NCBI GenBank assembly: GCA_041650915.1
Contig: JBAZKE010000001.1
Span: forward strand, 446,136 to 510,135
DNA: 64,000 nucleotides
Direction: 5' to 3'
DNA from: Patescibacteria group bacterium
Lineage (GTDB): Bacteria > Patescibacteriota > Patescibacteriia > UBA10025 > JAHIVO01
Made by a program: the position numbers and the translations under genes. Position 1 is the stretch's first letter; each line of letters starts with the position of its first letter. The notes below the pieces were generated by a model that did no database searches, was not told the DNA's origin, and saw only the letters and a program-made list of their open reading frames with translations. Below, piece after piece: positions 1 to 64,000 of the stretch.

Positions 1-33
1 GCAATTTTCACGATCAATTGATATACTGTTGGT

Positions 34-672
34 ATGATAAAGGGGGCATTCATAGCGATACTACTGCTGCTCGCGCTGCCAGCCGGAGTCCAGGCGGTAA
101 ACGGCGCTGCAAACGTTAATGAAGTTGCTGCAATCGGATCGGGCACTGTTGGCATCTCGTCACAATCGCTTGGCATTATCAATTTTTTCACGGGGTACGG
201 GATGCTCGTTACCCTCGTTATTTTTTTTACATCTTTTTACGGTGTGTATAGGTATGCGCACCAGCAGAAGATTTTCCTCGCACAGCACCCCGGCGTGACA
301 CCCGGTGAAGTTGGAAACACGGACCTCTTGCGCAAGAGCAGGCGGCGTGCAGGCATTTTTACCGGTGTTTTGTCCGTGCTGCTCGTATCTTTTATTCCGC
401 TCAACCCGTTTTTGGAAAAGCTCTTTCAGAACGCTGCCGTCGGGATTGTGCTTTTTTCCGTTTTATTCGTTTCCGCGCTTATTGTACGCGTACTGTACGC
501 CATTCGCATTCGGAATTTTACCGAACTCGAACGTACCGGCCACGCTGCTGAACATGGCATGCTCTACGTGACGATGGCTAAGCTGGCCTTGTGGAAAAGC
601 CTGAGAGTTGCGAGCATTACACTTTTCGCGCTCCTTCTCGAAGTGTGGGTAGTCGTGTTATTTATCTCATGA
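34..672 (+). CDS. hypothetical membrane protein (signal peptide and several TM helices)
   Basis: Complete ORF in track. The N-terminus MIKGAFIAILLLLALPAGVQA is signal-like, and there are multiple hydrophobic segments. Its stop overlaps the next start as ATGA. Confidence 0.45.
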   Translation: MIKGAFIAILLLLALPAGVQAVNGAANVNEVAAIGSGTVGISSQSLGIINFFTGYGMLVTLVIFFTSFYGVYRYAHQQKIFLAQHPGVTPGEVGNTDLLRKSRRRAGIFTGVLSVLLVSFIPLNPFLEKLFQNAAVGIVLFSVLFVSALIVRVLYAIRIRNFTELERTGHAAEHGMLYVTMAKLALWKSLRVASITLFALLLEVWVVVLFIS

Positions 673-1604
673 TCAGTGATAATAAAAACCATATGAACGC
701 TAAGCAAAACGGCATTGCCACGGGCGGGGTAGTGGCCATCATTATCCTGATCGTCCTGTTCGCGGGGGCGGCATGGTACTGGCTGAACCGTGATTCATCA
801 GTTGAGGTTGGTTCAAATACGAATACAAGCCCGGCGGTAAATACGGGCACGAATCCGGAACCTGAGGAGTCGAGCTTTCATGCAGACGGCTGGCAGACAT
901 TCAGGAATAATGAGTACGGTTATACGATTACATTTCCTTCGGACTGGCACTACGTTCCTAATGCGATGTCCGGCCCGCCGCCGCCAGCAACGGCTTTCTT
1001 CTCGAGTGAGCCTGCCGAGTCAAGCGTGAATTATTCGAGCGTGAATATACTCGTAACGGAGCTCTCAGGGGAGACTCTCAATACGTGGTCGGAGATCGGG
1101 CTGCTCGAAGAAGACGGGTATGGCAAGACTGATATAACTGTCGGATCCGAACCCGGCGTACGGCTCGAGCGGAGAACGCTCGAATCGGATACTGGCGGCA
1201 CCATATACGTTGCCAAGAACAATTTGATGTACCGGATCGTCTGGGGTTCTATTGATCAGGGGCTGTTTGCGGACCACGAGGAGACGCTCGGGGCCATCGT
1301 ACAGAGCTTTGCCTTTGCCGAACAGCTGGTTCCTGATTTTATTGCGGACGGGGTCGTCAGCGATCCCGCCGAAGCGGAAGATACGGGCAGCTGGTTTCTC
1401 GTTTATGAGGAGGCTGGCATGCCTGGCGTCAGCGCTGAGCTCTTGTTTGATTATGAGTATGTACCGAGCAGCTGTTCCATCGGCGGCGCGGAGCTCGATT
1501 GCGCCGATGCGATTGCCGCAGGTTCGTTGGCAGTTGGCGACAGCGTGAGTATCGAGGGGGTCCGGCTCGGTACCGGCGTAATCGTTTTACAACTAACTAA
1601 GTAA
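669..1604 (+). CDS. hypothetical membrane-anchored extracytoplasmic protein
   Basis: Start moved to Met27 of ORF 591..1604 (ATG 669), which overlaps the upstream stop as ATGA. There is one TM helix (VVAIIILIVLFAGAAWYW) followed by a Thr/Pro-rich linker. No recognisable family. Confidence 0.45.
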   Translation: MISDNKNHMNAKQNGIATGGVVAIIILIVLFAGAAWYWLNRDSSVEVGSNTNTSPAVNTGTNPEPEESSFHADGWQTFRNNEYGYTITFPSDWHYVPNAMSGPPPPATAFFSSEPAESSVNYSSVNILVTELSGETLNTWSEIGLLEEDGYGKTDITVGSEPGVRLERRTLESDTGGTIYVAKNNLMYRIVWGSIDQGLFADHEETLGAIVQSFAFAEQLVPDFIADGVVSDPAEAEDTGSWFLVYEEAGMPGVSAELLFDYEYVPSSCSIGGAELDCADAIAAGSLAVGDSVSIEGVRLGTGVIVLQLTK

Positions 1605-1605
1605 T

Positions 1606-1812
1606 ATGAAAACCGAAGAGGACATCAAGGACAAGCTCGATGAGCTCGAGAGTGAGCTCGAAGATTTCAAAGGCGAGATGGAGGATGAAGCGTCAGACCG
1701 CGGTATTGAAGAGTTTTCCCACGAATGGGATGAGCTTGAAGAAAAGTACGAAGAAAAAATAAAGTGCTATGAGAAGCAGGTAGAGCTTCTCGAGTGGGTA
1801 CTCGAATTGTAG
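1606..1812 (+). CDS. small acidic coiled-coil protein, hypothetical
   Basis: 68-aa ORF starting 1 nt after the upstream stop. The composition is very acidic, E/D/K-rich with heptad-like periodicity. Confidence 0.4.
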   Translation: MKTEEDIKDKLDELESELEDFKGEMEDEASDRGIEEFSHEWDELEEKYEEKIKCYEKQVELLEWVLEL

Positions 1813-2033
1813 GGGAAATTCAGCCATCGGCAGCGCCTCGGCAGCGTGTATGCCTGGCAGCTGCATGGTACAATGGTATCATGCAGTTTGATGAGGAACG
1901 GTGTATACAGTATATTCGGCCGCATATCGAGCAGTGCAGGCCTGGCGACTGGGAGCACGCACGGCGCGCTGTTGGTTTTGTCACAGAGCATGGCTTTTTA
2001 TTACGTAAAATACTCCGGGAAGCAGCAGCATGA
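1794..2033 (+). CDS. hypothetical small protein (uncertain)
   Basis: 79-aa ORF whose stop overlaps the HAD gene start as ATGA. There is no family match. It overlaps the end of 1606..1812 in another frame. Confidence 0.2.
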   Translation: MGTRIVGEIQPSAAPRQRVCLAAAWYNGIMQFDEERCIQYIRPHIEQCRPGDWEHARRAVGFVTEHGFLLRKILREAAA

Positions 2034-2647
2034 GTATGATCCACAATTTGATATTTGACTGGTCCGGCGTTATCTCCGACAACATACGGAATGTCTACTC
2101 AGTTGCTATGGTGATTTTTAAAAAGTACGGTGCAGAGCCAATCACGCTCGAGGAATTCCGTGAAACGTGGGACCAGCCGTATATGGTTTTTTACGATAAG
2201 CACCTTCCCGCTGTTTCCCTCGCGGATGAAGCCGTGCTCTTCCGTAATGAAATCATGAAGCGGCCTCCCGCAAGCGCATTTCCTGGCGTCCCCGAAGTTC
2301 TAAGAAAGCTGCGTCAGAGCGGGAAGCACATGATCGTCATCAGCGGAGATATCAGGGAAACTATCTTTCCGGAAATTGAGCGGTTTGGTTTGGCCGGGGT
2401 TTTTTCGGAGGTCAACTATAATATCCACGATAAGGTCGCCGTGATCGAGGAAATCGTTGCACGGAATCGGTTCCAAAAATCACGCACCATGTTTATCGGT
2501 GACACGACCCATGAGGTTGAAGCCGGGAGGAAGGCCGGTATGTTGGCGGGAGTCGTCACGTGGGGGTACAAACCCGAAGCGCAGCTGAGGGCGGCGCAGC
2601 CGGACATGATTTTTCGCACCGTCGGCGATCTTGCGAATCTGATATGA
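2030..2647 (+). CDS. HAD-superfamily hydrolase (phosphatase-like)
   Basis: N-terminal hhhhDxxG motif (LIFDWSGVISD), the motif ISGD, and a C-terminal FIGDTTHEVEAGRKAG (GDxxxD), all typical of the HAD fold. Confidence 0.6.
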   Translation: MSMIHNLIFDWSGVISDNIRNVYSVAMVIFKKYGAEPITLEEFRETWDQPYMVFYDKHLPAVSLADEAVLFRNEIMKRPPASAFPGVPEVLRKLRQSGKHMIVISGDIRETIFPEIERFGLAGVFSEVNYNIHDKVAVIEEIVARNRFQKSRTMFIGDTTHEVEAGRKAGMLAGVVTWGYKPEAQLRAAQPDMIFRTVGDLANLI

Positions 2648-2698
2648 AAGCAAGTGCCAGCTCGGCGCGTAGTAGTAATATAAGGTTGTTTTGCCCGT

Positions 2699-3283
2699 AT
2701 GAATGAATCCGGTGCCTGCCAGGGGAAGACGGATGAGGAGCTCGTCTCGCTGTCACTAGAAAATGCCGATTGGTACGGTTGTTTAATGCGGCGGTACGAA
2801 AGCAAGCTCGCGCGGTATATATACCGCATATCCAATGCCAGCGTCGAGGATATCCAAGATTTACTCCAGGAGGTTTTTCTTGCCGCGTACCGCAACCTCA
2901 ATGACTTTGACCAGACATTGAAGTTTTCGTCATGGATTTACCGCATCGCACACAACAAGGTCATCAGCCACTACCGCAAAACGGCTGCCCGTGCGGACGT
3001 TATCGACGGTGAGGAGGGGGAAAAATTGCTTGCGATGGTGAGCGATCAGGCTGACATCTTCGGTTCGGTGAACGACGTGATTACCGGAGAGGTTCTGGGC
3101 AAGCTGCTCAAGAAAATTGACGTGAAGTATAAGGAGGTGCTCGTACTGCGGTACCTTGAGCAGAAAGAATATGGAGAAATTTCCGATATTATAAAAAAGC
3201 CGGTCGGTACCGTCGCGACGCTCCTCAACAGGGCAAAAAAGCGCATGAGAGCGCTCATTGACGAGGAGGGAATAAAACTATGA
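2699..3283 (+). CDS. RNA polymerase sigma-70 family ECF sigma factor
   Basis: Region 2 (LLQEVFLAAYRNLNDFD...FSSWIYRIAHNKVISHYRK) and region 4 HTH (EISDIIKKPVGTVATLLNRAKKRMRA). Confidence 0.75.
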   Translation: MNESGACQGKTDEELVSLSLENADWYGCLMRRYESKLARYIYRISNASVEDIQDLLQEVFLAAYRNLNDFDQTLKFSSWIYRIAHNKVISHYRKTAARADVIDGEEGEKLLAMVSDQADIFGSVNDVITGEVLGKLLKKIDVKYKEVLVLRYLEQKEYGEISDIIKKPVGTVATLLNRAKKRMRALIDEEGIKL

Positions 3284-4059
3284 ATACCATTACCAATAAG
3301 ATACTGGATACAATCAAGGAAAAGCGGATAACGCCGAAACCGCGGTGGCAGTTCCTGCTGAAGCAGGGGCTGGTAGTTGCTGTTACTGTACTCTCGGCGA
3401 TTATCGGAAGCCTCTCATTCAGCGTCATGCTCTTCCGGCTCGTCAACAACGATTGGGATGTCGTTCGGTTTCTCGATAGGTCGCCGGTTCAGTACGCGTT
3501 TAGTACGCTGCCGTACGTCTGGATCATACTGCTCATTCTCTTCATCGGACTCGCGTACTACAACGCACGGCATGCCCGCGGTGCATACCGGCACCAGGCG
3601 TACTGGTTTATCGCCGGAAGCGTGCTCGTGAGCGTCGTATTCGGGAGTGTATTTTACGCATTCGGTGTGGCCCCGCGAATCCATACGTTCGCAGAGGGGG
3701 TGCCGGTATTCCGCGATTTTATCCAGGATCGGGACCGGTTGTGGCTCAAAGCTGATACCGGCTTGCTTGCCGGGGAAATCACCGAACTCTTCGGGGGCGA
3801 TGAACTGTTTGAGCTTGTCGACTTTAATGGCGCTTACTGGATTGTCATTCCGTCCGATAATTACGTACCGCCACCCGCGTTTTTTAAGATCGAGGAGGGC
3901 GTGCAGGTGCGGATGGTCGGAGAACAGCTCGATGCCAATCAGTTTGAAGCTGAGCTTGTCATGCCGTACCATATCGGCCCCGGCGTTATGAAGGGGAAGA
4001 TTAACGGATTCGCTCCGCCCTCAGGCGGTGGGCAGCACCGGCAATGGTTCAATGAGTAG
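3280..4059 (+). CDS. membrane protein co-transcribed with the ECF sigma factor (putative anti-sigma or partner)
   Basis: ATGA overlap with the sigma factor gene. It has 3-4 TM helices and no family motif. The anti-sigma role is inferred from position only. Confidence 0.4.
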   Translation: MNTITNKILDTIKEKRITPKPRWQFLLKQGLVVAVTVLSAIIGSLSFSVMLFRLVNNDWDVVRFLDRSPVQYAFSTLPYVWIILLILFIGLAYYNARHARGAYRHQAYWFIAGSVLVSVVFGSVFYAFGVAPRIHTFAEGVPVFRDFIQDRDRLWLKADTGLLAGEITELFGGDELFELVDFNGAYWIVIPSDNYVPPPAFFKIEEGVQVRMVGEQLDANQFEAELVMPYHIGPGVMKGKINGFAPPSGGGQHRQWFNE

Positions 4060-4127
4060 CGCGCCAGTGAAATAAAATGCGGAATAACCGCGTACTACGG
4101 GAGTAAGGAGAGCATAATTTTTATCAT

Positions 4128-4808
4128 TTGAGTGGAATGTCAAACATTATTGAAGCAGACAAGCTCACGAGGAAGTACCAGGACGGCGATTCCGACGTGC
4201 TGGCGCTCAACGAGGTGACACTGGCGCTGCCGGAAAACGACAGCATGGTTATTATCGGTACGTCTGGTTCCGGCAAGACGACGCTGCTGCAACTCTTGGG
4301 CGGGCTGGACTATCCGACATCGGGGACGATCAGCGTCAACGGCCAGCAGCTCAATGCCATGAGCGACAATGAGCTGTCGGAATTCAGGAACAAGACCATC
4401 GGCTTTGTGTTCCAGTTTTTCCATTTGCAGGATTACCTCACTGCCAAAGAAAATGTTGCACTGCCGCTCCTGCTGGCGGGCACGGTTCAGCAGGAGGCGT
4501 TTGCGCGCGCTGAGAAGCTCTTACGGCAGGTGCACATGGAGCATCGCATTGACCATACGCCGAAAAAAATGTCCGGCGGTGAAATGCAGCGGGTCGCGAT
4601 CGCCCGGGCGCTTGCGAATAACCCGAAAATCATCATGGCTGATGAGCCCACCGGCAATCTGGACAAAGCGAATGCCGAGAACGTACTTGAGCTCTTTGAT
4701 GAGATTGCGAAGCGGAAAGGTGTCAGCGTTCTCATGATTACCCACGACGAGAGCATGGCGCACCGGTATGAGCACGTTCTGCACTTGGATAAGGGTACGC
4801 TAAAATAA
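4128..4808 (+). CDS. ABC transporter ATP-binding protein (MacB/LolD-like)
   Basis: Walker A GTSGSGKTT, signature LSGGEMQRVAIARAL, Walker B IIMADEPTGNLD, H-loop ITHD. Confidence 0.85.
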   Translation: MSGMSNIIEADKLTRKYQDGDSDVLALNEVTLALPENDSMVIIGTSGSGKTTLLQLLGGLDYPTSGTISVNGQQLNAMSDNELSEFRNKTIGFVFQFFHLQDYLTAKENVALPLLLAGTVQQEAFARAEKLLRQVHMEHRIDHTPKKMSGGEMQRVAIARALANNPKIIMADEPTGNLDKANAENVLELFDEIAKRKGVSVLMITHDESMAHRYEHVLHLDKGTLK

Positions 4809-4813
4809 GCACT

Positions 4814-6682
4814 ATGAAACTCAACTACATCAATAAAATCAATTTTAAAAAGCTCAGAACCTATAAGGGAAAGTCGATGTTTTTGATTATTCCGATCACG
4901 TTTTTAATGATGATCGGGATCGTCGTATCGAGCCAGGCGCAAAATATCTTGGACGCCTCGGAACAGACGATATTCGGCACCGCAGCTGAATCGAGCCGGC
5001 TTATTGAACTGACAACTGAACAGTTTACAGGCGGCGGCGACGGCGAACAACGGATCCGCATGATGTTCGGCGGTGATACGGAGTATACGGAAAATGATGT
5101 CAGCGTTATTTCTTCCATTGAAAATGTGGAAGCAGTGGGATTGACCGTACCGGTACCGATCAGCCGGATAACATCAGGTGACCTGCTTGAGGGATCCGAG
5201 GTGTTTTTTAATAATGTCCGTGCTTTGAATGAAGATTTATCAGCCCAATATACCGACCAGCCTTTTACCTACACGGAAGGTGAGCCGATTCCGATCATCG
5301 TCAATGCGCGGTCACTGATGCGGACGTATGAGGATTGGAACGGGCAGGAGGAAATTACGATTGATATGGCTGTACAGCGCGGCCCCGGGAGTGATCCGGA
5401 AGATCGTGAAACGATGGAAAATCAAATGCCCTTTAAAACTGAAGCTCTACAGTACGATCGGGACGATCTGCTTGGCAGGGAGATTACCATCTCGTTCGGC
5501 GGTTTGGACGATATTCAAACGTATGAAACCGAATTTACCGGCACCGGGATCCTTTTCCGCAAACTGACTGATGCAGCAATCCAGGAAGAGGAAGATGCGC
5601 GGCGGGAAGCGATTTCGGCGTACTGGGACTACGACCTGATTACTCAACCTCTCACTTACACATTCAAGGTAGTCGGCGTTCTCGAAGGTGAAACGGATTT
5701 CTCCACGTACATTCCGGAAACATTCACATACGAATTGATGGAGCAGTACGTTCAGAATCAGCTCAATGCGCGGACTAGTACCGAAATAGATGCGAGTGAC
5801 CTCAATTCGACTTTTTTCGGCATGACGTATGACGGGCTCGATCTTACATCAAGCGGCTTTGGAGGAATCGGGAGCTTCCGGGTAGGCCCCGGAATGGCAC
5901 AAGGCATGGTCGGTGGCCAGAGTGCCGCAAATGGCGACGAGGAAACATCCGCTGGCTATACGATTCCCGGCTTGATTATTGAGACAGAACGGGAAGAGGG
6001 CGATGCTGATGCATTCCAGCAGCGCATGTTCGGCGGTACCAGCGATGTAGTCGGTGAATATACGGATCCAGCGGTTTTTGAACAGTCATCCCACTCGTCC
6101 GATACGCTTGTCGTTCGGATTTCGGATCCGCTGTATCGTTCACAGGTCGTTGAGGATCTGAATGACGCCGGGTATGCGTATCAGGACCTTAATGACCAGG
6201 AAGTTTTTTCGGAGCTGCAGGGCACGATGAATAGCGCAACGACCATCGTGACGATTTCATTCGTTGTTCTCTCGGCGGTCATCATTATCCTTACCATGGG
6301 AAAATTCGTGTCCGAGAGTACGAAAGAGATCGGGGTATTCCGCGCTATCGGCGCGAAGAAAAAGGACATTAAGCAGCTCTTCATGTCCCAGGCAGTGCTC
6401 TATACGCTCATCGGATACGTTATTGGCGGACTCATCGGAGTTGGATTGGTTTTTCTACTTGCAAAACCCGTACAGCTCTGGTTTGACGGCTTTATTGAGA
6501 ATACGGTAGAGGAAACCTTTACCGTGGTGCAGGCAACGAGCGCTGGCGTTTTTACCCATATCGACTGGGCCATGTTCGGCGTCTACTCGTTGCTGCTGCT
6601 CGTGATTGCACTCGTCGTTTCAATTATTCCGGCAACGAGGGCTTCGCGCGTATCTCCCGTTGAGGCAATTCGGAGCGAGTAA
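4814..6682 (+). CDS. ABC transporter permease, FtsX/MacB-like, with a large extracytoplasmic domain
   Basis: N-terminal TM, a roughly 450-aa periplasmic domain, and a C-terminal FtsX-type 3-TM module (KKDIKQLFMSQAVLYTLIGYVIGG...). It sits directly downstream of the ATPase. Confidence 0.75.
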   Translation: MKLNYINKINFKKLRTYKGKSMFLIIPITFLMMIGIVVSSQAQNILDASEQTIFGTAAESSRLIELTTEQFTGGGDGEQRIRMMFGGDTEYTENDVSVISSIENVEAVGLTVPVPISRITSGDLLEGSEVFFNNVRALNEDLSAQYTDQPFTYTEGEPIPIIVNARSLMRTYEDWNGQEEITIDMAVQRGPGSDPEDRETMENQMPFKTEALQYDRDDLLGREITISFGGLDDIQTYETEFTGTGILFRKLTDAAIQEEEDARREAISAYWDYDLITQPLTYTFKVVGVLEGETDFSTYIPETFTYELMEQYVQNQLNARTSTEIDASDLNSTFFGMTYDGLDLTSSGFGGIGSFRVGPGMAQGMVGGQSAANGDEETSAGYTIPGLIIETEREEGDADAFQQRMFGGTSDVVGEYTDPAVFEQSSHSSDTLVVRISDPLYRSQVVEDLNDAGYAYQDLNDQEVFSELQGTMNSATTIVTISFVVLSAVIIILTMGKFVSESTKEIGVFRAIGAKKKDIKQLFMSQAVLYTLIGYVIGGLIGVGLVFLLAKPVQLWFDGFIENTVEETFTVVQATSAGVFTHIDWAMFGVYSLLLLVIALVVSIIPATRASRVSPVEAIRSE

Positions 6683-6697
6683 GCAGTATCCGGTTCT

Positions 6698-7351
6698 ATG
6701 GCTTTTTTCAAAAGCACCACCGGCATTGTACTGGCAACTGTCGCTGCGGTTATCGTAATGTTTGCAGGTTGTGCGGTATTTATTTTTTTCCGCGGGGACC
6801 ATACCTTTGCAGAAATCCTCGCCCGTGAAAACGTCTTTCCCGAAGAGATCGCGGACGAGATGCAGGCGCTTGCACAAGACCTCAAACAGCAGGTTGATGA
6901 TGGTGTGCTCAGTGAAGAGCAGATGAAGGCAGAGGTGCGCGAAGAGTTGGTCAGCAGCTTGCAGCGGCTCGTTGAGTCAGATGCGATTTCGCAATCGGAG
7001 ATGCGGGAAAGCCTCGAGGAGTTCAGCCAGGTCGCTGACGATGGAGACGGCAGGGCTGCGGGTTCTATGGGCATGCCTGATGATTTGGCCAGCTTTTGCG
7101 AACGGGCTGAAAGCCAGCAGATGCCGCGTACAGGCGATCAACCTGGGGATTTTGAAAACCGCGGGCAGCTTCCCGCAGGCAGTGAGGTCCCATCTGGCAG
7201 CGGCTTTGATTTTTCTCAGATGCAGGTGGTTATGCAGGAGATGCAGTCGCTGTGCAGCGATGACGTTTATACGGCAGCTGAAGAAGTACGTTTTGATGAA
7301 CTGCAGGCAGCCATGCCGCAGCGCGGGCCAAACGGCTTCGGGAGTGAATGA
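6698..7351 (+). CDS. secreted or membrane-anchored acidic Gln/Glu-rich protein, hypothetical
   Basis: N-terminal hydrophobic anchor followed by an acidic helical region (EQMKAEVREELVSSLQRLVESD). Distant Spy/CpxP(LTxxQ)-like flavour only. Confidence 0.4.
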   Translation: MAFFKSTTGIVLATVAAVIVMFAGCAVFIFFRGDHTFAEILARENVFPEEIADEMQALAQDLKQQVDDGVLSEEQMKAEVREELVSSLQRLVESDAISQSEMRESLEEFSQVADDGDGRAAGSMGMPDDLASFCERAESQQMPRTGDQPGDFENRGQLPAGSEVPSGSGFDFSQMQVVMQEMQSLCSDDVYTAAEEVRFDELQAAMPQRGPNGFGSE

Positions 7352-7424
7352 AAGTTTTTTTTCTCGCCTACGTAGTACTGTGTGAAAGGTCGGCTATACG
7401 TAACCATGAAAGGAACATTACATT

Positions 7425-7907
7425 GTGAATAGGTACGTTCTTGGTACAATTATAGGCGTAACCGCATTTACCCTCGTGGGCGGTGCCGTTGCAGTCGCGA
7501 GTTCTGGCAACGGCGTCGGTTTGCCCGGTGGGTTCGGTCGGGAGCAGATGCTTGAGAGCAAGGCAGATATCCTCGGCATGACAACCGAGGAGCTCGAGAC
7601 ACAGCTCGAAGGCAGTTCGTTCGCTGAGCTCTTGGATGAGCAGGGCGTAACCCATGCCGAACTCCAGGAGCGCATGCACGCCCAGATGCAGGAGCGCATG
7701 ACCCAACAGCTCCAGCAGATGGTAGATGACGGGACGATCACCGAAACGGAGAAGCAGGAGCGCCTCCAGAACATGGAGGAGCGACAAGCGGCTTGCGAAG
7801 AATCAGGCGACTGCGGCATGCACGGTAAGGGATTCGGCATGCGCGGCTCACGCACCGACTCAAACGGTGACGGCGTCTGTGATTACCAGGATGGGCAGGA
7901 CAACTAA
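7425..7907 (+). CDS. secreted acidic protein with a C-terminal DxDGDG calcium-binding-like motif, hypothetical
   Basis: GTG start after a GGAAC-type RBS. Signal/TM (LGTIIGVTAFTLVGGAVAVA), a Q/E-rich helical region, and a C-terminal DSNGDGVCDYQDGQDN. Confidence 0.4.
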   Translation: MNRYVLGTIIGVTAFTLVGGAVAVASSGNGVGLPGGFGREQMLESKADILGMTTEELETQLEGSSFAELLDEQGVTHAELQERMHAQMQERMTQQLQQMVDDGTITETEKQERLQNMEERQAACEESGDCGMHGKGFGMRGSRTDSNGDGVCDYQDGQDN

Positions 7908-7924
7908 ATATCAGTGACAGCGAA

Positions 7925-7953
7925 AAGACCAGCCCACCCCCGCTGGTCTTTTT
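7925..7953 (+). terminator. rho-independent terminator
   Basis: Hairpin AAGACCAGC(N8)GCTGGTCTT followed by TTTTC, 18 nt after the upstream stop. Confidence 0.6.
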
Positions 7954-8061
7954 CATTTAATGTAAACGTGTATCATATTTGCCCGGATGTACAGCGCTCA
8001 CTCGAAACCAATTGATCAAAATCACACCTTGTTTTGACGCCCTATGTACCATGGTGCTGTC

Positions 8062-8089
8062 TTGACAAACGTACTTTTTTTGCTAGACT
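8062..8089 (+). promoter_or_regulatory. candidate sigma70 promoter (TTGACA-16-TAGACT)
   Basis: Consensus -35 and an acceptable -10, roughly 150 nt upstream of the AI-2E family gene. Confidence 0.35.
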
Positions 8090-8235
8090 GAAGGTAGAAC
8101 TGGGGGGATAAAACCAGCTTATTGAAACGCGTATGGAAATATTTTTAAAACTCATACTGCTCCCGGTCTGGCTGCTGTTTAAGATTTTTAATGTAGATAT
8201 TTTTGAAGATTAGAGCCGTGATGGATATTTAATGC

Positions 8236-9306
8236 ATGAACGTTTTCCGAAAGCAACCCTTTTTTTATCTTCTCCTTGCCATCGTAGCATACCTCTCTTT
8301 CTTGGTACTCAAACCTTACTTTTCCGCCATCGTACTTGCATTTCTCGCCGTGCTGTTTTTCAAGCCCGTCTATTCTTATTTTGTAAGGTGTTTTAAAGGG
8401 CGCACAAAGATCGCATCGAGCGTATCGGTCGTGATTATTGTTTTTGCCGTTCTCATCCCTATCGTTCTGATTGGCGGCCTGACCGCGAACCAGATCCTGC
8501 AGTTCAGGAGCGATATCGGATCAAGTGACATGAAAATTAATTATGGGACAATAGCAGACTATGGGAATCGGGCGGTTTCAATCATTCCGGGCATCGACTA
8601 TCAGTTGAGCGGGGATGGCATACGAGGATTTGTCGAGCGGGGGGCAAAGGCGATCGGAACCTTCTTTTTAGAACGATTGCCAGACATCGGTTCGGGTGCA
8701 TTTAATGCTGTCACCTGGATTATCATTTTTATCATTCTGACATACTCGCTTTTTCCTCTTCACGGTAAGCTGCTCGAGTTCGTCGCAAGGGTCAGTCCGC
8801 TCGAGGACCGCATCGATACTGTGTATGTCACCCGGGTCATTGAAATGTCGAAATCAATGGTAAGGGGCACGTTTCTCATCGCTGTTGTGCAGGGAATCGT
8901 TGCCGGCCTCCTGCTCGCCATTACCGGGGTTCCGTATGTCCTCTTTTGGACGCTGCTTATGATTTTTCTGAGCGTGATTCCGATGGTAGGTTACGGCTTC
9001 GTGATGATTCCGATTGCAATCGTGACGCTCTTGACGGGCGGCATCTGGCAGGGGATTGTGCTCATTCTCGGGAGCGTCCTCATCGTGGGGAATATCGATA
9101 ATTTTCTCAGGCCGCGCCTCGTGTCAAAGAAAGCTGAACTGCACCCTGCGCTCATTATCCTCGGCGTTATCGGCGGGCTGCAGGTTTTCGGGGTACTCGG
9201 ATTTATTTACGGCCCGGTCATCATGATACTGCTCGTGACAACATTCGAGATGTACCTGAAGTATTTCCGTGCATCCCATGAGGACGGCGGACCTGCAGCC
9301 GAGTAG
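8236..9306 (+). CDS. AI-2E family transporter (PerM/UPF0118)
   Basis: 356 aa with 7-8 TM helices. The N-terminal pattern FFYLLLAIVAYLSFLVLKPYFSAIVLAFLAVLFFKPVY and overall topology are typical of PF01594. Confidence 0.75.
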   Translation: MNVFRKQPFFYLLLAIVAYLSFLVLKPYFSAIVLAFLAVLFFKPVYSYFVRCFKGRTKIASSVSVVIIVFAVLIPIVLIGGLTANQILQFRSDIGSSDMKINYGTIADYGNRAVSIIPGIDYQLSGDGIRGFVERGAKAIGTFFLERLPDIGSGAFNAVTWIIIFIILTYSLFPLHGKLLEFVARVSPLEDRIDTVYVTRVIEMSKSMVRGTFLIAVVQGIVAGLLLAITGVPYVLFWTLLMIFLSVIPMVGYGFVMIPIAIVTLLTGGIWQGIVLILGSVLIVGNIDNFLRPRLVSKKAELHPALIILGVIGGLQVFGVLGFIYGPVIMILLVTTFEMYLKYFRASHEDGGPAAE

Positions 9307-9356
9307 CGCGTCAGCACCATGAAATATGGCGAGCAGGTTTGCGCGGCGAGGGAATC

Positions 9357-9399
9357 GAAAAAAGCCTAGCTGCATTTATTGGGCGCAAGCGGCTTTTTT
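9357..9399 (+). terminator. putative terminator hairpin
   Basis: AAAAAAGCC ... GGCTTTTTTG stem with a T-tract after the AI-2E gene. The loop is long (about 25 nt). Confidence 0.3.
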
Positions 9400-9424
9400 G
9401 TTTTTGGTTTTTTGCCGTAAACAT

Positions 9425-9453
9425 TTGCCTCGGTCGCAGGCACGGACTATACT
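9425..9453 (+). promoter_or_regulatory. candidate sigma70 promoter (TTGCCT-17-TATACT)
   Basis: Located about 30 nt upstream of the ATG at 9483. Confidence 0.35.
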
Positions 9454-9482
9454 GTGAGTATCACCATTAAGTCATTAAAGGT

Positions 9483-11465
9483 ATGAAACGAGCACTGAAG
9501 GTCATTATTCCAGTAGCGTGCTGTGTGTTGCTCGGAGGATTTGCCATGCACGCCCATTCGGTTGCTGCCCAGGATGCTGACTCGCCTGTTGTCACTATCT
9601 ACGATCCGTACTATCGTCTCCAAGCTGATACCGTAACGCTCGGCGTCCAGCTGCACACCAATGAGAATACGACGGCACTGCTTGAGTACGGCACCGCTGC
9701 TGGCCAGTATGCGGATAGCGTCGAGCTGACCGGGGAGTCATCTGATCACAGCTTCATCGTCGAGGGATTGGCGTATGAGCAGACGTACTATTTCAGGGGT
9801 ACGGTGACTGATACGTTCGGCCATACGGCGGAATCGGGTGAGGTGAGCGTTTCTATACCAAAGCGAGGAATGCACATAGAAAATATTGAGTTACTTGATG
9901 CCGGCCATGAGTCGGCTCTCATCCGGATCGAAATGAGCAAGCGGGGGTACGTCCAGGTGCAGTATGGTTCGGATTCCGGCACCTTACCGAATGTCGTGAC
10001 GTCGAACGGCGGCATCGGCGGCGATACGGAGCACATAGTTACGATACGAAATTTACATTCCAACACGGCATATTACTATACCGTTACCGCTGCCATTAAA
10101 GAATGGGATTCTATAATGTATCCGATTGAAGAGGATCAAAGCGATTTTTCCGATGAGCGTACTTTTACGACTACTGGCGAGCCGGCTATCTCAAGCATCA
10201 GTCCGCAGGGCGGCCCGGAAGGCACGGTACTTGTCCTGTCCGGTACAAACCTGGGCAGCGGTACATCGCCCGTCGATCGCGCTGTCACCGTTGGGTGCGA
10301 TGCGGTAGTACGACGCGACTGTCCGGTAATGGATATAATCTCGTGGACTGACAGTGAGATCAAAGTACGGACAACGAACGGAGCGCAAGCAGGGCCAGTT
10401 TTCGTTTATCAGGGGCTTCATTTCAATGATCCGATACGGCCGTTTATCGATCTGATTGCATACGAGGGGCCAACTTTTATGCCTACAGACGAGCAGGCTG
10501 CTGTCGGTTCGGTTCTTACGGAAGCCTACGGATGCGTAGTTTCAACGGGCGCACGCGGCAACAACACGATCGAAGTGCCGAATCTATTTGCGGTCGGCAG
10601 CGAAACGGATGCGTACCTCGGGCAGGTGTACGATGCGTACTTCGGCGCATGGGGCAGGCACCCCCGCTGTACAGAGCTGCAGTTCCACCTCGACCACGCA
10701 ACGCCGATAGACCGATTGCTCCGCTGGCTCCAAGAAGAGACTATCACCGAGAAGTACGGCTGTGTTTTTTCTTCAACCGAAGCGGGTGAAGCGAGCATAC
10801 GCATCGGGAGCGGAGTGACGCTCGGCAGCGAAACGGATGCGTACCTCGGGCAGGTGTACGATGCGTACTTCGGCGCATGGGGCAGGCACCCCCGCTGTAC
10901 AGAGCTGCAGTTCCACCTCGACCACGCAACGCCGATCGATCGGCTGACGTCCTGGCTGCAGCACAATGCTCAGATCGTACAGAGCGAAGATCCGCGGACA
11001 ACGGATGATGTCATCGGTACGAGGATCGCTTTTAGACAAGACAACGAAAACGTCGCCGTGGAGCATGGCCAGAGTTCGCTTATATTCTCGGAACATGAAA
11101 AAATTACCTTGACCGGCACCGCTACTCCAAACTCAATAATTATCCTCACCATTGCGAGTAATTCGCCAATCATGGCGACGACGCGGAGCGGGGCTAATGG
11201 GTTGTGGATCTATGCCCTCGATGGACCTCTTGAGCCGGGTGCCCATACGGTGCAATTGGCAGTAACTGACGCATCGGGCACGATAATTGCAGCGAGCGAT
11301 ATCGTTGATTTCACCGTATTAAAAAGCATTGAAGCGGGAGATTCCGGGGCTCAGGGCGGCATTGTAGGATTTTCTGTTGCGGCGTGGGCCGCTCTTATCA
11401 TAGGGGCGGTACTGTGTGCGGCGCTTATAGCAGCGCAGAGCAGAAAAAACGCGGTCCGAAAATAG
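9483..11465 (+). CDS. cell-surface protein with an IPT/TIG-like domain, an internal duplicated module and a C-terminal TM anchor
   Basis: Signal peptide. IPT/TIG-like stretch (PAISSISPQGGPEGTVLVLSGTNLGSG). Duplicated module GSETDAYLGQVYDAYFGAWGRHPRCTELQFHLDHATPIDRL. C-terminal hydrophobic anchor followed by KNAVRK. Confidence 0.5.
   Translation: MKRALKVIIPVACCVLLGGFAMHAHSVAAQDADSPVVTIYDPYYRLQADTVTLGVQLHTNENTTALLEYGTAAGQYADSVELTGESSDHSFIVEGLAYEQTYYFRGTVTDTFGHTAESGEVSVSIPKRGMHIENIELLDAGHESALIRIEMSKRGYVQVQYGSDSGTLPNVVTSNGGIGGDTEHIVTIRNLHSNTAYYYTVTAAIKEWDSIMYPIEEDQSDFSDERTFTTTGEPAISSISPQGGPEGTVLVLSGTNLGSGTSPVDRAVTVGCDAVVRRDCPVMDIISWTDSEIKVRTTNGAQAGPVFVYQGLHFNDPIRPFIDLIAYEGPTFMPTDEQAAVGSVLTEAYGCVVSTGARGNNTIEVPNLFAVGSETDAYLGQVYDAYFGAWGRHPRCTELQFHLDHATPIDRLLRWLQEETITEKYGCVFSSTEAGEASIRIGSGVTLGSETDAYLGQVYDAYFGAWGRHPRCTELQFHLDHATPIDRLTSWLQHNAQIVQSEDPRTTDDVIGTRIAFRQDNENVAVEHGQSSLIFSEHEKITLTGTATPNSIIILTIASNSPIMATTRSGANGLWIYALDGPLEPGAHTVQLAVTDASGTIIAASDIVDFTVLKSIEAGDSGAQGGIVGFSVAAWAALIIGAVLCAALIAAQSRKNAVRK
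10595..10937 (+). repeat. perfect 115-bp direct repeat (copies 10595..10709 and 10823..10937) inside the surface protein gene
   Basis: Two nucleotide-identical 115-bp segments separated by 113 bp. The flanking codons have diverged. Confidence 0.8.
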
Positions 11466-11566
11466 TCGTTCAAAACAAAAGTCTGGGCTTCATATGAGGG
11501 CCCCGCTTACGCGCTAGTTTTTAATGTGATTCATTGTAATTGACAGTCTGAGGCAATTGTGTTATC

Positions 11567-12019
11567 GTGAATGCACTCTTTATTTTTAGCCGCAGTGTTG
11601 TGCAACAAAAAGAACCATACTTCAAACGGCTGCTCCGGTCGCGGGTTGTCATCGTAGCTGAAATCGTTTTACTTGCGATTCTCGGCACTGCTTTGGCAAA
11701 AGAAATCGTACGGAAGTACCAGGTTGAGGGTGAAATTAAAAAACTGGAAGAAAGGACAGCCGAACTCAAGCAGCAAAATCTTGAGCTCTCCGAACTCGTA
11801 GAGTACTTTGGCGAAGATTCGTATAAGGAAGAACAAGCCCGCTTGAAGCTCGGTTTGCAAAAACCCGGCGAATCAGTGGTTGCAGTGCTCGGTGCAGAGA
11901 CTCAGGGTGGCGAGGATGAGGCAATTGCGGTTCAGACGGCTACGCTCGCGGGTACCGCCGATGAGACTAATCCTCAGCGCTGGTGGTATTATTTTTTTAA
12001 AACAGAACGTGAAAGTTAA
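11567..12019 (+). CDS. septum formation initiator family protein (FtsB/DivIC-like)
   Basis: Single TM (VVIVAEIVLLAILGTALA), a coiled coil (EGEIKKLEERTAELKQQNLELSELVE), and the conserved ARLKLGLQKPGE motif. Confidence 0.55.
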   Translation: MNALFIFSRSVVQQKEPYFKRLLRSRVVIVAEIVLLAILGTALAKEIVRKYQVEGEIKKLEERTAELKQQNLELSELVEYFGEDSYKEEQARLKLGLQKPGESVVAVLGAETQGGEDEAIAVQTATLAGTADETNPQRWWYYFFKTERES

Positions 12020-12070
12020 TGTTTAACTTCGCGTACTAGATACTATACGAAAAGTAACTGATACGAATTT

Positions 12071-13291
12071 ATGGTACATGAAAAAAAAGAGGAAAAAGAA
12101 GAAAAAAAAGAAAACGGGGCGAGTAATACGGGCCATTTTGGCACGAGCGTGCAAGACGAAAAGGATCACAAAGCGCCGGCTGGATTGCCGGGCACGCTGC
12201 CTGTTGACGGGCAGAAAAAAAAGAAAAAGTCAGGGATCGGTACGAAACTCGTGTGGGGTCTATTGATTACAGTAGTCGTGATCGCCGTTGCCTTTCTCGC
12301 CGTAGTCGGCATCGGCATCTACAAGTATGGATGGACGAATAGCTTCATTGATAAGACGGTCAGCATCATCCCATTTCCGGCGGCACTCGTGGACGGCAAC
12401 ATGATCCGGTACGATACGTACCAGGCGGATTTGGATACGCTCGACTTTTTCTATAACTCCCAAGCAGCCCAGGGGACTACGACGGCCCAGCGTCCGAGCG
12501 ATTCGTACATTGAGAAGAGCGTGCTCTCGCGGCTAATCCAGGAGCACTTTATCAGCGATGCGGCCCGGCAGTTTTCTCTGAACGTCACCGATGAGGAGAT
12601 CGACCAGCAGTACAACGCGGTCGTCCAGGAAGCCGGGACGGTAGCTGAGCTCGAGTCGACGCTCAAGGAACTGTATGATTGGTCGTCTGATCAGTTCAAA
12701 CAAAAAATAATTTTACCGTACATGGAGCGCGTCAAGCTTCAAACCTATATAGCATCCAATGCAGAGATCAATGCCGAGAAACGCGCTCTCGCTGATGAGG
12801 TTCTGCAGCTCGTACGAGCGGGTGAAGAAGGCGAGAACAGCGAGACTTCTTTTGCAGATTTAGCACAGCAGTACAGCGCAGATTCCACCGCGGCAAACGG
12901 CGGTGATCTTGGCTTTTTCGGACGCGGCGTGATGGTGCAGCAGTTTGAGGATGCAGCCTTCGCTCTCGAAGTTGGTGAAGTTTCCGATGTCGTGACGACA
13001 CAGTACGGGTACCATATCATTAAGCTCCTCGAAGTGACCGAGAATGAGGAAGAAGGCGAGCAGCGGCGGGCAGCTCATATCCTGATACCGGTTGTGCAGG
13101 TTGATGAATGGATGGAGAGCGAACTGGCAGACAGAAAAGTCCGGATTTTTGAATCAGGGCTCGTGTGGAACAATGAGTGCGGCCTTGTTCTCGGAAGTTC
13201 CGAGACGTGCGATTCAAACGAACTCGTTGATTTCGCAGCTCAAGCCCAGCTTCCCGTTGAAGACCTGTCGGGCAGTACTGCCGGAGAATAA
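12071..13291 (+). CDS. peptidylprolyl isomerase, PpiC/parvulin type (SurA/PrsA-like), with a K/E-rich N-terminus
   Basis: Parvulin domain: AAHILIP...GGDLGFFGRGVMVQQFEDAAFALEVGEVSDVVTTQYGYHIIKL. Single TM after a low-complexity K/E start. Confidence 0.7.
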   Translation: MVHEKKEEKEEKKENGASNTGHFGTSVQDEKDHKAPAGLPGTLPVDGQKKKKKSGIGTKLVWGLLITVVVIAVAFLAVVGIGIYKYGWTNSFIDKTVSIIPFPAALVDGNMIRYDTYQADLDTLDFFYNSQAAQGTTTAQRPSDSYIEKSVLSRLIQEHFISDAARQFSLNVTDEEIDQQYNAVVQEAGTVAELESTLKELYDWSSDQFKQKIILPYMERVKLQTYIASNAEINAEKRALADEVLQLVRAGEEGENSETSFADLAQQYSADSTAANGGDLGFFGRGVMVQQFEDAAFALEVGEVSDVVTTQYGYHIIKLLEVTENEEEGEQRRAAHILIPVVQVDEWMESELADRKVRIFESGLVWNNECGLVLGSSETCDSNELVDFAAQAQLPVEDLSGSTAGE

Positions 13292-13361
13292 GCTTTTTAT
13301 CTGTACGGCAGTACCTAAAAAGCATACTCTTTTATAGTATTGCTCTCTTGAGAGGATTTCC

Positions 13362-13436
13362 GGAGCCACCTCCCGGGATCGAACCGGGGACCTCTGCTTT
13401 ACGAAAGCATTGCTCTACCAGCTGAGCTAAGGTGGC
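13362..13436 (-). tRNA. tRNA-Thr (anticodon CGT)
   Basis: Cloverleaf resolved by hand. Acceptor GCCACCT/AGGTGGC, D-arm GCTCAGCTGGTAGAGC, anticodon loop TTCGTAA, T-arm CCCGGTTCGATCCCGGG. CC but no A is encoded. Confidence 0.8.
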
Positions 13437-13442
13437 GCGAGA

Positions 13443-13513
13443 AGCGGGTAACGGGAGTCGAACCCGTACTTCAACCTTGGGAAGGTCGCGTACTACCGCT
13501 ATACTATACCCGC
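13443..13513 (-). tRNA. tRNA-Gly (anticodon CCC)
   Basis: Acceptor GCGGGTA/TACCCGC, anticodon stem CGACC/GGTTG with loop TTCCCAA, T-arm ACGGGTTCGACTCCCGT. It lies 6 nt from tRNA-Thr. Confidence 0.8.
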
Positions 13514-13616
13514 ACGTCTACATGGCGCTTCAGGTTCCGCTTCCCCCGCAGTGCGGGGTTAACTCCACCTTCCGCGCCATTTCTCCTTTCCTCGCCCCGC
13601 AAAGCGGGGCTCGGGG

Positions 13617-15221
13617 ATGAAAGATGATAAATCTACTATGGTACGATATTCCAAAATACTGCTTTTGTCAATCGCCGTGTTCACCGGTGTACTCTTGGCG
13701 TATCCTGCTGACGCTGAAACGGAAGGCCGGCTCTGGCTGAATTTTACTGACGAAGCAATCCGCCGGGGGTATACGGCTGAATTTCAAAAAGCGGATGGCG
13801 CTGCCTGGGGTGATTTCCGGCTCGCCATCGTGCCGGACTTGGTTAATGAGCGGATTGATCTCGAGATGAAGGAGTTTAGCGGCAGTTATTTGCCGACTCC
13901 GGACGGGCTGGCGCTAGTCAGTGATTATTATATTTATGATATCCTGCGGGAAGACCAGGCAAACAAAGAACCGCTGGTTTTGACTAAGCCGTTCGTTCTT
14001 GCAATAAAATTTGATTCGGATACGTATTTCCGCAAGAAGATTTATTTTTGGGTAGAGCCGTTGCGCCAGTGGCGCGAGCTTCCGTCTTCGGTTGATTATG
14101 AGAATCGGTATGTCAGGGCTTATTCGCATCTCCCATTTTCCCGCATTGCCGTTTTTGAGGATCCATCCGAGCTTGAGGGCAAAGCGAGCTGGTTCCGTTC
14201 GAGCCGCGTAACGTACGGAGCTGCGAGCAATAACTACCCGATTGGGACGATGCTCAGGGTCCGTAACGTCGATAACAATAAATCCGTTGACGTTGAGGTG
14301 ATTTCAACCGGACCATTCGATGCGAATCGCGTTATCGACCTTACCCTGCCGGCCTTTCAACAGATCGAAGAAAGCTGGAAGGGCCTTGCCAGGGTACAGG
14401 CGTGGCCGCTCGAGAAGGAGGTACAGGTGCTCGGCATTGATACGATTGCGGCAGAGCCGGCTGCAACCGTTTCTGAGCCGCATCCAGCTTCAACCGCCGT
14501 CATTGCAATAAGCGAGGAAACCGGCGAAATTATCTATTCGAAGAATTACGATACCGTCCTCCCGATCGCGAGCATCACCAAGCTTATGACTGCTGCGATT
14601 TTTCTGGATACCGGGACGCCGTTTGACAAGGTCATTGCGTATGAAGCGGGGGATAGCGCGATCGGTTCCAAGCTGTACGTGAGCCCCGGCGAAACCATGA
14701 CGGTCAAGGACGTGTACTATACGATGCTCGTCGGCTCTGCGAATAATGCCGCGAACATGCTCGCCCGTTCAACCGGCCTCTCGAGGGAAGCATTCGTGCA
14801 GAAGATGAACGAGAAAGCGGCAGCATGGGGACTCGAACATACGCATTTTGTAGACGTAAGCGGGCTCGATCCGCAAAACGTTTCGACGGTATACGAAGTC
14901 GCTCAGATGGCGAAGCGCGTCCTGTCCGATTTCCGCGTACTGCAGGGTACGACCACATGGTCATACAGCTTTACGACGATCAATTCCGAGAAGCCCCATA
15001 CGATTAATAATACTGCCGAGGAATTCCAGGGAAGCGAATTGTATATCGCCGGCATGAAGACGGGGTACCTCGATGAGGCGGGATACTGTTTCATGCTCAA
15101 GGCGCGGGCAGACCGCAGCAGCACAAACCATGCGATTACCGTTGTTCTCGGTGCTGGCAGCAAAACCCAGCGCAACAGCGAAACGAACGATCTGATGAAC
15201 TTTGCACTGGAAAAAATATAA
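13617..15221 (+). CDS. fusion protein: RlpA-like DPBB domain plus serine-type D-Ala-D-Ala carboxypeptidase (PBP5/S11 family)
   Basis: Signal peptide. Central DPBB stretch ASWFRSSRVTYGAASNNYPIGTMLRVRNVDNNKSVDVEVISTGPFDANRVIDLTLPAF matches the RlpA consensus. The C-terminal half carries SxxK (ASITK), SxN (SANN) and KTG. Confidence 0.75.
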   Translation: MKDDKSTMVRYSKILLLSIAVFTGVLLAYPADAETEGRLWLNFTDEAIRRGYTAEFQKADGAAWGDFRLAIVPDLVNERIDLEMKEFSGSYLPTPDGLALVSDYYIYDILREDQANKEPLVLTKPFVLAIKFDSDTYFRKKIYFWVEPLRQWRELPSSVDYENRYVRAYSHLPFSRIAVFEDPSELEGKASWFRSSRVTYGAASNNYPIGTMLRVRNVDNNKSVDVEVISTGPFDANRVIDLTLPAFQQIEESWKGLARVQAWPLEKEVQVLGIDTIAAEPAATVSEPHPASTAVIAISEETGEIIYSKNYDTVLPIASITKLMTAAIFLDTGTPFDKVIAYEAGDSAIGSKLYVSPGETMTVKDVYYTMLVGSANNAANMLARSTGLSREAFVQKMNEKAAAWGLEHTHFVDVSGLDPQNVSTVYEVAQMAKRVLSDFRVLQGTTTWSYSFTTINSEKPHTINNTAEEFQGSELYIAGMKTGYLDEAGYCFMLKARADRSSTNHAITVVLGAGSKTQRNSETNDLMNFALEKI

Positions 15222-15225
15222 ACAA

Positions 15226-15897
15226 ATGCCACTGATTGAAATCATCGATCTGAATAAAACGTACGGCCAGGGTGAGGCAAACGAATTTCGTGCACTCCAC
15301 GGCATCAATATGAAGGTGGAGAAAGGGGAATTTGTTGCGATTATGGGTGTTTCTGGATCTGGAAAATCAACCCTCATGAATATCATTGGTTGTCTGGACC
15401 GGCCGACTTCGGGTATCTACAAGCTTGAGGAAGAAGAAGTCGGGCAGAAATCCTCGAGGGAGCTCGTTAAGATACGCCGCAATAAGATCGGTTTTATTTT
15501 CCAAAATTTTAACCTGCTGCCGCGCACCCAGGCAGTAACGAATGTTGAATTACCGCTTGTGTACAAGGGGATCCGCCCCAAAGCACGGAGAGAAAAGGCA
15601 AAGAAGATGCTTAAAGAAGTCGGGCTCGAAAGCCGCGTACGGCACCGTCCGAACATGCTCTCGGGTGGAGAGCAGCAGCGGGTCGCGATAGCACGTGCAC
15701 TTGTCAATGAGCCGACCGTCCTTCTCGCAGACGAGCCGACCGGAAACCTCGACACGAAGAGCGGAAAGCAGGTTATGGACATCCTCGTAGCTCTGCATAA
15801 GAGCGGTACGACGATTATTCTGGTAACGCACGATGCCTCGATTGCCGAGTATGCTGACAGGGTGGTGCGGATAAACGACGGCATGATCCAAACGTAA
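15226..15897 (+). CDS. ABC transporter ATP-binding protein (MacB/LolD-like)
   Basis: Start moved to Met9 (ATG 15226, just after the upstream stop). Walker A GVSGSGKST, LSGGEQQRVAIARAL, LLADEPTGNLD. Confidence 0.85.
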   Translation: MPLIEIIDLNKTYGQGEANEFRALHGINMKVEKGEFVAIMGVSGSGKSTLMNIIGCLDRPTSGIYKLEEEEVGQKSSRELVKIRRNKIGFIFQNFNLLPRTQAVTNVELPLVYKGIRPKARREKAKKMLKEVGLESRVRHRPNMLSGGEQQRVAIARALVNEPTVLLADEPTGNLDTKSGKQVMDILVALHKSGTTIILVTHDASIAEYADRVVRINDGMIQT

Positions 15898-15900
15898 GCT

Positions 15901-17205
15901 ATGTATAAATTTTTTGAAAATATTAAGCTCGCCGTCAAGGCCATTTGGAGCAAAAAGATACGCTCTTTCTTGACGATGCTCGGGGTGATCATCGGCGTTT
16001 TTTCTATCGTACTCTTGATCGGCATCGGGGAAGGAGTCAAGAGCGAGGTGACCAGCCAGGTTGAGGGTCTCGGGTCAAACATTATCATGATACTGCCCGG
16101 TTCCGGCGGGATGTCAGGCGCTTCAATGATGGCCGGCGGTTCGTTTTCAACTGAAGACGTTGAAACGATTGAGACGGTCGAAAATATTGAATACGTAATT
16201 CCGATGGCAATCGTGCCGCTCCCGGTCGCTCTCACCGCTCCCGTGGCGCCATCAGCTCAGGCAGGCTCCGCTGAAGTTCCCGATACTTCTTCCGATCTTG
16301 CCGATTTAATGGCGCAAGCCCAGCAGCAGGTCATGGCTATCGGCAGTACCCAGCAGCTGAAAGCCGCGTTCGAGGGATCTGAAATTTCTTCTGGAAAATC
16401 GTACGGAAGGATGTTTACCGAAGAGGAGTATGACAGTGCAGCCCGCGTAGTTTCATTGCAGTACGGCGCTGTCGCTCAGCTGTTTCCTCAAGAATCGGCC
16501 GAAAACGTTATCGGCAGGACTATTTACATCGGCAAAGAAGCATTTGAGGTTGTGGGTGCGCAAGAGGTGAAAGAAACGAACAGTATCATGGAAGACCCGA
16601 CTATGACAAATATGATTTTTCTGCCGATAACTGCCGCGCAAGAGTTGACAGGCGAGCTGAGCATTACGCAAATCGTAGTGACCGTTACTGAACCGGATTA
16701 TGTTAGTACGGTGCAGGATAATATTCGGCTGGCGCTGCTCGAGAGCCACGACGGGGTCGAGGATTTTACTATAACGAATCAGGAAGAAATTTTGAGCATG
16801 TTCGACCAAATTTTAAGCGTGCTGACGACCATGCTGGGCGGCATTGCGGCAATTTCACTGCTCGTCGGCGGCATCGGCGTGATGAACATCATGCTCGTCT
16901 CAGTCACCGAGCGGACAAAAGAGATTGGCCTCCGTAAGGCTATCGGCGCGTCTGGAGCGGATATCCTCGTCCAGTTTCTCGTGGAAGCGGTATTTCTCAC
17001 CTTTTTGGGAGGAGCGATCGGAATCGGTTTGGCGTACGTTGGCGGATCGATCATGGATGCCCAGTGGGGCCTCACAGCCAAAATAACAGTTCAATCGGTG
17101 CTGCTTGCGTTTTCTTTCACGACGCTCATCGGAATTTTTTTCGGCGTAGCGCCTGCAATCCGCGCAGCTCGACTAGATCCCATAGATGCGCTAAAATACG
17201 AATAG
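15901..17205 (+). CDS. ABC transporter permease, FtsX/MacB-like
   Basis: N-terminal TM, a periplasmic domain, and a C-terminal FtsX-type module (RKAIGASGADILVQFLVEAVFLTFLGGAIGIGLAY). Confidence 0.75.
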   Translation: MYKFFENIKLAVKAIWSKKIRSFLTMLGVIIGVFSIVLLIGIGEGVKSEVTSQVEGLGSNIIMILPGSGGMSGASMMAGGSFSTEDVETIETVENIEYVIPMAIVPLPVALTAPVAPSAQAGSAEVPDTSSDLADLMAQAQQQVMAIGSTQQLKAAFEGSEISSGKSYGRMFTEEEYDSAARVVSLQYGAVAQLFPQESAENVIGRTIYIGKEAFEVVGAQEVKETNSIMEDPTMTNMIFLPITAAQELTGELSITQIVVTVTEPDYVSTVQDNIRLALLESHDGVEDFTITNQEEILSMFDQILSVLTTMLGGIAAISLLVGGIGVMNIMLVSVTERTKEIGLRKAIGASGADILVQFLVEAVFLTFLGGAIGIGLAYVGGSIMDAQWGLTAKITVQSVLLAFSFTTLIGIFFGVAPAIRAARLDPIDALKYE

Positions 17206-17218
17206 GAGGCGCCAGAGC

Positions 17219-17899
17219 ATGATTCGATTTAAAAACGTTTCAAAAGTATACGGGGGGGATACGTACGCCCTTAAGAACGTCAACCTGCATATCAAGCCGG
17301 GTGAGTTTGTTTCAATCGTCGGGCAGTCGGGGACCGGTAAAACGACGCTCATCCGCCTTATCATCGCAGAAGAGCGCCCGACCAAGGGTAGGGTAATTAT
17401 CGGCGATTGGGACATAACCGCCATCAAGCCGCGTGAAATTCCGATACTGCGGCGGCAGATCGGCGTCGTATTCCAGGATTTCAAGCTGCTGCCGAAGAAA
17501 ACTGTTTTTGAGAATGCGGCGTTTGGGCTTGAAATCGCAGGCATCAGCCAGAAGCGCATGCACGAGGTCGTACCCCAGGTGCTTAAAATTGTCGGGCTCG
17601 AGAAGAAGGTGCGCCGTTTTCCGACGCAGCTCTCCGGAGGTGAGCAGCAGCGCACGGTGATCGCGAGGGCGCTCGTGCACCGGCCGAAGATACTCGTCGC
17701 GGACGAGCCGACCGGCAACCTCGACTCGATCAATTCACAGGAAATTATTTCCCTGCTTAAGAAGATTAACGAATTTGGAACTACGGTTGTCCTCGTTACG
17801 CACAACCGCGAGATTGTAAACTCGCTGCGGAAGCGTGTCGTAACGATTGAACACGGTACGATAGTTTCCGATCAGGCGAGCGGTAAGTATATCCTCTAG
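17219..17899 (+). CDS. ftsE: cell division ATP-binding protein FtsE
   Basis: IRFKNVSKVYGG...GQSGTGKTTLIRLI, LSGGEQQRTVIARAL, LVADEPTGNLD. It is followed directly by ftsX. Confidence 0.8.
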   Translation: MIRFKNVSKVYGGDTYALKNVNLHIKPGEFVSIVGQSGTGKTTLIRLIIAEERPTKGRVIIGDWDITAIKPREIPILRRQIGVVFQDFKLLPKKTVFENAAFGLEIAGISQKRMHEVVPQVLKIVGLEKKVRRFPTQLSGGEQQRTVIARALVHRPKILVADEPTGNLDSINSQEIISLLKKINEFGTTVVLVTHNREIVNSLRKRVVTIEHGTIVSDQASGKYIL

Positions 17900-17902
17900 G
17901 CT

Positions 17903-18817
17903 ATGTTCGTATTTTTTTACCGTACATTCAAGTTTGCACTCCAGGGTTTCTTCCGGAACATATGGCTCTCGATCGTCACGATAATTATCCTCGTACTGAC
18001 GCTTTTTTCGGTAACGCTCGTGTATGGCATCAGCATTGTCGCAGACCAGGCTATCAATTCCGTTAAGGATAAAATTGATGTTTCCGTTTACCTCGACCCC
18101 GATGCTTCTGAGGAAGATATCCTCAGTTTGCGTTATCGGCTTGAAGAACTTTCGCAGGTGAAGGCAGTAACGTATATTTCTGAGGACGAGGCGCTCGAGC
18201 TCTTTAAGCAGAACCATGCCGGTGATCCGATTATTCTCGAGTCGCTCAGTCAGCTCGAATCGAATCCGCTCGGCGTCACGCTGGTCGTGCAGGCGAACGA
18301 TATCGAGGATTACCCATCAATATTGTCACTGCTCGAGAGCGATACTTACAGCGAGCTCGTGCAGGACATGAGCTACGATGATAATGAGAAGGTGATCGAT
18401 AAGCTGACAACTTACGCAAACCGCATAGAACGGGTTGGCATCATTATCAGCAGCATTTTTGTCGTTATTGCGATACTCATCATCTTTAATACCATCCGGA
18501 TCAATATCTACACGCACCGTGAGGAGATTGGCATTATGAAACTCGTCGGCGGCACAAACTGGTTTGTACGGGCCCCGTTTCTCGTTGAAAGCCTTTTGTA
18601 TGCCGTGTTTGCCGTTATTATCACCCTCGTTATACTGTATCCGCTTTTAAACGTCGTCGCTCCCCAGGTAGATATCTTTTTTGAGGGGTATGATTTTGAC
18701 CTCATCAGCTACGTCAGCACGCATCTGTGGCAAATCATTAGCTGGCAGCTTGGATGTGCAATCGTGCTGAGCATTCTGAGCTCCAGCATCGCCATAGGGC
18801 GTTACTTGAGGGTATAG
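17903..18817 (+). CDS. ftsX: cell division permease-like protein FtsX
   Basis: 304 aa. N-terminal TM, an extracytoplasmic domain, and 3 C-terminal TMs. Positioned after ftsE. Confidence 0.8.
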   Translation: MFVFFYRTFKFALQGFFRNIWLSIVTIIILVLTLFSVTLVYGISIVADQAINSVKDKIDVSVYLDPDASEEDILSLRYRLEELSQVKAVTYISEDEALELFKQNHAGDPIILESLSQLESNPLGVTLVVQANDIEDYPSILSLLESDTYSELVQDMSYDDNEKVIDKLTTYANRIERVGIIISSIFVVIAILIIFNTIRINIYTHREEIGIMKLVGGTNWFVRAPFLVESLLYAVFAVIITLVILYPLLNVVAPQVDIFFEGYDFDLISYVSTHLWQIISWQLGCAIVLSILSSSIAIGRYLRV

Positions 18818-18883
18818 TTGACACTCTTTTCGGTTACCTCTACCATAAGGGCGTCCGTATGAGTAGCTGCTGTATTCATCCGA

Positions 18884-18954
18884 TGCCGGATCGTCTAATG
18901 GTAGGACACAGGCCTTTGAAGCCTGGCATGTAGGTTCGATTCCTACTCCGGCAG
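18884..18954 (+). tRNA. tRNA-Gln (anticodon TTG)
   Basis: Acceptor TGCCGGA/TCCGGCA, anticodon stem CAGGC/GCCTG with loop CTTTGAA, T-arm GTAGGTTCGATTCCTAC. No CCA is encoded. Confidence 0.8.
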
Positions 18955-18995
18955 CATCAATGTCAATTTCAATGGTTCTCATAAGAAATGTTATC

Positions 18996-19033
18996 AGCGC
19001 AGCGTGCCGCATTGTGCCCGCGCTGTGTTTTTA
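18996..19033 (+). terminator. putative rho-independent terminator downstream of tRNA-Gln
   Basis: Hairpin CAGCGC...GCGCTG followed by TGTTTTT. Confidence 0.4.
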
Positions 19034-19063
19034 CATTCGCCGGGCTAATGGCGGAGGGCATAG

Positions 19064-19744
19064 ATGATCCGCAGTACGATGAGCCAAAAAAACCACTATC
19101 GTCGGGAGCGTGCACGTGCAATGGTGCGCGTTTTAAAGAGGCTGTACCCTAAAGCGGGCATGGCGCTACATTTTGGTGATCACTGGCAACTGCTCGTATC
19201 GGTTGTCTTATCCGCACAGACGACCGATAAGAAAGTAAACGAGGTGACGCAAAAGCTTTTTAAAAAATACCGCACGCTCGAAGATTACGTCCGTGTTGAT
19301 TCGCGTTCGTTCAGCCGCGACATTAAGGAGATCGGATTGTACCGGACCAAAGCAAAAAACATCCTTGCCGCGGCAACGGTGGTACAGCGGCACTATCATG
19401 GCAAGCTCCCAAAAACGATGGAGCAGATGATCGCACTGCCCGGAGTAGGAAGAAAATCAGCGAATGTCATTCTCGGAAATGCATACGGAATTGTCGAGGG
19501 GATTGCCATTGACACGCACGTACGACGGTTCGCAATCCGTTTTGATTTAACGGATAGCACGAATCCCGTTGTGATAGAGAGAGATTTAATGCGGCTGCTC
19601 CCTCGGCGCGAGTGGTTCGGATTTACGTACCGCATAATCGAGTACGGCAGAAACGTTTGTCCTGCGCGGAAACATCCGTGTGAACGGCATCCGCTCACTC
19701 TGCTGTATAAACGTGCAGCAAATCGCTGGTACTCACCCAGATAG
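19064..19744 (+). CDS. nth: endonuclease III (DNA glycosylase/AP lyase)
   Basis: HhH-GPD motif LPGVGRKSANVILGNAYG, catalytic region and a C-terminal Cys-containing segment. The exact start is uncertain. Confidence 0.8.
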   Translation: MIRSTMSQKNHYRRERARAMVRVLKRLYPKAGMALHFGDHWQLLVSVVLSAQTTDKKVNEVTQKLFKKYRTLEDYVRVDSRSFSRDIKEIGLYRTKAKNILAAATVVQRHYHGKLPKTMEQMIALPGVGRKSANVILGNAYGIVEGIAIDTHVRRFAIRFDLTDSTNPVVIERDLMRLLPRREWFGFTYRIIEYGRNVCPARKHPCERHPLTLLYKRAANRWYSPR

Positions 19745-19815
19745 TATGGTTTATATTGATTTTTGCGGCATTTTATGTTACAATATCAGTATTATACATT
19801 GCATGATACCCATCA

Positions 19816-22254
19816 ATGAGGGGGGCGGCAAACAAGAATAGCATTGTAGCTGATTTACTGCTCAGCGTACTGATAAGCGCTGGAGTGATTTTTATCGGGT
19901 ACTGTGCGACCGGTCCCGGCGGCGTTCAGTCCGCCAGTGCCCAGACAGAGCTTATCGTATTTCTACAGCAACCTGCAGCGGGGTCGCAACTTAACGGGCA
20001 GGTCAATTTTGACGTATACTTTTCCGGATCGAACAGCGGGATAATACAGAAGGTCGGGCTCGAAGTCGTCGGCCAGTCACCGGATGCTGATTCGCAGGGG
20101 TTCATGTACATTGTAGATTCTTCGGCTGATCCGGAGTGGCTATGGCACGTCCTTGCTGACACAATGGATTTTGTCAACGGTAATTACCGAATTTTCATTC
20201 ACGCATATGATTATCGGGGATCGGAGCTCAATCTGGTGAGCTCGTCGGGCGGTGAGCCGATTTTTCCGTTCACAGAGCATGCTCCATTCGTTTTCTCCAA
20301 CGACTACGTTATTCTCCATCCCCAAAATAATGCTGAGGTGTCAGGAACAGTACAGCTCCAAGGGAACACATCCGGTGAGGCGTCTGGCGTTGTATTCCAG
20401 ATTTCAAATTCCAGCATGCCTTCGCAGAATTATTCCGTCAGTGCCACTCCTTCTTCTGGGCAACAGCCGGTGTATTGGACTGCCGAATTTGATACTTCTA
20501 TGCTTCCGGCAGCGCAGTATGAATTGCGCATGGATGTCGTGACGCTCAGCGGCATCCAACTGTCGGGCAGAGCTCGTTCTAGTTTTACCGTTGCTGATTC
20601 TGAATATGGGACCTGCCCGCTTCCGTGGCAGTGCACTGATTGGGATCAGTGCACGAATGGCGCACAGACCCGCACCTGTACGGATCCCAATGAGCCTGAC
20701 TGCCTTTCGACAACGACTATGCCCGCAACACAGCAGACCTGCTGCGTGCCACTCTGGGAATGCAGCGGATGGGGCAGCTGCGTCTATAGCGTACAGACCT
20801 GCGTTGAGTATACAGATACGAATCATTGTGGAATCCAGCGGGATGCAGCGCTTCCGCCGCTGACAGCAGCATGCTCGAATGACGTACCAGCCTTACCAGC
20901 ATGCGAGCTGGATTGGGTTTGCAGGGATTCAGTCACGTGCAGTGACGGGAGTGCGATTTGCCGATCGTATGAGGATCCGAACGATCCGGACTGTTTAAGC
21001 ACGGCATCAATGCCGGCGACGCAGAACGCGTGCGCGAGCAGTGATACTGAGCTGCCTGCGGCTTCATGCGCGCTTGATTGGGAATGCACGGAGTGGATTG
21101 AATGCGACGCCGGAACCCGCATATGCGCTGCGTACGCGGATCCGAACGATCCGGACTGCCTCAGCATATCATCACGCCCGGCGACGCAGAGTGCGTGCGA
21201 TGCACCTGCGTTTGTCGAGCCGAAGATTGTCATGGTCGCCCCGGAAGACCAGCAACAGTATACGACGAGGTATATTCCGCTCGAAGCCCGCGTTGAAGAG
21301 GGCAGCGTTGACAGGCTTGGATTCCACTTCGAACGTGAGAATAATGTGCAACGTTTTATCGGCGAGGCGGAACCGTTCCCGACCAATCCGCTGTCCTGGG
21401 CGCTCAACTGGGATACGATAGACGTACCGAACGGGTGGTATAAGGTTTACGCGCGCGGCTATGCTACCATCGACGGCGAACGGCGATACTTCCGGAGCGA
21501 AGAGAGCGTTACAATTGCGATTATGCACCCGGAAGACGATCAGGGTGCAGCAGTACCCGCCGCCCTGCCTGAAGCTCAACTTGAACCACGTGCGGATGCA
21601 TGCAATGATGCAGATGGCGACGGCGTGTGCGATACGATCGAAGTGCAGCTTGGTTACGATCCAAACATTCCCGATCTAACGCCGGAGCAAGCAGAAGAGC
21701 TGCTCGGAACGCTCGAATCCATCACCCCCGATGAAGAGGGGAATTATCGGAAGCAAATTGCATCGATAAAATTTGAACAGCCGACAACGCACGGTATTGC
21801 TGCACCCGAAAAGCTCAAGGTCAGCACGGTCGATAACTTTACCCCGATTATCGGCCGGAATCAGCTCGTTTTCCGGGGTACCGGGCCGCCGAATGCAATG
21901 GTAACTCTGTACATCTACTCGACGCCACTCGTGGTGGAAACACGGACTGATGAGTTTGGCAACTTCACATACACCCTCACCCAGAATATGCCTGACGGTG
22001 AGCACGAGGTTTATGTTACTATTACCGATGATACCGGCAAGGTGGTTGAAAAGAGCAATGCGCTGAAGTTTTTCGTGCGGAGGGCACAGGCGGTGACCGA
22101 AGAAGATTACCTCCGAGGGGATGTTAATGTGGAGACTGAGAGTGAGTCATTAATCAGCAGCTACCTTATCGTAGCGCTCGCTATCGTTGGCGCCGTGCTC
22201 ATCTTCCTGCTCGGATTCTATATCATCGGTAAACGACGGCATACAGTCGCATAA
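19816..22254 (+). CDS. cell-surface protein with repeated Cys-rich modules and a C-terminal TM anchor
   Basis: Signal peptide. 3-4 modules of the form C.LDW.C..W..C...DPN(D/E)PDCLS...PATQ.AC. A DADGDGVCD calcium-binding-like motif. C-terminal TM followed by KRRHTVA. Confidence 0.5.
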   Translation: MRGAANKNSIVADLLLSVLISAGVIFIGYCATGPGGVQSASAQTELIVFLQQPAAGSQLNGQVNFDVYFSGSNSGIIQKVGLEVVGQSPDADSQGFMYIVDSSADPEWLWHVLADTMDFVNGNYRIFIHAYDYRGSELNLVSSSGGEPIFPFTEHAPFVFSNDYVILHPQNNAEVSGTVQLQGNTSGEASGVVFQISNSSMPSQNYSVSATPSSGQQPVYWTAEFDTSMLPAAQYELRMDVVTLSGIQLSGRARSSFTVADSEYGTCPLPWQCTDWDQCTNGAQTRTCTDPNEPDCLSTTTMPATQQTCCVPLWECSGWGSCVYSVQTCVEYTDTNHCGIQRDAALPPLTAACSNDVPALPACELDWVCRDSVTCSDGSAICRSYEDPNDPDCLSTASMPATQNACASSDTELPAASCALDWECTEWIECDAGTRICAAYADPNDPDCLSISSRPATQSACDAPAFVEPKIVMVAPEDQQQYTTRYIPLEARVEEGSVDRLGFHFERENNVQRFIGEAEPFPTNPLSWALNWDTIDVPNGWYKVYARGYATIDGERRYFRSEESVTIAIMHPEDDQGAAVPAALPEAQLEPRADACNDADGDGVCDTIEVQLGYDPNIPDLTPEQAEELLGTLESITPDEEGNYRKQIASIKFEQPTTHGIAAPEKLKVSTVDNFTPIIGRNQLVFRGTGPPNAMVTLYIYSTPLVVETRTDEFGNFTYTLTQNMPDGEHEVYVTITDDTGKVVEKSNALKFFVRRAQAVTEEDYLRGDVNVETESESLISSYLIVALAIVGAVLIFLLGFYIIGKRRHTVA

Positions 22255-23642
22255 TGGAACATACCAAAAACAGTTTTACATTTATTAGGAATAACTTCCA
22301 ATTTATATACGGAGTTGTCCTTATCGTGCTTATACCGGCAGCTCTCGTCGTCAATACAGTCGTGTTTATCAATAGTACTGGCCGCGCCATTGACATTGAA
22401 CTGCAGCGCAAAGCCTCCCTCGCAAACAGCATTGTGAGCGTCGACGTACTTGAAAATTTAGACAATACGGAAGCGCTCCAGTCTATCGTGAGGAGGACTG
22501 TCGCGATGAGCGAGGAAGTCCACAGCCTTGACATTCTTGTTCCTCATGGCAGCGATTTTAAAATTATCGCGAGCATGGATACGGAGCGAATCGGTGAGAT
22601 TTCGAAGTACCACTATAACCGCCTCGCATGGGCAGGCGGGCAACCCATCGCCTATGATACTGATTCGAGCGCGCTTTCGACCGAAGACCAGGGGGAGCGG
22701 AGCGAGGACCATTTTTGGGTCGTGGTGAATCCCGTGACGGATGGGTCGGGCGAGAAGGTCGCGATCGTTTCCATCAAGCTCTCGTCGGGCGTCATGGATG
22801 ACCTGACCCAGCGAAATGTCAACCAATCAATTACGATACTGATCATTTCACTCGTCATCATCATCCTTTTGCTTCTGAACAATACCAAGCTCTTTCAGTA
22901 TGCCGCGCTATTCCGCAAACTCAAGGAGGTTGACAAGATGAAGGATGAATTTATCTCTATGGCTTCGCATGAGCTGCGGGCGCCGATAACCGGCATTCGC
23001 GGGTATTTGCAAATGATACTCGATGGCTCATTCGGCAATTTGCCGGCAGAAGCGAATGGCAAGCTCAAGATGGTGCTTGAAGAAAGCGAACGCCTTCACG
23101 ATCTCGTAGAAGATTTGCTCGAAGTGTCACGAATCCAACAGGGCAGAATTGAGTTGAAGCTCGGTTCGTACGGAATCGGTGCAATCATCGACAGTTCAAA
23201 ACGATCATTTGAGCAGCAAGCAGCGGAAAAAGGGCTCGAGCTCAGGATCATGGTCGCGCCAGGCTTGCCTAACGTGAGCGTTGATGAGAGCAGAATGAAG
23301 CAGGTTCTCGTAAATTTGTTGAGTAACTCGATTAAATATACCCAGCAGGGATCGGTCACGGTTTCAGCGGAGCTCGTTAAAGGCAGGGAAGATACGGTCA
23401 AGCTGAAGGTATCTGATACCGGCATCGGAATGTCAGCCAAAGACCGCGAGCACCTCTTCGAGAAATTTTACCGGGTGCGGAATGAGCAGACGGATAAAAT
23501 CGTCGGTACAGGGCTCGGATTGTGGATCACCCGTGAGATCATCCAGCTCATGCATGGTGAGATATTTGTCGATAGTATTGAAGGTACCGGTACGCAGGTA
23601 ACGGTGCTTTTACCGCCATTCAATAGGCAAAAGAAAAAGTAA
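22254..23642 (+). CDS. sensor histidine kinase
   Basis: H-box MASHELRAPITGIRGY and HATPase_c motifs (SDTGIGM, GTGLGLWITREI). N-terminal TM sensor domain. Confidence 0.8.
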   Translation: MEHTKNSFTFIRNNFQFIYGVVLIVLIPAALVVNTVVFINSTGRAIDIELQRKASLANSIVSVDVLENLDNTEALQSIVRRTVAMSEEVHSLDILVPHGSDFKIIASMDTERIGEISKYHYNRLAWAGGQPIAYDTDSSALSTEDQGERSEDHFWVVVNPVTDGSGEKVAIVSIKLSSGVMDDLTQRNVNQSITILIISLVIIILLLLNNTKLFQYAALFRKLKEVDKMKDEFISMASHELRAPITGIRGYLQMILDGSFGNLPAEANGKLKMVLEESERLHDLVEDLLEVSRIQQGRIELKLGSYGIGAIIDSSKRSFEQQAAEKGLELRIMVAPGLPNVSVDESRMKQVLVNLLSNSIKYTQQGSVTVSAELVKGREDTVKLKVSDTGIGMSAKDREHLFEKFYRVRNEQTDKIVGTGLGLWITREIIQLMHGEIFVDSIEGTGTQVTVLLPPFNRQKKK

Positions 23643-23654
23643 CCATACGCCACT

Positions 23655-24035
23655 ATGCTTAATCGCTATCCGTTTATCCTCCCCATTTTCGTCGTTTGGT
23701 TCGTGGTTTTTTTCATTCCGCTTGCCATGATTTTTTATACGAAATTCGGCCTGCAACGGCACCCGATTTTAAATCGCACATTCAGCATGCGCTGCGTCAG
23801 CATGACGCTGTTTATCTTCATACTTCTGATGCTCATGTCGGGGTTGCTACAGCTCGCCGGCGAACAGAAGGTTATCTTCAGCCGTTCCACCGGATACTGG
23901 CATGCTCTCGTAGGCTTCCTGCTCCTGCTCGCGGCTCTTGACCATATCGTGATACATATCAGGGATATCTATCGCTATATCGTAAAACCAAAACCAAAAA
24001 AGCAGTTTCCAGGCCAATCCGCTCCTACGCAATGA
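23655..24035 (+). CDS. hypothetical membrane protein (4 TM)
   Basis: Hydrophobic 126-aa ORF. ATGA overlap with queH. Confidence 0.4.
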   Translation: MLNRYPFILPIFVVWFVVFFIPLAMIFYTKFGLQRHPILNRTFSMRCVSMTLFIFILLMLMSGLLQLAGEQKVIFSRSTGYWHALVGFLLLLAALDHIVIHIRDIYRYIVKPKPKKQFPGQSAPTQ

Positions 24036-24568
24036 AAAGCAAGCTGCTGCTCCACGTTTGTTGTGCAACGTGTGCTGCGTACGTGCTTGAAACACTATCG
24101 CGGGTTTTTAAGGTTAGCGCATTTTATTACAATCCAAATATCTACCCGCCTGATGAATATCACAAACGCTTTTCTGAAACAGTTGAATACTGCCGGAAGA
24201 GCGGGATTCCTTTCATTGAGGCGCAACCTGACCACGATAGCTGGCTCTTGCTCACGCGAGGGCACGAGGAAGATCCTGAACGCGGGGAGCGCTGCACGAT
24301 CTGCTACCAGATGCGGCTTGAAAAAACTGCCGTATACGCGCGAGAGAATGGTTTTGGGGTATTTGGAACGGACTTATCCATCAGTCCTCATAAGGATGCG
24401 CAGCGGCTGAACAGCATTGGCAGGGAGCTCGAGGTGCAGTACGGGATTCGTTACCTCGAGGCGGATTTTAAAAAACGAGACGGTTTTAAAAAAGCCATGG
24501 AGATCAGCCGGAGTAATAATTTTTACCGGCAGCGCTACTGCGGGTGCGAGTATAGCATGCACGATTGA
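24032..24568 (+). CDS. queH: epoxyqueuosine reductase QueH (DUF208)
   Basis: N-terminal LLLHVCCATCAAYVLE matches the QueH CC..C motif. Length is about 180 aa and there is a C-terminal CGCEYS. Confidence 0.6.
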   Translation: MKSKLLLHVCCATCAAYVLETLSRVFKVSAFYYNPNIYPPDEYHKRFSETVEYCRKSGIPFIEAQPDHDSWLLLTRGHEEDPERGERCTICYQMRLEKTAVYARENGFGVFGTDLSISPHKDAQRLNSIGRELEVQYGIRYLEADFKKRDGFKKAMEISRSNNFYRQRYCGCEYSMHD

Positions 24569-24647
24569 GGTAACGAAAGCGCTGCGAGGATATTAGCAAG
24601 CATGCGGGGTTGTGGTATACTATAAGCATATATTCACATAACGAGCC

Positions 24648-25025
24648 GTGAATAAAAAAACAATCGCAATCATTGGCGCCTCGCGGAATAGAGGCAAGTT
24701 CAGTAATAAGGCAGTCCGTGCATATAAAGATGCTGGCTGGGTTGTGTACCCCGTCAATACGGGCGAGGAAGTCATTGAGGGGGAGGCTGTATACCACGAT
24801 GTTACCGAGGTGCCCGGAAAGCTTGACCGTGTCAGCGTCTATGTCCCTCCAGCTATTGGAATGCAGCTGCTCGATGGCATCGCACAAAAAAATCCCGGGG
24901 AAGTTTGGTTCAATCCTGGCTCAGAAAACGATGAGCTCCTTGATTGGGCGAAGGAGCTCGGATTGAATATCATGATCGGCTGCTCAATCGTGGATATCGG
25001 GTACCAGCCGTCAGCGTACAATTAG
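24648..25025 (+). CDS. CoA-binding domain protein
   Basis: IAIIGASRNRGKFSNKAVRAYKDAGWVVYPVN...VSVYVPP is the pattern of a Rossmann CoA-binding domain. Confidence 0.6.
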   Translation: MNKKTIAIIGASRNRGKFSNKAVRAYKDAGWVVYPVNTGEEVIEGEAVYHDVTEVPGKLDRVSVYVPPAIGMQLLDGIAQKNPGEVWFNPGSENDELLDWAKELGLNIMIGCSIVDIGYQPSAYN

Positions 25026-25036
25026 TCCACCATACT

Positions 25037-25684
25037 ATGAAATTTTTTATAGATACGGCCATTCTCAAAGAAATCGAGTGGGCAGAAGAGCGCGGCATTA
25101 TTGACGGAGTCACCACGAATCCAACGCTCCTCAGCCAGACTGACCGTAAGCTCGGAGAGGTGATCCATGATATCCTGAGGGTTGTTAAAGACCGCCCTGT
25201 TTTTATCGAAGCGGTATCGCAAACGGCAGACGAACTTGTTGCGGAGGGGAAGGAAATCGCTAAGCTCGCCAAGAATGTTGTGGTGACGGTGCCCATGACG
25301 GATGAGGGGATGATGGCAATCCAGCAGCTGGGTGGGCGCGGCATCAAGACAAACGTATCACTCGTATTCACGGCAGTGCAGGCGCTGCTTGCAGCCAGGG
25401 CAGGGGCAACATACGTCAGCATATTTGTCGGGCGGCTTGATGATGCGCGCAAGAACGGCATGGATGTCATCAAAGATACGGTGCACATTTTTAACGCCTA
25501 TAGAGCTCCGACCGAAGTTATTGCTGCATCCCTGCGCCATAGTGAGCACGTTGAAGCTGCTGCACTGGCGGAGGCAGCTTGCGCGGCTATCCCTTTTAAA
25601 GTGCTCGTGCAAATGTACCGCCATGATATGACTGATCGGGGGATAAAAAAATACCTGGAAGATTGGGAAAAGGTACCCAAGTAA
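25037..25684 (+). CDS. transaldolase-family fructose-6-phosphate aldolase (TalC/Fsa-like)
   Basis: Start moved to Met32 (MKFFIDTA...). N-terminal FIDTA...GVTTNPTL. Length is about 215 aa. Confidence 0.75.
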   Translation: MKFFIDTAILKEIEWAEERGIIDGVTTNPTLLSQTDRKLGEVIHDILRVVKDRPVFIEAVSQTADELVAEGKEIAKLAKNVVVTVPMTDEGMMAIQQLGGRGIKTNVSLVFTAVQALLAARAGATYVSIFVGRLDDARKNGMDVIKDTVHIFNAYRAPTEVIAASLRHSEHVEAAALAEAACAAIPFKVLVQMYRHDMTDRGIKKYLEDWEKVPK

Positions 25685-25691
25685 TTTTTCT

Positions 25692-26687
25692 ATGAAGAAA
25701 CTGTACGATGTCATTACGGTAGGTTCGGCGTTTCAGGATGTATACGTGCTCAGCAAGCGTTTCAGGATTGTACGCGACCCGCGGGTGATTACTGGCGAGT
25801 CGCAGTGCTTCGCGTTCGGCACGAAAATTGAGCTCGATGATATCCTCTTTGAGGTCGGCGGCGGTGCGACCAATTCAGCATATACGTTCCGCCGGCAAGG
25901 CCTGCGCGTCGGCTGTATTACGCGAATCGGCGCTGACGGGGCGGGCAAAGAGGTCCAGAGTTTCTTGCGGCATTCGCGTATCGGCGACCACTCCGTCATT
26001 GACAGGGAGAAGCGCACGGCGCACTCAGTCATCTTTCTCGGCACAGGAGGGGAGCGTACGATACTCGTATACCGCGGCGCTTCGCATGCATTTCGGTCGA
26101 GTGATATATTTCTTCCGGTACTTCGGCGAACTTCCTGGCTGTATGTTACTTCGCTCGCCGGCAATACGACCCTTTTTAGGAAGATCGTTACGTATGCCCG
26201 GCGCAACGGCATCCATGTGGCTATCAATCCCGGAAAACTGGAAATTCGTAAATCCAGGGGGATAGTGAATTCTATTTTTCGGACAGCCGATATTGTATTT
26301 CTTAATCGGGAGGAAGCTTCCATAGTGGCGGGCTTGCCGCCAGATGATATGATGCCGCTCCTCAAGAGTCTCGATAGAATGACTCCGGGTATCGTAGTTA
26401 TTACGGACGGGAGCAGAGGATCATATGCTATTTTGAATCATACAATGTACCGTGTTATAATAACTCCAGTAAACGCTGTGGATACTACAGGTGCGGGAGA
26501 TGCCTTTGGGTCAGGTTTTTTAGCAGGATATATTCGTAGCCGTGGAGATATCAAAAAAGCGCTTACCTTAGCCACAAAAAATGCAGCATCGGTCATTAAA
26601 AAGATTGGTGCAAAGCATGGTCTGCTGTCCAGGCACGGTACGGTACCGAATTTACGGATGAGCATTTCCATAGAAACGGTTAAATAG
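25692..26687 (+). CDS. PfkB-family carbohydrate kinase (ribokinase-like)
   Basis: C-terminal VDTTGAGDAFGSGFLAGY anion-hole motif and N-terminal GG motif. Confidence 0.75.
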   Translation: MKKLYDVITVGSAFQDVYVLSKRFRIVRDPRVITGESQCFAFGTKIELDDILFEVGGGATNSAYTFRRQGLRVGCITRIGADGAGKEVQSFLRHSRIGDHSVIDREKRTAHSVIFLGTGGERTILVYRGASHAFRSSDIFLPVLRRTSWLYVTSLAGNTTLFRKIVTYARRNGIHVAINPGKLEIRKSRGIVNSIFRTADIVFLNREEASIVAGLPPDDMMPLLKSLDRMTPGIVVITDGSRGSYAILNHTMYRVIITPVNAVDTTGAGDAFGSGFLAGYIRSRGDIKKALTLATKNAASVIKKIGAKHGLLSRHGTVPNLRMSISIETVK

Positions 26688-26740
26688 CATTTTTCTTAAT
26701 AATTTGATCCTTATTTACCCAAAGGGGAGGTAATACGCTT

Positions 26741-27160
26741 ATGTCAAAAAATGTCACCATTACCCTGGTCGTCGTTATCGTGGTTGTGGTTGTTGGATTA
26801 CTCGGATGGTACTTTCTGAAGGAAGATTCGACAAATAAAAATTCCGGTACTTCGACACAGACGACCAACACGGTTGAGATTATCCATCCGCCTGAGAATA
26901 CGGTATGGATTGTCAATGGCAGCTTTACCCCTGCTGTTTTGACCGTTGAGGTCGGCGAGAAGGTAACCTGGGTGAATAAAGACGAGTATGTCCGCCGCGT
27001 CGCTTCCGATCCTCACCCGACAGGAACCAACCTGCCGGAACTCGAATCGAATGATCTTAACAAAGATGAGAGCTTTTCATTCAGCTTTACCGAGGCAGGC
27101 GAGTGGGGGTACCACGACTACCTCAATCCCGTTAAGCGCGGCAAGATTATTGTCGAATAA
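26741..27160 (+). CDS. secreted cupredoxin-fold-like protein, hypothetical
   Basis: TM/signal, a Thr-rich linker, and a beta-rich C-terminal domain (TVEVGEKVTWVNKD...YHDYLNP). It lacks the Cys of true blue-copper sites. Confidence 0.3.
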   Translation: MSKNVTITLVVVIVVVVVGLLGWYFLKEDSTNKNSGTSTQTTNTVEIIHPPENTVWIVNGSFTPAVLTVEVGEKVTWVNKDEYVRRVASDPHPTGTNLPELESNDLNKDESFSFSFTEAGEWGYHDYLNPVKRGKIIVE

Positions 27161-27223
27161 TTCAATTATCTTATTGAGAAAAGCGGTTAGGGGAGCTTAG
27201 CCGTTTTTTTCATACCGCAGCAT

Positions 27224-28717
27224 ATGGCAACGCTTTTAACAGATTACCGCAAGTACCGCCTCCTCGAAATCCTACCGGGTTTTTTCGTTTGGACGACCTT
27301 CTTATTAGCGGTGGTATTTTCATTTATACAGCCAATTTGGGCAATCTACTTTATAATTGTTTTTGACCTTTTTTGGCTCATCCGGATTGTTTACATGCTC
27401 GTTTTCATGGTTATCTCTTACGTCCGGTACCGCAGGACCGTTAAAGTTGATTGGTTCAATGAAGTGCAGCGGATTCCCAGCTGGGAAAAATATTACCACG
27501 CCGTGTTTATACCCACCTATAAGGAACCGATTGAAGTTCTACGGAGTTCATTCGAGGCGCTCGTGAATAACCGGTACCCCCTCAATAAATTTGTCGTCAT
27601 TCTCGCCGGCGAGGACCGCGATGAAGCAAATTTCAGGATGATTGCATCCAGGCTGGAGAGAGAATATGGGCACCGTTTCCAAAAATTAATCGTAACGCTC
27701 CATCCGAGCGGAACGCATGGCGAGGTGCCGGGAAAGGGGGCTAATATCAACTGGGCAGGCCACCGGGCGAAAGAGTATATTGACGCGCAGGGCTGGCCGT
27801 ACGAAAACGTCATTGTATCCTCGTTTGATTCCGATACCTGCGTCCATCCGCAGTACTTCACCTATTTGACATATACCTACGCACGGCATCCGAATCCGAC
27901 GAGAGCAAGCTACCAACCGATGGCGCTGTTCAACAATAACGTGTGGGAGTCGCCGGCTCTGACGCGCGTCATTTCATACAGCACGACATTCTGGCTTCTG
28001 ACCGAGCAGTCGAGGCCAGACCGGATGTTTACGTTTTCTTCGCACAGCATGAGCTTTAAGGCGCTCGTTGATGTGGATTTCTGGCAGAGCGATATTGTGA
28101 CAGAGGATTCGAGAATCTGCCTCCAGTGCATCATGGAATATGACGGCGATTATGAAGTCGTTCCGCTGCACCTGCCGGTATCGATGGATGTTGTGGTTGG
28201 CAAGTCATTCTGGAAAACCGTCAAGGCACAGTATGTCCAGCAGCGTCGCTGGGCGTACGGCGTTGAGAATTTTCCGTACATGGCCTGGAATTTTTTCAGG
28301 AATAAGAAAATACCTTTCTTTAAAAAGTTTCGCTATACCTTTAACCAGGTTGAGGGCGTATATTCGTGGGCAACGGCGCCGATCCTTATTTTCGTGCTCG
28401 GGTACCTTCCGATGTGGGTTGCGAACTATCGTGGATTCACCTCAATCACCTCTCAGACAACGCCCGAATTGCTCCAGGGCATTATGACCGCGGCGATGGT
28501 TGGCCTTATCATTCAGGCGATACTAAGCACTACGCTCCTGCCTGAACGCCCCCGGAACTATAGGGCTTGGAAGCTTGCCATCATGGTCCTGCAATGGGCG
28601 CTTGTCCCTGTTACGCTTATACTTTTCGGCTCATTTCCCGCGGTTGAAGCGCAGACACGGCTCATGCTCGGAAAATACCTCGGATTCCACGTTACTGAGA
28701 AGGTGAGGAAAAAGTAG
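27224..28717 (+). CDS. family 2 glycosyltransferase, integral membrane (cellulose-synthase-like)
   Basis: Motifs VFIPTYKEP, SSFDSDT and QQRRWAYG (QxxRW), with TM helices on both sides. Confidence 0.6.
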   Translation: MATLLTDYRKYRLLEILPGFFVWTTFLLAVVFSFIQPIWAIYFIIVFDLFWLIRIVYMLVFMVISYVRYRRTVKVDWFNEVQRIPSWEKYYHAVFIPTYKEPIEVLRSSFEALVNNRYPLNKFVVILAGEDRDEANFRMIASRLEREYGHRFQKLIVTLHPSGTHGEVPGKGANINWAGHRAKEYIDAQGWPYENVIVSSFDSDTCVHPQYFTYLTYTYARHPNPTRASYQPMALFNNNVWESPALTRVISYSTTFWLLTEQSRPDRMFTFSSHSMSFKALVDVDFWQSDIVTEDSRICLQCIMEYDGDYEVVPLHLPVSMDVVVGKSFWKTVKAQYVQQRRWAYGVENFPYMAWNFFRNKKIPFFKKFRYTFNQVEGVYSWATAPILIFVLGYLPMWVANYRGFTSITSQTTPELLQGIMTAAMVGLIIQAILSTTLLPERPRNYRAWKLAIMVLQWALVPVTLILFGSFPAVEAQTRLMLGKYLGFHVTEKVRKK

Positions 28718-28724
28718 TACGCAT

Positions 28725-29369
28725 ATGGCGATACTACCATACGATTCATTGAAGAACACCTTGCCGCCGGGAGTAACGCTTGTTGCGGCTACCAAGGGGC
28801 GTTCAGTGGAGGAAATCATCGCAGCAGGTGTCCGGATCGCGGGCGAGAACTACGTCCAGGAAGCGGAGCAAAAAATCAGCCGCATCGGTGACCGGATCTC
28901 GTGGCATATGATTGGGCACCTGCAGAAGAACAAGGTCCGCCGGGCAGTAGAGCTTTTTGATATGGTGCAAACGGTTGATTCATGCCTACTCGCGCGCCAA
29001 ATTGATTCTGCGTGTGAAAGTATTGGCAGGGTCATGCCCATTCTCATCGAGGTAAACAGCGGGCGTGAGCAGCAGAAGTCGGGTGTGCTGCCTGGTGACG
29101 TTGAGCGGCTCGTTAACGATATTATGAAGTTCCCGCACGTCCGCTTGCAGGGGCTCATGACCATGGGGCCGAAGGTAGTCAACGCCGAAGCGTTGAGGCC
29201 GTTCTATAAAGAGATGTGTACGCTTTTTAAGGCAATCGGTAATCGGTTCGGAAGCCAACTCGATTGGAAGCACCTCTCAATGGGCATGAGCGGGTCATAC
29301 AGAGTAGCCATGGCAGAGGGGGCTACCATGGTGCGTATTGGAACGGCACTCTTCGGGGCGAGAGCTTAG
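28725..29369 (+). CDS. YggS-family pyridoxal-phosphate homeostasis protein
   Basis: ATKGRSVEEI...GENYVQEA...WHMIGHLQKNKV and the C-terminal LSMGMSGSY motif. Confidence 0.8.
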   Translation: MAILPYDSLKNTLPPGVTLVAATKGRSVEEIIAAGVRIAGENYVQEAEQKISRIGDRISWHMIGHLQKNKVRRAVELFDMVQTVDSCLLARQIDSACESIGRVMPILIEVNSGREQQKSGVLPGDVERLVNDIMKFPHVRLQGLMTMGPKVVNAEALRPFYKEMCTLFKAIGNRFGSQLDWKHLSMGMSGSYRVAMAEGATMVRIGTALFGARA

Positions 29370-29776
29370 TTGACTTTTGACAGGTCACCGCCGATCACGT
29401 CGGGCTGCATCGCTTCTATTTCTGCACGGTAAAGTTCGCTGGCAGGAACCGGCTGCAGCAGGAATATTTTTTTTCCGAGCACGTGTGCAAAACCGATTTC
29501 AAGAAATGTATTGCCGCCGATGTAATTTGCGACGCCGTTCTTGTCATAATTCAGTACGAGAATTGCGTCTGATTGACTGATGAGTCCGTAGTGATCCCTG
29601 ATGACGTCATGCTTGATTTTATTCAGGGAGTCTTCACTGCCGTGTATTATTTTTCCAGCGGCATAGTCTTTGGTTTGGAGCGGCATGCGGCACGTATGGC
29701 CGGCTTGCGTGAGCTGCTTTTGTGCGGCAAGCATTTGTTTCGCAAAGCTCATGCTGCCACAAATCGTTATAATCAT
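29366..29776 (-). CDS. nucleoside 2-deoxyribosyltransferase-like protein
   Basis: N-terminal MIITICGSMSF and C-terminal FLEIGFAHVLGKKIFLL resemble PF05014, with the catalytic Glu context conserved. Tentative. Confidence 0.4.
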   Translation of the reverse strand: MIITICGSMSFAKQMLAAQKQLTQAGHTCRMPLQTKDYAAGKIIHGSEDSLNKIKHDVIRDHYGLISQSDAILVLNYDKNGVANYIGGNTFLEIGFAHVLGKKIFLLQPVPASELYRAEIEAMQPDVIGGDLSKVN

Positions 29777-29783
29777 AATCCCG

Positions 29784-30731
29784 TTACGTTAGCGTAGCGC
29801 CGATGAGCGAACCGCTGCCCCGTAAGAATGCATCGATACGGTGTTTCCGTTTTCCCGACAATTGTAGCGTGTACAGTTTGATGCCACCACTGCCGCATCC
29901 TACGATGGCGCCGTTACCGTGCTGCACGACTTGGCCGGGCTTAAGCCGCGTCGGCAGTCCCACGGCTTGCGCATCCAGAATGTGCAGGCGCCTTTCTCCC
30001 CATGAGCAATACGCTCCCGGCCATGGTGTGTAGGCACGTATCTGGCGTTCTATCTGTTCGGCAGGCAGCATCCAGTCGATTTTGCCGGCCTGTTTTTTTA
30101 TAGTTTTCGTCAGCGGCGTTGGGCTGTTTAGGGGCTGTTGCTGGGGTTTGAGTTTGCCTTCGAGAAAGGGGAGCAGCGATTCTTTCAGTATGCTGGTGCC
30201 GAGTGCTGCGAGCGTGTTATGGAGCTCGTCGCAGGCGATGCCACGGGGAATTGGAATCTTTTTTTCGGCAATGATGGGGCCGGTATCGAGGCCAGCGTCG
30301 ATCTGCATGAGCGTGACGCCGGTTGTGGTGTCGCCCGCGAGCAGCGCAGCCTGAATCGGCGATGCGCCGCGGTATTTTGGCAGGAGCGAAGCATGCACGT
30401 TGATCCACCCGTGTGGCGGGATGCTGAGAAAGCCTGGGGGAATAATCTTGCCATACGCCACGAGAACTGCGATATCGGCTCCGAAGCCGGAAAATGCTGC
30501 CATAAACGCCGCCGTATCAAGACGCGGGGGCTGGAATACGGGGATATCGTTTTTCTTTGCGAATACCTTGACCGGAGGGGGAGTTACAACTTGTTTTTTA
30601 CCCACCGGCTTGTCAGGCTGGGTAATGACGGCAGTGACACTGATATGCGGCATGGACAAGAGCGCCTCGAGCGCTGGCACGGCGAATTCGGGCGTTCCAA
30701 AAAAAACTGCTTTATAGAGTTTTCGGTTCAT
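29784..30731 (-). CDS. fmt: methionyl-tRNA formyltransferase
   Basis: AVFFGTPEFAVPALEAL and SLLPKYRGASPIQAALLAGDTTTGVTLMQI. Start placed at Met12 (MNRKLYKA). It lies downstream of def. Confidence 0.8.
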   Translation of the reverse strand: MNRKLYKAVFFGTPEFAVPALEALLSMPHISVTAVITQPDKPVGKKQVVTPPPVKVFAKKNDIPVFQPPRLDTAAFMAAFSGFGADIAVLVAYGKIIPPGFLSIPPHGWINVHASLLPKYRGASPIQAALLAGDTTTGVTLMQIDAGLDTGPIIAEKKIPIPRGIACDELHNTLAALGTSILKESLLPFLEGKLKPQQQPLNSPTPLTKTIKKQAGKIDWMLPAEQIERQIRAYTPWPGAYCSWGERRLHILDAQAVGLPTRLKPGQVVQHGNGAIVGCGSGGIKLYTLQLSGKRKHRIDAFLRGSGSLIGATLT

Positions 30732-31197
30732 CGGGTACGTTACCTTTCGTAATGCTTTTTGCACGGTCCGTGAACAGTATGCCGTCGAGGTGGTCCACTT
30801 CGTGCTGGAATACCCGGGCGAGCAAACCGCGTGCTTTTATTGAAATGCGGCTTCCTTCTTTGTCGTATCCGACTACGGTTAGACTCTGGTGCCTGCGTAC
30901 AATGCCATAAACGCCCGGAATCGAGAGGCAACCTTCTTCACCGTCTTCTTTCTTGAATGATTTGCGGAGAAGGCGGGGGTTAATAACGCTCATCGGGCCG
31001 TCTTTCGTGCTGATCGCGATGATTCGTATCAGCTTATTAACTTGGTTTGCGGCAAGCCCAATACCGTCCCGTTCGAGCATCGTTTTCTCAAACTGGCTGA
31101 TGAAGTCGTGGAGCTTGCCAATTTCTTGTACGGGAACCTCGAGTGATCGAGTCCGCAGCGTATGATGTGGCTGTGTAATGATTGTCAGAAGCGGCAT
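30712..31197 (-). CDS. def: peptide deformylase
   Basis: The three deformylase motifs: GIGLAANQV, EGCLSIPG and QHEVDHLDG. Confidence 0.85.
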   Translation of the reverse strand: MPLLTIITQPHHTLRTRSLEVPVQEIGKLHDFISQFEKTMLERDGIGLAANQVNKLIRIIAISTKDGPMSVINPRLLRKSFKKEDGEEGCLSIPGVYGIVRRHQSLTVVGYDKEGSRISIKARGLLARVFQHEVDHLDGILFTDRAKSITKGNVPDEPKTL

Positions 31198-31255
31198 AGT
31201 CGTATCGGTAGCGGGATTGAGTATACGCCAAGGTTAGCTTTTTTTCAAGTCGTGC

Positions 31256-31858
31256 GTGTTGTGCTACCATGTTACTATGGATGTCGAAGGTTTACAGTAC
31301 GAAGCGCAAATGACCTGGCAAGACGTATTCGAGCGGTGGAAATCGCGTGAAGGCGTGCGGAGTGACTGGCAGCAGGTCGCCCGTGACAAGGGTTGGGACT
31401 CGTGGGAAGAGTGGCGGTCTCATTGGGTTGCCAATTTCGGCGCGCAGGAACGCACCTGGGTGCGCTATGCCATACCTGATCCGGTAAAAACTGTGCCGCA
31501 ATTCAGGATTGGACCAAGCCGGTCATGGCAAAAGTTTTTTCCAGAGACGGAGCGTAACCGCCATACGTTCGCTACACTCGTTGAACGCGCACCGCTCGCG
31601 CGCAACGGCAAGGTGCAAGCACTCAAGGAGCATTTTCCAGAGCCTACGGAATTCATTGGGGTGTATGTACCGGACAAGCGAATTGTTCTCATTGAAGGGC
31701 ACCACCGTGCAGCTGCGCTCGGTCTGCTGGCGCAGCAGGGGAAACGGGTATTGTTCGTCCAGCTTCCTACGATTGCAGTAACAGTATTCAACCCGGGGGA
31801 AGCAGAAATACTGGACCAGATGCTCGAACGGGGATCTGAAAAAAAGAATTATTTATAG
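31256..31858 (+). CDS. ParB/sulfiredoxin-like nuclease-domain protein, hypothetical
   Basis: VLIEGHHRAAALGLLAQQGKRVLFVQLP resembles the ParBc DGHHR core. The rest of the protein is unassigned. Confidence 0.4.
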   Translation: MLCYHVTMDVEGLQYEAQMTWQDVFERWKSREGVRSDWQQVARDKGWDSWEEWRSHWVANFGAQERTWVRYAIPDPVKTVPQFRIGPSRSWQKFFPETERNRHTFATLVERAPLARNGKVQALKEHFPEPTEFIGVYVPDKRIVLIEGHHRAAALGLLAQQGKRVLFVQLPTIAVTVFNPGEAEILDQMLERGSEKKNYL

Positions 31859-32023
31859 TTTGTATCAATTCAATAATTTGACACTTTTTTATAACTACCC
31901 TATACTTCCTTCCAATGAAAACGCACCGCACCACCATTCTCATTAATCTCGTTATTCTTACTGATCTTAGGAGATCAGGCGTTTTCGTGAAGTCTTAGCA
32001 AACGAGTTTAGATAAACGAAAGG

Positions 32024-32050
32024 CTGATCTTCTGAAAGGATCAGTTTTTT
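32024..32050 (+). terminator. rho-independent terminator (second of two CTGATC/GATCAG hairpins)
   Basis: CTGATC-TTCTGAAAG-GATCAG followed by TTTTTT. A similar hairpin, CTGATCTTAGGAGATCAG followed by GCGTTTTC, lies at about 31961..31985. Confidence 0.55.
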
Positions 32051-32542
32051 ATATAGCTCTTTTTCAGCTCATAGCCATCGGGTAATGAAGAAACCGCGAA
32101 TACAGAACATTTTGTTGCCAAGGGGTGAATCTATGCCAGAATCAGATGAAAAGAAGGAAACGGCAGCAGTTGAGGAAACCTCAGCAGCCGGCGCTCAGAG
32201 CTCCTATGAAGCACTCAACAAACTCTGTTGTGATGATCACCTGCGCGGTGCATCCGGAACGCCGCCGCCGCCGTTTCCCACGTGGCCAGTGTGCTAACCT
32301 GCCTATAGAGGCGGAATGGGCACCAGAGCAGGCCGGGGAGACCTTTTGTGGGTTTCTCCGGCCACCTCATTTTTGTGGATAACTATTTGACTGTTTTTTT
32401 CTATGGTATATACTTCCAATCAATACGCCATGAAAAACGTCTGCTCAATACAATTGTTTAACCTCTTTCTCCTTGCGCACGCGGGGAGTGCTGGCGTATT
32501 GGTCGAGCGTTAGAACGTACGTATAGAGTAGCGACACGCCAG

Positions 32543-32565
32543 TCTCCCGAGCAGGGAGATTTTTT
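32543..32565 (+). terminator. rho-independent terminator with no obvious upstream CDS
   Basis: TCTCCC-GAGCA-GGGAGA followed by TTTTTT. Confidence 0.55.
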
Positions 32566-32731
32566 ATATAACATTTTTTTCGATACATTTGCGCTTGCGG
32601 ATTTCCGGCACAAATTTTTCCTGCGATGAATACTAAAACAATGAACGTACTGTTCCTTTTTCTCGGTCTTACCGCGCCGGTTCTCTTCGCGTACCATTGA
32701 ATTGCACAGCAATTGAGCGTACACGAAAGGG

Positions 32732-32758
32732 ACTGGCGGATATAGCGCCAGTTTTTTT
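32732..32758 (+). terminator. rho-independent terminator
   Basis: ACTGGCG-GATATA-GCGCCAG followed by TTTTTTT. The only ORF upstream is a 24-codon hydrophobic one (32626..32700). Confidence 0.55.
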
Positions 32759-32805
32759 AAAAAATCACAAACAAACCAAAAACAGCGTACCTTAAGGAGG
32801 TTTCC

Positions 32806-33099
32806 ATGAACACGGACGCAACAGTGACCGCACAGTGCCCGCAGTGCCATCAGCCGTTGAACGTCACCTGGGAGTCAGACCGGTATACGTTCAGGTGTTC
32901 CTGCGGCTATCGCAGTGAATTCCCGAGCCTAACCGCGAGCATGGCTCAATTGACCTTCACTCACCGTAAGTGCGGCGTTAATCTGAGCCCGATCGGCCAT
33001 GATCCGATCATCTCGGAACACTGCCGGTGCAAGGCGTGGACTGAAGATGCGCTGATCGGCAGCATGACGATTCAGACGGTTTTAATAGGAGGCTGGTGA
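32806..33099 (+). CDS. small Cys-rich zinc-ribbon protein, hypothetical
   Basis: Strong RBS AAGGAGG 7 nt upstream of the ATG. It has CPQC and CSCG pairs plus a further HCRC. Followed by a terminator. Confidence 0.5.
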   Translation: MNTDATVTAQCPQCHQPLNVTWESDRYTFRCSCGYRSEFPSLTASMAQLTFTHRKCGVNLSPIGHDPIISEHCRCKAWTEDALIGSMTIQTVLIGGW

Positions 33100-33136
33100 C
33101 AGCCTGTTTACGGACCGAACGGTGCATCGCTTATCA

Positions 33137-33168
33137 GGGGCAGATCTCTGGATCTGCCCCGGTTTTTT
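33137..33168. terminator. bidirectional rho-independent terminator between convergent genes
   Basis: GGGGCAGATC-TCTG-GATCTGCCCC with a T-tract on the plus side and the convergent priA stop adjacent. Confidence 0.6.
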
Positions 33169-35044
33169 ATAATAACGTTTCAGGGTCACGGTCGATGATC
33201 CAGTCGTGAGGCACGTGATCGGCAGCCATTGCCAGGATGGGCTGATCCTCTTCGGATTTAAACTTTACGATAACATACATGCGCCACCTGTTCTGCTGGA
33301 ACGGGCGCAACGGGGTCAGGAGCATGACGTCGAGTTTGGAAAACTTGAGCATCCGGTAAAGACGCTGTGCCTCCCTCAGGCACTGTTCCTTATCGCGGCT
33401 TGAGTATATGAGCTTCAGAAGGCTTCCATACGGCGGATAGTTTGCCGCTTCACGTTCCCGGAGTTCATGCTGATAAAAGGGTGTATGCTCGCCGGTTAAG
33501 AAATGTCTGAGAGCCGCATTGTCAGGGGAATATGTCTGCACGACTAGCGACGATTGATTCAAATACTGCAGTTTCCGTAAAAGCTGAAAGGTGCGTTCGC
33601 TCGATCTGAAATCCGGGAGGTGCAGGAAGGTATCGGCCGAAATGACGCCAGTCAAACCAACCGATTGCCAGTCGAGGTGATTGAGGATTCGTATGGTGCC
33701 GATAATGATATCCTTGCCATGCAATACCGTATTGAGCTCAGTATCTGCATCAAATCTGGCGGAAGAAGCGCTTGGCCACCTTTTCCTAACTTCCCGTTCG
33801 ACTTTCTGAGTGCCAGTTCCGGTAAATGTAAAGCCTGCGCCGCTACACCGAGGGCAGCACGGGGGCATCATGCTTTTTTTATTGCATCGGTGGCAGTACA
33901 GTGCATTTTCTTTCTCGTGGTAAATGAGCGGAAGGCTGCAGGTACTGCACGATAGTGAAGAGCCGCAGTCATTGCACAGCACCGCAGAAGAACTGCCGCG
34001 TTTATTTAAAAAAAGGAGCACCTGCTTTTTTGCTCTGAGAGCTGCATCTACCTCGGACTGCAACAGGTCCGAAAAAAGCGAGTAGTTTCTCTTCTTGTGC
34101 TCTTCTCGCATGTCAATGAGTTGCAGTTTCGTTTTTGGCGGATTTCCCGTTGTAAGAATGTTTGCAGTTTTGCGTACACCGCGCGAGAACGAAACGACGG
34201 TCGGTGCCGGCGATATTCGCATGAGCTGTGCCCCGTGCAGTCGGGCGAGCTGTTCTGCCGCTGTCCGGGAATCGTATCGCGGATTCTGGTCTGCTTGCTT
34301 ATGGTTTTGGTCGTCCTCCTGGTCAATAATGATATGTCCTAACTTTTTATACGGCATGAAAAGCGCGAGTTTTGTGCCGACCGTAATGGCAGCGTCGCTG
34401 TCTTGGATCGACTGGTATGCCCTGTAGTAATCACTTTTATTAAGTTTGCTGTGGATTATCGCTGTTTTTTTCTGAAGATTGCGCGGGAAGAGAGATTTGA
34501 TGTGCCCAATATCCTGGATGCCAGGCACGATGATGAGCAAATGCTTCTTTACGCTGCGGGCAATTTCTCCGATGAACGAATCATGCTCGTCGGGGTTACA
34601 TGGAAGAAAAATATGTTCCCTCGCCAGATTACGGGCAGCCTGCCTCGCAAGGGAAGCCGCTTCACGGGCTATGCCATACTTCACTCGGTGGATTGCGCCA
34701 GGGGATTTTTTCCCCGCCATCCGTTTCGGCATTGACGGCAGGATCATTTTAATGACCGTACCGAGCGATACACTGTAGTACCGTGAAATCCATTCAGCGA
34801 GCGCCACCTGCTCCGGCGTCAGCAGAGTGCTCGTCTGCGCTCTGCCTGCAAGAGGTTTGATTTTTTTCCCCTCGATGCCTTGTTGTTTTATTTTTATTAC
34901 GATGCCTTCACGCATCGAATTGCGAAAGGGGATCGTGACGAGCTGGCCGACCTTTATTGTTTTTTCGAACGAAAAAGGCACCTCGTAATCAAAAATTCCG
35001 AGATTTTTTGGGAATCGTTGGGATAATACGATTTCACAGAACAT
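33167..35044 (-). CDS. priA: primosomal protein N' (PriA) homolog with degenerate ATPase motifs
   Basis: N-terminal 3'BD-like MFCEIVLSQRF. Cys4+Cys4 zinc region CNDCGSSLSCSTC...CHRCN...CCPRC at the expected spacing. Where Walker A (GxGKT) should be the sequence is CNPDEHDSF, and the DEEH box reads DQED. Confidence 0.7.
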   Translation of the reverse strand: MFCEIVLSQRFPKNLGIFDYEVPFSFEKTIKVGQLVTIPFRNSMREGIVIKIKQQGIEGKKIKPLAGRAQTSTLLTPEQVALAEWISRYYSVSLGTVIKMILPSMPKRMAGKKSPGAIHRVKYGIAREAASLARQAARNLAREHIFLPCNPDEHDSFIGEIARSVKKHLLIIVPGIQDIGHIKSLFPRNLQKKTAIIHSKLNKSDYYRAYQSIQDSDAAITVGTKLALFMPYKKLGHIIIDQEDDQNHKQADQNPRYDSRTAAEQLARLHGAQLMRISPAPTVVSFSRGVRKTANILTTGNPPKTKLQLIDMREEHKKRNYSLFSDLLQSEVDAALRAKKQVLLFLNKRGSSSAVLCNDCGSSLSCSTCSLPLIYHEKENALYCHRCNKKSMMPPCCPRCSGAGFTFTGTGTQKVEREVRKRWPSASSARFDADTELNTVLHGKDIIIGTIRILNHLDWQSVGLTGVISADTFLHLPDFRSSERTFQLLRKLQYLNQSSLVVQTYSPDNAALRHFLTGEHTPFYQHELREREAANYPPYGSLLKLIYSSRDKEQCLREAQRLYRMLKFSKLDVMLLTPLRPFQQNRWRMYVIVKFKSEEDQPILAMAADHVPHDWIIDRDPETLL

Positions 35045-35046
35045 AG

Positions 35047-35565
35047 CTACGTATGGCGCTCCACGGTAAACCGGTACAGGAGTAGCGTGGGATCGCGCTG
35101 GTCCATCCCCCCCTTATTGCAGCAAATTGCGAACTGATCCTCGGCGCTGTCGATCCCGATGTCCGGCAGCAGCAGGCCTGATTGGTTTTCACCGTTTTTG
35201 ACTATAAGGCCGTGTATTGTGGGATTTTGGTCTATGAGGGAAAAAATCTGTTCAGGCTTCGAAAGCACGTCAACGTGTATGCTCAGGTCGTCAAGCTCGT
35301 CAGCGGAGATCGGATTAAAGCGCGGATCGCCAAAAGCTGCGGCGATTGCATTCGTAACTATTTCAAGCGCAACCATCGCCTTTGCGGGCTGGAAGGTGCC
35401 GATACAGCCACGCAAGGCCTGGTTGGATTTTTTATGAATCGAAACGAAAATGCCCGCTTTTCGCGTGAGCATTTCTCCCGGCAAATTGGGAGGCAGTTCG
35501 GGTTCGATGCCGGTGTGAACGAAGTCTGCAACGGCCTTAGTGGCGAGCTCAACGTACGGGTCCAT
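35047..35565 (-). CDS. AMMECR1-domain protein (AmmeMemoRadiSam system protein A-like)
   Basis: Signature LRGCIGT and GLLLP motifs. Length is about 170 aa. Its gene stop lies 3 nt before the priA start. Confidence 0.7.
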   Translation of the reverse strand: MDPYVELATKAVADFVHTGIEPELPPNLPGEMLTRKAGIFVSIHKKSNQALRGCIGTFQPAKAMVALEIVTNAIAAAFGDPRFNPISADELDDLSIHVDVLSKPEQIFSLIDQNPTIHGLIVKNGENQSGLLLPDIGIDSAEDQFAICCNKGGMDQRDPTLLLYRFTVERHT

Positions 35566-35638
35566 AGTGTCCCTATTGTATCACGTTATGGGAGTACAAA
35601 AAAGCCATCGCAAAAGCCGGTGGCTCTGTATACAAAAA

Positions 35639-36343
35639 TTATAAATTCTGAAGCAGCCTTCTCGAGAACGTGTAGTTTGGCTGTACGAGGCGTTTGAGCG
35701 TCCGAATCGAAAGCTTGTCAGCGACGTGGTCAGCGAGGGAATTCATCACGATGTAACTCAGGGCCGTTCCGCCGGTAAAGAGCATCCGTTCAAGAAATAC
35801 GATTGGGATAAGGCCGATCCAGACCTCTGCAGGAAGGTTGAAAATATAGAGGAACGTGACGCTGCCGATCGCATGGGCGGTAAAAGTGGCGCCGAGGCTG
35901 TTAAAAACGAGGCTGCGTTTTGCGAAAGAAGCCGCGAGAGGAATCAGCCAGTAGAGCGAGTAAAACCATGCGCCGCGTCCTTCAGGATGGAGCATGAAGA
36001 GCGCAATGCATGCGAGGGGGAGCATCGCGACGAGCGTTTTATATCTGCGTGCGCCGAAGTAAAGTGCGGCGAGCGCGAGCGGGAAGAGGCGCACAACCGT
36101 TGCCGCATCGAGGCTTTGGTCGGTGATGAGCGCATTGGCGAGCTTTACGATTACGACTGATAGCGCACCCCAGAGGGATGTTAAAAAAGCACCAATAGTG
36201 GGTGCAAAAAAGTCGAACAATGAAAACTGCTGGCTCGACCCGATTATGTTCGTGAAGGGAATCTGAAGAAATAGAAATCCTACGCCAATGAATGCGCAGA
36301 GGTAAAAAATTTTTCTATTATTTTTTTTCATATTCGTGGCCAT
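35639..36343 (-). CDS. integral membrane protein (possible ECF-type S-component-like), hypothetical
   Basis: 6-7 TM helices and no soluble domain. It sits inside the AmmeMemoRadiSam operon. Confidence 0.35.
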   Translation of the reverse strand: MATNMKKNNRKIFYLCAFIGVGFLFLQIPFTNIIGSSQQFSLFDFFAPTIGAFLTSLWGALSVVIVKLANALITDQSLDAATVVRLFPLALAALYFGARRYKTLVAMLPLACIALFMLHPEGRGAWFYSLYWLIPLAASFAKRSLVFNSLGATFTAHAIGSVTFLYIFNLPAEVWIGLIPIVFLERMLFTGGTALSYIVMNSLADHVADKLSIRTLKRLVQPNYTFSRRLLQNL

Positions 36344-36351
36344 GTTACTGA

Positions 36352-37149
36352 TTAGCGTGCCAGTTTTAAGTTGGCGACCATGTATCCGACCCCGAACGGG
36401 CCTTCATATGAGTACACATCCGTTGTGAAGGACATGCTGTTGAGTATGCCGAGGAGGAGGATAATTGAGCGGAGCCCGCACTCGCCCGCTTCATCGACAA
36501 AGTCAGCATCGAGGTTGAGGATTCCCTTGATGTCATTTTTTTTGAGCAAACCGACGAGTGTTTCATCAAATTTTTTGGCCCAGTGTGAGAACCCAGCGGG
36601 AGCATCCGGAGTCAGGCGGTGGGAGAGATCGCCGGAAGCGATAACCGCGATGCGTTTCGTGTCATTGATCATATCTTCCTGCAGCTGCTTTCCGAATTCG
36701 TAATGCTCATTGTAGTCGAGCATAGAGAATGAGACCGGTACGATTTTTATGTCTTTCCTGTCAAGGCTTTTTGTGAAGAAGTAGAGCGGAACCCCTGCAC
36801 CGTGGTCCAGCTCCTCCTTGTGGATGAGTACGACGCGCATCTTTGATTCAAGAATTTCTTTGTAGTGGTGTATGAGGCCAATGTCGCCGGGAAGCTTGAT
36901 TTCCGTTGACAGATCGCCGAATTCTTTAAACGTAATGCGGAATTCTGGCGACATATTGAGCGTAAAGGCGTCAGCGTGCATGGGTCCGTGCGGAGAAATG
37001 ATTACGATCGTATCGGGCTTTGAAGCGTAGAGGTCCTCACTGAGCCGTTCCATGCTCGCCGTCGTTTTCTGCACAAAACGTACGTTTTCTTTGCCGATTT
37101 CCGGTATCAGTATCGGCGGGTGGGGCGTAATAGCACTGAAAACAATCAT
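36352..37149 (-). CDS. MEMO1/LigB-superfamily protein (likely AmmeMemoRadiSam system protein B)
   Basis: N-terminal IVFSAITPHPPILIP and IISPHGPMHAD are His-containing motifs of the class III extradiol dioxygenase/MEMO fold. The call rests on the flanking AMMECR1 and radical SAM partner genes. Confidence 0.5.
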   Translation of the reverse strand: MIVFSAITPHPPILIPEIGKENVRFVQKTTASMERLSEDLYASKPDTIVIISPHGPMHADAFTLNMSPEFRITFKEFGDLSTEIKLPGDIGLIHHYKEILESKMRVVLIHKEELDHGAGVPLYFFTKSLDRKDIKIVPVSFSMLDYNEHYEFGKQLQEDMINDTKRIAVIASGDLSHRLTPDAPAGFSHWAKKFDETLVGLLKKNDIKGILNLDADFVDEAGECGLRSIILLLGILNSMSFTTDVYSYEGPFGVGYMVANLKLAR

Positions 37150-37167
37150 AGTGCTGAGAAGTTTAGG

Positions 37168-38556
37168 TTAATCAATTGAGATGGGCTCTCCCTCGGGGTG
37201 GATCAAGACCGCCTTGTCTGTCGTCCAAACGATATTTTCCCACCGAAAACCGAGTGCGTCAAATGTCTCCTGTGAAGCGATGCCGCGACGCATGCCGTTC
37301 GAAATCACGTAGACACCGCGCATGCCTGGCGACGTGACGAGTGTGCCATCCGCGAACTTGATCGGATCGCCAGCCTCGTATACGTCTATTGAAGCTTGCT
37401 CAACCAGAACGGGGATGCGGGTCGAAAAGCGATTCAGCAGTATTTCGCGGGACCAGATTGATTGCCGGACGCCATTCTCCACGTATGAGATGCCGCCGGT
37501 CTCTTTTGACTGCAGCAGGACGCCGGTAGGATAGATGCTCTGCATGGTGATGTTTGGGCCAAACGAGTAAGGCGCGAGTTCCGATTCTGTAGCAACAATT
37601 ATTTCCTCCGGGTTGAAGCCAATGAGGCGGAATACCTCTGGAGATTCGATGTAGCGCCTCTGGTCTCCGTCGAGCAGGAAAACCCTGCCGGTCTCTGCGG
37701 AGCGCACCAGAGAGTAGTTTTGAAACTGGATCGGTGTGCCATTTTCGTACAGCTCTAGATCCGCTTCAGATACGAGTACAATCCTGGCGGGATCGAACCG
37801 TGATACGAGTGCTGCGCGTGAGAGGATCGGGCGCTTCCTGCCGTTCTGGATGAGGTATACCCCGTGTTCACCCTGCACCTGCAGCAGTGATCCGTCAGGG
37901 TACTGTCTCGTGAACCAGTCATTCCAGAAACGCCATACATTGTAGTTGGCATTGTATACGTGCGGGGTATATGTATAGAGGGCGGCTGTCGCATTGTTTA
38001 CCGGTGTCACCTCCCGCGTTCCGTTAAAGTCGACGACTGTACGGGTAATGCCCGGGCCCCAGCCCGAGAGCGTGTAGCCGCGGGTCTCAAGGTCCGTCAA
38101 GTAGCTCTCGCGCACCCGGCGGGCACCCCAGTTTACCTGGTTGAAAAAACCTTTAAATTGTTGAATGGCCGGGTCGCTTGTCGAGCACGAATCGCATACT
38201 GCGTATCCGGTCGCCCAATCGAGCTGCCGTTGGGACGGGCTTGCAGTGCCGATCAAACTCTGCTCAACCTGCAGCCGGACGAGCAGGTACTGCGGGCTTA
38301 TTTCCCAGTACTTGCCGGCATCATAGATGATTTGCGCAGCAGTTTTGAGGTTTCCCTGCGTATCGCTCGTCTTGTAGGAAGCAAGGCCGGAACCGCGGAG
38401 TTCGAGAAAACGCTGTATTCTCGTGACGGACATCGAATCCGCATTCTCGAGGTCGTTATCGGAAATGATATAGTTCCAGTTAAAATCAGCTGCGAATGCA
38501 GCCTGCGGCATAGCCAGGAGCAGCATGAGCGTAACGATGATTATTTTTTTTGCCAT
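37168..38556 (-). CDS. secreted protein with four roughly 48-aa tandem repeats, hypothetical
   Basis: Signal peptide MAKKIIIVTLMLLLAMPQAAFA. Four C-terminal repeats of the type G(V/R)Y(L/V)I.NG.RR.I.S.E.F..LGF....I. It is embedded between the radical SAM gene and the MEMO-like gene. Confidence 0.5.
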   Translation of the reverse strand: MAKKIIIVTLMLLLAMPQAAFAADFNWNYIISDNDLENADSMSVTRIQRFLELRGSGLASYKTSDTQGNLKTAAQIIYDAGKYWEISPQYLLVRLQVEQSLIGTASPSQRQLDWATGYAVCDSCSTSDPAIQQFKGFFNQVNWGARRVRESYLTDLETRGYTLSGWGPGITRTVVDFNGTREVTPVNNATAALYTYTPHVYNANYNVWRFWNDWFTRQYPDGSLLQVQGEHGVYLIQNGRKRPILSRAALVSRFDPARIVLVSEADLELYENGTPIQFQNYSLVRSAETGRVFLLDGDQRRYIESPEVFRLIGFNPEEIIVATESELAPYSFGPNITMQSIYPTGVLLQSKETGGISYVENGVRQSIWSREILLNRFSTRIPVLVEQASIDVYEAGDPIKFADGTLVTSPGMRGVYVISNGMRRGIASQETFDALGFRWENIVWTTDKAVLIHPEGEPISID

Positions 38557-38559
38557 AGG

Positions 38560-39585
38560 TTATTGTGTTAAATCTATTGTGGTGCCGCATGACGGGCACG
38601 TTCCATCCCTATCGCGCCGCGCAGTGCGGAAACCCTTGCGTTCGATAACTATTGTACCACATTTTGGGCAGTACGTGTGTTCGCCGCGATGGCCCGGCAC
38701 GTTGCCGATGTATACGTACTGTAATCCTGCCTGTTTTCCGATTTCGTACGCCCGTTCGAGTGTCCTCACATCGGTTGCAGGGAGGTGCTGGAGACGGAAT
38801 GAAATTTCGGGCGAAAAGGCGGAAACGTGCCAGGGAGTGCTTGCCCCGAGCTGGGTGTATATAAAACGGGCGATATCACCAAAGAGCGCATCCGTATCAG
38901 AGAGCGTCGGTATGGAGAGCGTGGTAACCTCAACCCACACGGAGTTTTGTTTAAGCGTTTTGAGGTTTTGTAAAATGGGTTCGAGTTTGCCTCCGCACAC
39001 TTTTTGGTACTGCGTAGCGTCAAAAAACTTCAGGTCGACGTTGATCGCGTCGAGGTAGGGAAGGATGAGCTCGAGCGTCTGGCCGGACATGTAACCATTT
39101 GAAACCCAGCAGTTTTTTATTCCGCGTTCGCGGGCGAGTTTCATGCAGTCAAGCGCGTACTCCAGGAAGATGGTCGGTTCCGTGTAGGTATATGAGATGC
39201 TGTCGCAACGGGTCTCAATAGCGTCAGCTATGATTTGTTCCGGCGTACGTTCCGTTCCGGAAATGGACAGGTCAGTGTATCCGGATTGCTTCGATGCTTG
39301 GGAGATCTGCCAGTTCTGGCAATTGGCGCACCGGAAATTGCACCCTACGGTTGCGATTGAAAGCGATTTCGTACCGGGCAGAAAGTGGAAGAACGGTTTT
39401 TTTTCAATGGGATCGACCGCCTCAGAAATGACCTTGCCGTATACGAGCAGGTAAAGGGTTCCGTTGCGGTTTTCTCGCACCCCGCAGACCCCCCGCGTAG
39501 ACGGAAAAATGGTGCAGTGGTGGTTGCACACGTTACACCGGACTTTGTTATCCTCTAGCGTATCGTAGAGAATCGCTTGTTTCAT
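38560..39585 (-). CDS. AmmeMemoRadiSam system radical SAM enzyme (PflA-like)
   Basis: N-terminal Cys cluster CNVCNHHC...C. Radical SAM CxxxCxxC, present as CNFRCANC followed by QNW. Length is about 340 aa. Confidence 0.75.
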   Translation of the reverse strand: MKQAILYDTLEDNKVRCNVCNHHCTIFPSTRGVCGVRENRNGTLYLLVYGKVISEAVDPIEKKPFFHFLPGTKSLSIATVGCNFRCANCQNWQISQASKQSGYTDLSISGTERTPEQIIADAIETRCDSISYTYTEPTIFLEYALDCMKLARERGIKNCWVSNGYMSGQTLELILPYLDAINVDLKFFDATQYQKVCGGKLEPILQNLKTLKQNSVWVEVTTLSIPTLSDTDALFGDIARFIYTQLGASTPWHVSAFSPEISFRLQHLPATDVRTLERAYEIGKQAGLQYVYIGNVPGHRGEHTYCPKCGTIVIERKGFRTARRDRDGTCPSCGTTIDLTQ

Positions 39586-39712
39586 CGGAATGTTATTATA
39601 TCAAATTTTATTCCAAAAAAATACCCCTCGCTTCAATCAACATTCGGACTGTTAATGGAAAACGAGGGGCAGCAGAACAAGGGCTCTGCGTACAGGGAGA
39701 GATGGCGTTTCC

Positions 39713-40261
39713 TTAATACCTGAGGTATGCCCTGAGGCTAAGGCCGTCTTTGAGATGATCGGCCGTCATGCCGCGGTAATCCGTTTCGAGCCCTGCGCGG
39801 TAGGTGAGCGCGACCACGAGATGCTTGAAATTCAGCATGCCGCCAAATTCAAGCAGGTACCGTGAGCGTTTTGTTAACCACCCCGCGTCATTGTTAAGCC
39901 ACTCGGGCTTGGAGCCTTGAGGAAGCCACCTTGTCAATTGGAGCACGTGCTCGGTGTACAGGCCGCCGAACGCAGCGATCGGTGACTGGCTGGACAGGCT
40001 TACCGCTCCGCTGAATGAGACGGTGAATGTTACGTCAGAGCGTTTGATGCCGTATGCATCAACGCGCGTATGCATTCCGTACGGCACTATTCCGAACGTC
40101 AGCATGAGGTCGGTTGTCGGCAGCCGGTAGCAGATGCCTGCTTCACCAGCGATTTGGCCCCGAGAAGTCGTGTTGACTCCCAACATCCCCTGGAGATCTT
40201 TTGCTTGCAGCGGTAATACGCAGAGCAGTCCCGCTGCGAAAGCAATGAAAAAGTACTTCAC
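39713..40261 (-). CDS. outer-membrane beta-barrel-like protein (OmpW/PagL-size), hypothetical
   Basis: Signal peptide, alternating hydrophobic beta-strand patterns, and a C-terminus ending LRY (aromatic). Confidence 0.35.
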   Translation of the reverse strand: MKYFFIAFAAGLLCVLPLQAKDLQGMLGVNTTSRGQIAGEAGICYRLPTTDLMLTFGIVPYGMHTRVDAYGIKRSDVTFTVSFSGAVSLSSQSPIAAFGGLYTEHVLQLTRWLPQGSKPEWLNNDAGWLTKRSRYLLEFGGMLNFKHLVVALTYRAGLETDYRGMTADHLKDGLSLRAYLRY

Positions 40262-40440
40262 GTTTGCCTCCGTTTCTTCTATATCTATTCAGTATTAGTT
40301 TTTGCGATGAGCAGAGTATTGTACAGTAAACATTACGGTTTGTCAAGCATGAGGCCACTCTCCTGTTTCTCGCTTGTACATTAGGTTGTATGTATTCGAT
40401 TCGGCAGCAGCATGCCATACTCGCTTTATGAAAACTACGC

Positions 40441-41010
40441 ATGCGGTATACTGGCAATATGGGAAAACGAATTTTTATTGCAATTCCGCTGCCCAAGGAC
40501 ACCCAGCAAATCATCAGGAATGTGCAAGAAAAACTGCAGAAATTTAATTGGCCAGTACGCTGGGAGCCAGCGGAAAAGTTGCACATCACGCTGCAGTTTC
40601 TTGGCAGCATTTTTCCGGAAGAACTCCGTGCGGTTGGGCAGATCGCGAGCAGATCGGTTTCTGGCCGTGCGCCGTTTATTGTCGGGCTTCGTGGGTTTAC
40701 TGTATTGCCAAGTGCCCACGCTCCGCACGTAATCTGCATTAAAGGCGTGGCTAGTTATCAGCTGGCACAGCTCCAGTCGAGCGTAGCTGCCGGGCTTGCC
40801 AAGCAGGAAATCGGCAAACCCGAACGCCGGCCCTTCAGTGGCCACGTTACGATCGGGCGCATCAGTAAGCCCGGGGCGAATTATCGCATACTGGAAAAAC
40901 TTGAATTCGATGAGCACTTTAAGGTACACTCGGTACAGGTGGTTGAGAGCGTACTGCAACCGGAACGTGCGCACTATACGGTTATTCGATCCTTTCCTCT
41001 ACGGGTATGA
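40441..41010 (+). CDS. thpR: RNA 2',3'-cyclic phosphodiesterase (2H phosphoesterase, ThpR/LigT)
   Basis: Two H-x-T/S-x motifs: HITLQFLG and HVTIGRI. Confidence 0.7.
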   Translation: MRYTGNMGKRIFIAIPLPKDTQQIIRNVQEKLQKFNWPVRWEPAEKLHITLQFLGSIFPEELRAVGQIASRSVSGRAPFIVGLRGFTVLPSAHAPHVICIKGVASYQLAQLQSSVAAGLAKQEIGKPERRPFSGHVTIGRISKPGANYRILEKLEFDEHFKVHSVQVVESVLQPERAHYTVIRSFPLRV

Positions 41011-41744
41011 AATTAAACATTCTTGGGATAGAAATTGATAACGTCACGCGCGCAGAAGCGATTGGAATGATCGCGGGTTTTTTACACAGCAATGAACGCC
41101 GCTACATTACCACCACGAATCCAGAATTTATCATGGCGGCGCGGCATGACGTTGAGTTCCGCCACATACTTAACAACGCAGATCTTTCGGTCGCCGATGG
41201 AATGGGAATTGTTTTTGCTGCGAAGCGGCATGGGCAGTCCCTGAAGGCCCGCATACCCGGCGTAGACCTACTCTGGGATATTGTGCGCCTTGCGGAGCAA
41301 GAAGGAAAGTCAATTTTTCTTCTTGGATCAAAGCGAGGTGTGCCAGAACGTGCAGCTATGGCAATAAAAAATCGCAATCCGGAAGCCGTGATCGCCGGAG
41401 CTGAGTGCGGATACCGCCGGTGGCATCGCCAGATGAAGGCGCATAAGCTCGTTGCGATGATCAATCGTGCGAAGCCGGATATTCTCTTTGTTGCGTTTGG
41501 GCAGGTGAAGCAGGAGAAATGGATCTACCATAACCTATCGAAGCTCGAGACTGTCAAGGTTGCGATGGGTGTCGGCGGCTCGTTCGATTATATCGCCGGC
41601 GAAGTCAAGCGCGCACCACAGTGGATGCGTTCGGCCGGCATCGAGTGGCTGTACCGCCTGATCGTGCAGCCGTGGCGCTTGCCGCGCATTGCCACAGCGG
41701 TCGTGCGTTTCAGCTTCACGGTTCTATTTTCAAAAAAACGATGA
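41007..41744 (+). CDS. WecB/TagA/CpsF-family glycosyltransferase
   Basis: ILGIEIDNVTRAEA...RYITTTNPEFIM...ADLSVADGMGIVFAAK are family motifs. ATGA overlap with the upstream gene. Confidence 0.7.
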   Translation: MKLNILGIEIDNVTRAEAIGMIAGFLHSNERRYITTTNPEFIMAARHDVEFRHILNNADLSVADGMGIVFAAKRHGQSLKARIPGVDLLWDIVRLAEQEGKSIFLLGSKRGVPERAAMAIKNRNPEAVIAGAECGYRRWHRQMKAHKLVAMINRAKPDILFVAFGQVKQEKWIYHNLSKLETVKVAMGVGGSFDYIAGEVKRAPQWMRSAGIEWLYRLIVQPWRLPRIATAVVRFSFTVLFSKKR

Positions 41745-42400
41745 GATTCCGTTACTTCGACATTATTCTTGGTCTGTTCGTGGCTGTTTTGTTGATTTCG
41801 AACATCGTATCCACGAAAATAGTAGATTTCGGGCCGTTTTCGTTCGATGGCGGCACGTTGCTGTTTCCTCTCGCGTACATATTCGGCGATATACTCACCG
41901 AGGTATACGGTTACCGTGCTGCGCGCCGGGTGATCTGGACAGGCTTTTTCAGCGCACTGCTCATGTCAGCAGCCGTTATTGTAGTCGGAAAACTTCCGGC
42001 AGCAGCTGACTGGATGAATCAGGATGCGTACGATGCAGTGCTTGGATTGGCTCCGCGTATTGTAGTTGCGTCTCTTGTCGCGTACTTCGCTGGCGAGTTT
42101 TCAAATTCCTTCACGCTAGCGAAGATGAAAATTGCCACAAGAGGAAAATGGTTATGGATACGTACGATCGGTTCGACGGTTGTCGGAGAGGGGATCGATA
42201 CTGCGCTGTTCGTACTCATTGCATTTTGGGGAGTACTGCCAGTAGATTTATTGGTTTCAGTTTTAATTTCTAACTATGTTTTTAAAGTTGGCATGGAAGC
42301 ACTATTTACTCCAATTACGTATGGTGTTATAAAAAAGTTAAAGGATGATGAAGGAATTGACGTATACGATCGCAAAACAAATTTTAATCCTTTTAAATAA
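41741..42400 (+). CDS. yhhQ: queuosine precursor transporter (YhhQ/DUF165)
   Basis: Start moved to Met41 (MRFRYFDIILG), ATGA-coupled. LISNIVSTKIVDFGPFSFDGGTLLFPLAYIFGDILTEVYGY is the family core. Confidence 0.75.
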   Translation: MRFRYFDIILGLFVAVLLISNIVSTKIVDFGPFSFDGGTLLFPLAYIFGDILTEVYGYRAARRVIWTGFFSALLMSAAVIVVGKLPAAADWMNQDAYDAVLGLAPRIVVASLVAYFAGEFSNSFTLAKMKIATRGKWLWIRTIGSTVVGEGIDTALFVLIAFWGVLPVDLLVSVLISNYVFKVGMEALFTPITYGVIKKLKDDEGIDVYDRKTNFNPFK

Positions 42401-42444
42401 AATATTACAATTGCATTACTTATTATTATAATTAAAGAAAAAAT

Positions 42445-42645
42445 ATGAGTGTTGCCGATATATGTATAATGATTGGAGCAGTTGTAGGAAGCGCAGGGTT
42501 AATTATCTTCTTAGTAAGTTTAAAGAATAAAAAATTGCTTTTAAAAAAAATTGGATTAGCAATGTTGATAATTGGAATTTTATTTTTACTATTACCAATT
42601 GCTGGAAGTTTTTTTTCTTCAACTGAGGAGGTGACAGGCGCATAG
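42445..42645 (+). CDS. small hydrophobic protein in an AT-rich islet, hypothetical
   Basis: 66-aa ORF with 2 TM segments. GC is about 30%, far below the flanks. Confidence 0.3.
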   Translation: MSVADICIMIGAVVGSAGLIIFLVSLKNKKLLLKKIGLAMLIIGILFLLLPIAGSFFSSTEEVTGA

Positions 42646-42823
42646 AAACTTATCCACATTGACAGAGGATGCTGTAGAAATTAAGATAAAGTTGATTACA
42701 ATTGAATATCAGTAGTGTTACATCGAATGCTTTGCCAGCAGAACTGGGGCAAACGAAAACACACACAAAAGCCAATGCAAAAAAGTAAAAAAAGTGTATT
42801 GGTTTTTTTGACAACTTAATGGT

Positions 42824-42981
42824 GCAGTGTTAGGTGGGATCGCTTCCTTGGGAGATTGGTTTCAAGTTAGGCAGCAAGGAAAGTCAGAAGTTTCCCCATA
42901 ACCTTCAGCTTGGGACGGATTCCTTGGTTTAGCCAAGACTCGCGAGAGAAGTATGTTTGAAAGGGTCCCACCTAGCACTGC
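42824..42981 (+). ncRNA. candidate structured ncRNA (family unknown, perhaps 6S- or SRP-like). Strand not established
   Basis: A 16-bp terminal helix, GCAGTGTTAGGTGGGA/TCCCACCTAGCACTGC, contains one G.U pair and encloses about 125 nt with internal hairpins (GGAAA-N8-TTTCC and CTTGG-TTTAG-CCAAG). A TTGACA box lies at 42808. Confidence 0.3.
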
Positions 42982-43002
42982 GTTATTAAGTAACGAGCTC
43001 GT

Positions 43003-43188
43003 ATGGCGACAAAGACAAAAAAAGAGCTCCTGCAGGACATGCAGTTTCAGCAGATGAAGCGGTTCCTCGGAATACGGAGGGTCCGCAACTACTGCTCTGG
43101 CTGTGGTGAAGAAATTCACGAGCCAGTGTACTGCGGTGAGTGCAGCGATGAGATCGAGCGGATTAAGCTGCGCAGCAAATTCCGCTAA
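43003..43188 (+). CDS. small zinc-ribbon protein, hypothetical
   Basis: 61 aa with a CSGCGEE...CGECSDE double CxxC, basic at both ends. Confidence 0.4.
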   Translation: MATKTKKELLQDMQFQQMKRFLGIRRVRNYCSGCGEEIHEPVYCGECSDEIERIKLRSKFR

Positions 43189-43335
43189 CAGTCCGGATAC
43201 AGCGGGTTATTAAAAGGAGGTTCTCCGATGAGTACCTATGTGCTCATTTTTTGTTTTGTACCGGGTATCCACTTTTGAAGTCAGTTTAAAAATATGGTAT
43301 TGTTGCACTATACTCTTGCTTAATAATATCAGCGT

Positions 43336-45054
43336 ATGAAAACATTTCGGCTTTTTTCCATAGCATTCTTGTTTGTTGCCGGAACGGTTGTATTGGGATT
43401 TGACGCGCAAGCCCAAGAATTGATTGATGACTTCCATTCCCTGATTGCTATCTCTCATGATGGTACTGTAACCGTTACCGAAACAATTACGTATGATTTC
43501 GGGCCATTTGAACGCCATGGCATCTATCGGACAATACCGTACAGTTACAATCGCGATGGTACAAAGTATAAGATATCAGTAGGTATCCTCGGTGTGAGTG
43601 ACGAGACCGGAACGGCAATTCCGTATACGGTTGAGCGTTCATTCGGCGCAGTGAACCTTAAAATCGGAGATCCGGACAAGCTAATCACCGGGCAGCATAC
43701 GTACGCTATTACCTATACGCTCGAACGCGTGATTAATTTTTTTGAAGATTACGACGAACTGTATTTGAATATCACCGGGAACGGCTGGGAAGTACCGATG
43801 AATGCTGTGAGTGCCGCCGTAGAGGTGCCAGGCGTCTCTGCACAGAACCTTCAGTATACCTGTTTTACCGGCGCATTGGGATTGCAGCAACAATACTGTA
43901 CGATGACTGCTGCTGACGGAAGCGTTAGATTCGACGTAGACGGCAGCCTGAGTGCGTATGAAGGGCTCACCGCAGTAGTCGGTTTTCCAAAAGGCGTTGT
44001 GGCGGAACCGACTGCTGACGAGTTGATAAAGCGGTTTATCCAGGACAATTGGCCGTTTGTTTTGCCGCTCCTCCTTATCGGTGTTCTCGTCTCGCTGTGG
44101 TATACGCGCGGCAGGGATCCGCATGTGGCGAGCACGATTGTTCCCCAGTACGAATCGCCTGAAGGCATTCCTGCCGGAGAACTCGGAACGGTAGTTGATG
44201 AGAAGGTTGATATGCACGACGTATCCGCATCGATCATCCAGTTGGCCGTGAAGGGTTACATCAAGCTTAAGGAAATCAGCAAGGATGAAAAGGCGCGCAA
44301 GCCGGATGATTATGAAATCATCAAGCTCAAGGAGCCCGATGCCGTGCTCAAGGAATATGAGAAAATAATTCTCGATGGAATTTTCAAGTCCGGCGAGACG
44401 AGTAAAAAGATTTCCAAGCTTAAAAACAAATTTTACGTTGAGCTTCCGAAAATTAAAAAAGCAATGTATAAACTTGTCGTTGCGGATGGCTTTTTCCCGA
44501 CTGCCCCCGATAGGGTCAGGACGTGCTATGCTGTCATTTCGATATTCATTTTGCCGCTTGCGTTCGTCATTATGGCTGCGTTTCAAAACATTCTCGCCGG
44601 AATCAGTACGGGCATCGTCGGCATCGTGGCGATTATTCTTTCACAGGCAATGCCGAGGAAGACCATCCGTGGGGCGGAAATTCATAAGCAGATACTCGGA
44701 TTCAAGTGGTTTTTGTCGGTTACCGAAACTGAACGCCTCAAGTTCCACAATGCCCCCGAAAAATCACCGAAGCAATTCGAAGAGCTTTTACCGTACGCTA
44801 TGGTACTCGGCGTGGAAGACGAATGGGCAAAACAGTTCGCCGGCATGTATCTCACTCCGCCGGAGTGGTATGAGGGTCACCACGCGGGTGCGTTTGGCGC
44901 CGCCTACCTTGCCTCATCGCTGCACTCACTGTCAACGAGCACGAACTCTGCCATGGGGAGCAGGCCGTCGAGCGCCGGTTCTGGCAGGTCTGGCTTTTCA
45001 GGAGGTGGCTTTTCAGGAGGTGGCTTTGGCGGTGGCGGGGGAGGCAGTTGGTAG
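43336..45054 (+). CDS. DUF2207-like membrane protein with a Gly-rich C-terminal tail
   Basis: Signal peptide, an extracellular domain, TM segments, and the tail SGRSGFSGGGFSGGGFGGGGGGSW. A short tandem nucleotide repeat underlies the tail. Confidence 0.55.
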   Translation: MKTFRLFSIAFLFVAGTVVLGFDAQAQELIDDFHSLIAISHDGTVTVTETITYDFGPFERHGIYRTIPYSYNRDGTKYKISVGILGVSDETGTAIPYTVERSFGAVNLKIGDPDKLITGQHTYAITYTLERVINFFEDYDELYLNITGNGWEVPMNAVSAAVEVPGVSAQNLQYTCFTGALGLQQQYCTMTAADGSVRFDVDGSLSAYEGLTAVVGFPKGVVAEPTADELIKRFIQDNWPFVLPLLLIGVLVSLWYTRGRDPHVASTIVPQYESPEGIPAGELGTVVDEKVDMHDVSASIIQLAVKGYIKLKEISKDEKARKPDDYEIIKLKEPDAVLKEYEKIILDGIFKSGETSKKISKLKNKFYVELPKIKKAMYKLVVADGFFPTAPDRVRTCYAVISIFILPLAFVIMAAFQNILAGISTGIVGIVAIILSQAMPRKTIRGAEIHKQILGFKWFLSVTETERLKFHNAPEKSPKQFEELLPYAMVLGVEDEWAKQFAGMYLTPPEWYEGHHAGAFGAAYLASSLHSLSTSTNSAMGSRPSSAGSGRSGFSGGGFSGGGFGGGGGGSW

Positions 45055-45214
45055 GCACAATTATTGCTGCTATCTACTATACAGCGCAGTTATTCTGGAA
45101 TCATTTTAATTACGTGGCAGCGGTATTAATGTATTGCATAGTTGCCGCTGGCAGTGATTTAAAAAATTCGCTAAGCCGCGAAATACAACAGTGGCTACCC
45201 AAGGAAAGGAAACG

Positions 45215-45697
45215 ATGATGGGTAAAAAAAAGTATCAGTTCCCCGGGATACTATCCGATGAGCGTATCATGAATAAAAAGATTCGCATAACGACCGCGAA
45301 GGGCGATATTGTATTTGAGCTTTTTCCGAAGGCAGCGCCGAACGCGGTCAGCAATTTCGTATATCTCGCCGGGCAAGGTTACTACGATGGAATTATTTTC
45401 CACCGGGTAGTTCCAGGATTTGTGATCCAAGGCGGAGATCCGACCGGTACCGGAAGCGGGGGGCCGGGCTATCAGTTCAAAGACGAGGCGGTATCCAAGG
45501 ATTATGAGAAAGGGATTGTTGCGATGGCAAATGCCGGTCCGGATACAAATGGATCCCAATTTTTTATCATGCTTGAAGACAAGCCTGACCTCCCGAAGCT
45601 CTATACGATTTTTGGGCACGTCATTGAAGGAATGAATGTTGTGCACGGGATAGCGGAAGGAGATACCATGGAAATGGTAACAATAGAAAGTTTGTAG
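45215..45697 (+). CDS. ppiB: peptidylprolyl isomerase, cyclophilin type
   Basis: FHRVVPGFVIQGGDPTGTGSGGPGYQFKDE and MANAGPDTNGSQFFI. Start placed at the ATG preceded by GGAAAGGAAACG. Confidence 0.85.
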   Translation: MMGKKKYQFPGILSDERIMNKKIRITTAKGDIVFELFPKAAPNAVSNFVYLAGQGYYDGIIFHRVVPGFVIQGGDPTGTGSGGPGYQFKDEAVSKDYEKGIVAMANAGPDTNGSQFFIMLEDKPDLPKLYTIFGHVIEGMNVVHGIAEGDTMEMVTIESL

Positions 45698-45784
45698 CTG
45701 AAATGCCATACAATGCAGTGTTTGCCGAGCCTAACCGGCTAAACTGCATTCTTATCGAAAAAAATAGCGAAAGGAGGTGCTTGT

Positions 45785-45865
45785 ATGAAGGAAGATGAAC
45801 CAATAATGCCCGAGGAGGAAGCGGAAGGTACCGATACTCCTGAAACTCCGGAGGAACCCGTCTAA
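45785..45865 (+). CDS. possible 26-aa highly acidic peptide (MKEDEPIMPEEEAEGTDTPETPEEPV)
   Basis: Perfect SD AGGAGG with a 7-nt spacer. It is below the ORF-track size cut-off. A terminator hairpin follows at about 45915..45947. Confidence 0.25.
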   Translation: MKEDEPIMPEEEAEGTDTPETPEEPV

Positions 45866-45914
45866 GCATCAATTACTTGTTTGCGGGGATAGAACAATGT
45901 AAGCTGTAAGTATC

Positions 45915-45947
45915 AAAAACTAGACCTGAAAGAGGCGTCTAGTTTTT
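45915..45947. terminator. symmetric terminator hairpin
   Basis: AAAAACTAGAC-N11-GTCTAGTTTTT, with an A-tract on one side and a T-tract on the other. Confidence 0.55.
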
Positions 45948-45972
45948 GATTATTCAGCTGTGTATAAAGGGC

Positions 45973-46001
45973 TTGACTCATTATGATACAATAGGTATTA
46001 T
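45973..46001 (+). promoter_or_regulatory. near-consensus sigma70 promoter (TTGACT-17-TATTAT)
   Basis: Spacing counted exactly. It lies upstream of the palindrome and the small ORF at 46088. Confidence 0.55.
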
Positions 46002-46051
46002 AAAAAGTCTTGTATAGTTCTTTTTACAGTCTCATACGCGCATGTGCGCTT

Positions 46052-46074
46052 TTCTAATTAATCATTAATTAGAA
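46052..46074. promoter_or_regulatory. perfect 23-bp palindrome TTCTAATTAAT-C-ATTAATTAGAA (operator-like)
   Basis: Lies between the predicted transcription start (about 46008) and the ATG at 46088. Confidence 0.5.
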
Positions 46075-46087
46075 AAGGGCCACGAGT

Positions 46088-46273
46088 ATGACGATTGAAT
46101 TCATGGTTCTCTTCGGTGGCAGTCTGCTCGTATTCTCTCTGAGAAAACGACGGCACTTCTCGAAGAGGCGACTGAAAGGAATACTAAGAATATATGTATT
46201 CCTCATAGAAACACTGATGATAACAGTTGGCGTATCGTGTTTACTGTGGGGTCTCATATCATTCTTGCCATAG
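46088..46273 (+). CDS. small two-TM membrane protein, hypothetical
   Basis: 61 aa. TM1 VLFGGSLLVFSL, a basic loop RKRRHFSKRRLK, and TM2. It has its own promoter and a downstream terminator at about 46284..46317. Confidence 0.35.
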   Translation: MTIEFMVLFGGSLLVFSLRKRRHFSKRRLKGILRIYVFLIETLMITVGVSCLLWGLISFLP

Positions 46274-46316
46274 ATTCCGCGAAAGACTTCTTGCCACCTG
46301 GCTTGAAGTCTTTTTC

Positions 46317-46345
46317 TTGACATTCGTTTTGTATTAGTATATACT
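46317..46345 (+). promoter_or_regulatory. consensus-like sigma70 promoter (TTGACA-17-TATACT)
   Basis: Upstream of the AbrB-like ORF and rlmH. An additional TATAAT lies near 46373. Confidence 0.5.
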
Positions 46346-46387
46346 TATTATATGCTCAGTATAGACTAACTATATAATATCACGCTT

Positions 46388-46558
46388 ATGTTTCCGACAA
46401 AAATCACGAGAAAGCTTTTCCAGACCGGGAAGTACAGTTACGTAATTACGCTTCCGAAAGATTTAATCCGCCATCTTGGATGGCAACGCGGTGATACGGT
46501 TGAGGTTGATTTTGACAGGTCAAAAAGCCGTATGATCATCAAGAAGTTTAAATTTTAG
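46388..46558 (+). CDS. AbrB/MazE/SpoVT-type swapped-hairpin DNA-binding protein (56 aa)
   Basis: MFPTKITRKLFQTGKYSYVITLPKDLIRHLGWQRGDTVEVDFD matches the SpoVT/AbrB domain pattern. It ends 3 nt before rlmH. No toxin partner is present. Confidence 0.5.
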   Translation: MFPTKITRKLFQTGKYSYVITLPKDLIRHLGWQRGDTVEVDFDRSKSRMIIKKFKF

Positions 46559-46561
46559 CTT

Positions 46562-47029
46562 ATGCGCATCAGCATCATTGCTGTCGGCGCGATCAAGGAA
46601 GCGTATTGGACTGATGCGATTGGGGAATACTTGAAGCGCCTCAAGCCGTTCGCACGGGTTGATATTAGGGAAGTTAGCGCAGCGCATTTCCGATCAAAAC
46701 GCGAGGGAAAAAATGCGCTAATGCAGGAAAGTGAAAGGCTGCTCAGTGTTGTTCCGAAGCAGTGTTTTGGCATTGCGCTCGATCTGCATGGCAAACGCTA
46801 CGATTCAGAGGAATTTGCGCGGGAATTGCAAGCTTGGACGTCAGCAGGGCAGCACTTGGCGTTTTTTATCGGAGGACCACTCGGTCTAAGCGGGGAGGTG
46901 CAAAAAAGAGCGCACGCGAAGCTTTCACTGTCCTCACTAACTTTTACCCACCAAATGGCCCGCGTGATTTTGCTCGAGCAGATTTACAGGGCTATCACTA
47001 TTCAAAAAGGGAAAACGTACCACTATTGA
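46562..47029 (+). CDS. rlmH: 23S rRNA (pseudouridine1915-N3)-methyltransferase RlmH
   Basis: SPOUT fold. MRISIIAVGAIKEAYWTDAIGEYLKRL, FFIGGPLGLS and the C-terminal region ARVILLEQIYRA. Confidence 0.8.
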   Translation: MRISIIAVGAIKEAYWTDAIGEYLKRLKPFARVDIREVSAAHFRSKREGKNALMQESERLLSVVPKQCFGIALDLHGKRYDSEEFARELQAWTSAGQHLAFFIGGPLGLSGEVQKRAHAKLSLSSLTFTHQMARVILLEQIYRAITIQKGKTYHY

Positions 47030-47114
47030 TGAAGCTGAGATTGTGGCAACCAATGGGCGGCCGCGGATTTTATTGGTTTGCAGCTAGTTTTAAACGTCTC
47101 GTGAGTTCACAAAT

Positions 47115-47160
47115 CAAAACCCCCTCGCTACCGAGTTGAGGGGATCCTGATTTGATTTGT
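47115..47160. terminator. bidirectional terminator between convergent rlmH and the 226-aa gene
   Basis: CCCCTC-N11-GAGGGG, flanked by an A-tract and a T-rich tract. Confidence 0.5.
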
Positions 47161-47163
47161 ATC

Positions 47164-47844
47164 CTAGGAAGTTGGTACGTTTTCGCTATTACAGTATTCT
47201 AGTGCCCAGCCAGGCAGCGGATCATTGCGCCTGTTTGTTGCAATAAAAGAATTATCAGCCGGATCGATCACCACTTCATTTACGAATTTACCTGCCTCGA
47301 AAAACTTAAATTTTTTTGTCATTGTGCCTTCGGCAGGTCCATTAGGGTCTTCGCCCTGTTTGGTAATTGTGTTGAGCTCAATTTCAACCTGGCGATCATT
47401 GCTGAGTTCCTCTCGCTGGTACGTGGTGGTTTCCCATTCCCGGCCTCTGCCCGGACCCGCGTTTAAACTGCCAGTGGCGATTGTTAAACCGCCCTCATAC
47501 TTGTAGGTTATCTTCGTATCACTTTCTTTTCCTGGCATCGGTTTTTGTGTTCGAACTTCAGCCAGCCTGTCTTGCCCGTCATAGACCGCAGTCCGCTGCC
47601 AGTCGCTTCCTTCGCTTGCTTCGCGCCGGTAAGTTTCCTTGCCCGCTGCGTCTTTAATCACATGCCGGTAAACGCCGTCTGCAGGCGCCTCCGGCACTTT
47701 GTTTTGTTCAAACTCAGGCGGGTCAAATTCAACCGAACCGCCTTTCGGTGCTTCAGGCGGATTCATCAGCTCAAATGCTGTTTCAGGCTCGCTGGATGCG
47801 GTCCAATCTGCGTTCTCTTTTACTTCGTCGCCTTGTTCATTCAT
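47164..47844 (-). CDS. hypothetical protein (226 aa, acidic N-terminus, no signal peptide)
   Basis: Complete ORF with good coding periodicity. No recognisable family. Its promoter region faces the tandem repeats. Confidence 0.45.
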   Translation of the reverse strand: MNEQGDEVKENADWTASSEPETAFELMNPPEAPKGGSVEFDPPEFEQNKVPEAPADGVYRHVIKDAAGKETYRREASEGSDWQRTAVYDGQDRLAEVRTQKPMPGKESDTKITYKYEGGLTIATGSLNAGPGRGREWETTTYQREELSNDRQVEIELNTITKQGEDPNGPAEGTMTKKFKFFEAGKFVNEVVIDPADNSFIATNRRNDPLPGWALEYCNSENVPTS

Positions 47845-47922
47845 ATTTTTTTCTTTAATAAATAATTTTTACATTATTAGTTAAAAGTACTCCCAATTTC
47901 ATTGATTTGTCAATAAAAAACT

Positions 47923-48030
47923 GGGGCGAAACTTCAAGAAGACTTGGGGCCCCTTCCCTGAAACAAGTGCACGGCCGGGGCGAAACTTCAAGAAGACTTG
48001 GGGCCCCTTCCCTGAAACAAGTGCACGGCC
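47923..48030. repeat. two perfect 54-bp tandem direct repeats (47923..47976 and 47977..48030), followed by a related degenerate unit to about 48105
   Basis: The unit is GGGGCGAAACTTCAAGAAGACTTGGGGCCCCTTCCCTGAAACAAGTGCACGGCC. The third unit ends in a perfect hairpin, CGAAAGTGCAA-CAGAG-TTGCACTTTCG (48079..48105). Confidence 0.85.
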
Positions 48031-48132
48031 GGGGCGAAAGTGCAACAGAGTTGACGGGTCCCTCGCCAGGTCTCGGGACGAAAGTGCAACAGAGTTGCAC
48101 TTTCGGTTATTATTCGGTATACTGAATATCGT

Positions 48133-48387
48133 ATGTATGTGGATAAAGTACAGGAGACAGTACGCGTTTTTGCGGACTTTTCAGGCACTCAGGTCAGGCC
48201 AGTGGCGTTTATTCGCTCCACAGGCCGGCGTTATGATATCAAGCGCGTTAATCTGGTGTACCAAAAAAGGGTGGGAGATAGGTACCACTGGTGTTTTGCG
48301 TGTTCGGACGAGGCAAATACGTATGTTTTGTTTTACGATCCGGAAAATTTGCAATGGACCTTGCGCGAGGTTCAAATGGAGGGTTGA
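48133..48387 (+). CDS. hypothetical 84-aa protein whose stop directly abuts the start of the Y-family polymerase gene
   Basis: Its TGA stop is immediately followed by the polymerase ATG. It contains HWCFAC. No family recognised. Confidence 0.5.
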   Translation: MYVDKVQETVRVFADFSGTQVRPVAFIRSTGRRYDIKRVNLVYQKRVGDRYHWCFACSDEANTYVLFYDPENLQWTLREVQMEG

Positions 48388-49680
48388 ATGAGCAGTGAGT
48401 TTTGGGAGTTGGGTAGCGATAACCGGGAAAGTATGCAAAGGGTAATGCTTCATTTTGACATGAATTCGTACTTCGCGTCCGTTGAACAACAGGCGAATCC
48501 GTTTTTGCGAGGAAAGCCGGTTGGCGTATGTTCCACGATGTCCCGCAGAGGATGCATTATTGCCTCGTCAAGAGAGGCAAAAGCGTTTGGCATTAAGACC
48601 GGCTGCCGGGTAAATGAAGCGCTGGAACTGTATCCACAAGTGAACCTCGTGGAAGTTGACCCGCCGAAGTACCGTTCAACCACCAAGCGCATTTTTTCCA
48701 TTTGTGCTGATTATACCGAGGATATTGAGGCGTATTCAATTGACGAGGCGTTCTTGGATTTGACTGGCTCTGTTGAGTCGTTTGATAGAGCTCTCGGGAT
48801 CGCGAAGACAATCCAGCGGCGCATCCGGGACGAGGTTGGGGAGTGGCTCACGTGTTCCATGGGCATTACGTGGACGCGCTGGCTTGCGAAATTCGCGAGC
48901 GATACCGCACCGAAAGGCGGGATCGTCGTTTTAACGAGAGAGAGCCTTTTCCAGTATTTGCAGGGCCGTGATTTGCAGGATGCGTGGGGAATCGCGGACG
49001 CGATGGAGGCGAGGCTCAATATACTCGGCATCCGTACGCTCGACCAGCTTGCCGTTTATCCGGTGCAAAATTTAATGTCTGTAATGGGTAAGGCGGGTTA
49101 CTATCTGTGGGCAAACGTCAACGGCATTGAACTCGGCGGCTTGGAGGTGAAGCGTCCGCCAAAGACCATCGGCCACAGCCACGTACTCAAGAAGCGCGAT
49201 TTGGACCGCACGTTTCACATGGCAGTGCTCATGCGCCTCGCTGAGCGGACCGGCAGGCGATTGCGCGGGCATGGGTATGAGGCGCACGGGTTCTACTACT
49301 ACGTGCAGTTTGATGAGCGGCCGAGCTGCGGCGGCAGCCGGCGCGTGCATCATCCGATCGTGACGACAAACCAGATTTTCAGGCTCGTATGGAAAGAGAT
49401 CGCTCCGGTGGTTGCAAAGGACAAGCCGGGCATGTTTGCGCTCGGGCTTTTCGGCTTGCAGCCGCGCGCCGACCAGCTCTCCCTGTTTCGGCACGAACGG
49501 CTTTCCCCCGAGCTGTCGAGAGCGATTGATGAGATCAATAGCCGTTACGGCGAGGAGACGATCGTGCAGGGGCCGCTTTTGAAGCTAGAAAAAATGCACG
49601 CCCCAGATCGGGTAGGATTCCGCAAGACCATGGAAGCTGAGTTCAGCGGAGCGGCCGAGCTGCAGTACGGGGGAGGGTAG
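48388..49680 (+). CDS. dinB: Y-family DNA polymerase (DinB/Pol IV-like)
   Basis: N-terminal HFDMNSYFASVEQQANPFLRGKPVGVC and SIDEAFLDLTG are catalytic motifs of the UmuC/DinB family. Confidence 0.8.
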   Translation: MSSEFWELGSDNRESMQRVMLHFDMNSYFASVEQQANPFLRGKPVGVCSTMSRRGCIIASSREAKAFGIKTGCRVNEALELYPQVNLVEVDPPKYRSTTKRIFSICADYTEDIEAYSIDEAFLDLTGSVESFDRALGIAKTIQRRIRDEVGEWLTCSMGITWTRWLAKFASDTAPKGGIVVLTRESLFQYLQGRDLQDAWGIADAMEARLNILGIRTLDQLAVYPVQNLMSVMGKAGYYLWANVNGIELGGLEVKRPPKTIGHSHVLKKRDLDRTFHMAVLMRLAERTGRRLRGHGYEAHGFYYYVQFDERPSCGGSRRVHHPIVTTNQIFRLVWKEIAPVVAKDKPGMFALGLFGLQPRADQLSLFRHERLSPELSRAIDEINSRYGEETIVQGPLLKLEKMHAPDRVGFRKTMEAEFSGAAELQYGGG

Positions 49681-49800
49681 TTGCAAGATTGAGCGCTTGG
49701 TGTATAGTATGTATATGTCATTTCAAAGAGCGCAATTTAACTGCTGGGACGCTACCCACTCCACTGGGTAGTATTGCGCTGTCACAGTGAATAAAGCGTA

Positions 49801-49822
49801 CTGCCCGGTGAGGCAGTTTTTT
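49801..49822 (+). terminator. rho-independent terminator after dinB
   Basis: CTGCC-CGGTGA-GGCAG followed by TTTTTT. An additional hairpin lies upstream at about 49752..49771. Confidence 0.55.
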
Positions 49823-49923
49823 AATTATGGGCTACTATCTATTTTTCAATCGATGTACCGAACGTTGGCACCGCTGGTGTCGTCGTGTTGTGAGTGGTAC
49901 AGAATCAATAATAGACAATAGCT

Positions 49924-51135
49924 ATGAAATCAATAACATCACACAAGAAATTTCCCGACGCAATGGGTTTTTTTGGGAAGTACGGAGGGCAGGACGTGCC
50001 GCCTCCGCTTGTAGAAGAGCTGGGCAGGATCGCCAGTGCGTACCGAGAAGCCATGCAGGATAAATCGTTCGTCGAAGAGTATGTTTCTTTGCTTACAAAC
50101 TACGTTGGACGCCCGTCACCGCTGTATTTTGCAAGGAACTTGACTAACATGCTTGGCGGGGCAATGATCTACCTTAAACGTGAAGATCTGAATCATACCG
50201 GCGCGCATAAGATCAACCACACGCTCGGTGAAGCGCTCCTCGCAAAGCGCATGGGCAAGAAGAAACTCCTCGCCGAAACCGGCGCTGGCCAGCACGGCGT
50301 AGCGCTCGCAACTGCCGCGACAATTGTCGGCATCGATTGCGAAATTCATATCGGAGCGATCGATTACGCCAAGCAGCACCCAAATGTAGTGCGCATGAAG
50401 CTGCTCGGTGCGAACGTGGTCAAGGTGGAATCCGGAGGCCGTTGCCTGAAGGATGCCGTGGATAGCGCATTCCAAACATACATTCAGAATATGGATACTG
50501 TATTTTTTGGGATCGGCTCGGTGGTTGGGCCGCATCCGTACCCGATGATTATCCGTGATTTCCAGTCAGTCGTCGGCCGGGAGGCACGCGAACAGATTCT
50601 AAAACAGCGCGGCACGCTGCCAGACTGCCTTATTGCGTGCGTCGGCGGCGGCTCAAATGCGATCGGTTTGTTCCATGAATTCCTCGACGACCCGGTGCAG
50701 ATGGTTGGAGTCGAACCGAGCGGACGGGGCCTTACGAAGCTCGGCGAGCATGCCGCGACGCTGACTCTCGGCAAGCCCGGCTACATCCACGGCATGTTTA
50801 CCTACTTGCTACAAAATGACAAAGGAGAGCCGGCCCCGGTCCACTCGATCGCATCAGGGCTCGATTACCCCGGTGTCGGGCCGGCGCATGCAAACTTTAA
50901 GGATAGCAAACGTGTCGAGTACGTTACCGCAAGCGACGAGGAGGCGCTCTCGGCATTCCGTCTGCTCTCTCAGTTGGAAGGCATCATTCCCGCGCTCGAG
51001 AGCGCGCACGCCATCGCCGAGGTCGTTAAGCGTGCGCCGCGTATGCCGAAGACGCAGAGTATCATCGTCAACTTGTCAGGCAGGGGAGACAAAGACGTCG
51101 ATTTCGTTGCGGAACGCATCGGTTTAACGATGTAG
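49924..51135 (+). CDS. trpB: tryptophan synthase beta chain (stand-alone)
   Basis: FGKYGGQDVPP, HTGAHKINHTLGEALLAKRMGKKKLLAETGAGQHG, and GGGSNAIG. No trpA is adjacent. Confidence 0.85.
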   Translation: MKSITSHKKFPDAMGFFGKYGGQDVPPPLVEELGRIASAYREAMQDKSFVEEYVSLLTNYVGRPSPLYFARNLTNMLGGAMIYLKREDLNHTGAHKINHTLGEALLAKRMGKKKLLAETGAGQHGVALATAATIVGIDCEIHIGAIDYAKQHPNVVRMKLLGANVVKVESGGRCLKDAVDSAFQTYIQNMDTVFFGIGSVVGPHPYPMIIRDFQSVVGREAREQILKQRGTLPDCLIACVGGGSNAIGLFHEFLDDPVQMVGVEPSGRGLTKLGEHAATLTLGKPGYIHGMFTYLLQNDKGEPAPVHSIASGLDYPGVGPAHANFKDSKRVEYVTASDEEALSAFRLLSQLEGIIPALESAHAIAEVVKRAPRMPKTQSIIVNLSGRGDKDVDFVAERIGLTM

Positions 51136-51199
51136 ACAAATGGCAAAACAAGGAAGCGGTGCGCTCGAGCGCACCGCTTTCCAGCTGGTAAGATAATGT

Positions 51200-51850
51200 T
51201 TACAGTGGGTTGATTACCTCAGGCAATTCGTTGCGGTAGGAGTTGACGAGCGATGAAACCTCGTACATTTTCATCTGTTTTTCCGGGTACGGCTTGAGCG
51301 CCGAGAGCGCAGCTTCCGGTTCCGCAGACGAATCAATCCAAAGTTGCTCGTACCGGCGTTCGAGTATCGCCGGCATACGGTCGTGAAGTTGTGCGACCAG
51401 GCCGTTTGCTGGAACGGTTATTATGGAGAACGTAGGTATTGCAAGCCCGGCTGTCGTTAGGTACGTTTCCCAGATCCCAGCAAATGCGAATGGTTGTTCA
51501 TTTGAAAGTAAAATGCGGTGGGGGATTTTGGATCCTGTTTTTCTGTTCCACTCAAAAAAGCTGTCCGCAAGCACGAGGCAGCGCCAGCTTTTGACAGTAT
51601 TTCGAAAAGAAGGTTTTTCTCTTATTGTTTCTACGCGCGCATTGATAATGCCTTTTGGATTTTTTTTCATCCACTTCGGGATTAAGCCCCATTTTCCGGG
51701 TACGATGCTTTCCGGATCGGTATTCAAAATAACCGGGAGCTCTTGGGATGGGGCAGCGTTGAAGTGCCGCTTGATGGGCAGCTTGAATCGCGCTTGCCAG
51801 CGTTCTTCTACGATATCGTCTTTTGAGAAAAATGAGTATCGCCCGCACAT
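51200..51850 (-). CDS. SOS response-associated peptidase (SRAP/YedK family, abasic-site processing)
   Basis: Start placed at MCGRYS (invariant Cys2). Length is about 216 aa. The longer ORF would start with TTG 13 codons upstream. Confidence 0.8.
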   Translation of the reverse strand: MCGRYSFFSKDDIVEERWQARFKLPIKRHFNAAPSQELPVILNTDPESIVPGKWGLIPKWMKKNPKGIINARVETIREKPSFRNTVKSWRCLVLADSFFEWNRKTGSKIPHRILLSNEQPFAFAGIWETYLTTAGLAIPTFSIITVPANGLVAQLHDRMPAILERRYEQLWIDSSAEPEAALSALKPYPEKQMKMYEVSSLVNSYRNELPEVINPL

Positions 51851-51891
51851 GACTTCAGTATAGTAGATTCGTGTACGTTCGAAAAGCAAAT

Positions 51892-51929
51892 AAAAAACCC
51901 CCTGAAGTTCCGGTTAAGAACCTCAGGGG
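51892..51929 (-). terminator. strand-specific rho-independent terminator
   Basis: On the minus-strand RNA the hairpin is CCCCTGAGGTTC-N7-GAACTTCAGGGG (one G.U), followed by TTTTTTATTTG. On the plus strand the same position is an A-C mismatch. Confidence 0.6.
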
Positions 51930-51960
51930 TTGTACTGGTCGTATCCTTATATTATCCGTG

Positions 51961-53277
51961 CTATCGGCTGGTTTTGGCACGGCGTTTCGAAATCCAGGCA
52001 TCCCAGCCATTGCCTGAGTGCATCCACTCACAGATGTCCGTGGCTACCTGGGTGAGCATGTCGAACGGGAGGTTGGTCGGCATTACGCCAGGCCTTCTGA
52101 ATGTCCCGTTGACCAGGGCAAATCCGATATTGTCGTCGTTTAAGCACTGGCACCACTCTCCGCAGTGCTCGACGATTTCGGGCATTGACAGATCGGCGAA
52201 ACCGGTCGGTACGGAATCCAGGTCAATCCCGTTCGAGATAAGCTGCTCAAGGCGGATAGCAGCGACAATCCACGGAAATTCTATGCAGACCGTATCGCGG
52301 TGCAGCAGGAAGATTCCGATGTTTCCGTTCGGCCGCCCGATGATCAGAACATTGATGCATTTGTTGCGGAATCGGGTGGCAGCGATGAGCCGCCTGTTGT
52401 CACTCTGGTTCTGTCCCGGCGAAATCGCCATGATCCTGAAAACATCCTGCGGACGGCAGTTGTCTCCCGGGCGCATCGCGATCACGTGTTGTTTCTCAAA
52501 GATAGCTTGGGCGGCGAGAAACTGCTCCTGCGAATGCAACGCCGCGTCGAAGAGCGGCTTGATCCACTGGTATGCAGTTTGGTTCGTGCCATCATACGGA
52601 CGGTGCGCACATATAAGCGCGGTGCACTCCGCAGGATCAAACTGGCGTGACGGTTCAGCGATCCCCAGCCTGCTCATCTGCTTTGTCAGCTGCTGCACGA
52701 GCGGATTATTCACTTTAAGGTTTTTCTCCTGCAGCCACCTCGAATACAGATTCCAGATTGGCCGTTTCGCTTGATCGAATACAGGGAATGTAATGGCTAT
52801 ACCTTCCGGTACGGCAGAGCTAGTTGGACAGTACGTCGTTGACTCGCTGAAGTACAGGCTGAAGAAGAAATTCAGCCACTCTTCAATCTGGCACGGCGTC
52901 CATCGGTAGTCATTGAGCAGCTGGACGCACTGGCTGAGGTTGAACGGAATATTGGAGAACGGCTTGCCGTGCTCTTCGATTTTTCGGAGCACGAGGCCGA
53001 CTTTCGCATTCCGGCGAATCCCGAGCTGGTCGGCGATTTCAGCAGCAGGAGAGCAGGTGAATGCCCCGCAGCCGATGCCGATGCGCAATGTGCCATACCT
53101 CTTGAGATAGGTCGCATTGTTCATGCGGTGGATTGTGCCTCCGTCATCGGTATTGATGCAGGCTTGTTCTATCCCTGTAAGCACGCCCGTACCGAAACGC
53201 CGCGCGAGTATAATCGCCATCGCCTCATTGAATGAGATTTCAACGGGCGTACTAATTCCTTGTACCGTGTTTTTCAC
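51961..53277 (-). CDS. hypothetical protein (439 aa from a GTG start after AGGAGG)
   Basis: Long ORF with no recognisable motif. A perfect SD lies 6 nt before the GTG (Val26 of the track ORF). The alternative start is Met1 at 53352. Confidence 0.5.
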   Translation of the reverse strand: MKNTVQGISTPVEISFNEAMAIILARRFGTGVLTGIEQACINTDDGGTIHRMNNATYLKRYGTLRIGIGCGAFTCSPAAEIADQLGIRRNAKVGLVLRKIEEHGKPFSNIPFNLSQCVQLLNDYRWTPCQIEEWLNFFFSLYFSESTTYCPTSSAVPEGIAITFPVFDQAKRPIWNLYSRWLQEKNLKVNNPLVQQLTKQMSRLGIAEPSRQFDPAECTALICAHRPYDGTNQTAYQWIKPLFDAALHSQEQFLAAQAIFEKQHVIAMRPGDNCRPQDVFRIMAISPGQNQSDNRRLIAATRFRNKCINVLIIGRPNGNIGIFLLHRDTVCIEFPWIVAAIRLEQLISNGIDLDSVPTGFADLSMPEIVEHCGEWCQCLNDDNIGFALVNGTFRRPGVMPTNLPFDMLTQVATDICEWMHSGNGWDAWISKRRAKTSR

Positions 53278-53505
53278 GTGGTACCTCCTAATCCTTGAGG
53301 AGTTTTTGGTTTCCCGATGTAAATCCTTACCCAACCATAGGATAAGGACCATCGGAGTTTATTAAAGTGCTACGCGAGCTAGCCGCCTACCGTACCAGAA
53401 AAAAGTATTACTGTCAAGTAGAATGCCGGCAAGAATTCAAATTGCTTTTAATCAGGGCTGAAATACATCTGTCTGCGTTTGGATTTTTCATTGAGCTGTA
53501 TTACT

Positions 53506-54627
53506 ATGACAGAGTATATGAAGACTTCGTGGAAAATTATAATTATTACCTTGTTTACATTACTCATCACCACCACCGCAGGCGCGAGCATTCTTCTCAC
53601 ATACCAGGGCAGGGAGCTCCCGTACGTAGGACGGATCGTTACGGTACCGTTCATTGAGCAGAAACCGGAGAATGTAATTCACTCGATGCAGTCGACAATG
53701 GCAAATCTGCCGCTGGCTCGCTACAATATCAGCATCGATATTTCATCAGTGCCTGAAAAAGATTCATGGGCTGTCCAGTCCGATATTGAGGCAGCGGGCA
53801 GCATGAGTGACACCGGAAATGGCATTGCTTCGATGCGGAGTGCAATTCAAATCGGCGGCATGAGTTTCGTAGCATCGCTCGAGTTTCGGATTGTTGACGG
53901 CATCCATTACTTCCGTTTCAGCGAAGTGCCGGCAATACCTTTTATTGATTTGCAATCCGTATACGGTACCTGGTATACGTGTGGTTCTGACACAAAGTTT
54001 CAGCACGACGAAAATTCGATAGATGCCTCGCTGGTAGATGCATTGGTTAACCAGCCATACCTTGACTCTGTTGAACGGCTGCCCGATGAGACGGTTGACG
54101 GAAAGCGCATGTACCGGTACAGCGTTAAACTCCATGCCGCCGCGATTGAGACCGCCAAAAGGTCTTTACGAGAGATGTTGCCCTTTAGCGGATGGAATGC
54201 AACGGCAGCTCCCAATGCCGTTGATTTTAACCCCATTGAGCTGTGGATCGGCAAAGAGGATTCGGTTTTATACCGCGCTCAGGGATCAGCGGTTTCGAAA
54301 TCAACCAACATATCGTTTGAGCTGCTGACAAGCCATCTCAATGAGGCGGTATTGATCGAGATTCCTGCATCATCTGTGCCTGTATCGACATTTGGGAAGG
54401 ATTTTTTCGGCGGGACGAACGTGCTCGATATTCCGCTTTTCGGGTACCTTGTCGGCATTGACACTGAGGCATTAATTGAGGATACTGACAATGATACCCT
54501 TTACAAAATTTGGGAAAATGCGTTCGGGACGGACGTTGCTGAGCCTGACACGGACGGTGATGGCTTTCTCGACGGGGAAGAGGTTCGCAGCGGTTACGAT
54601 CCGCTCGGGGAAGGATCATTGTTTTAA
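53506..54627 (+). CDS. secreted protein with a C-terminal DTDGDGFLDGEE calcium-binding-like motif, hypothetical
   Basis: Signal/TM (WKIIIITLFTLLITTTAGA). No family. The C-terminus is DTDGDGFLDGEEVRSGYDPLGEGSLF. The start is uncertain (Met1 53479, Met10 53506, Met14 53518). Confidence 0.45.
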   Translation: MTEYMKTSWKIIIITLFTLLITTTAGASILLTYQGRELPYVGRIVTVPFIEQKPENVIHSMQSTMANLPLARYNISIDISSVPEKDSWAVQSDIEAAGSMSDTGNGIASMRSAIQIGGMSFVASLEFRIVDGIHYFRFSEVPAIPFIDLQSVYGTWYTCGSDTKFQHDENSIDASLVDALVNQPYLDSVERLPDETVDGKRMYRYSVKLHAAAIETAKRSLREMLPFSGWNATAAPNAVDFNPIELWIGKEDSVLYRAQGSAVSKSTNISFELLTSHLNEAVLIEIPASSVPVSTFGKDFFGGTNVLDIPLFGYLVGIDTEALIEDTDNDTLYKIWENAFGTDVAEPDTDGDGFLDGEEVRSGYDPLGEGSLF

Positions 54628-54643
54628 AAAAAACCTAAGCACT

Positions 54644-55522
54644 ATGCTGAATAGACAGTGCTTAAAGAAAATTCTTCCGCCGCGCCCGAAGGACGTGCAC
54701 AAGAAAAAACTCGGACACGTGCTTTTGGTTGTGGGATCACGGCGCATGCCAGGCGCCGGACTTCTCACTATACAAGGTGCATTCCGGACGGGTATCGGCG
54801 GCATCACCGCCGCGTACCCGAAGTCGATACGGACCGAGTATGTGAAGCTCGTCGGCGAAGCATTCCACCTGAGCCTGCCAGAAACGAGGGAGGGAACGCT
54901 TGCGAGCTCCTCTTTCAGGCTGCTCCAAGATGAAGGTAAACGTGCTCACGCGATTGGCATCGGTCCGGGGCTCGGCACCCATCCGCAGTCGGACAAGGTC
55001 GTGCTTCGTGTCGTACGGAACTTTGGCGTCCCGATGGTCATTGACGCGAGCGGACTTAATGCAATCGGCATATCAGGAAAGGTACAGCCAATACTCTTAA
55101 GCAGGAAGTCAACCACGATTTTAACGCCTCATGAGGGTGAGATGGCCAAGCTCGCCGGAATGAGCAGCTCGGCAGTCCATGCGCAACGGAGGGCCGTTGC
55201 GGAGAAGTTTGCCCGCCGATGGAATGCAATCATTGTGCTAAAAGGTTATTGTACGGTCATTGCATCCCCTGACGGTCGTACCGTCATTAATACTACCGGG
55301 TGTCCGGGACTTGCAACGCCAGGGAGCGGCGACGTACTGACAGGCATCGCAACGACTTTACTCGCACAGCATCCCGAATGTGCCTTCGAATCGGCCTGCG
55401 TTGCCGCTTACGTCCACGGCCTTGCGGGCGATCTCGCCGAGAGGGAACTCGGGGAGCGCTCGGTAATTGCGTCCGATGTCCTGCGGTTTCTTCCGAAAGC
55501 CTTGACACGGGCGGCACGATAG
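54644..55522 (+). CDS. ADP-dependent NAD(P)H-hydrate dehydratase (YjeF C-terminal domain, Nnr)
   Basis: Start moved to Met57. HKKKLGHVLLVVGS...GAGLL, GPGLG, VIDASGLN and TGCPGLATPGSGDVLTG. Confidence 0.75.
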   Translation: MLNRQCLKKILPPRPKDVHKKKLGHVLLVVGSRRMPGAGLLTIQGAFRTGIGGITAAYPKSIRTEYVKLVGEAFHLSLPETREGTLASSSFRLLQDEGKRAHAIGIGPGLGTHPQSDKVVLRVVRNFGVPMVIDASGLNAIGISGKVQPILLSRKSTTILTPHEGEMAKLAGMSSSAVHAQRRAVAEKFARRWNAIIVLKGYCTVIASPDGRTVINTTGCPGLATPGSGDVLTGIATTLLAQHPECAFESACVAAYVHGLAGDLAERELGERSVIASDVLRFLPKALTRAAR

Positions 55523-55588
55523 CCTATAATGGCACACTTGCCGTTGGTGCGGTATACTATTGGTGGATCCGTGTAAGGAATATATTCT

Positions 55589-56176
55589 ATGCCAATTCCA
55601 GTTTTTGAGCAGCAGCCAGCTGAGACGCAGGGAGCTCCGGGAAAGCCTACAAAAGAGAAGGTTTCTGGGCTCGCCATTTTTTTTGCTGTGCTGCTCGGCA
55701 CCGTGCTCGTGTTCATGGGCGAGTTCCTTTTTCTGGATGTTAACCGCGTCTTCAACCCGTACTATGTAAGCTGTTTCGAAGAGGCGTCCTCTTCACTCTC
55801 GAATTTTTTTTCCCATGCGCCGTTTTTAGAATCTTGCGATGTACCGAACTACGAGCGGGCGCGGCTTATTTTGCACGCAGATGTGGCAGTGCCCCTCATA
55901 CTCGTTGGCCTCTTTGCCTACGTTATTATCCGTAAACGTGAGCTCAAGAGCCACCATAGGGCATTGTTTTTCGCCTATCTCGCTTGGATTGTCTGGATGG
56001 GCGGGCGGCTTCTTGCAGAGACGGAGTATTACTTCTTGAAGCATCATGCGCTCATCGGCAAGTACATCGTATTTGTTACCGTTGCGCTCATATTCTCCTG
56101 GATCGTAATTGAAATTCAAAGGCGTTTTATCAAAGGCAAGAAGCCTGACGAGCCGGCAGCACCAAAGTTTGAGTAG
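55589..56176 (+). CDS. hypothetical membrane protein
   Basis: 195 aa with 4 predicted TM helices and no family motif. Confidence 0.4.
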   Translation: MPIPVFEQQPAETQGAPGKPTKEKVSGLAIFFAVLLGTVLVFMGEFLFLDVNRVFNPYYVSCFEEASSSLSNFFSHAPFLESCDVPNYERARLILHADVAVPLILVGLFAYVIIRKRELKSHHRALFFAYLAWIVWMGGRLLAETEYYFLKHHALIGKYIVFVTVALIFSWIVIEIQRRFIKGKKPDEPAAPKFE

Positions 56177-56244
56177 CAGGTGGTCCGTACCAGGCTATTC
56201 ATTCCGTTTTGTTTAAGCCGTCCGTATGCTATACTACAGTTAGT

Positions 56245-56772
56245 ATGGCACGAATTGAAATTGTTCAAGGTGATATTTGCGAGCAGCGAACCGATGCGCT
56301 TGTCAATGCGGCAAACACCGAGCTCCTGCACGGCGGCGGCGTTGCTGCTGCGATCGTCCATGCCGGGGGCAGCGCGATACAGGAGGAATCAAATGCTATC
56401 GCCCCTATTCCGCTCGGTGAAGCTGCGGTAACGGGTGCGGGGAAGCTGAAGGTGAAGTTTATTATCCATGCCGCGACCATGGAGCTCGGCAGTTTGGCGT
56501 CGAGCCAGACCGTATCTGCAGCGCTCGAAAACAGCTTTAAGCGTGCGATTGAACTTGGCATCGCTTCGGTAGCACTGCCGGCGCTTGGAGCAGGAACGGG
56601 GGGGTTCCCGAAAGACGCCTGTGCGGAACTGAGTATAGCTGCAGCCCTTCGATTTGGCGGTACTCTCAGAAACATTGTATTTGTGTTACGCGATCCTGAA
56701 ACGTTCAAGCATTTTCAGGATGTGCATCGGGCAAAGGCAGGCAAGCCACTATCTAACAATAATCAAAAGTGA
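56245..56772 (+). CDS. macro-domain protein (ADP-ribose or O-acetyl-ADP-ribose binding or deacetylase)
   Basis: Start at Met13. IEIVQGDICEQRTDALVNAANTELLHGGGVAAAI and GAGTGGFP. Confidence 0.75.
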   Translation: MARIEIVQGDICEQRTDALVNAANTELLHGGGVAAAIVHAGGSAIQEESNAIAPIPLGEAAVTGAGKLKVKFIIHAATMELGSLASSQTVSAALENSFKRAIELGIASVALPALGAGTGGFPKDACAELSIAAALRFGGTLRNIVFVLRDPETFKHFQDVHRAKAGKPLSNNNQK

Positions 56773-56776
56773 GACT

Positions 56777-57904
56777 ATGGTAGCTCGCAAGCAGTACTTT
56801 TATGCGCTGTCCATGTTCATTGGGACAATTATCGGCGTAGGTTTATTTGGAATTCCCTACGTCGGCGTGCAAGCTGGTTTTACGACACTTATCATTTTTT
56901 TCATCCTGATTGGCGGGCTTTCGATACTGATTAATTTTTACTACGGCGAAATTGCGTCAAAAACAAAGGGGCTCCACCGCCTGCCAGGCTATGCGGCGAT
57001 CTACATCGGCCCGAACGCGAAGAAAATTGCGTTCATTGTAAAAACATTTGCAATTTTTGGAGCACTGCTCGCGTACCTGATCGTCGGCGGGCAGTTTTTA
57101 GCAAGCCTATTCGGCGGTTCTGTGTACTTGTACACGTTTATTTTTTTCATTCTCGGTTCAATTTTAGTTTGGCGCGACCAACGTTCGATCGGCCCGGTTG
57201 AACTGGTCATGCTCCTCGTATTCATGGTCATCATCGTGTTCCTGTTTTTTTCTGGCCTTCCGCATATCGACTTTTCGAACTTATCGGGCGTGCATATGGA
57301 AAACTTTTTTGCCCCGTACGGCGTCCTGCTTTTTTCCCTCTGGGGCACGTCAATCATCCCGGAAGTGAAGGAAACGCTTAAGGGTGATCTCAGGCAAATA
57401 CGGAAGGCCATCATCTGGGGCAGCATCACCTGCTTGGTTGTCTACTTTTTATTCAGCTTGCTTATCATCGGTATTTCCGGCGATGCGACCAGCGAAAATG
57501 CACTTTCGGGTCTTGAAAATCATCTTGGTGATTGGGTTATCACTGTGGGATACATTTTCGGCATTATTACAACCTTCACCTCATTCATAACGCTTGGCCT
57601 CACGGTGAAAAAAATTTTTTGGTACGACTATTCCATGCCGAAGCGCATCGGGTGGGCGCTTGCGTGCTTCATACCGCTTATCATGTTCATTATTGGCTTG
57701 AGGGATTTTATTTCTGTTATCAGTTTAACAGGCGCTGTTATGCTCGGCATTGACGGGATTCTCGTTACGATTATTTTTTTGAAGCTGAAAAAGAAGGAAA
57801 AGTCGCACCATTACGCTGCTTGGAAGGGGCTGAATACGGTCATCGTGCCGCTTCTCGTGCTCGGAATCGTGCTTGAATTTTTATATTTCTTTAAAGTCCT
57901 GTAG
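56777..57904 (+). CDS. amino-acid permease, aromatic amino acid (HAAAP/Trp-Tyr permease) family-like
   Basis: Start at Met42, 4 nt after the macro-gene stop. LSMFIGTIIGVGLFGIPYVGVQAG matches the family GT.IG.G..alP pattern. About 11 TM helices. Confidence 0.55.
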   Translation: MVARKQYFYALSMFIGTIIGVGLFGIPYVGVQAGFTTLIIFFILIGGLSILINFYYGEIASKTKGLHRLPGYAAIYIGPNAKKIAFIVKTFAIFGALLAYLIVGGQFLASLFGGSVYLYTFIFFILGSILVWRDQRSIGPVELVMLLVFMVIIVFLFFSGLPHIDFSNLSGVHMENFFAPYGVLLFSLWGTSIIPEVKETLKGDLRQIRKAIIWGSITCLVVYFLFSLLIIGISGDATSENALSGLENHLGDWVITVGYIFGIITTFTSFITLGLTVKKIFWYDYSMPKRIGWALACFIPLIMFIIGLRDFISVISLTGAVMLGIDGILVTIIFLKLKKKEKSHHYAAWKGLNTVIVPLLVLGIVLEFLYFFKVL

Positions 57905-57906
57905 CA

Positions 57907-59355
57907 ATGAAAACCATACGCGTACGTTTTGCCCCGTCGCCGACTGGGATGCTGCACATCGGCGGCTTACGCACAGCGCTGTTCAACTGGCTCTGGGCGC
58001 GCAAGAATGGCGGCCAGTTTATTCTGCGCATCGAAGATACTGACCGCGAACGCACCGTGAAAGGTGCGGTTGAGAATATTATCGAAGCGCTTGAATGGTA
58101 CGGCCTCTCGATTGATGAGGGCCCTATTTTCCAATCTGAAAGGAAAGCGTTGTACACACAGTACGTTGATCGGTTACTCGGGCAGGGGAGCGCATACCGC
58201 TGCTTTTGTACCGCCGAGCGGCTCGCTGAGGTACGGAAAATCCACGAAGTCAATAACAAGGCGACGAAGTATGATGGGTTATGCAGGTCATTGAGCGAAG
58301 AGGAGGTTCAGAAGAAGGTTAATGCAGGCGAGCCGTATGTTGTCCGCCTGAAGGTGCCGCATGATGGGGTTACGTCATTTGATGACCACATTTACGGAAA
58401 GGTGTCGGTTGAGAATTCAAATGTCGATGACCAGGTTTTGCTGAAGTCGGACGGCTTCCCTACATACCACCTTGCGAATGTGGTTGACGATCACGAGATG
58501 AAAATTTCGCATGTAATCCGCGCCGAGGAATGGCTGCCTTCCACGCCTAAACATATTTTATTGTATAAAGCGTTTGGATGGGATTTGCCCGACTTCGCGC
58601 ATATACCGATGGTGCTTGGGCCTGACAAGGCGAAGCTCTCCAAACGGCATGGCGCCAAACCTGCGCTCGAGTACCGGGACGCGGGCTACCTAGCTGAAGC
58701 CGTCATTAATTTCATTGCACTCCTGGGGTGGAATCCGAAGACCGAACAAGAATTTTTTTCACTCAATGAGCTCATCCGGGAATTTGACTTGAAGAAGATC
58801 AATAAAGCGAGTGCGGTATTTAATATTGAGAAGTTGAATTGGATGAACAGCCGGTATATCAATCAGGAGAGCAGTGGCTCCGCGGAAAAGTTAGCGGATA
58901 GAATCAACACATTTTTTGCCGGTGCAGACGGTTCTGAAAAGTACAGCAAAAAGGAGATTATGAAAATTTTACCTGCTGCTGCGTCCCGAATGACAACATT
59001 GGCCGACTTTGAAGAGGAGGCGCGCTATATAACTGATATGTCCATACGGTATGATCCGTCGCTGCTTATTCCAAAAAAAGGCGATAAAGGAGAATCAATG
59101 CGTGCGCTTGAGTCCGCGCAGGCTTTGCTCGAGAGTGTAGCAGAACAGGAGTTTACGCAAAAGCATCTGGAAGGGGCATTTACCGGGCTCATCGCGCAGG
59201 AACACTTTACCAACAATACGATGCTATGGCCCGTGCGCGTAGCCCTCACAAAACGGGCTCAGAGCCCCGGGGTTTTTGAGTACCTTGAGATACTCGGGAA
59301 GGAAGAATCAATCAGGCGCGTTAAGAGCGCCCTGCAAAGCTTGCAAAAAAAGTAG
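57907..59355 (+). CDS. gltX: glutamate--tRNA ligase
   Basis: HIGH region as PSPTGMLHIGG, KMSKS as KLSKR, and the class I catalytic core. Confidence 0.9.
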   Translation: MKTIRVRFAPSPTGMLHIGGLRTALFNWLWARKNGGQFILRIEDTDRERTVKGAVENIIEALEWYGLSIDEGPIFQSERKALYTQYVDRLLGQGSAYRCFCTAERLAEVRKIHEVNNKATKYDGLCRSLSEEEVQKKVNAGEPYVVRLKVPHDGVTSFDDHIYGKVSVENSNVDDQVLLKSDGFPTYHLANVVDDHEMKISHVIRAEEWLPSTPKHILLYKAFGWDLPDFAHIPMVLGPDKAKLSKRHGAKPALEYRDAGYLAEAVINFIALLGWNPKTEQEFFSLNELIREFDLKKINKASAVFNIEKLNWMNSRYINQESSGSAEKLADRINTFFAGADGSEKYSKKEIMKILPAAASRMTTLADFEEEARYITDMSIRYDPSLLIPKKGDKGESMRALESAQALLESVAEQEFTQKHLEGAFTGLIAQEHFTNNTMLWPVRVALTKRAQSPGVFEYLEILGKEESIRRVKSALQSLQKK

Positions 59356-59373
59356 GTTTGTGCTAAGATACGC

Positions 59374-60789
59374 TTGCTTTGCGATGTGGGCTTACTGAAC
59401 ACTATGCACGTATACGTAAACAAAAATAAAAAACAGGCGTTGATGATCTTCATGGGTCTGTGCCTGGGTGCCGGCCTTTTTTTGATTTACCCGATATACC
59501 TCTCTGCGCAGGAAACAAACACGAATACGGCCGCAAATACAAACACCGGCGCCACTGCTGAAAACGATACGGCTGCGACGGATCCCGCAGATAGTGCGAG
59601 TGCGACCGGAGACGATGCAAGCCTTTCGAATTTTACCTGGGAAGAAGGTTCAGATGATGAGGAAACGATCCGTGAACTGACAGCGGAACTTGACGCTAAG
59701 CGTGCGGCGATTGAGGAACTTAAAAAGAAAACGGAGGTTTATGAGGAGAATATAAAGGTAAAGCAGCAGGAGGCGATAACACTTAACGGACAGATGGCCA
59801 TTCTGGATTTGCAGATTTCGCAGACTGAGGTTGATATCGAGAAGGTTCGGGAAGAGATCGATTCAGTCGGCATTGAGATTGAGCGCCTCGAGCTGGAAGT
59901 AGCACAGAAGTTCAATGAGCTCACTGAGCAGCAGGATGTACTCGCGGCCTACATCCGTCTTATCAACAAGTACGATGAAAAAACATACCTCGAGCTGTTT
60001 ATTTCGAATAAGTCGTTTTCAGATTTTTTTGACCAGCTTGAGTACGCGCAGACCATCGAGAGCAGCGTTGAAGATGCGCTCATCGGTATCCGGGACATGA
60101 AGGAGAGCCTCGAGCAGCAGAAATCCGTGCAGGAAGATAAGCGCACCGAGCTTAATGATTTGACCGTCAAGCTCGCGGCAAGCATCGAAGGTTTCAACAA
60201 TCAAAAAGTTTATAAGGAGGCGCTGCTCGAGGAAACGAAAGAATCGGAAGACAAGTTTGAAGCGCTGCTCGAGGAAGCACGGCGTGAGCACGAAGCGGCT
60301 GCAGCGGAGATTTCATCGCTAGAAACTAAAGCACGTGAGCGGCTCGAGGAAGAGGGGGTTGACCTGGATATTGATGCCACGCTCATGTGGCCTATCAATC
60401 CGCTTAAAGGCATATCCGCGTACTTCTACGATCCGACTTATCCTTTCCGCAAGTATTTCGAGCATCCAGCGATCGACCTGCCGACTGCGCAGGGCACCCC
60501 AGTCCGTGCAGCGGAGAACGGGTATGTCGTCAGAGCAAAGAATGCAGGGCTCGGGTACAGCTATGTCATGCTTGTCCATTCGAATGAACTGTCCACCGTA
60601 TACGGCCACCTTTCGAGTATTGACGTCGCGGAAGATGAATATGTCGTTCGGGGCCAGCAAATCGGCCTATCGGGCGGCCTGCCAGGGACTCCTGGCGCTG
60701 GAAGGCTTTCTACAGGCGCACATTTGCATTTTGAGGTGCGTTCCGACGGTATTCCGGTAAATCCCCTGGATTACCTCCCTGGGCTGTAA
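59374..60789 (+). CDS. M23-family metallopeptidase with a long N-terminal coiled coil (EnvC/LytM-like)
   Basis: The C-terminal domain has HxxxD (HPAIDLP) and HxH (HLHFE). An N-terminal signal/TM is followed by about 250 aa of coiled coil. The start is uncertain (59374, 59404 or 59443). Confidence 0.75.
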   Translation: MLCDVGLLNTMHVYVNKNKKQALMIFMGLCLGAGLFLIYPIYLSAQETNTNTAANTNTGATAENDTAATDPADSASATGDDASLSNFTWEEGSDDEETIRELTAELDAKRAAIEELKKKTEVYEENIKVKQQEAITLNGQMAILDLQISQTEVDIEKVREEIDSVGIEIERLELEVAQKFNELTEQQDVLAAYIRLINKYDEKTYLELFISNKSFSDFFDQLEYAQTIESSVEDALIGIRDMKESLEQQKSVQEDKRTELNDLTVKLAASIEGFNNQKVYKEALLEETKESEDKFEALLEEARREHEAAAAEISSLETKARERLEEEGVDLDIDATLMWPINPLKGISAYFYDPTYPFRKYFEHPAIDLPTAQGTPVRAAENGYVVRAKNAGLGYSYVMLVHSNELSTVYGHLSSIDVAEDEYVVRGQQIGLSGGLPGTPGAGRLSTGAHLHFEVRSDGIPVNPLDYLPGL

Positions 60790-60841
60790 AAAACGTAAAA
60801 ATAAGCCTCAGTTTTAGCTTCAGTGGCATAATTATGCCAAC

Positions 60842-61636
60842 CTAAGCGCTTTTTTGTTTAATGTATGTTTTTGCAATGTCAACGAGTTCACTGTGCACGT
60901 GGCCGTTACTCACGATCCATCCGTTTACCCTGCGGTCGTAGCGCTGTTCTTTCCCAAAGAGATCTGTGGCTTTTCCGCCCGCCTCCTCAACGATGATTTT
61001 TTGTGCAGCCACGTCCCAGGGGTTCTTGCCCGGCCAGATGTTTGCGGAAAGCTCACCAGCTGCAACAAGCATTCCTGGATAGGTCGTGCATGCATGGCAG
61101 AGAACAAAAGCGCCGCGTTCCGCGAGTTGGTCATTGAATGACCGTATATCGTAGGCCGCGTTCTTCCAAATAGTTGTTCCAATTGCCGTTTGCCGAAGGC
61201 TGCGCGCACTGGAAACACATACGGATTTGCCATTGCACGTTGCACCACGATTTTTTTCCGCAAAGAACAGCCTCTTGAGAAATGGATCATAGAGCACACC
61301 GAGCGTTGGACGCCCGTCTTGCACGAGTGCCAAACTAAACGTGCACGTCGGAATGCCGTGTGAAAAGGGGATAGTTCCGTCAATCGGATCGCAAATCCAG
61401 AGGTCAGAAGCCTTCTCATTGAACATATCGCCTTCTTCACCCAGGAAGCCGTGCTTCGGAAAATTCTTTTGAACCCACTCTGAGACCATCTGGTTGATTT
61501 CTTTGTCTGCGGCGGTGACGGGAGACGAATCGCGCTTCCACTCTTTTTTGATTCCCATCCCGAAAACGCGGACCATAATTTTTCCCGCATTCCGTGCAAG
61601 CTCATGTACGAGGGCTGCAGTCGTTTTGATCGTCAT
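60842..61636 (-). CDS. inositol monophosphatase family protein (SuhB/CysQ-like)
   Basis: Start at Met30. Motifs WICDPIDGT and WDVAAQKIIVEEAGG. Confidence 0.75.
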   Translation of the reverse strand: MTIKTTAALVHELARNAGKIMVRVFGMGIKKEWKRDSSPVTAADKEINQMVSEWVQKNFPKHGFLGEEGDMFNEKASDLWICDPIDGTIPFSHGIPTCTFSLALVQDGRPTLGVLYDPFLKRLFFAEKNRGATCNGKSVCVSSARSLRQTAIGTTIWKNAAYDIRSFNDQLAERGAFVLCHACTTYPGMLVAAGELSANIWPGKNPWDVAAQKIIVEEAGGKATDLFGKEQRYDRRVNGWIVSNGHVHSELVDIAKTYIKQKSA

Positions 61637-61658
61637 CGACGCGTATTTCGAATTATTG

Positions 61659-63197
61659 CTACTGTTGCTCCCAGGTGATAACACGGTATTGGTCCGTTGT
61701 CGGAAAATACGGCGGCGGCGCAAAGTAGAATTCGTCGTCGTAAATTAAATCACGATCGCAATATCCGGATGCAGTGGTGTGGCCGTCGGGGCACGTGTAG
61801 TTCGTGCCGACGTATGCAAATCCATACCGGTCATTTGATGCGATTGCGCCATAATTGGTAAATGCATCCCTCGTATAGTTCTGGTTGCAGTTTGCCGGGC
61901 TAAAGGTGCCGCTGCTCTGGGGGTAGTACGGCCTGCCTGCTGTGCCATTTTGTGCAATGAGCGCTGCATCTACCCGTAAATCGTCTTCACTATAGAACCC
62001 AGCGTAGATGTTTTCCTGGGCAATCAACCCGATGGCGTCGGTACCGTCGTAAGTTGTATAGAGCACATCGTCCGTTATCAAAACATTGGCACTCCCCGTG
62101 CTGTACGGCTCTTCCGCAGCGATAACGGTAACACGCTGGCCATCGACTTGGCCATCGACCCAGACGTGGTCTTCGATAAATATCAAACCGTTGCTCGGCA
62201 TGTTCAAACCGACGGAATCTGCTCCTTCATAGATAAAACTCTCCTCGGTGCCGATAGACCATAAATTGGTGCTGGTGTAATTTACCCACCAAAACCATAC
62301 GCGCTTGAGGCAGGTAGCTTGGCTCGTGACGCGGTAGATGTCAACGGTATCGTTCGTATTAAAATGCACGTGGTACCCTTCATCCCCCGAATCGGTAAGG
62401 TAGATGCCGCTTGTGTCCGCCTCTGATGCGATTTCGTTCAAATTGCCGGTCATGCCCGCGAAGTTCACGTTGCCGGCATCGACTTCACGGCCGACCTCAA
62501 ATACGTCTGTTCTCGTCGGCCATGGCGTGGGCGGGGTTGGATCCGGCGGAGCAAGACAAGTGTGCACAGCCCATTCGTTGCCCGAAGTGCAGTCATCTGA
62601 GTCGGGGTCATCGTACGATATTTCAGTGCTGCTGACGACGTTGTGTGCAAGCCCGTCGAACCGTAAGCCGAAGTTGGAGTGGATTGGCCCAAATACTTCC
62701 GTGCCTTCGCCAAAGCGCATGTTGTCATTCGCCACAACAGCAAAGTTTGTGACTGAAGGGCGCCCGAGGACGACATTAACTGTTTTTAGTACGTTGGGTT
62801 TCAAATCCGTGCTGCCGGTTGAGGCGATTGCAACGACCGTTGATCCTGATCGCGGAGCTGTGATATCGAGGGTAAACTGCCCGAACGAATTGCCGTCAGC
62901 GTCCGTGTAGTCATGCACGTAGGGGCCCAGAGCGCCGGTCCCATCTTGAAAATCTTTTTGTGCGTGCGCAAGGTGCCAACGGTAGTATTCGACGCCTGCT
63001 TCCGCGAGTTGAAATGACATCTCCCGGAATTTTTCGTGGTTTGTCAGTTTATTCTGGCTGATGACGTATGTTAAACCCGCCGTACCGAGGCTGGTAAACA
63101 GAGTAATCGTTATGAGCAGGGGGATGTAGATATTACCGTGCAGGCTTTTAATTTTCATACTTATACTTAAGATTCCGCAAAGAGACATTTGTTTCAA
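61659..63197 (-). CDS. PilX-like minor pilin or pilus-associated protein
   Basis: N-terminal hydrophobic segment plus QLAEAGVEYYRWHL, which resembles the PilX_N AEAG motif. Large extracellular beta-rich body. Overlaps the upstream pilin gene. Confidence 0.45.
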   Translation of the reverse strand: MKQMSLCGILSISMKIKSLHGNIYIPLLITITLFTSLGTAGLTYVISQNKLTNHEKFREMSFQLAEAGVEYYRWHLAHAQKDFQDGTGALGPYVHDYTDADGNSFGQFTLDITAPRSGSTVVAIASTGSTDLKPNVLKTVNVVLGRPSVTNFAVVANDNMRFGEGTEVFGPIHSNFGLRFDGLAHNVVSSTEISYDDPDSDDCTSGNEWAVHTCLAPPDPTPPTPWPTRTDVFEVGREVDAGNVNFAGMTGNLNEIASEADTSGIYLTDSGDEGYHVHFNTNDTVDIYRVTSQATCLKRVWFWWVNYTSTNLWSIGTEESFIYEGADSVGLNMPSNGLIFIEDHVWVDGQVDGQRVTVIAAEEPYSTGSANVLITDDVLYTTYDGTDAIGLIAQENIYAGFYSEDDLRVDAALIAQNGTAGRPYYPQSSGTFSPANCNQNYTRDAFTNYGAIASNDRYGFAYVGTNYTCPDGHTTASGYCDRDLIYDDEFYFAPPPYFPTTDQYRVITWEQQ

Positions 63198-63765
63198 CTT
63201 CGAGCGGCGTCGGAGTCCTTACCGGATCATAGTCAACGATCAGCTTCACTTGTACGAGGCTGATTTCATTCAAATCGAACGGATCTGAGAGCGGGTCAGT
63301 CTCGCCATTGTATGACGCGTCAAAGTATCTGAAGAGGTAGTCGGCATTGAGAATATTTTCGGCAACCGTCGTTCTGTCATCAATCGTAAAGTCGGGGTAG
63401 AGCGGAGGAACGCTGCCATCGGACTCATTTTCCCAGCGGTACAGCGTGCCATCGGCAAGTTCATACTTTATTTTTTCCCGGTTTGGGTCGCTGTCGACGT
63501 TGGCAAAAAAGGTCAGTGCAAAATCAGATGCTGATTCGATGGGATAGGAGCCATTGTCCGAAAGTATCGCTTCACGGATTTCATCGACCATCCCGCGGAA
63601 TGCTGCCCGGATATTGTCTTGTGCAGCGACATGGTCCCTGGTGACGGTCCACAGTTTCATGCCCTGGTATGAATAGGTACCAATGCCGACTCCAATAATC
63701 GCGAGCAGTGATACCACAACCATTATTTCCATGAGCGTGAAACCTTTTTTGTGGGGGATTGTCAT
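63148..63765 (-). CDS. type IV pilin-like protein with a prepilin N-terminal cleavage/methylation motif
   Basis: KGFTLMEIMVVVSLLAIIGVG is the class III signal G-F-T-L-x-E. Confidence 0.65.
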   Translation of the reverse strand: MTIPHKKGFTLMEIMVVVSLLAIIGVGIGTYSYQGMKLWTVTRDHVAAQDNIRAAFRGMVDEIREAILSDNGSYPIESASDFALTFFANVDSDPNREKIKYELADGTLYRWENESDGSVPPLYPDFTIDDRTTVAENILNADYLFRYFDASYNGETDPLSDPFDLNEISLVQVKLIVDYDPVRTPTPLEVETNVSLRNLKYKYEN

Positions 63766-64000
63766 TAGATAGTGGGGGTTAGAAGCACTTCTTCGGTCGT
63801 ATAACCGCTAACGCTGACGGATACATTTGAATCTTCGTAGCCGTCCATTGTCACTTCAATGACGTGGTCTTCAGCTGCCATGCCGTCGAAGTAGGCCTGG
63901 CCAGGCGGCAAGCACTCTAACGTATAGCCGATCCGTACATTGGTCAGTACCGGCGTATAGTAGATGTCATCCGTGGACAGGTAGAGTTTGTAGCGGATGT
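63765..64000 (-). CDS. partial CDS (C-terminal 78 codons; the 5' end lies beyond the window), probable pilus-cluster protein
   Basis: Hand translation of the minus strand gives ...IRYKLYLSTDDIYYTPVLTNVRIGYTLECLPPGQAYFDGMAAEDHVIEVTMDGYEDSNVSVSVSGYTTEEVLLTPTI, and its TAA stop overlaps the pilin ATG by 1 nt (TAATG). Confidence 0.35.
   Translation of the reverse strand, partial: IRYKLYLSTDDIYYTPVLTNVRIGYTLECLPPGQAYFDGMAAEDHVIEVTMDGYEDSNVSVSVSGYTTEEVLLTPTI

Follow-up and report, generated by a model that had tools for sequence, protein, structure and literature searches.

The 64-kb stretch of patescibacterial DNA analysed here (the window) carries two identical 54-bp tandem repeats and a strong hairpin immediately in front of a predicted translesion polymerase operon. 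What are these repeats, and do they take part in controlling the polymerase? On the plus strand, the operon begins with a gene for a conserved, functionally uncharacterised 84-aa all-beta protein (48133..48387), followed by a gene for a Y-family (DinB/Pol IV-like) DNA polymerase (48388..49680; IMS, 6.8e-43, IMS_C and NCBIfam DNA polymerase IV models) whose start overlaps the stop of the small ORF. A divergent 226-aa gene without any Pfam or NCBIfam match lies on the minus strand at 47164..47844; its orthologues were called in L002 and L006/L007, and an identical protein is encoded on Logan contig L162. A TTGACA at 47908..47913 on the minus strand is a candidate −35 hexamer of this gene, since TTTGTCAAT is kept at the same place in L002 and L006 and is followed there, on the minus strand, by a −10-like hexamer 17 nt downstream. 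The repeats thus occupy a divergent promoter region upstream of a small-ORF/polymerase operon, as the initial annotation had placed them. No transposase or RAYT gene was seen among the neighbours of the element. At some of the related loci, MITE-like palindromes lie between the small ORF and dinB.

Tandem Repeats Finder reported a period of 54, 2.2 copies and 100% matches (score 234) at 47923-48039. Copy 1 (47923..47976) and copy 2 (47977..48030), both given on the plus strand, are identical and contiguous, the period being equal to the unit length. CRISPR arrays are similar in that they consist of direct repeats holding a small palindrome, but here the units abut without spacers, only 2.2 identical copies are present and no CRISPR family was found by Rfam, in agreement with the initial reading that this is not a CRISPR array. 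Both the palindrome GGGGCCCC and the mini-hairpin CAAG-AAGA-CTTG, which had been noted before, were found in each 54-mer. A third, related unit of 44 bp had also been recognized and lies at 48031..48074 (plus strand); the relationship rests on a 24-nt sequence, CGGGGCGAAAGTGCAACAGAGTTG, which recurs at 48030 and 48074 with 96% identity. None of these repeat and hairpin patterns occurred in dinucleotide shuffles of the window (expected 0.00).

The tandem copies could have been produced by the assembly, or the region could belong to a longer coding sequence. In run SRR8542065, Logan contig L162 breaks exactly 30 nt into unit 1 and Logan contig L001 breaks exactly 30 nt before copy 2 exits into unit 3. 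Such breaks are expected where a de Bruijn graph built with k=31 contains a loop, which shows that the tandem junction exists in the reads of an independent, read-derived assembly graph. The duplication is no assembly artefact, and at least two copies are present. No real coding sequence crosses the repeat region; the ORFs that do (81 aa on the minus strand and 72 aa on the plus strand) are derived from the repeats.

Immediately downstream of the repeats we found what reads as an SOS promoter. Its operator had been overlooked in the initial annotation, as had the derivation of the units from a two-hairpin module that is conserved in Patescibacteria and described below. The predicted −35 hexamer TTGCAC (48095..48100, plus strand) stands 17 nt from the predicted −10 hexamer TATACT (48118..48123), and its position matches that of TTGACn in more than 120 related promoters. 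The spacer of this consensus-derived core promoter is filled by a direct repeat, TTCGG-N6-TTCGG (TTCGGTTATTATTCGG, 48102..48117), which therefore overlaps the promoter as a putative operator. The −10 hexamer ends 9 nt before the ATG at 48133 and no Shine-Dalgarno sequence precedes this ATG, suggesting that the mRNA is nearly leaderless. The operator is present in every orthologous locus, and ACTTTCGGTTnTTnTTCGGTATAnT stands unchanged in front of the small ORF of all orthologues, even where protein identity falls to 44%.

When metagenomes were scanned with TTGACNTTCGGNTTTTNTTCGG, at least 120 matches were obtained; among the matches listed, 100 distinct sites could be classified by their downstream gene. 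Thirty-five of these precede lexA-like genes and 14 the small ORF. The other 51 precede a variety of genes, among them recA-like, IMS/ImuB-like, NrdR, radical-SAM and DUF3276 genes (for example, recA-like at L138, IMS/ImuB-like with Pfam IMS at L149, DinB at L078 and NrdR at L070). The promoter with its TTCGG-N6-TTCGG repeat thus precedes lexA on at least 35 contigs from Patescibacteria metagenomes, and one ORF behind the motif was confirmed as Peptidase_S24 plus LexA_DNA_bind. In 108 promoters the motif is trailed by a −10 signal, TAnnnT. Because the same combination of promoter and repeat precedes lexA, recA, dinB/imuB and nrdR, TTCGG-N6-TTCGG is almost certainly a LexA operator, as far as comparison of sequences can tell. 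Many Patescibacteria promoters carry the motif as GTTCGG-N5-GTTCGG, which equals GTTC-N7-GTTC, and direct-repeat LexA boxes of the form GTTC-N7-GTTC are documented in Alphaproteobacteria (PMC8565304). In both systems, a pair of short direct repeats with a period of 11 bp overlaps the core promoters of SOS genes, and the motif of the window is likewise found before lexA, recA and translesion polymerases. They differ in the core, which is TTCGG rather than GTTC here, and in the lineage, and the putative operator of the window adjoins the repeat units instead of being part of them. Within the window, the only other exact match to TTCGG-N6-TTCGG lies inside a DUF2207 coding region (none was found, for instance, upstream of the SRAP gene), and the counts are at chance level. 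In four more distant relatives (L025, L026, L031 and L035), a second, partial copy of the −35/operator sequence lies approximately 56-68 bp upstream.

The hairpin next to this promoter, here called hairpin B, occupies 48079..48105 on the plus strand (CGAAAGTGCAAC-AGA-GTTGCACTTTCG). The initial annotation had correctly recognized it as a strong hairpin ending 28 nt before the ATG, with an 11-bp stem and a 5-nt loop; we found a perfect 12-bp stem with a 3-nt loop and six G-C pairs (−17.5 kcal/mol as RNA). Its 3′ arm contains the predicted −35 hexamer TTGCAC and the first 4 nt of the operator, which places the hairpin upstream of the predicted transcription start. With the downstream GTTATTATT it resembles a terminator, and a consensus terminator scan flagged 48079-48105 together with the T-rich tail GTTATTATTC. 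The tail directly behind the hairpin reads GGTTTTTATT in most orthologous loci and GGTTATTATT in the window.

Hairpin B is directly preceded by a second hairpin, hairpin A, which in its general form has a 5-bp G/C stem and a loop reading TCR...YTC. The promoter-proximal hairpin A lies at 48058..48079 on the plus strand (GTCCC, loop TCGCCAGGTCTC, GGGAC). Two further, mutually identical copies on the same strand, with GCCCC and GGGGC arms around a 23-nt loop, lie at 47949..47981 and 48003-48035. The repeat units can be read in terms of these hairpins. Copy 1 starts with the 3′ half of a hairpin A stem (GGGGC), continues with GAAACTTCAAG and the mini-hairpin CAAG-AAGA-CTTG, and closes with the 5′ half of another hairpin A and its loop; GAAACTTCAAG is probably a relic of the 5′ arm of hairpin B. 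The third unit reads GGGGCGAAAGTGCAAC-AGA-GTTG and then enters the proximal hairpin A, of which it holds the 5′ half and the loop. Its GGGGCGAAAGTGCAAC is the same 5′ arm as in the promoter-proximal hairpin, and its 19-nt arm is 84% complementary to 48087-48105. The window thus contains four copies of the upstream half of a two-hairpin module, two of them newly duplicated. The complete proximal module, comprising hairpin A, hairpin B and the operator, spans 48055..48117 (plus strand) and scored 73 bits (E about 1e-18) with the covariance model R1 described below.

We compared about 150 related loci. RNAalifold, applied to an unfitted MAFFT alignment, predicted exactly the two hairpins, with compensatory changes in 8 of 16 base pairs. 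At 20 loci, 96.8% of the alignment cells were paired and 12 of the 16 pairs changed on both sides; there were 74 double-change cells, where shuffles gave 23.9±4.4 and slid controls 6-10. In hairpin B, the loop varied from about 3 to more than 20 nt and was often 9-23 nt long, which fits a folded strand and not a dimer site of fixed spacing.

Strong covariation in two helices, together with a terminator-like hairpin B and its U-run, would be expected of a transcribed structured RNA, be it a small RNA with its 3′ end at hairpin B or a leader or attenuator of the operon, made from a promoter upstream of the array. The fold z-scores of the region (−2.1 on the plus strand, −2.8 on the minus strand) and a mild plus-strand bias of the wobbles point in the same direction. 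Over the whole module we counted eight G.U versus three A.C wobbles, a weak preference for the plus strand. Hairpin B showed little of this asymmetry and hairpin A none (six U.G versus five C.A), and it is too weak to decide the strand of a putative RNA. Against such an RNA, no plus-strand promoter upstream of the array was found by a promoter scan and no promoter is conserved before hairpin A; at loci with a single unit, only ~17-20 nt separate the terminator of the previous gene from the module. Moreover, the element extends over the −35 of the predicted SOS promoter and lies ahead of its −10, and would thus be outside the operon mRNA. Rfam detected three tRNAs only in the whole window at gathering score, and nothing relevant in a permissive search (E≤10) of 47700-48300 and of ten module-bearing loci. 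We consider a transcribed structured RNA very unlikely. Of the functions proposed initially, a cis-acting leader or attenuator conflicts with a 3′ arm that holds the predicted −35 of a promoter conserved in more than 120 loci, and a small repeat-RNA gene finds no support in the missing upstream promoter, the Rfam result or the copy number, which ranges from 0 to 4 among orthologues. We also considered a type I hammerhead ribozyme (hairpin-GAAA-hairpin) and rejected it: the CUGANGA core is absent before hairpin A, where the sequence is TTGACGG, GACTTGG or TAAAAAG, depending on the unit, and Rfam reported no hammerhead.

Where does the module occur? The covariance model R1 gave 20 strong matches (35-79 bits), all of them at SOS promoters of the small ORF or dinB, including two directly upstream of dinB without a small ORF. 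A 10-bp hairpin ending at TTCG was perfect in 14 of 37 small-ORF/dinB promoters and had 9 of 10 pairs in five more, whereas none of the 86 classified lexA and other SOS promoters had the module or scored 9 or better. In 925 kb scanned, 19 of 28 perfect instances lay within 130 nt upstream of an SOS box. The module keeps its position relative to the −35 across small-ORF proteins that are 44-80% identical. On the other hand, about half of the orthologous promoters lack it, so it is dispensable. In the initial annotation, a search for the unit elsewhere had been suggested in order to distinguish a REP- or MITE-like distribution from a unique element. Such a search of the window found the module at a single locus, and a 31-mer of the unit had no exact match in a metagenome contig collection. 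We conclude that, in the sequences searched, the module is restricted to small-ORF/dinB SOS promoters and is not a dispersed REP/MITE family.

This distribution bears on a neutral or selfish origin, according to which the units are functionless products of hairpin-driven mutation (quasi-palindrome template switching plus slippage) or copies of a small palindromic mobile repeat. Quasi-palindromes and tandem duplications are mutational hotspots through template switching and replication slippage. The locus resembles such hotspots in that the perfect 54-bp duplication is flanked by short direct repeats, GGGGCGAAA, and the arms of the palindromes change together, an effect that template switching can produce. 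Copy number differs between orthologues (0 to 4), and identity is confined to the newest copies, all older ones being degenerate. The MITE-like palindromes at the same loci, the similarity of the hairpin A loop of the 54-mer to the CCTGAATCAAGTTCAGG hairpin of such MITE-like inserts, and the low-frequency occurrence elsewhere of hairpins built in this way (5-bp G/C stem, loop TCR...YTC) would also agree with this origin. As in REP/BIME and MITE-like repeats, short intergenic palindromes with G/C stems vary in copy number between strains. Unlike those, however, the units are found at one kind of promoter, in a fixed register with the −35 and all in the same orientation. A neutral origin leaves unexplained why the position is fixed over such divergence and also at dinB promoters without the small ORF, and why the module is absent from the other SOS promoters of the set. 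The proximal module is kept across deep divergence only at translesion-polymerase promoters, for which mutation alone is insufficient. We therefore regard a purely neutral or selfish element as unlikely.

The units might instead be iterated protein-binding sites, each bound by LexA or another regulator, which would allow cooperative repression, looping or titration. This had been one of the suggestions of the initial annotation. GGRCGAAA is kept in all units, and both it and CAAG persist in distal units although nothing is there for them to pair with. In inverted orientation, the conserved GGRCGAAA-nnn-CAAG repeats the −35 plus TTTCG of the operator; every distal arm reads TTGnnnTTTCG when reverse-complemented. 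The spacings in the window (54, 54 and 44 bp) correspond to ~5.1, 5.1 and 4.2 helical turns, and the second, partial −35/operator copy in the four distant relatives could be taken as a further site. However, the spacing among loci is irregular (37 to 143 bp), the predicted LexA box lies outside the repeats and the units have only TTCG in common with the TTCGG half-site. Covarying stems with variable loops fit folding and not a sequence-specific dimer site, and pairing with the conserved TTTCG accounts for the conservation of the flanks. Units are also missing at lexA, recA and other SOS promoters and at half of the orthologous promoters. Taken together, what is left of the suggestion is weak, and iterated binding sites appear quite unlikely.

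Since the −35 and part of the operator lie inside hairpin B, the module might also act as a structural switch at the level of DNA. A cruciform, or a single-stranded fold at damaged forks, would hide the −35 and one operator half-site and couple the promoter to supercoiling or single-stranded DNA. The perfect stems in 14 of 37 promoters and the lack of strand bias in the mismatches of hairpin A are consistent with this, and with a divergent upstream gene, as in the window, a role at the DNA level needs no incoming transcript. Yet the loops of hairpin B, often 9-23 nt long, disfavour cruciform extrusion, and the stems tolerate G.T wobbles and bulges. We consider such a switch extremely improbable. 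In another reading, hairpins A and B would form an undescribed, lineage-wide cis-element of Patescibacteria translesion-polymerase promoters that adds to LexA a further, independent level of control (such as a switch that forms structures in response to single-stranded DNA, supercoiling or read-through), with the arrays recording past −35 variants; this we judge distinctly improbable.

According to the best reading of the sequence, an SOS operon of a Kerfeldbacteria-like Patescibacteria genome is controlled from this region. We give about an even chance to the explanation that the operon is LexA-repressed, that hairpin B and the T-run of the operator form a terminator against read-through and that the extra units are relics of slippage. 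LexA bound to 48102-48117 would block RNA polymerase, and DNA damage would lead to self-cleavage of LexA and transcription of the genes for the 84-aa protein and the DinB-like polymerase. The module would most likely act as RNA of the plus strand, in which hairpin B followed by GGTTTTTATT or GGTTATTATT would be an intrinsic terminator. By stopping transcription that enters from upstream, this terminator would ensure that the mutagenic polymerase is made only once LexA is removed. Hairpin A would be an auxiliary or unassigned part.

Intrinsic terminators directly upstream of a promoter are similar in that a stable stem-loop and a T/U-run stand between an upstream unit and a tightly repressed promoter. 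The arrangement here is unlike them in several respects: the 3′ arm of the stem is the −35 of the next promoter, the U-run is formed by the operator spacer, another conserved hairpin stands in front and the 5′ half is tandemly multiplied, and in the window there is no co-directional upstream gene. Upstream genes (rplL, lexA or a DNA_alkylation gene) are co-directional in L027, L036, L038, L055, L155 and L014, often with a terminator of their own; in L027, L036 and L038, the module comes after the highly expressed gene rplL. These orientations were taken from called genes and sequence reading, as calling of raw ORFs was unreliable and had missed rplL.

Several observations speak against the terminator explanation. 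In the window and in L002 and L006 the upstream gene is divergent, and there is no obvious plus-strand transcription to terminate; at several other loci, the canonical terminator of the upstream gene precedes the module and would make hairpin B redundant. A terminator gives no role to hairpin A and does not explain the conservation of GGRCGAAA and CAAG in distal units. The plus-strand wobble bias is as limited as described above, half of the promoters manage without the module, and template-switch 'correction' can likewise make the arms of a palindrome covary in the absence of functional selection. Finally, no lexA gene was found within the 64-kb window by a regex screen for the S24 GDSM motif in ORFs of at least 70 aa.

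The copies themselves record a history of duplication. Orthologous regions vary by whole units; they hold the upstream half of the module in 0 to 4 copies, which are degenerate. A repeat of high identity is present in the window only, among the orthologues compared. The identical 54-mers are the newest duplication; the initial annotation had taken their perfect identity to imply recent duplication or concerted maintenance, the first of which we support. Duplications recur independently in several lineages. The hairpin A copies are bordered by ~19-bp direct repeats, a pattern that target-site duplication by a mobile repeat and tandem duplication would both yield. Slippage or unequal exchange at the hairpins would have produced the units as tandem duplicates of hairpin A plus the 5′ arm of hairpin B, and the distal copies, which lack a 3′ partner, are probably relics. 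In five cases, a distal arm is the same as the present-day proximal arm of a different genome, with ~3 expected by chance according to our own estimate. Comparison of the arms is therefore only suggestive of tandem arrays being a 'fossil record' of past −35 variants.

To our knowledge, there is almost no experimental knowledge of gene regulation in Patescibacteria/CPR bacteria. The locus offers a cleanly defined predicted SOS promoter, with a −35, a direct-repeat operator in the spacer, a −10 and a nearly leaderless start, and with it a two-hairpin element that is conserved, covaries and, among the promoters compared, is confined to those of error-prone polymerases. An uncharacterised, putatively SOS-regulated 84-aa protein travels with dinB. 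The tandem copies illustrate how hairpin-rich promoters may expand by slippage, and they carry a warning for assemblies, as contigs break at them. If the module is an insulating terminator, these very small genomes would silence a mutagenic enzyme with operator bases that double as terminator bases; otherwise, the module would be a candidate for a new regulatory structure.

Upstream of the 84-aa small ORF and dinB, a single array was reported here by Tandem Repeats Finder (47923-48039; period 54, 2.2 copies, 100% matches, score 234). A repeat search returned two identical 54-nt copies (47923-47976 and 47977-48030), a 24-nt block, CGGGGCGAAAGTGCAACAGAGTTG, at 48030 that recurs at 48074 with 96% identity, and a perfect inverted repeat with arms at 48079-48090 and 48094-48105. 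The 31-mer core and the 27-nt palindrome were never regenerated in shuffled versions of the window. These results bear out the repeats and hairpin described in the initial annotation. Its exclusion of CRISPR also holds, the array lacking a defining feature of CRISPR that was tested; the same outcome was obtained for REP/BIME/MITE elements, riboswitches or leaders, and hammerheads, and no Rfam family matched.

The annotation had named two possible flaws, an assembly artefact and a longer coding sequence. In an independent assembly of run SRR8542065, two contigs break at the array: L162 ends exactly 30 nt into unit 1, and L001 begins exactly 30 nt before the base where copy 2 exits into unit 3. 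This is the behaviour of a k=31 de Bruijn graph at a tandem loop, so the duplication junction is present in the reads and, at that level, the tandem copies are not artefactual; read support reaches the junction, and 2.2 copies is the count in the assembled sequence. ORFs crossing the region derive from the repeats and orthologous regions differ by whole units, which places it outside any real coding sequence. Related loci belong to MAGs of Candidatus Kerfeldbacteria and of other Patescibacteria; each orthologue carries 0 to 4 units, every one degenerate, and the high-identity pair occurs only in this window among the loci compared. We conclude that the 54-bp pair is a recent duplication inside an old, degenerate array and, as repeats, nothing special.

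The sequence ACTTTCGGTTnTTnTTCGGTATAnT lies just 5' of the small ORF in every orthologous locus, even at 44-57% protein identity. In the window we infer a -35 (TTGCAC, 48095-48100) and a -10 (TATACT, 48118-48123), the 17-nt spacer being filled by the direct repeat TTCGGTTATTATTCGG (48102-48117). The ATG at 48133 follows 9 nt after the -10 without a Shine-Dalgarno sequence, unlike the next gene of the operon, which has GGAGGG. A metagenome scan with TTGACNTTCGGNTTTTNTTCGG gave at least 120 matches. Among the matches listed, 100 distinct sites were classifiable: lexA-like genes lay downstream of 35, the small ORF of 14 and other genes of 51, including recA-like, DinB, ImuB-like (Pfam IMS), NrdR, a radical-SAM repair-type protein and DUF3276. 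One ORF behind the motif was confirmed as Peptidase_S24 plus LexA_DNA_bind, and, across 108 distinct promoters among the matches listed, a -10 of the form TAnnnT comes after the motif. LexA operators are typically recognised by just such a motif, one common to the promoter of lexA itself and to classical SOS genes. Many of these promoters read GTTCGG-N5-GTTCGG and thus have the GTTC-N7-GTTC form. This direct-repeat form is known from Alphaproteobacteria (PMC8565304). On these grounds we take 48102-48117 as a LexA box, to which LexA would bind, and the small-ORF/dinB operon as an SOS operon; judged by its sequence, the stretch would work like a direct-repeat LexA box, has the defining features that were tested and probably is one.

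Genes behind the putative LexA box in related loci (L042-L161) would outline a Patescibacteria SOS regulon of lexA, recA, dinB, imuB-like, nrdR, the radical-SAM repair-type protein (LLRVLMTNACS...), DUF3276, a small membrane protein (LQLTLAI.PAI...), DNA methyltransferases and LAGLIDADG-type endonucleases. Among the matches listed, 32 of 108 distinct SOS promoters of these loci have a DnaA-box-like TTATCCACA, on either strand, in the 40 nt before the -35, especially at lexA; the window's own promoter has none. The box hints at input from DnaA, or at an upstream element common to these promoters. The SOS promoter lies 473 nt upstream of the small ORF in L013 and L021 and 489 nt upstream in L024, separated from it by an inserted segment. 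In L013 the segment bears a 101-aa gene on the opposite strand, so that control of the small ORF by the operator may be lost. Tandem duplication of another kind is seen at L025, L026, L031 and L035, where an incomplete second copy of the -35 and operator, TTGACTTCGGTTTTTCTTCC, lies ~55-70 nt 5' of the functional promoter and has a G/C hairpin after it. Palindromic MITE-like inserts such as TTGTCATTCCGG...CCGGAATC...CTGAATCAAGTTCAGGATGACAA and GTCATTGCGAG...CTCGCAATGAC separate the small ORF from dinB elsewhere (L002:3255-3342, L003:3255-3527, L014:3255-3554, L011:3255-3413), and one sits between SOS promoter and small ORF (L012:2880-3000). The window has no insert between these genes because they overlap.

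The small ORF (48133-48387) has 26 homologues with 64-100% identity, and no Pfam domain was found in it; its stop is overlapped by the start of the Y-family polymerase (48388-49680; IMS 6.8e-43). A 226-aa gene without family assignment lies upstream of the array on the opposite strand. At 1.5 kb beyond dinB is an SRAP gene (SOS-response-associated peptidase, YedK-like; 51200-51889, minus strand), a neighbour of dinB in several relatives too; a search of the window showed no TTCGG-N6-TTCGG box in its vicinity. A 56-aa MazE/AbrB-type gene (SpoVT-AbrB fold; 46388-46558, plus strand) directly precedes rlmH, a SPOUT methyltransferase gene (46562-47029, plus strand); L002, L003, L006 and L014 keep the two genes in synteny, and L011 has the MazE-type gene alone. 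Further away, the glycine-rich C-terminus SGFSGGGFSGGGFGGG of a DUF2207 membrane protein contains a 15-bp tandem repeat of 2.5 perfect copies (TGGCTTTTCAGGAGG; 44991-45027). A 194-aa ORF resembles an ECF-type sigma factor, and the 259-aa membrane protein after it may be an anti-sigma factor (2699-4059, plus strand).

Reading the upstream regions of ~35 distinct orthologues, we found a recurring module fused to the promoter, although about half lack it. Hairpin A, with the stem G(C/T)CC(C/T) ... (G/A)GG(G/A)C and a loop starting TC(R) and ending (Y)TC, is directly followed by hairpin B, whose 5' arm is CGAAA-nnn-CAAG and whose 3' arm, CTTG-nnn-TTTCG, comprises the -35 hexamer and the first operator bases. 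RNAalifold, given a plain MAFFT alignment of ten modules, predicted exactly these two helices, with compensatory changes in 8 of 16 pairs. R1, a covariance model of the promoter-proximal module (hairpin A, hairpin B and operator) built from that alignment, found 20 strong matches (35-79 bits) in ~925 kb, and every one belongs to an SOS promoter of the small ORF or of dinB. Two AT-rich lineages have no small ORF there, and their module directly precedes dinB. In the 20-sequence alignment, which unlike the ten-module one is model-fitted, 96.8% of cells were paired, 12 of 16 pairs changed on both sides, and double-change cells numbered 74, compared with 23.9±4.4 in shuffles and 6-10 with slid partners.

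The array can be read in these terms. A truncated leading unit (from 47923) is followed by hairpin A copy 1 (47949-47981) and GAAACTTCAAG-AAGA-CTTG, the identical copy 2 (48003-48035) and GAAAGTGCAAC-AGA-GTTG, the proximal hairpin A (48058-48079) and hairpin B (48079-48105). The 54-bp unit is thus hairpin A plus the 5' half of hairpin B, in a shifted frame. In our view the distal units arose by slippage or unequal exchange and survive as relics. Reverse-complemented, each of their arms reads TTGnnnTTTCG, and five equal the present proximal arm of another genome (~3 such matches expected by chance), a hint that distal units may preserve earlier -35 states. Iterated regulator sites would fit the 54/54/44-bp spacing and the GGRCGAAA kept in partner-less units, but spacing is irregular among loci, the units match the operator half-site poorly and the structure covaries; we consider them distinctly unlikely. 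The hairpin B loop, which varies from about 3 to >20 nt, likewise favours a folded strand over a fixed-spacing protein site.

The unit is not dispersed in the REP- or MITE-like manner that the annotation had raised, occupying one locus in the 64-kb window. The 925 kb contained 28 perfect instances of 'hairpin A + GAAA'; an SOS box followed within 130 nt for 19 of them, and the others look like chance. At ~100 other metagenome SOS promoters a unit-like motif occurred once, as a chance match in coding sequence. Of 37 small-ORF/dinB promoters, 14 have a perfect 10-bp hairpin ending at TTCG and five more have one scoring 9/10; the score never reached 9/10 at 86 lexA and other SOS promoters, and shuffled controls scored 9 in 7 of 115 and 10 in none. 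Neutral or selfish hairpin repeats would explain the copy-number flux and the MITE-like palindromes nearby, but not the fixed register with the -35 or the restriction to translesion-polymerase promoters across deep divergence, and this explanation is unlikely. A looser two-hairpin arrangement was seen at DUF3276 (PUR-alpha-like) SOS promoters (L089:12490-12585; L103:1697-1790, minus strand; L127:3140-3228): a GATCC...GGATC hairpin, whose loop is TTCGA...CTCA, and after it a G/C hairpin abutting the -35, scored 26-32 bits by R1.

The 3' arm of the final hairpin is the -35, so the hairpin cannot act as a leader or attenuator in the operon mRNA, provided that the conserved promoter is the one used. 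The annotation's interpretation was partly supported; its leader or attenuator option is lost if that promoter holds. An independent small RNA or leader has little probability, and a DNA cruciform or single-stranded-DNA switch hardly any. Hairpin B and the operator T-run (GGTTTTTATT in most loci, GGTTATTATT in the window; hairpin fold -17.5 kcal/mol) have the form of an intrinsic terminator. As the best reading, we infer that they would block transcription arriving from upstream, and that the mutagenic polymerase would then hinge solely on LexA removal. In favour, wobble pairs lean to the plus strand (8 G.U versus 3 A.C), rplL or lexA precedes the module in several lineages, and it is missing from the lexA and recA promoters, at which leaky transcription does no harm. 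Against it, the upstream gene is divergent in the window, several loci already have a terminator 5' of the module, half of the orthologues do without the module, and hairpin A shows no strand bias and gets no role.

What the repeats mark is a conserved element of two covarying hairpins, joined to an SOS promoter that serves an operon for an error-prone polymerase, in a phylum that is almost unstudied.
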